Below, piece by piece: positions 1-64,000 of a DNA stretch of 64,000 bases. The notes beneath the pieces were generated by a model. The model had not been told where the DNA came from. It made no database searches and was given only the letters and a program-made list of their open reading frames with translations. The translations under genes were made by a program, and so were the position numbers. Position 1 is the first letter of the stretch. Each line of letters starts with the position of its first letter. The stretch comes from Basidiobolus meristosporus CBS 931.73 (lineage: Eukaryota > Fungi > Basidiobolomycota), in NCBI GenBank assembly GCA_002104905.1, contig MCFE01000025.1:124001-188000 (forward strand), read 5' to 3'.

Positions 1-1009
1 TTGGACAAGGTTTGCACCACAATAGCCAAGTTCATTTAAGATCATCCAATAATACTCATCTGGAACTAGCCAAAAGTGGGCACACTAAAAAGCCATAGAG
101 TTGAGGTGATTGAAGTATTTTAATTGCGGTGTGGTGGTGTAGAGATACTCCTGGGAGAAGCTACACAACTCAAGCTGTGTGAGATATCTGATGGGTGCAA
201 AAACCTCTGTGTCTAAACTGCTGGTGTCTTTGTCAATATGTCACTATGGTAAAAGCTCCTGCTTCTCTAGCTTCCTGGGTGCTCCAAGTGTCTCTAAAGG
301 CCTCTGTGTGTCTTGTGCACTACCCTGAAAAGCTCCTTGATGGCAGGTCTGAGATGTACTGTTGAAGGCAGGTGCAGTGATCAACTGCTAATCAATAAGG
401 TAGAAGTGTTACTGATAGAAGGGATGATTTATTGATGAGGGATTGCTTTCCCTTAAATAGTTTTCCTGATTGCCAAGTGATTACTAATGACAAGGTTCTA
501 GAAGATTCTAGGCATCAGTGGAATTCCTGATGACTTCACTATGAGCTAAAAATATGCCAAGAATGTCCTGGAAGATTCTAAAAGGCACGGCACATCCAAC
601 CAATCAGGAATCAGTAGTCTGAAACCTGTGCAACATAGAAATACCATATATGGTATTGAAGTGGTAGGGATGGTAACACAGACCTAGGTCATGTGTCACA
701 GGTACTGACGCAGGTGCTTGCCTTATGTAGATACATATACTGATCACAAAGCTGAATAACATCAGGGATAACTAATGCTAATAACTAATCAGGGTAAACA
801 TCATATGGGGATAACACTGATAACATGGGCAAAAGAAGAATGGGAAAATACTGATAAGATAATATATGGATAAGTATATCATAATGGCTATATGAATAAA
901 CTTGTCTGTGGGAGGTATGTTTACCCTACCACAGCGGCAGGTGAGTGTGTTTGTAGAGGTTAGTTAGCAGGAGGCCATAGTTTTTTTGATTCAAACTATA
1001 TGTGATAGA

Positions 1010-1481
1010 CCCAAGGTAGTAGTGGGTAAAAAAATAAAGAGGGGTGATTCTACAGTGGAATATATGAGTTGTACAAGGGGAGGTAGAAAAAGAAAATACT
1101 ATTTGGTAACTTGGCATGGTAGCATTATACAGAACCAGTGGTAGGCCATCATACTACCAATATAATGCTATTGGAGTCTTGCTGTGAGGCTGTTGCAATG
1201 CCATCAAGTTTCTTGGCATATAAGACAAATGGATATCCTTGCTAACTGGATCCACTTAAAGTAGTTGGATAGCACTAAAAGACCGCAACAATTCCATGCA
1301 AATATTGTCAAGTTTTATCCCTTTATTGGTTGTAAATTAGCAGAACACCATCATGATCCCATTATAAGGTCATTAGGAGGGTCACTAATTCCATGCTGCT
1401 GGTATTATGACAATCTCTAAACAGGATCCTGACGGCTGATATGGATTGGATCCACCTGCGGGACCAAATTATTTTTCATAG
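1010..1481 (+). repeat. Diverged duplicate of the CACTA transposase 3' end
   Basis: Aligns by eye with 5484-5979 (shared blocks such as AAATAAAGAGGGGTGATTCTACAGTGGAAT, GGATCCACCTGC, TTATTTTTCATAGG); roughly three-quarters identical. Confidence 0.8.
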
Positions 1482-2400
1482 GAATACCTGCACTTCCAAC
1501 TCTTGTGAAAACAGCTGTTTTCTTGTTGGTAATTCTTCTTGGCAATGATAGGATTTAGACTGTTCCAGGCCTGTGGCATTGATTGGCAAAAACTGCGGTT
1601 TTTTTGCTTGCCTCCCTGTCTCAGGTTTGGGTAGACATTTTCCCTTTACCTTTTCCTTTATCACTGCCAGGTTCATCACTGCTACTTTGTCTGACTGCCT
1701 CTTGTAATGAGCTATGTATTCTTCTTGCTAAATGCTGCTTTGATGCATCTGTTTTGGCATGGTTGTCTGTTGCTGGCACTGTTCTGGCAACCTGACATTT
1801 CTTTTCCACTTGTTTTGAGCTCTCAGCCATACTTGTGATGGGTGCCTGAGAAAGCTGCTGATTTTAACACTGCCAGGTCCTTCACTGCTACCCTGACTGA
1901 GTGCTTTTTGATTGGTACTACACTTTTTCCTTGATAAAAGTTGAGCTGGCGCATCTGTGTCTGCCTGCTTGTCCCTTATTAGCACTCTTCCAGCTACCTG
2001 ACATCTCTTTAATGCTTGTTTGGAGCTCTTGGCCCCACTTGTAATGGGCTCTGGAGGAAGTTGCTGGTTTTTGGCCATGGCACCCTTGTTCATCTGCCTT
2101 TGATAGTTTCTCCTATTCTTAACATACTTTCTTAGCATACCAATGCTGGCCAAAAATCTGTTTGCTTGTTTGAATCAAGGATAATGCTCATGGAACAAGT
2201 CAAGTGCATTCAGCTTGGCCTTGAGTTCCTCATGGCCCCATGGTATGCTGGCCTTAAGGTGATGGCAAGCTAGAATTCTGATGGCCTCTTGTATATTAAC
2301 CCACTCTTTGTTATTGCAGTCAACAGCTTCACAGACCTTCATTATCTTTTGATTTTTTGGCTTTAGTATGAACACCACAATGCCTGCCTCCCATGTGGTA
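1480..2400 (-). pseudogene. Degenerate transposon-associated second ORF with internal repeats, divergent from the transposase
   Basis: Broken reading frames 2175-2378, 1728-2153 and 1621-1830 share repeated motifs (KRCQVAG/KKCQVAR; SSEGPGS/SSDEPGS). CpG-depleted. No family recognised. Confidence 0.35.
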
Positions 2401-2542
2401 ATAGGTTTTTATGTGGGCTTTATCATTGTGCACCATTGTTGTACTTCAAAGACTCTATGGTGTTCCTCTGCTGTTATATTGGGAGTATTGACCAAAAAGT
2501 GATTTAATAGTGTAATATTATTGAAGGTCAAGCTGTTAGCCC

Positions 2543-5500
2543 ATGAACAAGATTACTTTGATTCAATGCCAAGAGAGAAGAGAAAGAACCCCATGTGGCT
2601 TTTGTAGCAAGCCTCTCAACCATGAAGCTTGCAGACAAGATAGGAAGTATCACAAGGATCACAGCCAGTGTTTTGCCACACAAGTCATATTTGACCACTC
2701 ATCAGTCACTACTGTACCAACATTATCTTATTGGCCAGTTGATACTTCTAAGATGGCACCTGGCCATCTTTGGCACCTTGCATATACCAAGTCAGCTAAG
2801 TATGTGATGCCTTTAGGCTCACCTCAGCATTCTAAAAATGGCACACCAAGTGACTGCTCTAACAAAGAAGGTGTTGCAATATTCTGAGGAGTATTGGAAG
2901 TGATGTGGAGAACTAAAGGATTTACATGTTATTAACTTTTAGATTTATTGATCAAAAGTATGGTATTTATACTTTTGATAGAGTAGAGAAGACCAACGTG
3001 TAGAGTTTGTTGAAGAAGGTCCCAAGAACATGTGTGCAAAGTTTGGGGTCTTTTGGATGACTTTGAGAAAATAATAATCTGGGTACCTGACAATTTTGTG
3101 AAAATATTGTAAGTAAATCCCTACAAGAAATCTGGTCAGGACAGAATGCTAATCCCAGTATAAGATCTATGTGACTAAGTTAGCATGAATATTTAGGTGA
3201 CAACTCAATAATTACAATAGAAGGCTCACTGATGGAGTATGAGCCTATCTCCCCTAACAACAGTACTATGTATGAGCTGGGTCAAATCCCAATATGCAAT
3301 GAGACAACACATGTTGAAACAAATGCCAAGGATACTTTATGGAGCCAAGTGAGCCAGTAATCCATCTACTGGTGAAAGATGTAATATTGTGGTTAGATAA
3401 GTGGCAGGTTTCCACTAATATCAGTAATGGAGGCCATTAGGATTTACTACTACTTCTTGCCAAAATCATTTTAGGAGGTAACTCTCCATGTACATGGTAC
3501 AAGTGGACAGCCATCATGCAGCTTACTAAGTATGACCCAGAGACTGCCCTGATTCCAGCATGTGTTAACAATTGCATGGCTTTCACATCCAAAAATGCTA
3601 GCATTGCAACATGTCCAAATTTTCAGGAATCCACCACCATTGAGGGAAAACATTGTTCACACTCTGAATATATTCCAGTAGTACCCCATCTAAAGAAGCT
3701 TATGTTGTCCAACAAATATTGCAAAGCTATGAAGTACCACACTTGGTATCAATCAAGAGCAAACATATCCAAAATATTTGATTGGAAACATTACAAACAA
3801 CTAGGAAGCAAGGGCTACTTTAAAGGTATGTATGACCATGCCTTTGCCTTAGCACTTGATGGATTCTCATTAAACAAGCACTCTACCAGCAAATTCTGCT
3901 GGCTACTGATTCTCATCAACCTGAATCTGCCACCTATCTTATAGTATTAGAGCCAAAATCTGATGGTAGTCTCACTGGTGTCTGGGCCTAAATCACTGTC
4001 CAACCTGGATAGCTACCTGTATCCATTGCTGGATTATTTTTGTATGCTTTCCAGCAGGATAACAGTGAATGGCTGTCATGTCAAAGTGCATATTATTATC
4101 TGCATTGGAGATACCACAGCCATCAGCAAGATAGCCAGCTTTTCTGAGCTCAATAGATGGTATTGCTGTTGAATGTGTGAGATCCAGGGGACTTACCCCA
4201 TAGCTCACATACAATATTCTTACCCAAACAGCAGCACTAAGAACCTTGTCTTCCCACAGAGAGAATGTACAAAAGTCAGCACACAATTGCCACAAAGTTG
4301 GCAAGCTATAAGTCATTGGCCAGAATATGGAATCAATTGGAAGCCAAAGATACTTCAGATAGAGGGTGTCTCTTGGGGCAAAAGCTTTCTACTGGGAGCA
4401 ATGCATTTGCTTTTCAGCAATATCCCTATACTGATGACCAAGTTGTACATGGGGCAACTCAAGCTAAATGAGCCCTTTAAGATACCAGAGAAATTTGAAA
4501 GAATTGGCAAGATATTACACAGTATCAGCTACCCTAAGTACTTCTCACAGGCTCCAATCAATTTCCATAAGCATATACAACAATACAAAAGTAACAATTG
4601 GATGAACTGGATATGTATTGATTCTAGTGGCATTCTAAAGCCATTCCTACCAAGAGTACATTGGAAGCATTGGGAGTCATATGTGGACATTGTAGGAATA
4701 TTTATCCAGAAGCATATCATCAATACCAACTTGACAGATCTACAGCTGTTGTGCAAGGGGTTTGTGATGGGGTTTGAGCAGCTATACTACAAGCATAAAG
4801 CTGAATGTGTAGATCTCTGCTGCTACTGTATCCATTCTCTACTCCATTTTGCTTGGTGTGCCAAATATCGGGCCTTGCTTCACCTTTTAGGAGCTACCTA
4901 TGGAGCAGATGTGTGAGGAGATAGGAAGTCAAGGTAAGTCACAGGTGCTTCCACATCCTAATATCATCAAGAATATTACCTTCAAGTCTGTCATGGATGT
5001 GATGAGTTGGTACATGGAGGACAGCTGGGAAGAGCTGGAAAATACTGAGGACAGATGTGCACATGGAGACACCTATGCCTATGGCACTAAGAAGCTATGC
5101 CGCCACAATGCATTAGTAATAAGTTAAGTAATGCAAAGTTGGGTAGGGTGCATCAAGCAACTAACTCTTTTAGGAAAGCTCAACCAAAGTATGCCAGGTT
5201 TCTCTTGGTCACAAGCCAACTTCTACACTATTCTTTATGGATTTCACACAAACAAGAGCCAGAGCACACTTTTAAGGGGGACTAGAATACAGCAAGGAGA
5301 AGGAATATATTGGCTAAATACCAAAAAGCTCTTTGCGGATGTCAGGAGGTATTCATGGCAGAAGTGGCAGCAACCAAGCATATGTTGGCAAGATGTATAT
5401 GTTACTAGCAGTACAAGGTATATGGCAATTTTGCAAGTATCAAACTAAAGAGCTGTGAAGTTGAGGTTATAGAAATATGTTAACCCAAGGTAGGAGTGTG

Positions 5501-5700
5501 TAAGCAAATAAAGAGGGGTGATTCTACAGTGGAATCTATGAATTGCACAAGGGGAGGTAGAAAAAGGAAATACTATTTGGTAAATTGGCACAGTAGTTTT
5601 ATACATAACTAGCTGTAGGCTGCCATACTGCCATGATAATGCCATCAGCAACTTGCAATGAGGCTGTCAAGCACCGTCAATTTTTTTGCTATACAAGGTA
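2543..5700 (+). mobile_element. CACTA/En-Spm (Tnp2-family) DNA transposase pseudogene
   Basis: Fragments in order: CGFC N-terminus; CVNNCMAF..CP; ALDGF..CWLLILINLNLPP; SGPKSLSNLDSYLYPL; IGDTTAISK; AMHLLFSNI; HSLLHF; MEQMC. This matches the fungal Tnp2-type DDE motif order. Multiple stops and frameshifts; interrupted by an LTR at 2872-3219. TIRs not found. Confidence 0.85.
2872..3219 (-). mobile_element. Solo copia LTR (variant B) with 5-bp TSD GAAGG
   Basis: Starts TGTTGCAA and ends TTACAATA (decayed TTACAACA), 348 bp. GAAGG flanks it at 2867-2871 and 3220-3224. Homologous to 6971-7317 and 11666-12014; closest to 62217-62505. Confidence 0.9.
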
Positions 5701-6101
5701 ATTGAATGTACAGACTGGTTAGATCCATTAAAAATAGCTGTAGAGTGCATCACAACTACAACAATGCCATGCAATTATTGCTACAGCACCAACCAAGCCT
5801 TGTCAAGTTTTATAGCTTTATTTGGCAGTGAAATTAGTTAAATGCCATTGTGAGCAGGTCATACAATTGTTAAGAGGGACACTGATTCCAAGCTGCCTGT
5901 ATTATGATGGTCTCCAAAGAGGATCCTGATGGCTGATCTGAATTGGATCCACCTGCATGACTAAGTTATTTTTCATAGGGTGTTGTCAAGAGGCAGAGGC
6001 CAAAGTGTCCACAAGTGTAGAGAAAATGAGCACAAGCCTGATAAGACTATATTACCAGTAACTTTGACCATTTAGAGCTTTGTATTGCCAAGAAACAACA
6101 C

Positions 6102-6181
6102 TTGGACAAGGTTTGCACCACAATAGCCAAGTTCATTTAAGATCATCCAATAATACTCATCTGGAACTAGCCTAAAGTGGG
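6102..6181 (+). repeat. Near-identical direct repeat of window positions 1-80
   Basis: TTGGACAAGGTTTGCACCACAATAGCCAAGTTCATTTAAGATCATCCAATAATACTCATCTGGAACTAGCC occurs at both 1 and 6102. Confidence 0.9.
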
Positions 6182-6970
6182 CAAATAAGGGAATATCCAA
6201 AAATATCTAACTTTTGGAAACAGACTTAAGCTTGTAACACTAACCAAGAATACCAAAACACTACAGTGCTGGTATCAAAAGAAAAGAGGCTGAGGAGAAC
6301 TCTCTCTTGAATAAGGGAGAATCTCATGATGAGCTGCTTAATATTTTAAGTAAGATCAGTTTTTAGTCAAATCAATTAGCTCTATGTTTGGCATATAAGT
6401 ATAGCAGTGTATCCATCAAATCATTAGTATTAGTTGGCAGATGAATCCGTAGATCCCTATCTGACAGGAATAGATATTTAAAGTAAGATCTAATTGGGTG
6501 ATGCTGATGCTATTAAATGAGCTATCAGTTATAACCTACATTAGAGAATACAATTAGTCAGCACTTTATCTGGCAAAATGCATGTAAAGAGCAACTGCAA
6601 ACCTCAATAAAATAGTTCAAATTTTAGTAAATACTTTACTAGCTCAACTCTCTGTTACACTGCAACTCTGATATCAAGACTTGTGACACTGGAGCTCTTC
6701 AGTGGCTGTCTGACTTATTTACCTTGCTAGTAGGCCTTACAGAGCTCCAGCTCAGCTGTTAGAGCAATATCTGCGCTGCAAGCTAGCATATTTTGAATCA
6801 CTGTGCTCAATCAGTAATAGTTTACTTGTGCAAATCTCTAATACCGCAACATTGGTATTTCTTTATGTTTGTTACCCTTACCAGCATTCATTTATGATTA
6901 AGCATTTGTCAACTGGCATCTACCCAATCTCAATTTCCTTGGCAATTTGAGTAGTAATTAGACAGCCATC

Positions 6971-7317
6971 TGTTATAAGAGTCTTGGATATATTGGAGGT
7001 GGTTTGGAGAGCAAGTAGATATGTGGTTTTCACTTGATCATTTACTGAACAACAAAGTAGTATATATACTTTTACATAGTGTTGGTATAACAAAAACCTA
7101 GAATAGATTTAGGAAGGTCCCAAGAACATGTGTGCAAAGTTTGGGCTGTTTGGACAACATTGAGAATTTTCATGTTCTTAGTACCTGATGTTTTGGTGAA
7201 AATATACAAAGTAAATCCTAACAAGAAGTTTGGTCAGTTTTCCCTAGAATTTGAAGGTAATGATCCAAGCAACTAAGTTAGGTGAACATTTAGGTGGAAT
7301 TACAAATCTTTACAGCA
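6971..7317 (-). repeat. 3' LTR of the copia element
   Basis: 347 bp; plus strand TGTTATAA...TTACAGCA. Directly preceded on the minus strand by a polypurine tract. Confidence 0.85.
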
Positions 7318-7327
7318 CTCCCACTCT
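7318..7327 (-). other. Polypurine tract (PPT)
   Basis: Minus strand AGAGTGGGAG abuts the TG start of the 3' LTR, just downstream of RNase H. Confidence 0.75.
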
Positions 7328-10300
7328 GCTAAATGCTTGTACTGATTAGTTCTAATTTTGACCCAAGATATTCAAACTTGTTTCTAGCTAATGGTTTGGT
7401 AAATACATCTGTAATTATTTAATCTGAACAGCTGTAAGCTAAGCTAACTAATCTATTCCCTATAGCTTCACATATGAAATGATGTTTAATATCTATGTGC
7501 TTAGTTCTAGCATGAAAAGTTGGATTTCTACCTAATTGTATACATCCTTGATTATCTTGAAATAAAGTAATAGGGATTTTTTGACATGGAACTAAATCTG
7601 TAAATACCTTTTTTAACCACATTGCTTCTTTTGTAGCTTCACAGGCTCCCATATAATCTGCCTTTGCAGTAGAAAGTTTTACAGTTGGTTGCTTTCTTGA
7701 ATTCTATAAAATTGCACCTTGACAGTATAGAAAGGTGCATCTGGTGGTGGATCTTCTGTCTTTTTAAATTTTGCCCCCAATCAGCATAAAATCTTCCCGC
7801 ATTATCCTGTTCTGAATCCTTATAAGTTTATCTTGAGCAGATATCAGCAGTTCCTTTTAGGTATCTAAAAATCTGCTTAATTGCTGCAATATGATCAGAT
7901 CCATAGTTCTGATTATGCTGGCTGACAACTTCCACTAAGTATGAGATATCTTGATGTGTTCCAAGCATGATATACATCAGACTGCCAGTCATAGATAGAT
8001 AGGGAGCCTCAGAGCATTCAGATGGCACTAGGCTCTCTTGATTTTGTTGAGTTTTGGCCAAGTAAAGATTTGTCTCCCTTGGGATAGCTGCCAGTTTACA
8101 GTCTTCTATTTGGTACTTCTTTAGTTTATCTTGAATATACCTGGATTGGCTTAGGGTGATAGTGTGGGTACTTCTTTCTATGGATAACTTTATCCCTAAG
8201 TAGTAACTGAGTTCTCCTAGCTTGGATATCTTTACTCTTTGAATAGGCTGGATCTAGTCTCTTCTAATGTTTCTAGGCCATTGGTGGCTATAATAAGTTC
8301 ATCCACATATAGAGCTAATAGAGCTGGATTTGCTCTATCTGCCTTTCAGTATATACTATAGTCAACATTACTCCTTTTGAAACTCAGAGATTCCAAACAA
8401 GAATGCATTTTGCAACTCCCGGCTCTGGGTGATTGTCCAAGTCCATGGAGACTTTTTAGCTTGCAGACCTAATGGGGGCTATCTTTGTCAGTAAAGCCAT
8501 CAGGCTGGTTCATGTAAACATAATCCTCAAGCTCTCCACTCAAAAATGCAGTTTTTACATCCATTTGATGTATAAAAACTTATATTTGGCTGCATTAGCC
8601 AATGGTGATCTGATGGAATTAAACTTGGCTACTGCAGCTAAGGTCTCAGAATAGGCAAGTCCTTTTGTTTGAGAGTCTCCTTTGGCCACAAGTCTGGCTT
8701 TGTATCTTTCAATTGTACCATCAACCTTGTATTTTGTCTTAGATACCTTTCTGCATCCAATTGATTTTTGGCTGATTGGTTATTTGACAAAGTCTCAAGT
8801 TAATTTTCCATTAGGGCCTAATATTCCTCAGTCATTGCAGATCTCCAAAACTTTGTCTGAGGGCTATTTAAGGCCTCTTTTATAATCTGTAGCTCATTGA
8901 TATGGACTGAATAGGCATAGCCTAAGTCTGTACCCTCATTGATATAGTAATTTGGGCTATTTCTTGTCCAGTTGGATCTCCTGGTTTGTGATACTGAAAT
9001 GATCACTTCTGGAATACTCCAGGGCACTGATTCAGGCTGAATCAGGGTTGTAGAGCCCACTGTTTGGCTCAAACTATGACCAATTTCTGGGCAGCTTCTT
9101 GGCATATGCTGTAGACCTAAATATTCTTTGATGTTTTGCACTTGATCTGTATCCATACCATGCTTCAAATGGAGTAGAGTCATGATTATTCTGTTATAAC
9201 TCCTATTTTTAAGGTATACAGCTGTGGCAGCTGATTTTGCCCAAAATTCACAGGATAAATTTTCATCATGGAACATAGATCTTGCCATATCAATTACTGA
9301 TCTGTTTGCATGCTCTGCTACTCCATGTTGCTTCAGGGAGTATGGTACAGTAGTCTCTTGCTTTATCTCACAAGTTTTGCAGAAGTGGATGCAGAGTTTT
9401 GAGGTATATTCTCCACCATTGTCAGAGCCTATTTTCTTGATTTTTTCACCAGTTTCTATATCCACCATGGCTTTAAACTCCCTGAGCTTAGATAGAGCTT
9501 CTTTCATTCTTGCCATGAAGTGGACCCAAGTGTATCTTGTATATTCATCAATAAAAGTGATTAAATACTTCATCCTGCATAAGGATAAATTTTGCATAGG
9601 TCCACATAGAAATGAGTGAATAATATCTGATTCTTTCTTAGTTTTGATAAACCCAGAGCTCTTGAACAATTGTCTGGCTTGTGAAGCACCGGTCTGATGT
9701 GTGTCCTCTCCTTTTGCAGTAGTTGCAAAGCAGGTTGCTGTTGCCTTTAAAGTGTCTTGAGTACCTCCTTTTTTGGCTGTCATTGCTTGTTTAAAGCATT
9801 TTCTTCTTCCTTCTTATTGGTGCATGATTTTCTTAATTCTTCATCCAGGAGCCTTCCATATACATAATATAAGGTCAAATCTTCAGTCCTGGACTCTAGG
9901 GCTGATACAAGGCACTGGTACTTGTCTGTCAGGCTATTCAGGACGGTTACTATCACATTCTCATAATTGGCTGGTATGCCCACAGATTACATCTCATCCA
10001 CCAGCATGGTAATTCTGTGAATTGGATTTATCATTTCTTCTCCTGGCAGCATCCTTGTAGTAAGGAATTTTCTTCTAAGATACATTTTCTTAGTTGCTGA
10101 ACATGACTGGTAGGTGTCTTCTAATGCCTTTAATCATCAATAAAAGCAATTATATACTTCATCCTGCTTAAGGATAAATTTTGCATAGGTCCACACGGAT
10201 CTAAGTGAATTAGATCTAATTTTTTCTTAGTTTTGACTAACCCAAAGCTCTTGACCAGCTGTCTGGCTTGTCTCCTATATATGCAGGCTTCACAGTGCTG

Positions 10301-11653
10301 CAAGTTACTTGGGGGATCAACCTTTACTCCAGATATTAGCGGATCTTTGATCATTTTGTGAAAATAATCAAAATTGATATCTCCAAATCTCCCATGCCAA
10401 AGCATTAGTGTTTCATCATTTGGGTTACTTATGTTGGCTTCCAGATATGATGGAATATAAGTCAGATAGTGTAAATTCTAATCTCTGATACCTAAAGCAA
10501 TATAGCCACCATTTTGATCAGTAATCCAACATCCAGAATTGTCACAGCTGAAGCTGCGTCCTTCCACTGTGGCCCTGCTTACACTTAGTAGGTTCTAGGC
10601 TATTTTTGGTATATAGAGTACTTCTTTGAAGGTAAGTGTATGGCTTCCTTCACTATGTCTAAGGTTTACTTTGACAGTACCTTCTCCAACTGTATCAAGT
10701 ATTCCATTGTCATCCGTGAAACCTTCTTAACTGGAATTTCTTGGTATTAGGCAAGAAGTTTTTTTTGGTGTGTAAAGTCCAGAGATGCTCCCAAGTCAGT
10801 ATATCACATCTGAGAATCCTTGCTTGTGGTCACATATAGTGCAGATATGAATACTCCATCTTTGGTTTTTGCAGCATATCCATATTCTGGCTTTTTCTGC
10901 TGACTATCTCTCTATCTGAGGCACAGGTCTGATATGTGTCCATTCCTTTTGTGGTAGTTGCAAAGCAAGTTACTATTGCCTTTAAAGGGTCTTGGATACT
11001 TCCTTTGCTGATTATAAGTGCTTATTAAAGCATTTCTGCTTCCTCCCTGTTAGCACTTGATTTTCTTAATTCTTCATCCAGGAGTGTTCCTTATACATAC
11101 TTTAAGGTCAAATCTTCAGTTCTAGACTCTGGGTCTAATACAAAGCCCTGAATCTTGTCTACCAGGCAATTCAGGATGGTAACTATCATATCTTCATCAG
11201 TAGTTAGTTGCCTGCATATTACATCTCTTCCACCAGCAGGGTAATTCTGCAATTAGATTTCTCATTTCTTCTCCTAGCAGCATCTTTGTAGTAAAGAATT
11301 TTTGGCTAAGATACATTTTCTTGCCAGTTGAACATGACTGGCAGGTGTCTTCTAATGCCTTCCATGCATTCTTTGCTGTTTTTGCTCTTGAGCATTGAAT
11401 TAGCAATTTGTCTTTGACATTAAGGCAAGCGCAGTTGATGACAATTAGTTCTTTCTTCTGGTACTTTGAGGCTTCCTCTCCTATGTTTTTAGGAGGGCAT
11501 TTTTTGCCCATGATAATATCCCAAAGGCCTCCTTCTTCTAGCTGCATCTTCAGCTTCACATTCCACATTTAGTAGTTAAATTCATCCAGCTTTTCAGCAG
11601 AGGGAAGAAATCCAGTAATAGCTGTAGTAGAAGTTGCAGAGAGTGACAGCTTG

Positions 11654-11665
11654 GGGCTTATAACC
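11654..11665 (-). other. Primer-binding site, half-tRNAi-Met (copia/Ty5-like) type
   Basis: Minus strand reads CAACA|GGTTATAAGCCC directly after the 5' LTR, one change from the GGTTATG(A/G)GCCC type. Confidence 0.7.
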
Positions 11666-12014
11666 TGTTGAAAGAGTCCTGGGGATATTGGAAGTGATAG
11701 GGAGTACAAGTAGATAATGTGGCTTTCATTTAAAAGTTTATTGAATGTAAAAGTAGTATTTATACTTTGACATGGTCTTGGCATAACAGACAGATATAAT
11801 AGGTTTAGGAAGGTCCCACAAGCATGTGCACAAAATTTGGGGCTGCTTGAACACCCTATCTAATTTTCATGTTCTGGGTACCTGATATTTTGGTGAAAGT
11901 ATTCTAAGTAAATCCTGAAAAGGAAATTGGTCAGTGTTCTCTAAGATTTCTAGGTAATGATCTAAGTGACAAAGCTAGGTGAATATTTAGGGGGAATTCC
12001 TAACTTTTACAACA
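11666..12014 (-). repeat. 5' LTR of the copia element
   Basis: 349 bp; plus strand TGTTGAAA...TTTTACAACA inverted termini; homologous to 6971-7317. Confidence 0.9.
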
Positions 12015-12875
12015 GCTGCAGCCATATGCACCACCACATTGGACTCAGCAAAGGGCAATACTGAGGCATTGCATTCCACCTATCACCACCACAACATTTT
12101 GAATGGAGAGCACTACCAAAAATGGATGGTGACATGATGGGTGGTAGACTGAAAGTAATGGGAAGCAAAGGTCTTGTACCAGGAAGAGCAAAGTCTCTGA
12201 TTGCAACTCCAATGAGGAGAAAGAAGAAACTGAGAAGATGGTTGGTAGTGGATAGCACCCTGCAAATATAGTGGTCCCCATTGTGTGTATTCTAGCTGCT
12301 GGATGGGATAAATAAACTAGGAGTGATGGCTAGGAGCTTTATAAGCCATAGCCAAGCAGACAATTGACTTGATCAATCATATTACTTTCTAGATCTTTAA
12401 GTAAGCAGATGCAAAACTAGAGATTTGCAGATATGATTCCTGTTCCAACAAGTATAAACATCATTCTATCAATGCTTAGTTACTTTGCTGTTGTGATGAG
12501 AATAAAATGTAGTACATCAATTTCCCTCTTCAGCCACTATCAATACTTGTCATGATGATAAAAACTGGAAAAGTCAGAATTTTGAAACCATCCAGATAAC
12601 CCTCCCCAAAATACGTAGAAAGTATTAGCATAACTCCCATCCGGCACCACGGGATTGCATTAAAGCAGTTATACTACAAGTTCGTGCTGGGAATTTAGGA
12701 TAATAGATAATGACTACTATTCTGATGTATGCAAACCTTGGCAAATCCAATACGTACAATGAATGATTAGGCGAACGTCATGCAAAAGTATTTATTAAAC
12801 TGAAAGGATCTAGTGTAGTTACATGGTTAGTATGCAATCAGGGGAACTTGAAGGTGGGTGTACTACTCGTCAGGT

Positions 12876-15800
12876 TTACCAGGCGAGTCTGGCCATGACA
12901 CCCTTTGGATACTTGCGGACGAAGTATTTACGGGTCTCGTCGGCACCAAGAATGATCATCGCCCCAGCCAACGGGATGAACCAGAATTGTACTGGGACCG
13001 GTCTCGTATTAAAGATGTTGTTGAATACTGGGAGATATACAGCAAGTAGAGCGAGTACGACGGAACCCACTTGAGCACCGAACAACCAAAGATTACGGGA
13101 GGATTGAGCCCATGGGGGATGCTGTAGAATCGAGAGACGGCGAGTACGAGCACCTAACAAGTTACCAAAGGACTGAAGGATAACTAGAGTGACGAAGGTG
13201 ACACATTGGCCGGTGTATTGCAAATCGTCCAACTGAGCTTGACTCATTCCCTTGTATCCGTCAGTCCATTTATCGAATTGGAGCAGAATATCACTGGCAG
13301 ACAGGCCCGCGGTGGACTGGATGTAATAGAAGAACATCGCATGCGAGAAGAAGGTCTCCATCAGACCAGTGAAAAGATAAGCGTGACGCAAGAGTTTGAA
13401 GTTGACTAGGCGATCTTGACTTGGACGACGAGGGGGGCGTTGCAGTAGATCAGATTCCGCAGTTTCGAACATCATGGCAACGGACGGCAACATGTCAGTG
13501 AGCACACAGATGCAGATCATGAGGAAGGCCGAAAGTGGAAGGGGCACACCCAGCAGGAAGTTCACCAGGATAGGAATCAACTCAGACCATGAACCGGCTG
13601 GCAGCAAGTAGAGAATAACTTTCTTGAGGTTGTCATACACAAGTCTGCCATTTTCAATCGCAACAATGATTGAGGAGAAATTGTTGTCCAGCAGCACCAT
13701 GTGAGCGGCTTCCATGGCTACTTCACTCCCGCTGCCCATTGCAATCCCGATGTTTGCTGCCTTCAATGCGGGGGCGTCATTAACGCCGTCGCCTGTTACA
13801 CCAACAATGTTTCCGCGCTGTTGGAACTCTTGGACAATACGAAGTTTCTGCTCAGGGGTGGTGCGAGCAAACACGATCTCGTCATAATGAGTGATGGTGT
13901 CCCATTGCTGCTCACTAAGGCCAGGAAGGTCAGCTCCGGACAGCACCAAGGCCTTCTTGACACTCTTCTCGCCGTCATGCGTGACCAGACTGATTTGCTC
14001 TTTTGTGGGAGCTAGATCAGCTGCGTTGTCTACGTGCGAGGCAGTGATGATGCCGACCTTTCTGGCAATGGCTGCAGCAGTAAGTGAGTAATCGCCGGTA
14101 ACCATGAACAGTCGGATACCTGCTTGACGACAGGTTTTCACCACATTATAGATTTCGGGTCTAGGAGGGTCAATGATTCCAACCAGTCCTACAATGCACA
14201 TTCCTTGGGCGAGAGACTCTACAGCCTCTGACTCCATGGTAGAATCGAACTCTTGGTCTTCAAGGAATCTTCTCGTAATGAGAAGCACCCGCTGTCCCTC
14301 CGAACTCCATTCCTCTTGTTGACGGAGCAATCTATTCTTCGCCTCTTGGTCCAACTCCAGCTCGGTGCCGTCCATGCTTAATACATGAGTACATCTATCG
14401 AATAGAAAATCAGGTGCACCCTTCAGCATGAGTACAGGTTTCTTGTGGCCGAAGCAATTGTCGCCCTTTTCACCTTGCGCAATGGTCAGCATCCATTTGT
14501 TTTTCGAGTTGAAGGGGATCTCATGGAGCTTGGTGAACTCCTTGTTGTGCTGGCTGACCATATTGAACTCTTCGCTGAACCGAAGTAGGGCAGAGTCAGT
14601 AGCATCCCCAATGGTTTTCCTCTCTGACACTGGATAGTTCAGCGAATCCACATCGAAAGACGCACTGTTGCAGAGACCCGACACGGATAACAACTGCAAG
14701 ACACCTGAGGATTTGGTGTTGAAGTAGCCTCGGCAGTCACTGATGCTGAAGGGTTGATCGATGAACACGTTGTTCACGAACATACGGTTTTGGGTGAGAG
14801 TGCCGGTTTTATCGGATGCGATGACATTCACTGAACCTAGGGTTTCGACTGTGGTGAGATTCTTCACAAGAACCTTTTGCTGTTGCATGCGGCGAGCAAC
14901 CAATGTGAGTGTTAGAGTTAACGCCACTGGAAGGCCCTCTGGTACAAAGGCAACGAGTACTGCAATGGCGTTGACCATGGCTGTGGATAGGTTAAGGAAA
15001 TTTGGGTATGAGGTTCTTAACCAAGCAACCCAGAGGATCATGACAAAGAGAGCGGTGGATAATGATAGTGTTGCGATGATTCTTACGAAACGACTGATCT
15101 CTATCTGGAGTAAGGTTCGAGATTGTCCAGAGTTACTTGAGAGCTTCGCTACTTTGCCCATGACAGTCTGGTCTCCGGTAGACACAACTAAGGCGATACC
15201 CTCTCCGTTCGTAACCAGAGTTCCCATTAGAGCGATATTCCTGGACTCCAAGTAGTTCTCATCGGTCATTTCCACGGTTCCGGTAATGGGGTCACTCTCG
15301 CCGGTGAGAACTGATTTGTCAAATTTGATATCAGAGCAGCTTAACATTCTAGCGTCAGCCGGCACCTTGTTACCATAGGTGAGATACACTAGATCGCCCA
15401 CAACCAAGTTGCTCACCGGGATTCTGATTTTCTTTCCGTCACGTTTGACCAATGCATTGGCTGGAAGCATGTTGTTAATGGACTTCATCACCTTGGAGGA
15501 GCTCCAATCCTGATAAGCATTGAAGCCGGCTTGCAGACTGATGACAATCAAAATCAACACAGCAAGCCCGAGGTTAGTTGGGTCCGGAGGATTTCCTAGC
15601 GGCTGCCAGGCCAAGAAACAGACCAGGGAAGCAAACCACAAAAGACCACAGAAGCCTCCGAATCCATAGTCAAGGATCTTCGACAGCAACTTGGAAGGGG
15701 GTGGAGAGATCTGGTTTTTTCCGTTACGGGATAGTCGATTGGCCGCGTTGGTTGCATCCAGGCCGTTCTCTATTGATGTATTGAAGCGAAGGCTAAGTTC

Positions 15801-16076
15801 ATGCAAGGTTGATTTATGGAAGTTGACAGCCAGCTCTGTTTGGAGGGATTGGTCATCCTTGGCATCGTTACGTGTACGCGCTTCATCCAAGCGAATGGAA
15901 AGAGTGCGGTACTCCACTGTTAGAGTGCGAGTGATTCCCAAAGGAGACGAAGTAGTTTGCGGGTTGGAGCTCTGAGCCATATCCTCGCCGTCAGAAGACT
16001 TGGTGGCCTTGGTGAATTTCTCAAGCATCGCAGAAGATATCTTCACAGGAGGTCGAAACTGAAGTGGGCTCTGCAA
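12876..16076 (-). CDS. P-type ATPase, Na+,K+-ATPase-like (probably fungal ACU alkali-cation uptake type), paralogue 1
   Basis: 1066-aa uninterrupted ORF: TGES, VPEGL, DKTGTLTQN, KGAP, DPPR, TGD, GDGVNDAPAL, and M5-M6 LPAGSWSE..PLPL..TDM. The ORF starts at TTG; the first ATG is at 16028, so the true start is uncertain. Confidence 0.93.
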   Translation of the reverse strand: MQSPLQFRPPVKISSAMLEKFTKATKSSDGEDMAQSSNPQTTSSPLGITRTLTVEYRTLSIRLDEARTRNDAKDDQSLQTELAVNFHKSTLHELSLRFNTSIENGLDATNAANRLSRNGKNQISPPPSKLLSKILDYGFGGFCGLLWFASLVCFLAWQPLGNPPDPTNLGLAVLILIVISLQAGFNAYQDWSSSKVMKSINNMLPANALVKRDGKKIRIPVSNLVVGDLVYLTYGNKVPADARMLSCSDIKFDKSVLTGESDPITGTVEMTDENYLESRNIALMGTLVTNGEGIALVVSTGDQTVMGKVAKLSSNSGQSRTLLQIEISRFVRIIATLSLSTALFVMILWVAWLRTSYPNFLNLSTAMVNAIAVLVAFVPEGLPVALTLTLTLVARRMQQQKVLVKNLTTVETLGSVNVIASDKTGTLTQNRMFVNNVFIDQPFSISDCRGYFNTKSSGVLQLLSVSGLCNSASFDVDSLNYPVSERKTIGDATDSALLRFSEEFNMVSQHNKEFTKLHEIPFNSKNKWMLTIAQGEKGDNCFGHKKPVLMLKGAPDFLFDRCTHVLSMDGTELELDQEAKNRLLRQQEEWSSEGQRVLLITRRFLEDQEFDSTMESEAVESLAQGMCIVGLVGIIDPPRPEIYNVVKTCRQAGIRLFMVTGDYSLTAAAIARKVGIITASHVDNAADLAPTKEQISLVTHDGEKSVKKALVLSGADLPGLSEQQWDTITHYDEIVFARTTPEQKLRIVQEFQQRGNIVGVTGDGVNDAPALKAANIGIAMGSGSEVAMEAAHMVLLDNNFSSIIVAIENGRLVYDNLKKVILYLLPAGSWSELIPILVNFLLGVPLPLSAFLMICICVLTDMLPSVAMMFETAESDLLQRPPRRPSQDRLVNFKLLRHAYLFTGLMETFFSHAMFFYYIQSTAGLSASDILLQFDKWTDGYKGMSQAQLDDLQYTGQCVTFVTLVILQSFGNLLGARTRRLSILQHPPWAQSSRNLWLFGAQVGSVVLALLAVYLPVFNNIFNTRPVPVQFWFIPLAGAMIILGADETRKYFVRKYPKGVMARLAW

Positions 16077-16953
16077 TACCTCTCAGAAAGAGCCGTCAAG
16101 GTATTTATGGTCCTCGGTTCTTTGAAGGGTGTGAAAATCCATGAAGTATTCCGGTTTTTCTTACTATCAGTATACATCGCCAATGCCACCAAGCAATATA
16201 CATATGCCACATCTAATCCTTTATCTGTCAAGGTGTTACTTCACTCTTGTGCCAGCAACAATGATTTCGTATTGTCGGTTGGAACAAATCATGTGCGACT
16301 ATGGGAACCTTGCTTCTGATCTATTCCCTACTAATGGAGTCAAATCACCCTTGCTTTCGATCCATCCACCACTGATACAGTCAATTCACACATGTCCTCC
16401 ATTGATCAGTAAGGATTGCAACTCCCAACTACAGGATTGTATCTGGATGGAGGTAGGCATATTTGGCAATCGCTGATTTTAGGTTGCGATTGAAGCATGT
16501 GCTCAGAACTGGATGACACCTGATTTCGCTCCGTTTTCGGCCATCTCTCATCCCATGTGGCACCTATTCATGATACGGGTTTCAAGGACCATGTGCTTGG
16601 TAGCCAGCAATTCGTTTTCTTTATGAACAGCCATACGGATTATATCTATTTGCTGTATTTGGTAATCTAGCTCCACGCTGCAGTGAATTCTTTTGGGGAA
16701 AGTGTCCAGCAGAACCCTTCAATTTTCGTGGCACATTGGATATCCATTCGTTTGCAGCGTAGGGAAAGCAATATATTGAAATCTCAAGCTAAACTGTCAA
16801 CAAAGACTTTACCGCTTTAGACTAGGCTCAGGTTACACCAACGCGATTACAATCTGTCCATTTCTATTAGTACAACAGTTTATTTCAAAAGGCCAAGATT
16901 TAAAGGAGATTAAAATATCTTAGATAAGTCTAACGAAGGATTAATAATGCAGG

Positions 16954-18099
16954 TTATGCATGAGACGGGACTTGCTGGGCAAATGCCTCACTGTCATGGT
17001 GCTGCTTACTATTTACCAACATGGGATCATCGCCGAGGTGGTCACTGTTCGATGAAAGTAGGTCGTTATCCAGTTTGGCTAGATCTAATTTAAATGAGTC
17101 CACTTCCAAGGCGATTAGCTCTCGTATGTTTGGCATATCTTCAACCGCCTCGAATGAGAAATCGAATTCTTGATCATGCACCGGCTCGTTGTCAGGATTA
17201 TGGTATGCCTTCAAGTATGGGTGCGCCAATGCTTCTTCGATTGTGATCCGCTTCCTAGGGTCGAATTCCAAGAATCTTCCTAGTAGATCTAAGGCCAGAG
17301 GCGATGCATGTGGATACAGCTGTGAGAACGGGATACGTGTCATCTTAGGTAAGCTACGGATATACATCCTTGCCCTTTCACTCCCCATCTCATCCAGTAC
17401 AGAGTCCTCTGGAGTGCCCACAATGCCCAGGATTTGATTGAGTTGATCCACATAGTCCCGACCCTTGAACAATGGCCTTCCGCCTAGCAGCTCAGCAAGA
17501 ATACACCCAACTGACCATAGATCAATTGCCTTGGTATATGATTGATTGGATAGCATGATTTCAGGAGCTCTGTAATAGCGAGTGGCCACGTACTCCGTCA
17601 TAAAGCCGGTATCATTTTTAGTTGCATCAACAAAGCCCCTGGCTAAACCAAAGTCACATATCTTCAGCTCACAATCACGATTCACCAACAGGTTTCCAGG
17701 CTTCAAGTCCCGGTGAAGAACGTTCGCTGAGTGAATATACTTTAGGCCGCGACAAATCTGATATATGAAGTACTGATAATGTGAGTTGGTAAGCGATTGT
17801 TTCGAGCGGATTATCTGGTGTAAGTCGGCTTCCATCAACTCTTGTACGAGGTAGATTTCTTGGAATTCGGCAGGATTCAGCAACTCCATATCATATACAG
17901 ATATGATGTTTTCGTGGCCGTTAAAATGTCTTAGTAGCTTCAGCTCTCTCAGGGCTCGCTTCGCTAGTAGTTTCTTCTCAAATATTTTGCTGACTTTTTT
18001 TACGGCCACTTCCTCACCTGTGACCAGACATTTCGCCGACCGTACTAGACCGTAGGCGCCTTTCCCAAGCTCTCTAATGTAGGCGTACTTCTGCTCCAT
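16954..18099 (-). CDS. SLT2: MAP kinase, TEY type, Slt2/Mpk1 (cell-wall integrity)-like
   Basis: 381-aa intronless ORF: [49 protein letters not shown]. Confidence 0.85.
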
Positions 18100-18649
18100 G
18101 ATCGCGCTCTCCTAGGATATAGAAAGATAGAAGCCAATATGTTGGTTTGAGTGGTACGTTCAAGTAGTTATTTAATGTTTTATGCTCAATGACGAGAAAC
18201 CTTCCTATTTATTCAAAGGTATGGAAAACAATAGTGGTCTTTCAGTCTTGATCCATAGAAATGCAAGGCATGTATGTGCACATGCTGGCTCTCCCAATTT
18301 ATTCAGTTTTCCTTTAAGATTTATATCATGCCGATTACCTAATGCTCCATCGGTTACTTTACATTCAACCATACAGTATTGTTCTTACTACAGATACCCG
18401 CCTCACGTGGTAACCCATGTTTCAAGATCATCAAACACACCATTGGATGATCATTTGACTGACCTGGCATTCAAAGGTTAAATGGCGCCAGTCCATCCAG
18501 ACCTTACTTCTTCACCAAGAGTTGGTGGACATAGAGGAGTTTCTGAAACCAAACTTACCATGCATACACATGGATAACGTGAGTGGTGGTCAACGTATTT
18601 CTGATATTGGCTTAAGTTTATTGTTAACGCTTGCATATAGGGTAGGGAA

Positions 18650-19410
18650 TTAAACTCTGAATATTTCAAGGGCGGTAAGACCAACGATGGGCAGCAAAAG
18701 TCCACCAATCAAGGCATGAGAGGCACCTGATGTTGGTGTAGAGGTACTCTCGACAGGACTGCTGGGTGAGGCCTCACTCTCACTAGAGGCAGAGCTAGGC
18801 GTGGCCTCACTATCACTAGGGGTAGGGCTAGGTGTGACCTCACCATCACTCGGGGTAGAGCTGGGTGTAACCTCACTAACACTCGGGGTAGAGCTAGGCG
18901 CGACCGCGCTATCACTAGGGGTAGAGCTAGATGTGATATCAGGAGTACCTGATGCATCACTGGTCATGGCCTCGGTAGTGCTAGGTGTATCAGAAGTACT
19001 CGAGTCAGTTGTCACGATATTGGTGCTGGTTGAAACACTCGTAGGTTGGCTGGTTGCTTGAGACTCGGTAGTAATTTCCACTGGTAGCAGGTTTCCCCAA
19101 TGAGTGTTGAAACATTTTTGGAAGCATTCAGCAGCGGTTGAAGGATCCTGGCACTTTGATACGCATTCTTGTGTTTGGGTGACTTGAAGATAACCAATAA
19201 ATAAATACGAACCAGGGAAGGGAATGGCAATCAAGACATAGAACACTTACTATCATCAACACTTGGGGCAGGAACATTAAAGCATTTAGCACGACAAACC
19301 ATGTCTTCAGGGTCGCACTTTGCTTCACATGGTGACTGCTGAGCCAAGGCGTAGTTCGCGCTAGCAGCAAGGAAAGTAAGAATAGCTCCAGTAGCAGTGT
19401 TGAACTTCAT
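18650..19410 (-). CDS. Secreted, probably GPI-anchored protein: Cys-rich N-domain plus Ser/Thr/Pro stalk
   Basis: Exons 19410-19251 and 19182-18650. Signal peptide MKFNTATGAILTFLAASANYALA; CEAKC..CRAKCFNVPAP..CVSKC..CFQKC; S/T stalk; hydrophobic C-terminus. Confidence 0.85.
18775..18935 (-). repeat. 33-bp coding tandem repeat (about 4-5 units of TPSSTPSDxEV)
   Basis: Unit resembles CTCACTATCACTAGGGGTAGRGCTAGGTGTGAC, repeated in the stalk-coding region. Confidence 0.85.
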
Positions 19411-19968
19411 CGCGATATTGGATTGCGATATTACTAACGTAAATTTATATATCATTTGGAATGCCTAGAACCGATGTATGAACTCTAACCAAGAACAAAA
19501 TCGATCAACGCATTTAGCCTTTTAGAAGGAAAAATTCAAGGTGCTGATGATTTTGGAAAGATTGCCCTGAAGAAATTGCTTTGTGATGGCACTCTAATCA
19601 AGGTTAATGGATATATGAGGAGTTTAGCTAAAGAAGTCAGTTTGTTTATCTACCTCTATGTGTAACAGAAGGGTGCGATGAGTACGCCTGGCTTGGCTTC
19701 ATAATGTGGCCAGTCACCACATTTACTGTGACTGACGAAAATTTTCTATTTTTGACAGAATGCGGGAACTGATTATCTTTGAATAAACTCGGATGAATCG
19801 ATATCCTGAATCAATTAGGTTAAAAAAATTTTGGTATTCTGGCTGGATCACCATACGTGAGAGAACAGATCAAGAATTCACCTACTTGAACATTCAATTC
19901 CGAACACATTGCTCCTACATTATAGAGAAAGAGGCACCTCCATTCACAAAGAAATACTGTACATACCC

Positions 19969-22547
19969 ATGTTGAAAGCAGGTTTTAATCGGAAGCTACC
20001 CATAACTATGACGAGATATGGAGCGTTGCGTCCAATAGCTTGCAAATGGATGAATTTGACTCGACCACTTACCACGTCGCATTATTCCTCCCCTCACGTT
20101 TTCACCGCCGTAGATTCCCAGCAAACCGGAAGTGATGAAGCTCTACGTCAGCTATTTGACGACATGGACTTCTGGCGTCAAGCTCAACATAACGGTCCGC
20201 AAAAATGGCTAAATTCGCACTCTTACCCTTTGAAAACTGGCTTGTTCCAAATCCCGGTGTTGAACAACCCAGAAGGGTTCAAGATAAGTGCGGAAAGAGC
20301 GCTCAGAAAGGCTCAGACGCTGGTGGACAAGATCTGCATGGCGGAAACACCATACGAATTGCGTAGAGTGGTCAAACTACTGGACCAACTGAGTGATGTT
20401 CTATGCTCAGTTATCGATTTGGCCGAGTTTGTTCGCACCACACACCCTAGTGAGGAGGTCATGGAGAAAAGTAATGAAGCCTACTCGATGATGTGCTCCT
20501 ACATGAATACCTTGAATACTCACGTCGGCCTGTATGAAGTAAGTTCACGTTTTCGATATCACCAATGAGTTGGGACACTGGATTGACAGTCACCTTTAGT
20601 CACTGAAAAAAGTCTTGGCCACACCAACCATCACGGCGGATTTCTCCCAAGAGGAACGTCAAGTAGCCGAGATATTCCTGAGAGACTTTGAAAAATCGGG
20701 GATTCATCTTTCCCAAAAGCAGAGAGATCAGTTTGTAGCCCTGTCTGACAAGATCATTTTGCTTGGCAGGCTATTCACCCAGAATACAGAACCTCGCATC
20801 GGCCATATCGAGGTAACCCCACCATCCAGACTGGCCGGAATGAATCCGTCTTACATCCGAGCCTTTACCCGTGGAAACACGGCAGTCATCCCCACCTCAC
20901 CATGGGAGGCGCACGCAGTTTTGCGTACCGTTCACGATGGAGAGATCAGAAAAAATATGTATGTGGGAGCGAATTCAGCCACTGAAGAGCAGATCAGCGT
21001 GTTGGAAGAGCTATTGGTAACCAGAGATAATCTCGCAAAACTGCTTGGCAAGGAAAGCTACGGGCACATGTTTTTGGCCGACAAGATGGTCAAGAATCCA
21101 GGTAATTTCTAGAAATGCCAGAAATCATCTGATTTGGCGACTAAATTGACACCGGCTTCGTCTAGAAAACGTCAGGACTTTCCTCAAAACAATCGTCGAT
21201 TCCCAATTCCCCAAGTACCGAACGGATTTGAAGATACTGCAGAAGGCCAAGCAAAGAAACACAAAGTCGAAGGATCTACCAAGTTTACAAGCTTGGGATC
21301 GAGATTACTACATGGAGTTGGTCAGCTCTGCCATAGCAACGCGCCCATCCTCCCCCATATCGCCTTATTTGTCAGTGGGATCTGCGATGGACGGTCTTTC
21401 CCAGCTATTCAACCGCCTCTATGGAGTTAAATTTATTCCCGGCACAATTCAACCGGGCGAAGTATGGCACGATGGAGTACGGAAGCTTGAAGTGGTCAAC
21501 GAAAATGGGGACAAATGCGGCACGATATACTGCGATCTCTATTCCAGACCCGGAAAGCAAATCAACGCTGCCCATTATACCGTAAGGTGTTCCCGTAGAA
21601 TCGATGATGATGAGGTGGTTGGCCGAGAGGTTGAGCTAGAGAACCCCGGAGTCTCGGTCAAAGGCAGACCTGGAAAGTACCAATTGCCAATGGTTGTTCT
21701 GGTATGCAACTTTACCCAGCCACGAGGTAAATCACACCCTAGCTTGTTGACCCTATCCGAACTGGAAACATTGTTTCATGAAATGGGTCACGCCATGCAC
21801 TGTAAGTAGAACTCTCTTCAACACTTCAACCGCCCCAACTCACAATGTTTCATCATCAGCCATGTTAGGAAGAACGGAATTCCACAATGTAGCAGGTAAA
21901 ACATCAGGCCGTGCTCTTTAAACCGCAACCGTGACTAATCAAACATCATTCTATTAGGCACCAGATGTCCCATCGATTTTGTAGAATTACCATCCATTAT
22001 CATGGAACACTTCGCCACGAACCCCCAGGTTCTCTCCCTGTTTGCAAGGCACCATGAAACACGCAAGCCACTTCCCGAAAGCTTGCTTCAAGCCCACCTG
22101 AAAAGCCGGTCTGTGTTTTCTTCGGTCGAAACACAGGCGCAGATTTTGATGGCGATGCTTGACCAAGAGTACCACGGAAACCTATCACAAGCCAGACATG
22201 GATTTTCCAGCCAGATCTATGCTGCCCTACAGAACAACGTCGCCCTGATGCCCTACGTCCCCGACACTCATTGGCAGGTGCAATTTGGCCATCTCTTCGG
22301 ATACGGTGCTGGCTACTACAGTTATCTCTTTGGAAGAGCCCTAGCCCAACGCATGTGGAAGGGCTCCTTCGAGGTGGATCCGCTGGCCAGGGAAAGTGGC
22401 GAGCGATTCAAGAATGAGGTTCTGAGCTGGGGCGGAGGAAGAGACCCCTGGTTGTGTATTGGAGAAATGTTGGAAAACGAGACCTTGATCCAAGGAGATC
22501 ACAAAGCCATGGAAGAAGTTGGGAAGTGGGGAGTCATGTCATCATAA
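19969..22547 (+). CDS. OCT1: Mitochondrial intermediate peptidase (peptidase M3)
   Basis: Spliced model with GT-AG introns after 20538, 21101 and two more. LDQLSDVLCSVIDLAEF, YCDLYSRPGK..AAHYTVRCSRR, FHEMGH (21777-21791), GTRCPIDFVELPSIIME, HLFGYGAGYYSYL. Confidence 0.95.
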
Positions 22548-23672
22548 ATCATCTTGTAATCACCCAAATCCAACCTAGACCGCACGACACCGATTGAAGT
22601 TGGTGGTTGGGCCACATATTTCACCCTAATCTCAAAATCACTCACTGCATCGGCAATTTTCATTCTACCAAACAATTCAATATCCCATATTGCGTATCCC
22701 ACATCCCACGCGCCCACACGATCATGATTGAAATCATATTTATGATTAATCGTTTCACCAGCTCCCCATCCCAGTAAGCGGTCTAGACATCCTAGACCTC
22801 GCCTCAAAAACAACTCGACATTCTATATTAAGTAAAAAGGTGGTTGATTTAAAATTTAAGTATTCCATGTCCGCGTGGGGGAAATACCCCACAGGCTTTG
22901 AACAAGTAAACCTTCTAGATGTCATGGAGTTCATTCCACCAAATTCTAATCGAGTTTCCTCAACCGCACCTTGAGCCCAAGGTAAACGTGGTGATGGCAC
23001 ACAATTGTTGTCACCACCACGTAGCCCAAAGGGGCAATCCCTATGGATAGTACCGAATGTGGAAGAAATATCACAACTTCCTTCAGGTTAAAATTGCCAT
23101 AGGCATACCAGATAAGAGCTGGCTGCGATTTCGGTTAGTGATGAGCTTCCAAAAGCGCTTCTATAAACTCCATCAATCAGCAGGTTGTAGAAGAATTGAC
23201 CAATTCTATCCCGAACGCTTCCACTGAACGGTTAAATCCCTATGGCAAAAAAGGCAACTCGTCGGCCAATGATCTGAGCAGATCTGGTGTTATTCTCCGT
23301 CGAACGGTTCTAGATCGTCTCGGTACCTTTCCACTTAAATGGTTTACCCAACTTCTAAAAGTCGACTATCGGTTTCGGGACGAGCATCCACGAACCGCCG
23401 ATGATTGGAAGAATCCGGTAATCCAGATTTCCTGCAACTCCATATTGTTCGATACTCTGTTGGTTGGGGGTTTAAATTCATCTTGGAATTGACGGAAATT
23501 GGTTAATTTCTATTCAAACTTTAATTGATTCGCCAAAGAATTAGACGAGTTCTGTGACATCATGCGGGGAATCATCATCACCGGAGGTAGTCGGAATGAT
23601 GCGGCTGGTTTGACTATAAATACCCAACTGTTCCCTTGCTGAAAAAATATTCAATATTACTCTTTTAACATA

Positions 23673-24285
23673 ATGTCACCAAGCCAACAACAATTAGACG
23701 GATATCAAGACGCTGCTGTGAAGGGTGCCTTAACTGGTGGTCTTGTGGGTCTTGCCGTTGGTGGAGCCAGTCTCCTAGTTGGTCCCCGATTCGCTCCTAA
23801 ACTGCAGTTACTCTCTACTCCTCTTAAGGCTTACTGGGTTGGATCAGGTACGCACTTCGCTGAAATCGTAAAGTTGTCTTGTTATGGTTTGCTAACCTAT
23901 TTTCTAATTTTTAGCTGTTGCTGCTGGTGCTGTTGTCAATGGTGAGAGAGCCTACCAGGCTTACGATAAAACTGTAAGAAGTGGTGCTGCTGTCTCTCAA
24001 CAAACCGCTGAGCCTGAAGAAGCCGGATCCTTGTCACGCTTCGTCGCAGAGCATCGTTACGGTATCATTGGTGCTACCTGGGTTGCCGGCATGACTATTT
24101 CAGGATTGTACCTCTCTCGCCAGAAGTACATGACCTTCTCTCAGAAGCTCGTACAGGCTAGAATGTACGCTCAGGCCATTACTATTATTGCTTTGACCGC
24201 CACCGCTGGTGTTTCCATGGCCAACAAGAACGAACCAAGAGCGATTCCTGATGCCTACAGAGAGAAGAGACCTTGGGAGATGTAA
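23673..24285 (+). CDS. RCF2: HIG1-domain respiratory supercomplex factor, Rcf2-like
   Basis: Exons 23673-23847 and 23915-24285; C-terminal HIG1 motif QKLVQARMYAQ with an N-terminal TM hairpin. Confidence 0.85.
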
Positions 24286-24565
24286 TTCCGAAGTCGGTCC
24301 TTCCATAATAGACATTTCTTTAAACCTCGAGTCCAATGTTTATAGTATATGAACTGACTAACTAGAACCAACTATTGTATCCTAAAAATATCCCAAGAAT
24401 GCTAACCCAATAATGTATATTTAGTCCTTTAATAAAGACATCACACACTATTCGCCTAACCGACTTTCATGAACACTACTGTTCGGCAAAGGGGGGGGGA
24501 GGCCGATTGTTTACAGAACAAGATTTATTTTAGCGAGGATTAATGGTTCATATCAATGGTGAGCT

Positions 24566-25129
24566 TTAGTATCCCGTGTCACGTCTATACTCATCCGCCA
24601 TATTGAATGGAATTGCTCTTCGTTTAGCGATACCGTATGGCGTAGCATACTCTATGGTGCATCGACTCCTGCGCTGAGCTAATTCAAATGCATCACAGGA
24701 GAAATCTTTAGCCTGAGAGATTCTCCATACCCGAGGTCCCGAGCCGCCCATTCTGCCCCAAAATTGAGCACACTGATCTGGGGTTCCGATTTCTGGATGG
24801 CGAGTCATGAATGTTGGGCACATGCCGAGCATGCAGTTACGAAATTGCTCCTCACAAAGTAGCTTTGTCATACCACATGTGGCGTAGCACTTATCTTTCA
24901 AATCGCAACAAGGTATGAATATGCCATCGCTTGCCTGGCGGATTCTCGCGCATCCTCTGTTATCTTCGTAAGTCACGTTGCTAATCACAGGACTCGGGCA
25001 TACCAATGGTGGGTTAAAGTTAAAGGGGGGCGGGCCATTCCAGCCACTGCTTACAAACTGGCCCTGTGTGTATCCAGCCAAGCAGAGTAGCCCCAGGCCT
25101 AATGCAACAAAGCAAGTCAATCGATGCAT
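24566..25129 (-). CDS. Secreted group XII phospholipase A2-like protein; catalytic His replaced by Lys
   Basis: Signal peptide from ATG 25129 (MHRLTCFVALGLGLLCLAG); CCDLKDKCYATCGMTKLLCEEQFRNCMLGMC follows the PLA2G12 Cys pattern (CCxxHDxCY). Confidence 0.7.
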   Translation of the reverse strand: MHRLTCFVALGLGLLCLAGYTQGQFVSSGWNGPPPFNFNPPLVCPSPVISNVTYEDNRGCARIRQASDGIFIPCCDLKDKCYATCGMTKLLCEEQFRNCMLGMCPTFMTRHPEIGTPDQCAQFWGRMGGSGPRVWRISQAKDFSCDAFELAQRRSRCTIEYATPYGIAKRRAIPFNMADEYRRDTGY

Positions 25130-25336
25130 CCTCCAAATTCGGGTTATCTCTTGACACATCCTTCGTAGCCAGGTATATATAGGTGTTATAAACGTGAAAC
25201 CAAACAGGTACATGTGACAAAGTTGAAACAACGGCTACATTTGTTGATGGCTTATGGTTCCGCCGTTACAGGGAAGGATGGGTGTGTAAATGCTGGATTG
25301 AGTTTATTGGATCTTGAAGAAACGATCGAAATCATT

Positions 25337-26541
<1,205 letters not shown>

Positions 26542-26839
26542 TTTTGGGAGAATATACTAGACTGGTGGTGTATAAAATAGAATTTTTTCAAATGGACTGC
26601 TTCCTTGAAAGGATTCTCGAATCGAAGAAATTTCAAGCAATGTTTATGTGTATGCTCCATCCCAAAATCCAAAACGTGATTGAGATTGAAATTGCTCATA
26701 TGCTTACCATAGGCCATTGTAGTGATGGGCCATGTAGCCATGACATATATAGATGATTAACAGTAACCCACATGCCATTGCGATTTGAGTCCCACCAAAA
26801 TATTCTCAAGTGTGAGGTCTCCCTTGGACAGGTTCATGA

Positions 26840-27579
<740 letters not shown>

Positions 27580-27834
27580 ATTTTCTGAATGCGCCATATC
27601 CCCGACCCCCAGACAATTCATGTATATTTGAACCAGCCCTCAAATAATATTACGTCTCAGTGAATGCTGACAAACCAGGGATTATCTATGAAAAACCGTA
27701 CTTGGCATACACTTTATTAACCATACATGGATGTGTTCTTTCATTCTTTGGTGTATCCATAGGCCAAGCGAAAATGACCGAAAATAGAGAGTATATTCAT
27801 CGGTGGTGAGGTATAACGGGTGAGGCGCAATTAC

Positions 27835-28125
27835 TTATTTACCAGCGGCAGCTTTAGCCTCCAAAGCCTTTTGTTGTTTTTGACGCATGATTTCGGCATC
27901 ACTAAAGCATCTAATGAGAACCACGTTTCACTGCTACAGAGCGCACGAGTATACCAACCTTTCAGCTCTCTTCTTGAAGCTGCCATCTTTGTTGGACTTG
28001 GCATTTTTGGCAGCCTTCTTGGCAGCTCTTTCTCTATCTTTTTCGCGCTGGTTACCACCTAAAAGAAAAATCAGTATTTTCTCAGAGATTCCTTAGTGGG
28101 GAGAATAGGCATCCTTACGGGTCAT
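27835..28125 (-). CDS. SERF: Small EDRK-rich factor (SERF/4F5 family)
   Basis: Three exons give MTRGNQREKDRERAAKKAAKNAKSNKDGSFKKRAESDAEIMRQKQQKALEAKAAAGK. The first exon is 7 nt. Not in the ORF track in this frame. Confidence 0.9.
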
Positions 28126-28360
28126 GATGGATCAAGTTAATGAGATGAGAAGACAGTGAACTACACAACGGGGACATTTAAAGGCAACACCCCTTTGGAA
28201 ATTTTTGGATTTTTCTGGATTCGGTAGATTTGGTGCGGAATTTCTTGGAAAACATTGATTTTAACCAAGGTTTGTTTGCAAATGGAATATCAAAATTTTC
28301 TATCTGATTTAGATCGTGTACAGATATGGTTCCTAGACCTTCACTGTGACCGTTCGTGAT

Positions 28361-28976
28361 ATGGTACTTTTCAAAAATACTCAAACACTGGTGAAGATTT
28401 CTTCCAGGGTAGCCAAGAAGGATATCAGCCAGTTATTGTTGTTTTCAGGCTATAAAGATTGGGATCTGGGTGTTCACCTTACAGGCGATCGCTTTATTCG
28501 GAAACTCAATAGAGAGTACAGAAACAAGGATAAGCCAACGGATATACTTTCGTTTCCATTTCACCAGGTACTTTTTGGAAACAGGTTGCTTAGAAGTTCC
28601 ACATAACCCTAGCTAATTCCAACTTAGGCTATTGCTCCAGGAAAGCTCGACCTTCCAGGTCACCTCACTGAAGATGACCGCAATCTCGGTGACTTAATTA
28701 TATCCATGGCCTACGTCTTGAGACATTGTAAAGAAAACAATACAACTATTCAAGAGCGACTCCCAATACTATACACTCACGGTATTTGCCACTTGCTTGG
28801 TTATGATCACGAAACAGACGAAGATTTTGAGCAGGTTAGTTTATCCTTTTATATATCTGCAAAAAACGTTTTCCCGGTTGTTAAATATGTACAAACTGCA
28901 GATGGCAAAGAAAGAGGATGAGATTCTTCAGCACTTTTGGGACTGGAAAAAGAGGCAAACAAACGAGCTGGAGTGA
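28361..28976 (+). CDS. YBEY: YbeY rRNA maturation factor (probably mitochondrial)
   Basis: Three exons: LNREYRNKDKPTDILSFP, LGDLIIS, and HGICHLLGYDH (zinc-binding H3xH5xH motif). Confidence 0.92.
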
Positions 28977-29109
28977 CAATGCCAATGCATAGAGCCTTGA
29001 CTAATACCTTGCATCAATCAATAAATTAATCCGAGCACATCACGTGGCTCGATTCTATGTGATTTACCTTCTACAGAGTACGAGGTTACGAACGTATTCT
29101 TAACACACC

Positions 29110-29667
29110 ATGATATTCTCCTTGTACGTTATCAATAAGGCAGGAGGTCTGATTTATCAACGAGATTTCGCAGAAGGACTTAACCGACTTACCAGTAACG
29201 AATACCTGGTGCTGGCCGGTACCTTCCATGGGTAGGAGGGGGAATAGCACTCAATCGACTGTTTTTCAACTAACCAATTGTTTCCCCATGCTGGTGAAAT
29301 TGAATCAACAGTGTCCACGCCATTACTTCCAAGATTTCTCCAACCTCCAGCTCGTCTGGTATTGAAATCCTTGAAACCGACACATTCAAGTTGCACTGTT
29401 TTCAAACCTTGACAGGTAACGTGGGCAATAGGCAACACTTCAGTACTGGCCAGCAACACCAGTGAATGACCCTCCATCACCCATTTAGGCACCAAGTTCA
29501 TCCTGCTATCGGAGCCCCTCCATCCCAATCTAGACATGGTTTTGAAGCGGGTATATAGAATCTACGCCGATTACGTGATGAAAAACCCCTTTTACAATCC
29601 CGAGATGCCCATCCGCTGCGAACTCTTTGATCTTCACCTGACAAAGCTGATGAGAACACTTGGGTAG
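29110..29667 (+). CDS. TRS23: TRAPP complex subunit 4 (sybindin family)
   Basis: [65 protein letters not shown]; three exons. Confidence 0.93.
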
Positions 29668-30084
29668 CTTTGTAAAGTAATAGAATGCCGCACATAATAT
29701 ACACATCTGGACCATCATATTTCGGGAAAGTCCCAAGCGTCGGAGCCTCAAACTTATGTAAATAAATTTCTGGTTCATGAAACAGCCATCACACCGGGTA
29801 CTGTTTATGTTGCAAACCATCTTGCCTTCAACACAACCACTTCGTAGCTGGCATGCAGGAAAAGGCCGATCGTAGTTGCCATGGTGCGGATGCATCCACC
29901 CTCAAATCAAACGGGATATGAAGCGGACATCTATCCCGTCATCAGGAAATTTCAATAGTCACAGTGATTCAAAACTCACCAGTGATCCGGCTCCAAGTAA
30001 GCCAAACATTCAACAAATTTTTCGGTCCAAGGCGAATCCTCCCATACGGATATCCGGCCGTCTTTGGTTTACTTCTCCACAGGT

Positions 30085-31740
30085 ATGCAATGCACCTGGA
30101 AGGCTTTCAAAAGGCCTGTATACTACGCCGTTTGGCTCTTTTTCTGCTTCAACGCTGCTCTGTCCTTATGGAAGCTTCTTAAGAAGGAGCACCCTGTCGA
30201 GCAAACGCTGAATCAACTGATGGATGACTTACGTTCTCATGAGGTGGCCATACGAAGTGAGCCACATGTGCTTAGATATCGCCAGATAGCCGAGTATCTT
30301 TCCAACAAGCTAATCTCCGGCCTCAGCCTCTTCCAAACCGGGATCACCCAACCTACCTCGGGTTCCCCAAGTTCCGAACCAAAGGTAGAAAAGGCAAAGG
30401 TAAAGGCAACGAAGGAGCGGATCAACTATGCCTCTTTCGATTGCACTGCCGCCGTGCTTCAAGCAAACCCACAGGCCAAGGGAGCGACGGCCATACTTGT
30501 AGAAAGCAAAGACAAGTACATGTGGAACGAATGTGCCACCGAGAAGTTTATTGTAGTGGAGTTGTGCGATGATATATTGGTGGACACTGTGGCGCTGGCC
30601 AACTACGAATTCTTTTCGTCGAATTTCAAAGACGTCCGAATATCGGTCAGTGATACATATCCGCCGAGGGCAAGCGCTGGCTGGAAAGTGCTTGGAGAGT
30701 TTCAAGCACGCAATGTTCGGGATATTCAAGTAAGCTAAGTCTCTCATGGTTGTGTCAAGGTGGTGGTGAGGCTGACTGGCTTCTTAGGTATTTCAAATTA
30801 GCAACCCATTCATCTGGGCCCGCTTTCTACGTCTTGATTTCCTATCTCATTATGGTAACGAATTTCTCTGCCCAGTAAGCCTTTTACGTGTCCACGGAAC
30901 CACTATGATTGAGGAGTATAGAAGGGAGGGTGACGAGATTTCCTCTGATGCACAGAAGCAGTCCAGTTTGCCACTATTAGAGGCTGAAGCCAGCTCATTA
31001 CACAGCAAGACCGAAGTACCTATCATGACCGACCTTGATAATGCTGCTTCAGATGCAGCATTCCACAAACTGAGAAGCGTGATAGATGGTGGGGTGTCGT
31101 CACTGGCTCCTCACCACCAATCACAAATAGAAGATAGCACCAATCTTAACAAGCACGTATTGACTAAACAAGAGAGCCGACAAAACACAGGCTCTCAGGA
31201 GAGTATTTTCAAGACAATCACGAAGAGACTGAACATACTCGAGCAACGCATCTCTCTATCCTACAAATATCTTTCGGAGCAGAGCAGCGCGATCAACGAG
31301 GTGTTTGCCAGCATCGACGCGACCCAAAGGGAATACTTGCGGGAGGCATTGCTGAACCTGAACGAAACAACCACAATTCAGTTGAATATCTTGGTGAGTG
31401 GCTTGGATGTGCTGGGCCTGCAGCTTACTAATGATTGGAATCTAGAACAACACATATGAGCTTGTCTGGCAAGCGGCTGTACATGAATCCAAGCTCTACC
31501 GAGAGAGCACCGATGAAAAAATCGAGGAGATCACCCGGCAGATCCATATCTTGGCAGATGAGGTACTTAACCCACCGACTCGTTCCATCCCCTCATCATT
31601 CTAACGCATTGCTGTAGGTGGCGTTTGAAAGAAGGCTAGGAGTAGTCCAGCTCTTACTTCTTGTTGTGCTGATAGTTATTGTGACTTCCTCCAACCTAAT
31701 CAAGGATCCGCTAAAGCTGATAAAGAGGAAGCTGGAATAA
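30085..31740 (+). CDS. SLP1: SUN-domain ER membrane protein, Slp1/SUCO-like
   Basis: RINYASFDC, ILVESKDKYM.NEC, VELCDDILV..ANYEFFSS, GNEFLCPVSLLRVHG, QESIFKTITKRL coiled coil, C-terminal TM. Start codon uncertain. Confidence 0.85.
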
Positions 31741-32097
31741 GATTGCATTTTGATTTTGTGCCGAGTCAGGATCTATACCCTTAATATGATGTACCGATTA
31801 TATTCGACTGTATTCGACTATATTCCACTATATATATAAACACCAACCTTCAACAAAGCCAGGGTAACCACGTGAGTCAGAGAGATGGACAAGAAATGGG
31901 GCGATCTTGTGGGGAGCTCTATAGGGGACTGAGCACAGTAATCACATGAAACATTACCAACCCCCGCCTTATTGGAATACATCTGGTGTTTTTACGTTGG
32001 TTTTGGCGCGGCTTTCTAACTGTATCCAGTAATATTTTAACAATTAACATATACTCCGCACCTTTCCTTAACCCTTCTATCGTCGTATACTACAACC

Positions 32098-32577
32098 ATG
32101 TTCTTCCGTAGCACCTCCCTCTTGGCCAAGCAGCCACTCACTCGTTACGCCTCCACCTCCTCCGTTCCCAACCTATCCAGCATTCAGAACTCGTGGAAGT
32201 CCCTTGCCCACGAAGAGAAAGTCTCCCTCTACAACAAAGTCTTGGAAGCTCAAAAGGGTGACTGGAAAGCCTTGAGCCTGGACCAGAAAAAGGCCGCGTA
32301 CTGGATCGCTTTCGGCCCCCACGGTCTTCGTAAGGCTCCTTTGGAGAAAGGAGACGGCAAGAAGGTGTTCGCTGGCGTTGCCGCCGTGATTGGTATCTCT
32401 GGTGGCCTGTTCTACTTGATCCGTTTGGCCGGCCAACCCACTCCTCACACCTTCACCAAGGAATGGCAAGAGGCTACCAACGAGAGAATGAAGGAGCAGA
32501 AGGCCAATCCCATCTCCGGTATCTCTTCCGAGGGTTATCAAGGAAAGGGTTTCGTCAGCTTCACAAAAGAAGAATAA
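32098..32577 (+). CDS. COX5: Cytochrome c oxidase subunit IV family (yeast Cox5-like)
   Basis: 159 aa with presequence; DWKALSLDQKKAAYWIAFGPHG, single TM, TKEWQEATNE..KANPISG. Confidence 0.95.
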   Translation: MFFRSTSLLAKQPLTRYASTSSVPNLSSIQNSWKSLAHEEKVSLYNKVLEAQKGDWKALSLDQKKAAYWIAFGPHGLRKAPLEKGDGKKVFAGVAAVIGISGGLFYLIRLAGQPTPHTFTKEWQEATNERMKEQKANPISGISSEGYQGKGFVSFTKEE

Positions 32578-33056
32578 TCCCGAAGTTTCCCCATTGAGTG
32601 CCACCCATACTTCTGTACCGCACCAAAGCAAAATAAACCTTCAATTTTTAGCTTTATAGTTCGTCTCGCGAGGCCAAGAGAAGCCATAAATGTGGGCTGA
32701 TTAATGGCAAATTGCCTGTATTGGGAGTTGGATTAAATATGGAATCCGGGTCTGGAGCCCTCAATTACCTGGTATACATGCTAACGAATTTCCAGCAGTT
32801 GATCTTAGCGTTCACCCCTCACCTACATATTGATGGGTTTCCATTCTGGATTTATCAGCTCGTTCATGGACATTCCTTCGATCCTGTCTACAGCATCAGC
32901 GGTTTCCCCAATATTGCCAAACAAATGCGGGTGCCTTTTTTGCATTGGTGTTCAGCATGTCCAGGTGGAAATCCTCGGGATTTTTCGAATCCCGATTTCT
33001 TCATTACGAATGCGTCGAACGTATTTTCGAGGGAGTGGCTATGATTGGAACTTGCC

Positions 33057-33764
33057 ATGGTTTGGATTAAGCATCTTTCGAAAATTCCTCTAGCGACTCG
33101 TATTCAACTGCCGCCCTTCTCGCGGTGCTTGACCAGGGGGCGCCTCCCTCTCGGATCACCTAGGTATTTTTCAAACGGGCTCCCACTTTACGAGGCGTGT
33201 GCATCCAAAAAGCGCGCCCATCACGATCTAGAAAGTTTTTTAAGCTGCGGTTATGATCCAACCAGCAAGTACTTCGTTGGTACTATGTTTGAGTACCAAG
33301 TCAACGAGCTATTGAAAGCCTTCAACATTGAGACTCGTCGATGCGGTGGTTCGGATGATAAAGGTGTAGACTTGCGAGGCAGATGGATCCTCCCTGGGCA
33401 CATGCTGCCCCTCGTTGTGCAATGCAAGCACGAGAAGAAGAAGGTAGGGCCCAACTACGTAAGAGAAATCCAGGCAACAGTTGAAAGAGAATCCCCGGGG
33501 ACTCTCGGCATCTTGGTATCCAACAGGGGCTTTACGAAGTATGCGCTTGCCCAGTTTTCCCCTGCGAAAACCCCTATCGTGTTAATTACCGTAGACGAAA
33601 ACCTAGATATCAGTGGGTTTCATTTCAACCTGGCCACCGAAAAGTTGCTGCCCGAGTTGATGGTTACAAGGAAGTTTCTGCTTACCAAGGCGGGAGAGGT
33701 CTCCTGGAAGTTCGCTATGTTGTGGAATGGCGTAGAGTATTCCCCGAAGGTGGACTCCGCTTAG
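33057..33764 (+). CDS. RRG7: Rrg7-like mitochondrial PD-(D/E)XK-fold protein
   Basis: GTMFEYQV, GGSDDKGVDLRGRW, VVQCK, GPNYVRE, GILVS..GFT; basic N-terminus. Confidence 0.75.
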   Translation: MVWIKHLSKIPLATRIQLPPFSRCLTRGRLPLGSPRYFSNGLPLYEACASKKRAHHDLESFLSCGYDPTSKYFVGTMFEYQVNELLKAFNIETRRCGGSDDKGVDLRGRWILPGHMLPLVVQCKHEKKKVGPNYVREIQATVERESPGTLGILVSNRGFTKYALAQFSPAKTPIVLITVDENLDISGFHFNLATEKLLPELMVTRKFLLTKAGEVSWKFAMLWNGVEYSPKVDSA

Positions 33765-33945
33765 CAACCCCCTCAATCCGGCTTTCATGGCCGTCGGCAG
33801 CTGTACATTTGTTAATTGCATCTTAGAACCCGACATCTACCCCCTCCCCACATACACAAACATGTTAGAATGAACACTGGCTATATTACCAATTTATTTA
33901 AGGGCTTCTCTGTTGGGAACAAAAAGAGGAATAGAATCTGTAAGG

Positions 33946-35344
33946 CTAGAGTAGACACAGTCGGATAAGGTTGTCGCCATCTTGAGCTTCGACCAGCTTT
34001 AGGTTTCTCAGAATCTGGATGGCGGTCGTATAATGATGGCGGGCTTCCTCGCCAGGTGGAAATTCCTACAAGGTGCGATTAGTCATGCTGTGGCATACGG
34101 TTGGGTGAGATTGCAACGAACCTTTTGCATGTGTTCCAAACGAATCGACTTGGATTCATCTTCGATCAACAGCTCCATGATTCTTGACATGGTGACCCCG
34201 ACGTTGTTTGTCGGGAAGAACAGCTTGAAGAGGCTCTTGATCTGCTGCGCAGAGACCACGGGATTCGATATTTCTTTGTCGGAGAGCTTGGATTGACAAG
34301 TTTTTAAGGCGTCCAGATACGTTTGCAGTCTCTGGCTGACTCGCTGGTCTACCAGCGTAAGGGTCTTGGTTTGGAAGTAGCCCAGATGTGAGTAGAGAAT
34401 GTCTGAGAGTTGGTCTATAACGCAGTAATTCCAGTTAGTCAATGCATAGTCTAGTCGACAATAAGCATACTGTACCATGGGAAATCAATTCCTCTAGACC
34501 CTCGTCTTGCTGTGATTTAGTGTTGAGCCTGGATTGCTCTTCAAGAGAGAGCATTTTCTTCTTGATCTGACTGTCAACCAAGTCGAGTTTGGATCTCAGA
34601 TCCTTGATCGTTTCTTGGTGCTTTGATGATTTCTGAGGCTTCGGTGGAGTAGGGTTCTGGGGATAACGGCTGTGTTATCAAGGGCGAGGTGCGGAACATC
34701 AATCTGCGAATACCTACCTTCGACAAGGATTCGTTCAATTCCGATAGTTCCTGCTCCTATTCTCACGGGGAATGATGTCGGCGATGATTCGAACGAATAA
34801 AAAAGCCGTGTGCCACGAACCTTGGATCTCAACTCCTCCTCGATCGAGGCCAGATTTCTTTGAACTTCTTGTCGGCTGTTCTTTAAAAGGTCTAATTTCT
34901 GCTTTAATGGCTCGCTGAGTCTCTTCTGCTGTAATAGGTGGCTCTTCTTTTTGGATTTTCTCTCCAGCTCCTTCTCTAAGGCGGACAGTTTGTTCTCCAG
35001 TTGGTTGTTGATGTCGTCTACGTGGGAGAACAGGTTTTCTATGTGAGGTAGAAGCTCTTGTGTGAGCGAAGTTTGTGCGTCTTGGATTTGCTCTTCGGTT
35101 AGCAACTCGTAATTCTGCTCACATAACACGGTTAATTCCAGCGTCTTGAAGCAAGCGACGAGAATAGAAGGCTAACCTGATGTAGTTCGAATATTTTGCT
35201 CAAACGGGCAGTGTCTCGTGTGGTGTACTTCATCTTTGCAATCGACCTATCCACAGAATCGGTGCATAGTTGGAGAGCCGTGATGCAGTCATCCAAGCTT
35301 TGCTCCAGTTGAACAAACTTCTCACGTCGGGTACGAACGCTCAT
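33946..35344 (-). CDS. SPC19: DASH/Dam1 subunit Spc19 homologue with a long C-terminal extension (about 364 aa, 6 exons)
   Basis: Exons 35344-35177, 35114-34821, 34756-34718, 34656-34476, 34414-34122 and 34065-33946 join in frame through GT-AG introns. The N-terminus LEQSLDDC..SI..TRDTARL..YELLTE..DA..L..ELLPHIENL is Spc19-like. Confidence 0.72.
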
Positions 35345-35632
35345 GTGTGTTGGTGAATAGTGGTTGGATGGGGGACTATGGATGTCACCAATCTAGCGGT
35401 TGGTTTTATGGCATAGTTGCAGGATTTGTTTGTTTTGATTAGACGAGGAAGTCAAATATTGTCCATTGGTTAGCTCCTGAATAGATATATGCTGAATTTC
35501 ATGTTTAACTTAAGCCAAAGTAATCAAGGATCAGGCTGGAGTGGGCCACTATTGGAACCGCCAAAGCCACAAGTGGTGCTTTTAACATTCGACCGTCGGG
35601 TTTTTGCAGCAGAGCCTTTGCAGCAATCTTTC

Positions 35633-37322
<1,690 letters not shown>

Positions 37323-38455
37323 GTATACAGAACCGGTGCGTCTCACCATATCCGCAATCGCGTGATCTTCGAATAAATTGATTGGCTTTGGACCCACCCC
37401 TCTACACCGGTGGTCATGACATCAAGAGAACACTTATTAAGAACCTCCAACAACCAAATCACTGGGTTTTCTCTGTTTTAATAAACCGCATCTGCAAGTG
37501 GCTATGAGATAGTGGATGCGCGTCTAACCACATAGGATTCATTTCAATATGTTATTGCCCTCCACCCTCTGATGAAAACAATCCCGGCCAATCCACTTGT
37601 CTGTAATTTATAGATATATTGGTTGGCTAATCTGGTTAAATTTCTGACCGGAACGTAAGCCATGCCTAACCCTGGGTTCTGGGACATCGCCTATACCATC
37701 CCATGGGAGTGGAATGACCGAAGGCAGCCCCCTTCCCCACCGTTCTCACGTAAAATGTAACCTGGATTGTCTCAAGAGAGGTCCATTCGCATGGACTGCA
37801 CTGGAGGAGATCTCTATACCGTATGACACATATGTCTCAACTGCTGATACCTGATTAACCTGCTTGGACCAGTTTTTCGTTCGATTCACGAATTCCCTTT
37901 TGGATCTACGATTAAGTCAGTCACTTTCACAAAGGGTTAAATCGTGTTAGTTTTAGGCCGGCATGCACAGACCTCGCAGTGCCCCGACCGATTTGAACCT
38001 CGCAGCCGCAAGAGTAGATGAATTTCCCCGAAGAAACTGATGCCTATTATGTCCCATTGAATGGCTTGCACAAAATCACTATTTTTGTTCTTGCAAGCGC
38101 TATTTATGTTTAGCCTGGAGACGATTCGAGACATCAAGGCCTCATTAATCTAACTCTCTATCTCTCGCGCTCGCATCCAGTGAATGCACAGCAAATCTAT
38201 ACTAATATGCGATATCTTATTCTAAACTTTGTACCTGATTTAGTGAAACATGTGCACTTTCTGTTTACGACTCTCGCGCGATTTTATTGGTTGCCATGTA
38301 AACGCCTGCCATTCGTTTGTTTTGTATATCCGCGGCCTGCGGTATATATTGGAGTGAATTCACTTGAATGAATTTTCATTTCTCCTTGACATTGATCTGA
38401 TCAAACTGCTCGAGCCGGGCGATCCAACTTGACCTTTCCTTCCATCGCTTTAGCT

Positions 38456-39280
38456 ATGTCAATGTCCTCCCTGAACTGCCCCAACACACCACATCCTAAT
38501 ATCAAGGTCACGCCTGCTGAGCAGCAGCGTCAATGTTGGACATTGCCCCCGCCGGATCGATCCATATCTGCCAAAGCACTTGGAGATGAGAACCCACCTG
38601 CATTCATTAATTTCGGTCGACGTGCATCTACTACAGGTTCCACCGTCCAACACCGGTTGTTGGGCTCATATCTGCACCCAGCCAGACGTCAGTCACAAGA
38701 AGGTCAGCCCCCTCTGGCCATCCGCTTGATGAGGGATAGCGAACGCAGAGAGCTGGACAGAACCGACGTATTCTCTCCCAAGAACTCCACCCGCCGACCA
38801 TTAACTGACATCGCCAACTCTCCGATCCGCCCAAGCAACTCCCAGAACTTGCTGGATGGGCCATCTTCCCCTTTTGTGAAATGTCTTCTCTCCAACACCC
38901 CCGCCAAGCTCCCCGCCAAAATATCGGTACTGAGCCCGGGGGCCTACAACTACGAAAACCCACCAAAGCTTCGACGCCTCTCGATCCAGGGAGACTCCAT
39001 CGAGGAATTCCGGCTGCGCCAATCTGGGGACGGTCAGTCCATTGAAAAGCAAGACCCCCACGCACCTGTCGAGAAGCTTACGCGACCTCTGCCCAATGTC
39101 CAAGGGGAGATTGAATTCGAAGTCATCAGCTCCCCAGTCTCGCCCCTTCGAGACCGCGATCTGATGCTTATCCCCGAAGAAGCTGAAGAGGAGTCCATGG
39201 GTCCACTCTCCTCACCGATCCGCCACGTCGAGGTGGAAGATCCGTTCACCTCGAACAAACGCCAAAAGCTGGCGAATTAA
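38456..39280 (+). CDS. Uncharacterised disordered Ser/Pro-rich protein with a D-box and many S/T-P sites
   Basis: Open single-exon ORF of 274 aa from the first ATG; RRPLTDIAN, SPK/SPIR/SPLR, C-terminal KRQKL. Confidence 0.7.
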   Translation: MSMSSLNCPNTPHPNIKVTPAEQQRQCWTLPPPDRSISAKALGDENPPAFINFGRRASTTGSTVQHRLLGSYLHPARRQSQEGQPPLAIRLMRDSERRELDRTDVFSPKNSTRRPLTDIANSPIRPSNSQNLLDGPSSPFVKCLLSNTPAKLPAKISVLSPGAYNYENPPKLRRLSIQGDSIEEFRLRQSGDGQSIEKQDPHAPVEKLTRPLPNVQGEIEFEVISSPVSPLRDRDLMLIPEEAEEESMGPLSSPIRHVEVEDPFTSNKRQKLAN

Positions 39281-40298
39281 GCGCATCTTGACCCTGCATC
39301 TGTTTATGATTTGTCGTTCCCTGTAAAATAAGAATTTTGGCCCTGTTTGTTACCCATCACTTCGATATATTGTTGGCCACCTGTTATAAAGTTGATCTTG
39401 ACCGTTTACACCGAGATGTGAGTGTTGTTAATTGGCGACGTCTAGACAAATCGGAATTCCCATCTGTATCATCTCGCAATCGGGCGAATCATGGCGGAGG
39501 GAATATTTACCCTTACACAGCAGCCAACCACCAGTATCTATGCCAGAACATGGGTGCTATCTAAACTTATTAAGCAACCCACTTCGCTCTCAATTGACTC
39601 CACCGATGATGCTTGATAAATTAACAAGATCGAGCCTTCAAACTCCACACCGTTGCGCGTGTAGGTTCCACAACATACTGATTGAATCGTTATTTTGGGC
39701 GGACGCCCGCTGTGTGAGCCGACTCAGGGGTAGCCATGGAGTTGATGAGTTGGCCTTGCTGTGTGTAACTCGTGTGGCGTTCAGATGGATTTCCAGACCT
39801 CCAAAGCCCTGTACTGTAGGTTGATGAGATCAGCAAATCATCTTCTTTGATTAGATGCGTAACATCAACAATCTATCTCTGTTGGGAGGGAGAGGCATTT
39901 GCTACAAACTTTCCTAGTGCTTATCCACCCAGCTTGACCCCTGGAGATTCGGTCATAGCACTAATACATAAAGTGGTATGAGCGAGTTCATTGCGTCTCG
40001 TAGGGGCAGTGAAGTTGCGGTGATGCAATTAATCAATTCCCAAGTCGAATCAGGATCATGCTGAGGTTGGTTGATTTTTCGCCAAGATATTGGGCAAAAA
40101 CCAGTGATAATTAATGACTTCATGAGTTGCCAACAGATATATGGAGGTGATGGTCAGTGTCGTAAGAACTACCCATCAGTAGACCCTTCGACCTCAATGC
40201 GCTGTACAAAAACCACTTCTAAAGGCGCCCGTTTGGATACTAATTTTCGGATTTTTATTGACATTTGAGGGGATTGCAATTCTTGTGGCATCTTCTGA

Positions 40299-40770
40299 TC
40301 ATTTCGCTCTGACTGCCCCGGGCTGTTGAGCCTCTCTACGTGCGGCATCTTGTAACAAACCGGTGTCAACGGAGGCGGCAGGAAGTTGAACGTATCTCAC
40401 TACCGAGCCACGAATGAAACAGTTCTTCACGGCGATCTGAAAGAAAGTGCGGAAAAGGTTGTTAGGAATGGATCTTCGGTCGCTGGCTTCAAATGATTGC
40501 TTTCGGCCAGCGTCAACACAATAATGATTAAACATCTACCATATGAGGGTACCGTGCCTCATCCACCACTTGAATGTTGTCCAGTTTGATGTTCAAGAAT
40601 TGATCTACGGAAACCAATACTCCGATGATGGAGAGATCATTCTTCAACTCTACAGTTACGGTCTGTCCCACCAGGGTTTTGAAAAAGGAGTAAAATAACT
40701 ACAGAACACGCAGAAGATTAGCGGTGTTTTTTGGGAGGGAACAGGGCCAGTTCGAAGGGACATTTACCAT
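40299..40770 (-). CDS. LSM2: U6 snRNA-associated Sm-like protein LSm2
   Basis: ATG-only first exon, then LFYSFFKTLVGQTVTVELKNDLSIIGVLVSVDQFLNIKL..YPHM and IAVKNCFIRGSVVRYVQLP..LLQDAARREA. Confidence 0.96.
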
Positions 40771-41048
40771 GTTTCGGAGAACGCTTAGAGGTAGAGGACC
40801 AACTCAAGATACGTGAAGGGATTTGTTTGGGGACCTGGATCAAAAAATACCGCCGCCTTCCAAAAATCGGTCGCCAAATTCACTTCGTATTTGAGGGATT
40901 TTGATCAAAACCAGGTTGGAAATTTGGGTTGAAGTTGGTTTATTACTGTCTAAATCAAATCTATTTAAGGCCATTTCTCTACGGCTGGAGGGGAGTGGTT
41001 CTATGGTGGATTCTATTTAAATATCCGGTCGTTTGTTTTGGGCGGGGT

Positions 41049-44000
41049 TCAGAACCCGTAGTACCCGGAGTAAAAGGATGCCATGGAGCCTTGCTTATTT
41101 CTTGCTTCAGAGTTAGACGCTGGCCTTGGTGGCGTGGGCAGGTTCTGGAATGGGTTAAACTCCTGTCTCACCCCGAGAGGCCACTTGTTTCCCTGGGAAT
41201 TGTAGCGGGTGTTGTTGTGATTGTAAGGGTTTCTAGGGATTGGTTGTTCCACTAAGATAGTGTCAGTAGATCGGTAGATAAGGCTTCATGAAAAAGGGCC
41301 TACCATTGTAGCCCAGGGAGGAGTTCCAGGTAGCGTTCTTGTGATTCTTCTGGAGGAACGTTGTCAGCAACAGTGATTGGATTTGCTGGTGATCAGGAGT
41401 TACCTTGGTTTCGTCAAAGAAGGATTCCGATATGACGCGAGCGGCGGATTGATGGACCTGGAACTACACAGCAGGTTAAATAAAGCCATTTGCCTTCAAC
41501 CACCCAAAGAAACACCTACATTCGCAGTGATCGATTGATCCGTGTAACGTCTCTAAAGTTGATGCTTGGAGTCAGAGGGAGGGGATTCGCGGGAGGAATT
41601 TCTATATGTTACCTGAGGAGTGGACTCGAAGAATGAATTTCCGGTTTGCTGATCAAATAGGGAATAACTGCGATTATCAGCCAGGAAGCGGTTGCCTAGT
41701 TTCACGAGGTGAGAGGGAAATCGTCGATGTATAGCTTTAGGCAAATACCTGGTGCTGAGATTGGCATGGATCTGTGGAGATAATGGGCAGATTCGCTCTC
41801 GATGCCCATGCTATTGGACCTTAATGGAACCTTCGATGGTGGATTAGTACTTGTTCTCCTCCGAGAAGATGCTTTCTTCTTACATGGTTGACGCTCAGGA
41901 ACTCATCGAGCATTTGCTGCGCCGCAGGGATCAGGGCTGTTTCCCGAATCTCGTACTTCAGTATGAACGAGTAGTATCCTTGGTCCATGGCTTTATTGCG
42001 CATTGATGGGAACCCGTTGAGATCGCGCGATGGAGCGATCAAAATAATGTTCAGCTCTTGCTTCATCTTCTTGACCAAGCTTCTGAACTCTTCCGAGTCG
42101 ACAGCCATGTAGAGTGCAGTGCTTGAAGGATACCGAACACGGGTCTCGTTCAAGGCAAGGTCTTGCATCCTATGGGCGATGAAGTTGGAGTCGTATGTAT
42201 CGAAGCCAGAGTCCTTGCGTTCAAAGGATGTGTTGTTCATTACTGTAGGCTCAGCTACCAACGGACCCGAGAAGAAATCACCCATCGACTCGAGTGACCA
42301 GTTTTGATCCTGTAGGCGATGGTCAACCACTAAGCTACTGTGGTGGAATGACTTTGGAGCACGTACCCTGTTCTCAACGAGGTCGACAATCGTCTGCTTA
42401 AACCTATCCAAGTTGCAAGCGTTTTTGGCCGGAGTTCTTGCTACTACGTTATCGCCTGAAGATATGCATACTCCTTGAGCAGCAAACTCCTCTGCCGTAG
42501 AAAACTTGACATACACTCCAAATTGCTTCATGATCCTTTGAATATTCTTGCCACCAACGCCGATGATGCGCTTGTGGTAGCTCTCAGGGACGTAGAAGGA
42601 GAGTTCGGCTGGCAGCTCCTCCTAACAGGAAAGTGAGTAGTCCGGACCACAAGTGCAGTAAGCATCGTAGGAACAAACCTGTAGCAGCTTTAGTCCCTCG
42701 AGAGTCTTGTTGCACTCTGGGCTGTAGATGTTGATGAAGAAATTGCAGTCATTGAAATTTTCGAACCCGATCTTGACATTCGCAACCTTCATGATCTTGT
42801 TGATCTTCCCATTCTTCTTGCCACTAATGAACTCTCTGTGCTCGATTGCAAGCTCCACCTGAAGCTTGATCTCTCGTTGGAATAGCTAGTCGTGGTTGGG
42901 CTCAGGTTAGGATGGGCTGGTGGAGATTGGGTGGATCTGTGTATATCGAAACCTTACCTGGAATGAATATTCGTTCCCGATCAAGCGGAAAGCCGCCTTT
43001 AATTGAGCGGGCTCCCCGGAAACTTCGAAACTGTGGTTGTGGTAGATAACCTCTGTACCAGAGGTTTGGGAGATCCGAGATAAGAGAGCGTTCATTTCTT
43101 CGTCCTTTGGAAGTTGGACTGGCTGGCTGCTTGGGATGTTGCTTTCCAACCAAAGCCAACCGGAGAAAAGATCGCTCGTCTGGTAAAACGAGTTAGCCAT
43201 GTAGTCGAGTTCTTGGTAACAGGATGAATAAGCGTACCATTTGCATGATGGCCTTCGTGGTGCGGGATACTTCAATTTCGTTTTGCCCATAGATGGTGAT
43301 GTATTGGTGACTGGATTCAAAGGTAGGCAGAATGATTGAAGTGGCTGGGACAATAAAACTCTATCAATACATCGATTCTCCTAAATCCTTCAGATTCTTA
43401 GTACTGTACCGTTGTTCTGCATAACTCCAGTCAGATCAGTGTATTTAACGAGGGGTAGCCAGTCAAGCTTTCGTGGCTGCACTGTGATGTGCCTTTTGAT
43501 CAAGGCCATGTTCTAAAGTGAGGTGAAAGGATTCAATGGCTGCTCAAGGGATCCCTCAAACAAACAACGAATTACCGTTTTGCTGACCGCTGCCTCAATG
43601 CGTTGTGTTGCAAGCTCGACTTTCTCCTTTTCCCCGGAAATCAGGATATCCTTTGGCGGGGCTACGTTGGAGTAGCATCCTAGTAGATTTCCATAATGCA
43701 GAGGTACGTCAATCTTCACATGGAGCTCCTCTTCAAGCGCCTTAAGAAAAGTATCGTTGGGGCCAGATATGATCCTTAGCATATGTGCCTCAACATTGAT
43801 CACTGAAGTAAAGGCCTTGCGCTGTTCCATCAAAAGCAGCTGTTCAGTCAATGGATCGCAAAGCGGAGTACGAAGAATCACTTACGCAGAAGTCTTCCTC
43901 CAGACGGACGAGATCCTGTCGAACCTTCTCAACACCGTGTGGCCTGCCTTTGATCACGACCTGGCTGTTTGGTTGTTGATCAACAAACTCGATGGCGATG

Positions 44001-44433
44001 TCCCTGCCGCGGATGATGTCATCCACATGAAACTGAACCTCAGGCCTCCAGTTACCGTCCTCGACCATCTCCTCGCAGCAATTCATCTTGACCTTCACTT
44101 CAAGCTAAACACAAGGCGTGTGGGTAACAATTCGTGGAGACGAGCCTAGAAAAGCAACCTTACCTCCGATGGATATTGCTGCAACAAAGAACGCTGAATG
44201 GCTAGGATTCGCGAAGTGGGGCCAGTGAGGAGGATCTGATACTGAGGTGATTTGGAATGAGCTATAGCTGGGTCGATCTCGTTAATCTCGTAGTGACATG
44301 GGGGTTCAACCAAAGTGTCGCACAGTTGGGTAAGTCTCGTTAGGGTAAATCCATTGGATTCAACCTCAGTGTTGGATTGATGACGGGTCAACAGGGGCTG
44401 AACTAAGCAGAAGGCAACTGAGGAGTATTCCAT
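41049..44433 (-). CDS. Multi-KH-domain RNA-binding protein (Mug60/YLL032C-like)
   Basis: Many exons; RKLDWL, EHREFISGKKNGKINKIMK, FYVPESYHKRIIGVGGKNIQRIMKQFGVYVKFS, NVVARTPAKN. The 3' exon structure is approximate. Confidence 0.82.
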
Positions 44434-44613
44434 GGTAGGGTAACTGGGCAAAGTGCAAGGGAGGAGTAGGAGATATACTTTATTGAAGAGAGATGACGAG
44501 GTTTCTGTTGTCAGGGGAGATCGACCCCACACTTATATATCAGGCTGGTTGACGTCTAAACAACGATAGAATAACTGTTGGTGTGCCTGCTTCAGAATCA
44601 TAACAATTATAAA

Positions 44614-45171
44614 ATGGAGCAAAGTGCAAACAACGGAGTGTATCGAAGCAAAGATCAAACATCAATGGGTTATTCTCCTTGGATTCATGGCAATGCGAGC
44701 ATTATTCCATGTTTTCCTCATTATCCACTTCCCGCGCCTGGTTGTCGCCATTGTGCGAATACCGATCATTATTCATCAGCTCGGGATTGGAACATAGCCC
44801 GTGTTCCAAAACGGCCCCAACGTTGTTTCAGGACATGCAAGGTCCTCAAGACGGGAATTTTTGGATCATCTATGTGTTTCTTGGGAGCGGGTCACACGAT
44901 CGGCATACTCGCACCTCAACCACCAAACAATCACAAAATCAGGAAATATCTCCACAAATATCAATTGCTTAATGAATGTTTAATTACACAAGCTCACTGC
45001 ATTGTCAATCACCCCCCCCCCTCCTTCCCCGCCCGATCTGATCCATCAACTGACAATGTACGTTCATTAGTGATCATCAACTACTCCGTCCCCATGCAGG
45101 CTGACGACAGAGTCCAACAAGTTAAAACATCCTTGGATGCGTGCACATCAAACAAACATTGGCTATTCTGA
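44614..45171 (+). CDS. Hypothetical Cys/His/Pro-rich ORF
   Basis: 185-codon ORF filling the gap between the KH gene start and the XRN1 stop; no recognisable domain. Confidence 0.25.
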   Translation: MEQSANNGVYRSKDQTSMGYSPWIHGNASIIPCFPHYPLPAPGCRHCANTDHYSSARDWNIARVPKRPQRCFRTCKVLKTGIFGSSMCFLGAGHTIGILAPQPPNNHKIRKYLHKYQLLNECLITQAHCIVNHPPPSFPARSDPSTDNVRSLVIINYSVPMQADDRVQQVKTSLDACTSNKHWLF

Positions 45172-45339
45172 TTGGCACCGGAGTTCGAAACTTTATTACG
45201 GTTTGCTATTTTTGAATTAAGGTTTTGCTTAGCCTCAGATAAATTAGAAATATACCCTTTCGAGTGGGGATGTCGTACGTCATAAGACGAATACACTCCT
45301 GCTTGTCGCTTATTGTTGAGTGCTACGTGGCTGCTCTTT

Positions 45340-48300
45340 CTAATTTGCCTTGTTGGGATTCCAAATCTTTCCATTGCCGCCACGCCCACGGTTGTTGCCC
45401 CGACCTCTATGAGGTTGACGATAGTCCGAAGGATTTCCTCTATCTTGGTGGTTTTGCGGATGGGGTGCCGTATGGCTGTTCGGTCCATAGCCGGGATGTG
45501 GGCGTCCTCTAGAAGGATACTCACCTCGACCTCTTCCACGCTGAGGAATGAACTGGCTTGGATAGGGAGTCACATTACGATTAGGACTTGGCCCCGAGTT
45601 GTTTGGTCGGTATTGGGGATTGTGGTGGTGATTACGGTGCTGCTGTGGCGAAGAGTCATGAGATGGTCCGTCTGATTGCATTTTTGCCACGTCGCCTATT
45701 TGTGGGCGGTTAAGGTTAAGGATGGCGTGGCATGGAACAGTCATACCACGATGAGCTGAGCATCTTCCTCCCAGGTCATTGCCGCTGATGAAAGTGTGGT
45801 CGAACACGACATCGACACTAGTGTCCAATACTCCGACAACAGTTCCTTTGCTTGTCATTGGAACTTTACCCGAGTCCAACACATAAGCTACTCGGTCACC
45901 TAGGCTGAATTTCTGTTCACCAAGCCCATGAATAGCATCGGCTGGCTTCAGGACTGCCTTACGGGGGATGTTTTTGATCAGAACGGACTTAATCTCACTG
46001 TTGCTTTTGACGTATTGGTCAGCATGACTCTCAACCAACATGATGGACTCTCTATCCAGAGCTTCCGTTTCAAGGGGAACTCTCTCTAAATCATCACATC
46101 CCAGGGACTTGATCCAACTCTTAATCTCTTGCATCTTCTTCGGGGCTTCCTCTTGGGGATAGAAATCGGTTGCATAATAAAGATCAGCATTCTTTCGCTG
46201 CTCCAAACCTTGGATAAATTGAGGGAATTTGGCTTTGTATTCTTCAAGCATCACGATCGCCTTGTGAGTAAATTCCCATCCTTTGTTGGTTTTTCTGGAA
46301 TATCCCAAGACTTTTTGCTTCTTGCCTTCGAACTTCAGATTCAAACCAAGGTTGATTTGTTGTTCACCTACAATTACGCGCATGCTCGAAGTCAGTCTAC
46401 TCAGGATAAGATTAGAGAGCCCCAATTTCTTGCTGATGATGAAGCTTGGAGTATAGTTGATGTTGCGCAGGTAGTTAAAGGCAACTAGTTGACCAAAGAC
46501 CGGCTCCCGTCCGCCGGTTGCTGTTGAAGTGTTCATTTTGATGCTAACCCCAGTCGGGGAGTTTTCCGATATGACTGCCGGTGAACCGTAGTAAAGCTTG
46601 CCTAAGAAGAACACTGGCGTTCCAACTGGGAACTCCTCCGAAACCGGGATGGGGGGTCTTTCTTGGAAACGAGGATCCTCAAATTCCACTTGAGTAACCA
46701 TAGTTTGCAAAGGGAACTCCTTTTCATCCCCAGGCTTGGCGTACTCTTTAACTAGGGCTCCATCCTCGGTACGGCAGAGTCCCTTGAGTAACAAAACATG
46801 AGCAATCATATTAACCGATCCGAATAATACGCCGCGACGCTTGCTAAATTTGTGCTCCAGCGCTTTAGCCCGTTTAGTCCAGAAGGAGATCATATCGGGC
46901 TCATGTGGAGTTTTGATCATGGCCACCTTACCGGAACGTTCAACGAACTCGTATTTGAAGAATTCATCGGTTAAATAAGAGAGCTTAGCCTCCACCAAGA
47001 ATGGCCAGCTGACGAAGATCTTCTTACTGAGGAACTGATTGGCGATTGCGTCTGCAGATTGATGCTCATAGATATCTTGCAAGGTAATCACCATGGTCTC
47101 ATTGCGACTATCAGAATTGAACACATTGACGCCATGCAATGTGAGGGATCCTGAATGGGGTATGGTATCCAATGTAGGGAACCCTGCCATGGTGTGGATG
47201 CCAAGGCCTGCACCTTTACAGAGACCTTTGTTCAACATGGATTCATCGGCTTCGGGAAGGTTATAGACAGTCATCATGCATTGGCATCGAACGATATCAG
47301 GGAAGATTCCGGGCAATGAAGAAGGATAAGTCTCGTCCCGATTCTTGTCGTAGCTGAAAATGTAGTTTTCGCCAAAAGCATTCCTTTGGCGCTCTTCTTC
47401 CGTTAAACGATGCTCTCTTGTCCTCATTGCCTGGAGCAATCTCTCTTGATCGATGAAGGGGATTTTGACTACAGCCTCCCAGTCTGCCTTCTTGCCGTTC
47501 ATGTCCAATGAAAAATCAGTAGGATAGAAGTCGATAATTGGCGAATTGGGGTCAGACATCAATTCTCTATAAGCCATGGGGATATGCTTCTTGGACGCTT
47601 CAGGCAACACACCCATGAGCTGCTCATATGGTCTGAAAGGAGTGCCCATTTCAAACTTCAATTCGAAACGGGTCAGATCCTTGAGATCTGAAATCATCGG
47701 AGCATAGTGGAAGGGAAAGAACCAACCCCATGAGCAGATCCCGTTGTAGTAGTAATTCAATACCCACTGCAGTCCCTCTACGTAGCTCTTGATTAGTTTG
47801 TCCATATTTTCTTTGTCATCCAGGTCAAATTCGAATTTTTCACGGTAGTAATACGACTTCCATTCTCGGTATTTCTCCTCGAACCTGGCCTTTTCATCTG
47901 CTTCCATTTGTGCTGCTGAGTCATCGCTGACAATCGCCGCATCGTATTTCTTCAATGCTGGAGCCTCGGTATCTGTTTCTTCGTCGTCTTCTGTATCGAA
48001 CTCGAGATAAGCATGTCTAGTCTTAAGATCGTCATGGAACTCTGTGGCATAAAGTAATCCCAAGTCCTTGGCTACCGACTGGATGAATCCACGGTCTTTC
48101 GCTGGCAAATCAGGTGAGAAGTGCAATGACTCCTGGTTACGAAGAACATAGAACTTCTTGATTTCCTCGTACAGCTCCTTTTGCTTGGCAGTAATAACTA
48201 AGGGATTTGTGGGTTAATAAAAGCACGGCCATGTACAATCAACTACCGCCACTAACATAGTTCTCCCTTGGCTTTTTTCTTCAGCTTCTCTTGTTCGGTA

Positions 48301-49844
48301 CTAATGGTTTTCCCGCGATACCAATTCAAATCGGCAAATTGCTCTTCAAACAAGTCTCTCTCGAAATCGTGGAGATAATTGAGTAGAATCTGAAGACGCT
48401 CAACGTTCATTCGGCCACCATCGTTGATATAACCGCCTGCGGATATAGAAATATCACATTAGAGTCGAGCTCGCAAGCATGATAGTGTACCAGGATCTTA
48501 CCCGCGTGCATAATTGCCTTTTTGTAGACATTAAACATGAGGGATAACGCTCCTTCCGCGATATGTAGATGAGGAAGGTTGGGCAAGAAATCGTTCCCGA
48601 CGAAGAAAGCCATCAGCACAAAATCATCAATGATCTTCTCGAGGTCGTACGGGAAAGGAAGCTCCTCTTTGAGAGAGGAGAACTCAAGTTCAAGGTATTC
48701 GCGAAGTAGTGAGAGATGCATTAGGTAGAAATTCTGCGACTCCAAGCTGAAAAATTGGCGATTTAGCGCATTCAGTGATGAAACTGTATGAAGGAGGGTA
48801 TAGTTACGTTTGCTTCTTCTTATGGCGACTAGGCCCGAATGTCACCTCCTCTCTCAACAATGCAAAATGAGGCTCATGGCTGAGCAGGCCCAGCATAATT
48901 AAATCAGCATCCAGCCCATACAAACAGTGGCGAACATTAGGGTCATAATCAGGCTGCGCCTTGGTCATTCTAATATACTCCATGATTTTGTGCTCGCCTT
49001 CACCAGGGACCTAGTATTGAATGTGAATACGCGTCCATTGCGCAAATCAAGTAAGTGGGATATACTTCGTGGCCGGATAAGATGACTTGGATTCCTCTCC
49101 AGTTAGCATCCTCAGTAACCTTCTTATTCACGAAATATTTCAGATGGCGTGTCAAGCCTGCCATGAAGGGAGTTCCTATTGGGATATCAAATCCGTTAGC
49201 TTAAGAAAATTGTTACAAGGCAACCAAATGTGGGGCACTTGCCTGGTGTGATACAATTACTATCGAACGGCTCTTCAGTAGGTAACTCTTCACCATTTGC
49301 TTCCGCCTTTTTCCTGGCCGCGGCCGCATCCTTGGCGGTACGAAAACGTCTGGAGCGCTGTTGGTTCATTTTAGCTCTTGGCGCGACACCTGTTTTGTAA
49401 AGGTATGATAGAATGTCAGCGACGCTCCAACGGAACTAGACAATAAAATAGGACGAACCGTCAATAGCCATGAAGAAAACTTTACGCGGCTTGATCTTCA
49501 GGAAAAGATGATCAATGTAGTTGAAAATATCAATGAACATTTGCGCTTCGGTTAGACGGAAATGTGGATCGCCATCTTTAGGGTGAGTGCAGTTATGGAT
49601 AATGCCATTCATATCCAAATACAAATTGTCTATGGTAAAACACCTTAGCAACAGACTAGACCAGGTTACTCTTGTGAGACGGAAAGTTACCAAATTCAGG
49701 GATTCTACTCTCATTCACTAGCTGACTGCATAGTGGGTATCTTTCGCTATAGTTAGGAAAGGGTCTGTTAATAACTTCTCATAGGTGATAGTGGAGTGGG
49801 ATGCATACATACCTCATCCATCTAAAAAATTTAGGGATCCCCAT
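45340..49844 (-). CDS. XRN1: 5'-3' exoribonuclease 1
   Basis: [78 protein letters not shown], long C-terminal region with SH3-like FSLGDRV and an RG-rich tail. Confidence 0.97.
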
Positions 49845-50352
49845 AGTGTTATGTATTTACGGGAAAGAAACGAGATAAAATATATAACAAAAGAAAGTCA
49901 AGAAAGCAAGGTTTGTAATAGCTATGAAAACTCTAATATCTTGAGCCTATGTCTTTAAGCAAGTGTCGTTATCTTCAGTCAGTAAAACTTGTCAGTCTAT
50001 TAGCAATAAGTTCAGCTGATTGGAGCAGACTGATTATAAGCTAACGAATGTGACGCGCGAATCAATGAATTGAAATAGATTAGAAAAAAATGGGAATACG
50101 TATTCGATCGGACAATAATGCTTCACTCCTAGATCTTGTTTCAAGTACCTACAGTGGATTGCGGGTTGCTGGTTGTGGGTTGGATCGGTGCCACTACTGT
50201 ACCATCGATTAAATCCACGTAGCTGACCCGTTTGACGGGTGTGGTTGGATTTGTTGATGACCAAGTATTTCTGTTGCCCAATTCATCAACAAACTTCATG
50301 ATGTGTCACAGATACACGTATAAAAACACCGATTTCGAATGGACATGATTCA

Positions 50353-51313
50353 ATGCCCAAACGTTCTTTGCAACTGAAGGAGCGGATTCCAGTTTACCGT
50401 GAATACGAAGTCTGCTGTCAGGAACTTCGCCCTCCTGCGAGAAGATACTCCGTTACCAGCGACATAGTGATTCCGAAAGAGAGAAATGTATCTAGTTTCA
50501 TAAGAGCCGCAAGATAACCCAATAGTAACCACTTTTGCAGGAAATCCATTTACGTTCGTTACTTGGGAATAACCCCGGTCTGGAGGGAATCCCAGTCCCG
50601 AAGGTTTACGCCCTTCCTTTACATGATGCATTCCCGTCCAAGAGATTTTCCCTGCCTAAAGAATTTATAACATACAATCGCCCAGAAATTCCTTCCCATT
50701 TAGAATACAATTTAAATGAACATGATGAGCAATGGTTGCATAAATTGAACACTCAGAAATCCATCAACCGCTTGAATGAATCCGATTTTGAATCAATGAT
50801 GGCTATACTTGAACAATCCAACCCGGCCAAGGTATGCCACATAAAGATATTCGTTTCCCGGTACCTTGTCCAACAGATAGTCAAGTTCCAGGATATAACT
50901 CGCCAAAGTGTTGCTTTGTTTTCTCACCCAAAGGCATACAACGTCTTCAAATATTGGAGGTATTGCAAACAGACACGCGAGGGCCACATTTCTCCCTGTT
51001 TGAAGGTAACACAACATCTGTGTCGTGTGTCTGCGAAGCTACTGAATGTTGGCTCTAGACAACCGATGCAGGCGGTCCTTCTAATCCATACGTATGTTTC
51101 CGAGCAACATCCCGCAAGCATCTCAAGGATTCCCAACAAGCATGCGACAGTGCAGGAACTAGTACTTTTTTGGAGAACAGGGGATCAGGCCCTAAACGAA
51201 GTAGACCTGACCCATTAGAGGAATTGGAGGCGTTAAGACGTGGAATGCAAGAAGCGAAAATGACTTTACTAAGATTGAAGAATGCAGTGTGCAATTTTAA
51301 TAGAAATGATTAA
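50353..51313 (+). CDS. Short, divergent Enhancer-of-polycomb (Epl1)-like protein, N-terminal domain only (about 269 aa)
   Basis: Exons 50353-50487, 50541-50831, 50877-51005 and 51059-51313 are all phase 0. RIPVYR, EIHL..IPVP, EYNLNEHDEQWL..LNESDFESMM, FKYWR, NPYVCFR, LRRGMQEAK. Confidence 0.7.
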
Positions 51314-51341
51314 ACTTGATGGAAATGAGACGCAGAATATT

Positions 51342-53688
51342 CTACATATTAATTATGACAAGGTGGTAGGATACAATGAAATAGAGCAACACACCGGAGG
51401 CAATAAGGACTTGCAAAAACCATGTGTGCTGAGCTTTGTATCCTGGGATCTCACCCCACCACCAGAACAAATGCTGAGCAAACGCCACTGTGATCATTAG
51501 AGATACGAATGGAGCCATGAATACCAGGCGGTACTCTAGCGGAAGTCTGTGATGACTGATCAAGTTTAACATGCCGAAGTGATAGGCAAGGTATCCAGCT
51601 AGCACCACGAAGATCAAGTACGACCAGGCCAAAATACCAGGCACATGAGGGAGCAGTTGGAATGACTTGTTGTTTTCTGTCTTCTCGTAGTCATCAACAT
51701 TGGCGTTATCCGGAATTACATATTTCTTCTGAAGCTCCAGCAGACGCTCTTTCTTTCTTTTTTCCTCCACAATCTTGTTTTGGATGTCTTCCGGAGCATC
51801 GTCCTCTTTCTCGTCATCAGAATCCTTGGCCTTGGTAGGCTTTTTAGTTTTCTTACTCTTTGTACCGTTGATTTTCTCGTTGCCGACCTTCAGCTTCTTT
51901 TGATCGTTCTGGGGTTTTTTGATGAGACTATATACATAGTATATTGCCTGAATAACAATAACGCCAAAGGCGAGAGCAAAAATACTAAGTTGTACGGTCT
52001 TTGTCTCGTAAAATTCAATCATCTCAAAAGCAACAGGCAGATCGAAGGCACCAGCATACAAGAAAGTAGCAGCACCCATCTCACGGTCATATTTGAAGCT
52101 GAAATATTGTTTGCTCATATGACCGGGGGTAACGGGTTCGATGACTTTGAAGGTATGTCTAGCAACCTCTAGTAGTTTGATTTCTCTTGCTCCGAATAGA
52201 GGTTCTAATGCCTCGGGAATGATTACACCAAGAGTGTTGTTTGGATATCCCTTGATTTCTATCTGTTGGGTTAGAGTGGCAAGCTTCTCGAAAGTGGAGT
52301 GAGAGCTACCAACAGGTCTGTAAGTGGCCTCATACACATATGCGCGATCATCCCAATGAGGCACAACCTTGAAGAATTCGGGGTCGTAATGGTTTTCAGG
52401 TTCGCTTAATTCAAAGAAACGATCGAGGAACCCTCGACAAATTGTTTGCGAGTCTGGATATTATTTGTGTTGTACGACACGAATATACCTAGATTTTGCT
52501 CCGGGAAAAGTGAGAGCTGGCTACTTTGGCCAACGGTATCACCTCCGTGTGAGATCATTCTTAAGCCTGGCCCGTATGCTGTCTCGAAAAAGCCATAGCA
52601 AGTGCCATCTGCAATAGCACTTGGTGAAAATTGTCGTGAATGCATCAGGTCTATCGTGGCAGGGTCAAGTATGCGCTGCTCTTCAGAAATGGCCCCATGG
52701 TTGAGATGAGCAATCATAAATTTGGTCATGTCATCGGCGGTGGATACCAAAGAGCCGGCAGGAAGAAGCGAAATATACAGCTCAGGAGATCTATCGAATT
52801 GGCCGGTTTTGTGGTTTTTGTCGTAGTTAACGGCCAGCTTGTATTTTCCGGATGATCTGATTTTGACCATGGTAGGGTCGGAGGCATTGTGCGGGGCAAA
52901 AGTCGTAGCATCCATTCCTAATGGGTCCAAGACGTTAAGGCGGACATATTCAGTGAATGGAAGATTGGATATCTTGCTGATGGCATGCCCTAATAGAGTG
53001 TACCCATGATTAGAGTAAGCTTGAGTCTCGTTAACATCCCTAACTCTAAGTGGGAAATGCTCGAGTGCTGGCAACAATGAGGATGGTATCTGGAAACAAA
53101 ATTTAGTATCAATGCTTCGATTGAATAGGCGATGTTGACAGTTACATTTTGGGGCTTGTTGGTAACAATACCAAGCATTTTGGTGTCTAATCCAGATGTA
53201 TGCGTCAGCAGGTTGGAGGCTGTGACATTCTTCCGGTAGTTGTTGCTAAAGAGTACGAATTCCTGGGCCTTGTCTTCATCTTGAAGGTAATAATTGATAT
53301 TGTTGTCCAAATCTATCCGGCCCTGCTCGTAAAGCTGCAATAATGATGTCGCGGTAAAGGTCTTGGAGATGGAGCCCACTTGAACAATCGTGTTTGAAGG
53401 GTCGGCGGGAGATTTTGACTCAAGATCGGAGTAGCCATAGCCGGCTGTGAAGATGACCTTCCCATCCTTGACTACAGAAACTACAGCACCTGGTAATGAC
53501 ATGTTAATTCCACTGAGCATCTGTGAGGTATCGTAGGAATACTTACCAGGAAGTTGACCCTGTTTTATCAGCTGGCCAAAAAATTCGTCAGCATAACTTT
53601 TGACCTCTTCCTTGGAAATCTCTCGGGCGGCAGTTAGACTGAGCGCCAGAGACCCAAGAGTGATTGCGGAAGATAAACGAAAGATCAT
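51342..53688 (-). CDS. Beta-lactamase class C/AmpH-fold serine hydrolase with signal peptide and C-terminal TM helices; contains a 1-nt frameshift
   Basis: PGAVVSVVKDG, GYG, GSISK (SxxK), LLTHTSG, YSNHGY.LLG (YxN), PAGSL, HGGD, then the TM region. Two introns; frame break at 52421-52423. Confidence 0.85.
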
Positions 53689-54332
53689 CTATCCTTATAT
53701 CTAAAACGGCGAATTGGTAATCGTATTGGTGTTTGATATTGACAGGATTTTAACGAATATTTGACAACGTCAACTTTATAAATGCGTTAGCAAAGATCAA
53801 AACAGTCACGTTTCTCCTCGCATATATACGGGAAAAGTAACACGTACGAATGGTAGCACGATAGAATACCTTTGATTGGAATTAGGTTGAATTGAATTGA
53901 ATTAGTATACAGATACTTTCGGAGTAGTTGACCATTACCATATTAATTGATAACTTGCTCCAAATTTGCAATCCGATTCCTCTGGAGCAACCGAATATTT
54001 GTAATAAATGAAGTATATTCCTTTACAATTGTCACAAATTGGTATACAATACGCCCGGTAGCAACAGAGTCGTTTAATTTAGGACTAATATGGTTAAATG
54101 AACTTACACCAATAAGTAATGTGTGAATTGTATTCCACATCGCTGAAGCACAAGCGTACCTTAGGTTTGTTCATCTTTTGACGATTTTAATCCATTATAG
54201 TTGTTTAGTTTAATTCCAGGTTATCAGTAGCTTGGTTTGATCATGTAGTTTCTACCACACTGAACTTATGATCGTTTGCTAACGGTACAAAGTGCCACAC
54301 CACTCTGGAATTGTTTTTCATGAGGTATTGCT

Positions 54333-54995
54333 ATGAGTTCGGAATTACCACAACAACAAATCATCTCTTTACTATCCAAACTTGATTCTTTATGTCGACA
54401 ATGGAGTACTCAACAGGCATTCACAAGTTCTTTATTCTCTTCGTTGATTAACCTTCTTACTCAGCGAGACGAAACGCTTTCTATGTTGAGCAAGCAACAG
54501 GAGACTGGATCAAACAGAAATCTACGAGTGCTAAAGAACCCTTCACTTTTGCCTTACAATGTTCTTGAGAGTTTGGTATACAAACAATCAGTAGAGCTTG
54601 AGAAGATTCTTTCCCAGCTCCATCAGTCGATAAATGGTTTTGAAAAATCGGCAAAATCCATGGCACAACTGAAGAATTCCCTGAACAAGATGCTTTCGTC
54701 AATCCCAAGCAATGGGCTAGAAAAGATTACACAAAGCAAGCAGGACCAGAATGTAGCTGCGATCACTCTTCTGGAGGTTGCCAACTGGATAGTTTCAGTA
54801 GAAGGGATGTATTCGAAGGAATTACAGGTTAAAATTCACATAATAAGAACGCTAGACATACGTCAATTGAGAGAGGTAGAAGATGTCGCCATCCGCTGGA
54901 ATTCACAGGCGCATATAAGGTTTGATGTTGAGGAGGAATTCTCAGAACGACTAAAAATATGCAAGATAATCGAAGAATACATTTCCTTAGAATAA
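54333..54995 (+). CDS. Helical protein resembling AIRIM/C1orf109
   Basis: 220-aa ORF with W..QQ..SL.NL..Q, L..KQ..LE.IL..L, and W..VE..Y.K...K..I...W spacing, recalled from C1orf109. Not searched. Confidence 0.45.
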   Translation: MSSELPQQQIISLLSKLDSLCRQWSTQQAFTSSLFSSLINLLTQRDETLSMLSKQQETGSNRNLRVLKNPSLLPYNVLESLVYKQSVELEKILSQLHQSINGFEKSAKSMAQLKNSLNKMLSSIPSNGLEKITQSKQDQNVAAITLLEVANWIVSVEGMYSKELQVKIHIIRTLDIRQLREVEDVAIRWNSQAHIRFDVEEEFSERLKICKIIEEYISLE

Positions 54996-55178
54996 AGTGC
55001 TACATAGAGCGAATTCATCGAGCTACATGGACTTGGACATTGCAATTTAGGGGATTTATTGAAGTGATATTTCTAAGTCTTGGTTCAACTCAATCAGATG
55101 TAGTGAGAGGGTTTAATACTCAATCGGGCCCCTGATGTCGCTGGGAGCCACACATACAGGCTTTCTTCGGGGTACAGT

Positions 55179-55858
55179 TCATTTGTTCATACCTTCCAAA
55201 TCTTTAGGGCCGAAGTACTCTGGTAGCAGCTCCTTGAGTGTCATTGTCTTAGCAGTGCGGTCATGTCGGACTAAGAGGACCAATAAGTCCGTTCCAAACT
55301 CAGCCATGAATTGGCGGCAAATACCGCATGGTGTTGGGTAGGTATCTACATCACTATATTTGAAGTTCTATTTTAATTAGTGGGCTCTTAAAAATAATGA
55401 CTTGGTTCTGGTCTTACGTAGATGCCGCAATAGCAATAAACTTTCTGTGACCCTCACTCTAAAACAGATAAGATTATATGTTAATAAGTGGGTTATTAAA
55501 TACCAGCACAAAACCACTCAACATACTATTGCTTTTTGGAAAGCACACCGTTCAGCACAAACACCAGCACCAAAGGAGGCGTTTTCAATGTTGCATCCTG
55601 AAGAGGGATTTACATGACTTTAGTTCTGAAGTAGCGGTAGTGAGATCGCAGGAATTACCCTTGAAATATTCGTTAGTGTCAGTTAACAACGCAGCGCCGA
55701 CGCGGAATTTCGAGTAAGGGCAATATGCGTAGTTACGGGCTAGTTTCTTGGATGAGGATGAATGGGGCAAGAGAGATGGCAAAGAATGAAGGCTTACCAT
55801 CAAGGGACATGTCAATGAGGGTATCCTCCTGCTCTTTGGTTAGTTGAATGTTAGACAT
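55179..55858 (-). CDS. CDD1: Cytidine deaminase
   Basis: Five exons give AYCPYSKFRVGAALL, GCNIENASFG..CAER, PCGICRQFMAEF and LLP..FGP. Confidence 0.95.
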
Positions 55859-56120
55859 GATGCGGGTATTGTATTTTGGTTTGGGTACAAGCAAAAAGTG
55901 TCCGCGGAGTGAGCATTAACGAGCAATTTATAGGTTTATGCGGAATCACATTTAGCCATGGTGAGAGTAAGCATTGTATTTCCAATCTTGAATGGCCATC
56001 ATTAATCATGGATAACCTTCAATCCAACCTACACTGAAACGGTGGGTATTGGCTGTATTTGATGTGGCTTCCATCCATCAGCATCATAGTTTGATGTACA
56101 AGCCTTTTCCCATTTATAGA

Positions 56121-56226
56121 CAGAAATAACATGATTCTAAGCAATGTTAATAAATCGCAGCAAGCGTTCATGGCAGAAATAACATGGTTCTAAGCAATGT
56201 TAATAAATCGCAGCAAGCGTTCATGG
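56121..56226 (+). repeat. 53-bp tandem duplication (2 copies, 1 mismatch)
   Basis: CAGAAATAACATG(A/G)TTCTAAGCAATGTTAATAAATCGCAGCAAGCGTTCATGG at 56121 and 56174. Confidence 0.95.
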
Positions 56227-56315
56227 CGATTGTGATTACTGAGTTTTAGTTGGGTGTTCAAAAGATTGTACAGGTGTCGATGATTCAATGGGACTATGTA
56301 TAGAAAGAAGTATAA

Positions 56316-57233
56316 TTAATGATGAGGGGGAAAGCGTATCGAGCTGGCTGGATTGTCTATATTAATATCGTCCCACCAAGGTAATACCATAGGAATTTTC
56401 TCTGGGTCTAGCTCTGGCCAATGCTTTTTGATTGTCGCGAATATACCACAAAAAGTAGCATTATTGCCCAAGTCCGAAAAATGTATACCGTCAAGGAAAT
56501 AGTCCTTGAGTTGCATGCCGCGTAAGAGTCGGCGTCCCGGAATTCGGTCTTTTCGTGCCAATCTGATACGTTTTGTGAAATGCTTCCATAGATCCACCAC
56601 CGGTACATTCATCTCCTGTCCGATATCCTTGCATTTTTGAGCATAGATCTTGGTGACTTCTGACTTTCGGTCAAGGGAAATCCCTCGGAAGCTACACATT
56701 TTTTCCCACTCTTGCTCAATTAATGGTGGCGGTGTAACAAGCAGTACACGTGTTTTAGGGCTATAGTAGGGTGATTTAGGGGATTTGGTCATATTGATAA
56801 GTTCTCGTAGATTCTCTCCATAAACATCCACCGGAATATGCTGACTGGAGTTGGGTAGGGCTGCATCGTTGGTGCCAAGGAAAATAATTATCAGCTCTGT
56901 GGTAGGACTTCCTTTCGGATTGGTATCCGATTTCAGTGGCAGCAATTGGTTCAGAATGTGCTTGGCCCACTCGGTGTTGTATCCTGGAGAGTAGGTTAGT
57001 ATTATAGCCTCATATGAACAGTTGTATCAATATACTAACCGACATAGCCACGATTCAATACATCCAACTTCCCACTGTACTCATTTGCTAACGCAGCTCC
57101 CCAACCATTAATGTTGGCAAAGCTAAGCTATTTGATAGAGGTGAGAAGCAACACACCAGGTTGCAACAGGGTGAATTCTACTTACTTGAGTCATGGCATC
57201 CCCGAAAAGTATGATTTTGCTGTATTCATACAT
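56316..57233 (-). CDS. IAH1: SGNH/GDSL hydrolase, Iah1-like, with the nucleophile Ser replaced by Ala
   Basis: IILFGDAMTQ | GWGAALANEY..LDVLNRGY.GYNTEW | IFLGTNDA..P.QHIP, TPPP, DLW, DGIHFS..GN; three introns. Confidence 0.85.
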
Positions 57234-57759
57234 GTTGTAGGAAAGAGAGTATCAAAAAACATCCTAGCTGCTCCATTTTAAATTAGATGATGGAGTCAGT
57301 CACCTATCTCTTAATATAGTATATTCCGAAAATCCAAGGCACAAGTACAGATTCATATCTCTGCTTAGTCAGTGGATATCTATCTATTCATACTGCCCCC
57401 TATCGCTTATGTATGTAAACTCATTTCATTGGTATTAAAATATCCGCTTATCCGAATAGCGCTATTTCCTATCATTTGTTGAGTAAAGGTACCTATGCCT
57501 TGTGATTCGTTCATCTTGAAAATATCAGGGAAAGGAACTATGTTCACATGAGTAAATTCTCACACTGCTGAATTATACTTAATGTTGATTTATTGTTGGT
57601 AAGGCAATGTGCCTCAAGTTAGTCAGCTTTCTGTTGACAGGGTGCTAGAACTGAAACATTATCGAGATTATAAATGTACATGACTATAATGGGTGATTCC
57701 GCAAAGAATTTACTGGAGTGGCTCATGAAACACAAGATGGATATCAACCAGGTAAAATG

Positions 57760-60700
57760 TTACCATGCAAGTTTGGCCAGGAGCCCTTGAGGATACTTGC
57801 GAACAAAGTACTTCCGGGTCTCGTCTGCCAACAGAATAATCAACGCTCCAGCTAACGGAATGAACCAGAACTTCACGGGTACTGGTCGTGTGTTGAAGAT
57901 GTTATTGAACACTGGTAGATAGACTGCAACCAAGGCCAACACAACCGAACCAAACTGAGCTCCAAACAGCCAGAGGTTACGGGATGGTTGCGCCCACGGT
58001 GGGTGCTGTAGGATAGAGAGTCGTCTCGTACGGCTGGACAGCAGATTACCAAAGGCTTGAAGCATCACCAGGGTTACAAAGGTAACACACTGTCCTGTGT
58101 ACAGCAGGTCATCCAGCTGTTCTTGGGTCAGTCCCTTGTATCCCGCGGTCCACTTGTCAAACGTCAGCAGAATATCGCCTGCAGAGAGATGGCCAGCGGA
58201 TTGGACATAGTAGAAGAACATACAGTGAGAGAAGAGTGTTTCCAGCATACCCACAAATAGGTAGGCATGGCGCAAAAGACCCAGGTTGACAAGGCGATCC
58301 TGATTTGGACGACGAGGGGGACGTTTCAGCAGATCTGACTCCGGTGTCTCAAACATGATGGCGATCGAGGGTAACATGTCGGTCAATACACAAATACAGA
58401 TCATGAGAAAGGCAGATAGTGGCAGTGGAACACCCAGGAGTACATTCACCAAGATCGGGATCAATTCGGACCACGACCCAGCTGGAAGCAGATAGAGAAT
58501 GACCTTCTTCAAGTTGTCATACACCAGTCTTCCGTTCTCGATGGCCACAATGATGGACGAGAAGTTGTTGTCAAGGAGCACCATGTGCGCGGCCTCCATG
58601 GCCACTTCGCTACCACCACCCATGGCAATACCAATGTTGGCGGCCTTGAGAGCGGGGGCATCGTTCACACCATCACCAGTAACACCAACAATGTTGCCAC
58701 GTTGCTGGAACTCGTTGACAATTCTGAGCTTCTGTTCGGGGGTAGTACGGGCAAACACAATCTCATCATAGCCAGTGACCATATCCCATTGCTGATCAGT
58801 GAGGTCGGGGAGATCAGAGCCGGAGAGAAGAAGTGCTCTTCTGCAACTGTTGACTCCGTCATCAACAGCCAGAGTCATTTCACTTTTTTCACTAATCAGG
58901 TCTTCAACTTTGTCAATGTGCTCGGCAGTGAAAATACCCACTTGCTTAGCAATAGCAGCGGCAGTCAAGGAGAAATCACCGGTAACCATGAACAAACGCA
59001 CACCGGCACCACGACAGGTCTTCACCACATCAAAGATCTCGGGTCTGGGTGGATCGATGATGCCGACCAATCCGACAATGCACATATTCTCCGCAAGGGT
59101 GGTAACCTCTTCCGAGGTCATTCCACTACTGAACTCGCCTTCTTCCAAGTGTCTTCTTGTCATCAGAAGTACTCTTTGACCATTGGAGCTCCACTCCTCT
59201 TGCTGACGAAGTATTTGTTGTCTTGCCGAATGGTTGAATGGACTCTCAGTACCATCAAAGTTGAGGATACGCGTGCATTTGCCGAGAATGAAGTCAGGGG
59301 CACCCTTGAGCATAAGAACGGCCTTGTCAGTCCTGAATCCGTTATCTTCACTCTTTCCCTTGGCAATAGACAACATCCACTTGTTCTTGGAGTTGAAGGG
59401 GATATCAAACAGTTTCTCGAAGGTTGGGTTGTGTTCGCTGATCATTCTGTAGTCTTCGGCAAAGCGAAGAATGGCCGAATCAGTAGCGTCTCCATTGGTC
59501 TTGCGCTCGGACACTGGCAGGTCCATCGACTCGCTATCGAACGAAGCACCATTACAGAGACCAGAGACGGCGAGTAGCTCCAACACTCCGGGGGCCTTGG
59601 CGTTGTAGTGATCTCTGCACTCGTTCATGTTGAACGCCTGGCCAGCGAATCCGGAGCTAACAAACATTCTGTTTTGGGTGAGTGTCCCGGTCTTGTCGGA
59701 GGCGATGACGTTCACAGAGCCCAGAGTCTCGACTGTGGTCAAGTTCTTGACCAGCACCTTTTGCTGCTGCATCTTACGAGCAACCAGAGTGAGGGTCAGG
59801 GTGACAGCTACTGGGAGACCTTCAGGGACGAAAGCAACAAGAACGGCGATAGCATTGACCAGTGCGGTGGAGAGGTTCAAGAAGTTGGGGTAGGTGGTAC
59901 GCAACCAAGCAGCCCACAGGATCATGACAAAAACTGCCGTGGAGATTGAGAGTGTCGCAATGATCCTCACAAATCGACTGATTTCAATCTGCAACAAAGT
60001 CTTTGAAGTTCCTGCATTGCTTGATAGCTTGGCGATCTTCCCCATGACGGTGTTATCACCAGTGGAGACAACCACACCGACACCTTCACCGTTAGTGGTG
60101 AGAGTACCCATCAAAGCAACATTTTTGGACTCCAGGTAGTTCTCATCGGTCATGTCAACGGTAGCGGCGATTGGGTCACTCTCACCGGTCAGAACGGATT
60201 TGTCAAACTTGAGGTCGGAGCAACTGATCACTCGAGCATCAGCGGGAACCTTGTTACCGTATGTCAGGTAGACCACATCACCAACAACTAGGTCACTCAC
60301 TGGCACTCTCACCTTCTGGCCCCCACGATTCACCAGAGCATTTGCTGGCAGCATACCGTTGATCGAGTTCATCACCTTGGAGGAGCTCCAATCCTGATAG
60401 GCATTGAAGCCAGCTTGCAGGAAGATCACGATCAGAAGTAGAACTCCAAGACCGAGATTCAACGGGTCTGGAGGATTCCCCAGGGGCTTCCATGCCAAGA
60501 AGCAGATGAGGGCGGCAAACCACAGGAGGCCACAGAACCCACCGAAGCCATAGTCAAAAATCTTAGACCAGAGCTTGGAGGGAGGAGGAGAGATCTGGTT
60601 TTTTCCATTTTTGACCAGGCGTTCTTGTGCCTTGGCTGAGTCCAAACCATTGTCGAGCGAGGTATTGAAGCGGAGACTTATTTCGTGTAGGTTTAATTTG

Positions 60701-60855
60701 TGATAGTCAATGGCGAGTTCTTTCTCAAGATCCTTGTCTTTTGGGCCATTCCTTGTTCGTGTTCGAGCCTCATCCACTCGAATAGATAAAGTACGGAACT
60801 CTACAGTCAATGTTCGAGAGACTGGTAGAGCCGATGGTGTTCCACTAGACGGCAT
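57760..60855 (-). CDS. P-type ATPase, Na+,K+-ATPase-like (probably ACU type), paralogue 2
   Basis: 1031-aa uninterrupted ORF with the same motifs as 12876-16076, and colinear with it throughout. Confidence 0.93.
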   Translation of the reverse strand: MPSSGTPSALPVSRTLTVEFRTLSIRVDEARTRTRNGPKDKDLEKELAIDYHKLNLHEISLRFNTSLDNGLDSAKAQERLVKNGKNQISPPPSKLWSKIFDYGFGGFCGLLWFAALICFLAWKPLGNPPDPLNLGLGVLLLIVIFLQAGFNAYQDWSSSKVMNSINGMLPANALVNRGGQKVRVPVSDLVVGDVVYLTYGNKVPADARVISCSDLKFDKSVLTGESDPIAATVDMTDENYLESKNVALMGTLTTNGEGVGVVVSTGDNTVMGKIAKLSSNAGTSKTLLQIEISRFVRIIATLSISTAVFVMILWAAWLRTTYPNFLNLSTALVNAIAVLVAFVPEGLPVAVTLTLTLVARKMQQQKVLVKNLTTVETLGSVNVIASDKTGTLTQNRMFVSSGFAGQAFNMNECRDHYNAKAPGVLELLAVSGLCNGASFDSESMDLPVSERKTNGDATDSAILRFAEDYRMISEHNPTFEKLFDIPFNSKNKWMLSIAKGKSEDNGFRTDKAVLMLKGAPDFILGKCTRILNFDGTESPFNHSARQQILRQQEEWSSNGQRVLLMTRRHLEEGEFSSGMTSEEVTTLAENMCIVGLVGIIDPPRPEIFDVVKTCRGAGVRLFMVTGDFSLTAAAIAKQVGIFTAEHIDKVEDLISEKSEMTLAVDDGVNSCRRALLLSGSDLPDLTDQQWDMVTGYDEIVFARTTPEQKLRIVNEFQQRGNIVGVTGDGVNDAPALKAANIGIAMGGGSEVAMEAAHMVLLDNNFSSIIVAIENGRLVYDNLKKVILYLLPAGSWSELIPILVNVLLGVPLPLSAFLMICICVLTDMLPSIAIMFETPESDLLKRPPRRPNQDRLVNLGLLRHAYLFVGMLETLFSHCMFFYYVQSAGHLSAGDILLTFDKWTAGYKGLTQEQLDDLLYTGQCVTFVTLVMLQAFGNLLSSRTRRLSILQHPPWAQPSRNLWLFGAQFGSVVLALVAVYLPVFNNIFNTRPVPVKFWFIPLAGALIILLADETRKYFVRKYPQGLLAKLAW

Positions 60856-61708
60856 TCTTTCGTAGAATAAACTCCCCTAAAGAATCACAGGAGTAAGTTC
60901 ACCTAGTTATAGTAAACCTACAAACAATCCCATTTCAGTTTCGGATGAGTCAACAATCAGGCAATGTGCCATAATCACACCGAGAGGTTGAAACAATCTT
61001 CAATGAGTTTATTTGCACCACCAGTGAACATTATACTTCTACACGAAAATGGGAGTCAGGCCATATGTTCAACTATCGAAATCCATCCAACGCTATTCAT
61101 ACTGACATATTCATATATCAACCAAATCGATAAATTCTCCCAAAGAATTCGAAAAATGTGCGGGTCAATCGTAAATATCTTTCAAAACGCAAAAAAATGC
61201 TTGTTGGCCACGAGGAGTTCTCAACATGTGACTACAAGGAATATTACCTGATAATGTGCCTTGAGTCAGATTTCACATAAACCAAGTATATGTAGAAATT
61301 TCCGAGTTTCATTTTCTTACTTTTGATCCTCGAGACTATCACTAGTTCAGTTGGCTTCCATCATATTGTATTCGTTTTGCATATCAGCAGTTACTTTAAA
61401 GCTTAACAAGTAGACATAAGTGAGCTAAAATATGATGTTTGATAGCACTTTAGAATTGTAGAAATGATGAAAAGATAGGAAAAGCCCACACCACGACTTC
61501 GTTTGATTTCTATTTTATAAAGATCTACTAAATGTTGGTCTTTTAATTTCGTGTATGTGTAAGAGAATAAATAAGGCAAAGGTAGCATTTGGAACATCTA
61601 CAATACTTTTATTGCTCCTACTTGTTTAATTATGCCATGTACATGTTGAGTCCCTCATTCCCAAATGTTTAAATAATATCACATTGCCTAATAAAACTTG
61701 ATTATAAC

Positions 61709-64000
61709 TGTTGTGAGAGATTTGCAGATATTGGAAGCTATTGGCTGAAGTTGCAGATTATGTGATTTTCACTTGAAAACTGATTGAATGTTGTCATAGT
61801 ATTGCTACTTTTACAAGGCTTTGATAAAACAACAAGTATATATGTTACAATTCTAATATCTCTCAAGAACATTTCTAAACTGTTGTAAGAGTTGTGGAGA
61901 TATTGGAAGTAATTGAGAGAACATGCATATTATATAGCTTTTGCTCAATGATTTATTGAATATAAACAAGGTGTATATACTTTTACATGATCTTGGCAAA
62001 ACAAATGCATAGAATAAGTCTACAAAGATCTCAAGAATATTTGTACAAAGTTTGGGGACTTGGTGTTGTCAGTGTTTTGGAGATATTGGAAGTGATAGGA
62101 CAGTAAGTGGATTATCTGGCTTTCACAAGATGATATAATGAATGTGAAAGTAGTATTTATATTTAACATGGTCTTGGCAAAACAAACATATAGAATATGC
62201 TTAGTAATGTTCCAAGTGCTGCAATATTCTGAGGAGTATTGGAAGTGATGTGGAGAACTAGAAGATTTACGTTATTCACTTGTAGATTTATTGATCAAAA
62301 GTATGGTATTTAGACTCTTGATGAAGTAAGACAAACAAACGTGTAGAGTTTGATCAGGAAGGTCCCAAGAGTATATGGGTCTTTTGGACAACTTTGAGAA
62401 AGGTCATAATCTGAGAACCTGATAATTTGGTGAAAATATTCCAAGTAAATCCCAAGAAGTTTGGTCAGAACTGAATGTTAATCACCAAACAAGATCTATG
62501 CAACTAGAACATGAGATTTCTCAAAGTTATCTAAACAGCCTCAAACTCTGCACACATGTTCTTGAGACTTTTCTAAGCATATTTTGCATGTTTGTTCTGC
62601 CAGGATCATATACAGGTATAAGTATTAATTTTGCATGATCTTGGCATAGAAACAAATAGAATAGGCTTAGGAAGGTCCTAAGAGCATGTGTGCAAAGTTT
62701 GGGGCTGTTTGGACAACTTTGACAATTTTCATGTTCTGGGTACCTGATATTTTAGTGAATATACTCTAGGTAGATCCCGACAAGGAATTTAATCAGTATT
62801 CTCTAGGATTAGAAGGTAATGATGTAAGTGACTAAGTTAGGTGAATATTTAGGTGAAAATCCGAATATTTACAACAAATACTACAACAAAATAAACCTCA
62901 ACAGAATACTTGACTGGAAAATAATTTGGCTTGTAGTCTCAGTCAAGTGTATATTAACATTTAGGTGCAAATACAAGATCACAGTGACAGGAGTCTCACT
63001 GTTGCGGCCACTACTGCCAACTTAAGACTTATCCAAACAGCTATATACTGCTGTAAGAGCTCTTGATGTGCTTGAAGTGATTGGGAGAGTGAGTCAATTT
63101 TGCAGTTTTCACTTGATGAATCATTGAATATAAAAGTTATATTTGTACTTGTACATAGGCTTATCGGGACAAACACATAGGATATGCAAAGGAAGGTCCT
63201 AAGAGCTTGTGTTTCAAGTTTGGGGCTATTTTGACAACTCATTAGCACTTCATGGCCATGGTGTGGCAAGATTCTGTTGTAAGAGTCTTAGAGATGTTGG
63301 GAGTGATTGAAAGAACAAGTAGATTATGTGAATTTCACTTATTGGTTTATTGAATGTACAAGTAGATTTTGTTGTAAGAGTCTTGGAGATATTGGAAGTG
63401 ATTGGGAGGACAAGTAGATTATGTGGTTTTCACTTAATGATTTATTGAATGTAAAAGTAGTATTTATACTTTTCATGATCTTGGCATTACAAACACAGAA
63501 TAGGCTAAGGAAGATCCCAAGAATATGTGTGCAACGTTTGGGGCTGTTTGGACAACTTTGAGACTTTTCATGTTCTGGGTAAATATTCCAAGTAAATCCC
63601 AACAAGGAATTTGGTCAGTATTCCCTAGGGTTTGAAGGTAATGATCTAAGTGACTAAGTTAGGTGAATATTTAGGTGCAATTATGAATTTTTACAACAGC
63701 TTATTACTATTATTGGTATAAACACTATTTAGCCTCATCTTCTCCCAGACAATATGTCACCTGGTCTGCCAAATAACTAGTGCATGAGATATTGAGAGTT
63801 GTAAGATTAGAGGTTTTTGGAATTCAGCTGATTTTATGATTGTATTCCACTGCCCTTTTGTTAATATTTTTTCTTAGGTGTGGTTTAGGTAAGTGCCAAA
63901 TATTTGTTGTAAGAGCCTTGGAGATATTGGAAGTGATTTGGAGAACAAGTAGATTATGTGGTTTTCACTTAATGATTTATTGAATGTAAAAGTAGTATTT
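61709..64000 (-). mobile_element. Stack of copia LTRs and LTR fragments (same family as 6971-7317 and 11666-12014)
   Basis: TG(T/C)TG LTR starts at 61709, 61881, 62064, 62217, 63049, 63275, 63370 and 63905. LTR ends TTACAACA at 62876 and 63698. An inverted fragment lies at 62511-62609. Confidence 0.9.
63370..63698 (-). repeat. Near-complete LTR with perfect 8-bp inverted termini
   Basis: TGTTGTAA...TTACAACA; no matching TSD (GATTT vs GCTTA). Confidence 0.85.

Follow-up and report, generated by a model that had tools for sequence, protein, structure and literature searches.

A probable 364-residue orthologue of the DASH subunit Spc19 with a conserved C-terminal extension in Basidiobolus

The subunits of the fungal DASH complex (also referred to as the DASH/Dam1 complex) are short helical proteins, of which Spc19 is the youngest and is specific to fungi (PMC9998035), and Spc19 itself has been reported to be short (PMC9998035, PMC5439489). 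A locus of Basidiobolus meristosporus CBS 931.73, located in a 64,000-nt window (the whole stretch of DNA that was analysed; contig MCFE01000025.1, positions 124,001 to 188,000), raises the question of whether a single gene can encode a much longer Spc19 and, if so, what the additional residues might do. An initial reading of the DNA (the original prediction) had proposed that Spc19 is here joined by canonical introns to about 200 more residues, that these end in a winged-helix-like and possibly Ska1-like microtubule-binding module, and that a tandem 3' splice site in intron 3 switches between a short and a long form of the protein. Here, we describe the gene and its Spc19 part, the evidence tying the extension to it, the two acceptors of intron 3 and, finally, the nature and possible function of the C-terminal domain.

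The gene and its Spc19 part

SPC19 of B. meristosporus is a real gene with six exons and canonical GT-AG introns, encoded on the minus strand from an ATG at 35344 to a stop codon at 33946-33948, and its five introns are 56-64 nt each. The coding region, the features discussed below and the two neighbouring genes are as follows:

33946..35344, minus strand: whole SPC19 coding region, six exons and five introns, 364 codons plus stop
35344-35177, minus strand: exon 1, residues 1-56, where the Spc19 domain starts, matching positions 1-38 of the Pfam DASH_Spc19 profile
35114-34821, minus strand: exon 2, residues 57-154, coiled-coil part of Spc19, matching positions 42-128 of the Pfam DASH_Spc19 profile
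34756-34718, minus strand: exon 3, residues 155-167 (EQELSELNESLSK), at which the canonical Spc19 match ends
34717-34657, minus strand: intron 3, 61 nt, with TGATAAC at 34680-34674, branch A at 34675, and AGs at 34671-34670 and 34658-34657
34656-34476, minus strand: exon 4, residues 168-228, with the invariant NPTPPKP, then a helix (predicted, about 33 residues) and a variable, acidic linker
34414-34122, minus strand: exon 5, residues 228/229-325, 97 residues that open the conserved C-terminal domain
34065-33946, minus strand: exon 6, residues 326-364 and the stop codon, a helix followed by KLVEAQ, DGDN and LIRLCLL (putative wing)
33045-33764, plus strand: single 239-aa open reading frame, convergent with SPC19, the two stops 181 nt apart
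about 35633-37310, plus strand: multi-exon gene for an arginyl-tRNA-protein transferase (ATE_N/ATE_C), divergent from SPC19

The summed exon translations are identical, letter for letter, to a public 364-aa protein (P0001; ORY05451.1, B. meristosporus CBS 931.73), which carries the UniProt name DASH complex subunit SPC19. This agreement bears out the claim that canonical introns join the Spc19 part in frame to about 200 further residues. The whole-protein analyses used the database record P0001 as input, which was found via the search with exon 5 (100% identical), and the public protein models of both Basidiobolus species considered here may be computer predictions. On the ATE1 side, the start-to-start gap to SPC19 is about 290 nt and the arrangement is syntenic with Basidiobolus ranarum; on the other side, the 239-aa reading frame shares 71% identity with a B. 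ranarum gene whose annotation lists Pfam Mrr_cat and RRG7.

The N-terminal part of the protein belongs to the DASH/Dam1 subunit family Spc19, as its profile score lies above the curated cut-off and most of the profile is covered. Searched as a whole against Pfam DASH_Spc19 (PF08287), the protein scores 51.2 bits (cut-off 26.3), with residues 17-161 aligned to positions 1-148 of the 155 in the profile, and exons 1 and 2 searched separately give collinear matches across intron 1. Among proteins of solved structure, the top-ranking one is Chaetomium thermophilum Spc19 (6cfz chain I, E 0.003), a weak but collinear match in which residues 16-104 align with residues 2-90 of the chain. The identification of the N-terminus as Spc19 is thus upheld by both the profile and the best PDB match. 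A subunit of this family would further be expected to join Spc34 and eight others in the DASH heterodecamer. Judged by the profile match, a canonical Spc19 is complete within residues 1-167 and ends with exon 3 (39 nt, and of the same size in B. ranarum), and residues 168-364 are therefore extra.

The extension as part of the SPC19 gene

An orthologue of the entire protein is encoded by B. ranarum (P0002, K7432_002764; 371 aa), with 70% identity at 100% length coverage. None of the five introns differs in position or phase between the B. ranarum locus (L001) and B. meristosporus. The flanks of SPC19 are likewise shared, with ATE1 lying upstream on the opposite strand and the Mrr_cat/RRG7 gene downstream in convergent orientation. 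The argument from conservation and constraint covers these two species. Synonymous sites are saturated between them, and dN is 0.11 for exons 5-6 compared with 0.19 for the Spc19 exons 1-3; since the value for exons 5-6 is the lower one, the tail is by this measure under stronger constraint than the Spc19 part itself. Taken singly, exon 5 is 79% identical between the species (dN 0.12) and exon 6 is 85% identical; 20-residue windows within residues 221-320 are 55-95% identical, and the introns of the two orthologues are only 51-70% alike.

A conceivable artefact is that gene predictors merged a short Spc19 with an unrelated downstream gene in both species, a reading that would accommodate a tail without any family tying it to Spc19 and the presence of a Met at residue 202 of P0001. 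However, Met 202 is absent in B. ranarum, Met 249 of B. ranarum is Leu in P0001, and between residues 2 and 303 no Met is common to both species; with no shared start codon ahead of the conserved block (residues 221-302), the tail cannot be a separate gene with its own start. In addition, the frame is open from exon 3 into exon 4 in both species with indels in whole codons only, NPTPPKP (residues 168-174) is invariant and follows directly after the intron 3 acceptor, and the 61-nt intron between the two parts is too small to hold a terminator and a promoter. We therefore consider a merged annotation very unlikely. Judged from gene structure and reading frame, the extension of about 200 residues belongs to the SPC19 gene, and it is probably functional; the proposed fusion of Spc19 to these residues holds as one gene with a tail conserved in B. 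ranarum.

Another alternative accepts the long protein and adds a splicing switch, in which both acceptors of intron 3 would be used to make a 198-aa Spc19 of canonical size as well as the 364-aa form, at a regulated ratio. The intron ends in ...TGATAACACAG/CCGTTATCCCCAG/ (slashes mark the two acceptors), with ACAG at 34670 and CCCCAG at 34657. The original prediction was right that these lie 13 nt apart, and its arithmetic was right too: splicing to the downstream acceptor gives 364 aa, and splicing to the upstream one shifts the frame and adds 31 residues before a stop at 34574-34576 (167 + 31 = 198 aa), so that the spacing and the Spc19-sized product both suit a switch. The position of the upstream AG argues against its use. 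Besides the splice-site ends and the pyrimidine run ahead of the acceptor, the branch-like TGATAAC is the sole stretch of intron 3 common to both species, and the G of the upstream AG lies 5 nt past its branch A, compared with 18 nt for the G of the used acceptor; across all ten introns of the SPC19 pair, the distance from branch A to the used acceptor is 13-21 nt. AGs so near the branch point are skipped in splicing. Moreover, B. ranarum retains the branch-like motif but has no AG at the place of the upstream one. The upstream AG thus lacks both marks of a regulated tandem 3' splice site, retention in relatives and a spacing from the branch point that would allow its use. Its product would also carry 31 out-of-frame residues and, with its stop codon upstream of two introns, the transcript would likely be subject to nonsense-mediated decay.

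Additional AGs close to acceptors are common in this gene pair: of the 10 SPC19 introns in the two species, 4 have one at most 20 nt from the used acceptor and, on this count, the pair in intron 3 is within chance. Intron 1 of B. ranarum (L001 4169-4231), for example, contains two AGs, 5 and 7 nt after branch A, which are bypassed by the annotated model, the same situation as for the upstream AG of B. meristosporus intron 3. That AG is most likely an incidental dinucleotide too near the branch point and no regulated acceptor; its non-use is what we infer from these distances. The idea of a frame-switching 3' splice site can thus largely be set aside, and a regulated switch appears highly improbable. 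Our preferred reading, which is probably right, is that a single gene encodes the Basidiobolus Spc19 orthologue, a DASH/Dam1-complex subunit produced constitutively at 364 aa.

A separate observation concerns the end of intron 2 (34751-34757, minus strand), where the sequence TAG/GAGCAG/ is kept in both species. It provides a second, in-frame acceptor 6 nt into exon 3, at 34751, which would add or drop Glu-Gln; the upstream one of the two is used in both public proteins.

Composition, relatives and fold of the C-terminal domain

The extension is divided into two parts. Residues 168-228 begin with a proline-rich stretch, continue with one helix predicted to span about 33 residues and finish in a linker that is acidic and variable; residues 229-364 contain seven predicted helices, nine aromatic residues and an equal number of basic (16 K+R) and acidic (16 D+E) residues, for a net charge of 0. 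At the border between the canonical Spc19 and the extension, the TPPK at 34639-34650 (within NPTPPKP, 34636-34656, minus strand) fits the Cdk consensus S/T-P-x-K/R.

A phmmer search with exon 5 (97 aa) against 1.84 billion representative proteins found its own cluster only, no Pfam family matches residues 225-364 at E up to 10, and a two-species profile of the tail gave chance matches only against PDB sequences. In the ESM Atlas, a features search with residues 229-364 found nothing, and with exon 5 it returned unnamed eukaryotic clusters at 0.90-0.93, with EF-hand families below 0.9. An EF-hand in exon 5 was considered and dropped: inspected by eye, the putative loop that follows FKLF is of suitable length but contains none of the calcium ligands. 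A bacterial origin of the tail, raised by bacterial structural neighbours in the Atlas, was rejected, no sequence relative of exon 5 having been found. Since the phmmer search with exon 5 recovered only its own cluster, the C-terminal domain is, as far as sequence can show, confined to the genus Basidiobolus.

Long Spc19 proteins were also sought from the N-terminal side. A word search with the region 1-167 (among proteins of 200-637 aa) and another with the two-species N-terminal alignment (92-292 aa) gave nothing beyond Basidiobolus; both missed canonical Spc19 as well, so their blank result reflects a lack of sensitivity, not an absence of long Spc19. In the literature, a search for Spc19 together with Basidiobolus found no paper treating both, and a search for Spc19 with winged helix or early-diverging fungi found no long form described. 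The protein is already public as SPC19; what appears to be new is a conserved, undescribed and genus-restricted C-terminal domain, known from two species.

Residues 229-364 probably form a compact, mostly helical domain that is charge-neutral and highly conserved. AlphaFold2 models based on the two-sequence alignment are all-helical, with a mean pLDDT of 50.1 for residues 168-364 and 53.0 for residues 229-364. A Foldseek search of the PDB with the tail model gave no match at E 0.001 or better, and an ESM Atlas search with the AlphaFold2 model gave TM 0.44 or below. VIA-align, run on 48,161 chains, reached a Z of 6.2 at best, to generic helical repeats and below the noise level stated for helical models. 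The Atlas has its own, poor model (pTM 0.24), for which the neighbours of residues 229-364 at TM 0.42-0.50 include AAA_assoc_C, ScpA, Fic and BrxC-type proteins. Winged-helix or HTH modules occur in ScpA and in some members of the Fic and BrxC-type families.

These neighbours and the sequence pattern are the hints for a winged-helix-like end of the tail, which is possible. Residues 300-364 show the order helix, short strand (SIRL), helix, long helix and KLVEAQ-turn-LIRL, which fits a winged helix, and a 7-residue insertion in B. ranarum falls exactly within the putative wing. The originally proposed winged-helix-like tail is a candidate reading that the helix/strand pattern fits; no HTH or winged-helix Pfam family matches residues 225-364 at E up to 10.

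The stronger proposal, that the C-terminal domain is a Ska1-like winged-helix module giving DASH a second microtubule contact, would draw on the same pattern, on the indel between the species in the putative wing and on Atlas neighbours from winged-helix/HTH families such as ScpA. Set against it are the absence of a SKA1 match in Pfam at E up to 10, all-helical AlphaFold2 models of low confidence, structural matches that are generic and helical only, an Atlas model that is itself poor, and the balanced charge of the domain. In the Ska1 domain, tubulin binding relies on basic patches. With no SKA1 match and a net charge of 0, the Ska1-like microtubule binder is not borne out and we regard it as unlikely.

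Possible role and comparison with known systems

The domain is neutral and rich in conserved hydrophobic residues, and for this reason it would most likely serve as a module for protein-protein contacts, not as a charge-driven binder of microtubules or DNA. In the budding-yeast DASH complex, Spc19 and Spc34 pair through their C-terminal helices, and the resulting coiled coil lies at the outer rim of the ring, packed against that of Ndc80:Nuf2 (PMC7615550). If this geometry applies to Basidiobolus, residues 168-228, with the invariant NPTPPKP and its Cdk-type TPxK site followed by one helix, would serve as a flexible linker at the end of the Spc19 helix and would place the extra domain outside the DASH ring, beside Ndc80c. 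The invariant TPPK at the junction could regulate the domain. In this tentative model, a genus-specific globular domain at the tip of the Spc19:Spc34 arm might provide a contact that is missing from other fungi or supplied there by a separate protein, and TPPK might control it; candidate partners would be the microtubule, Ndc80c or some further protein of the kinetochore or spindle. The full model is possible but less likely than not to be right in all its parts. If true, it would represent a rare case of domain accretion in an otherwise minimal, all-helical DASH complex. A conserved extra domain where DASH meets Ndc80c would show the coupler gaining modules in single lineages, and the long Spc19 would provide a handle on kinetochore wiring in an early-diverging fungus.

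Three known systems are instructive for comparison. Like the Basidiobolus domain, the C-terminal winged-helix microtubule-binding domain of Ska1 (PMC3923297) is a globular module carried by an outer-kinetochore microtubule coupler of coiled-coil type; in contrast to it, the Basidiobolus domain is charge-neutral and without a sequence match, and its winged-helix-like pattern is a possibility. SPC19 of B. ranarum has the same architecture, intron positions and neighbours, and differs in the 7-residue insertion, which lies in the last loop, in one extra residue in the acidic linker and in an intron 3 without the upstream AG found in B. meristosporus. Canonical Spc19 (PF08287; 6cfz chain I, 151 residues) is, like the Basidiobolus protein, fungal, and the N-terminal part of the latter aligns with it nearly end to end; in contrast to the canonical form, the Basidiobolus protein is more than twice as long, with 197 further residues beyond the end of exon 3, including a conserved domain that is not a coiled coil.
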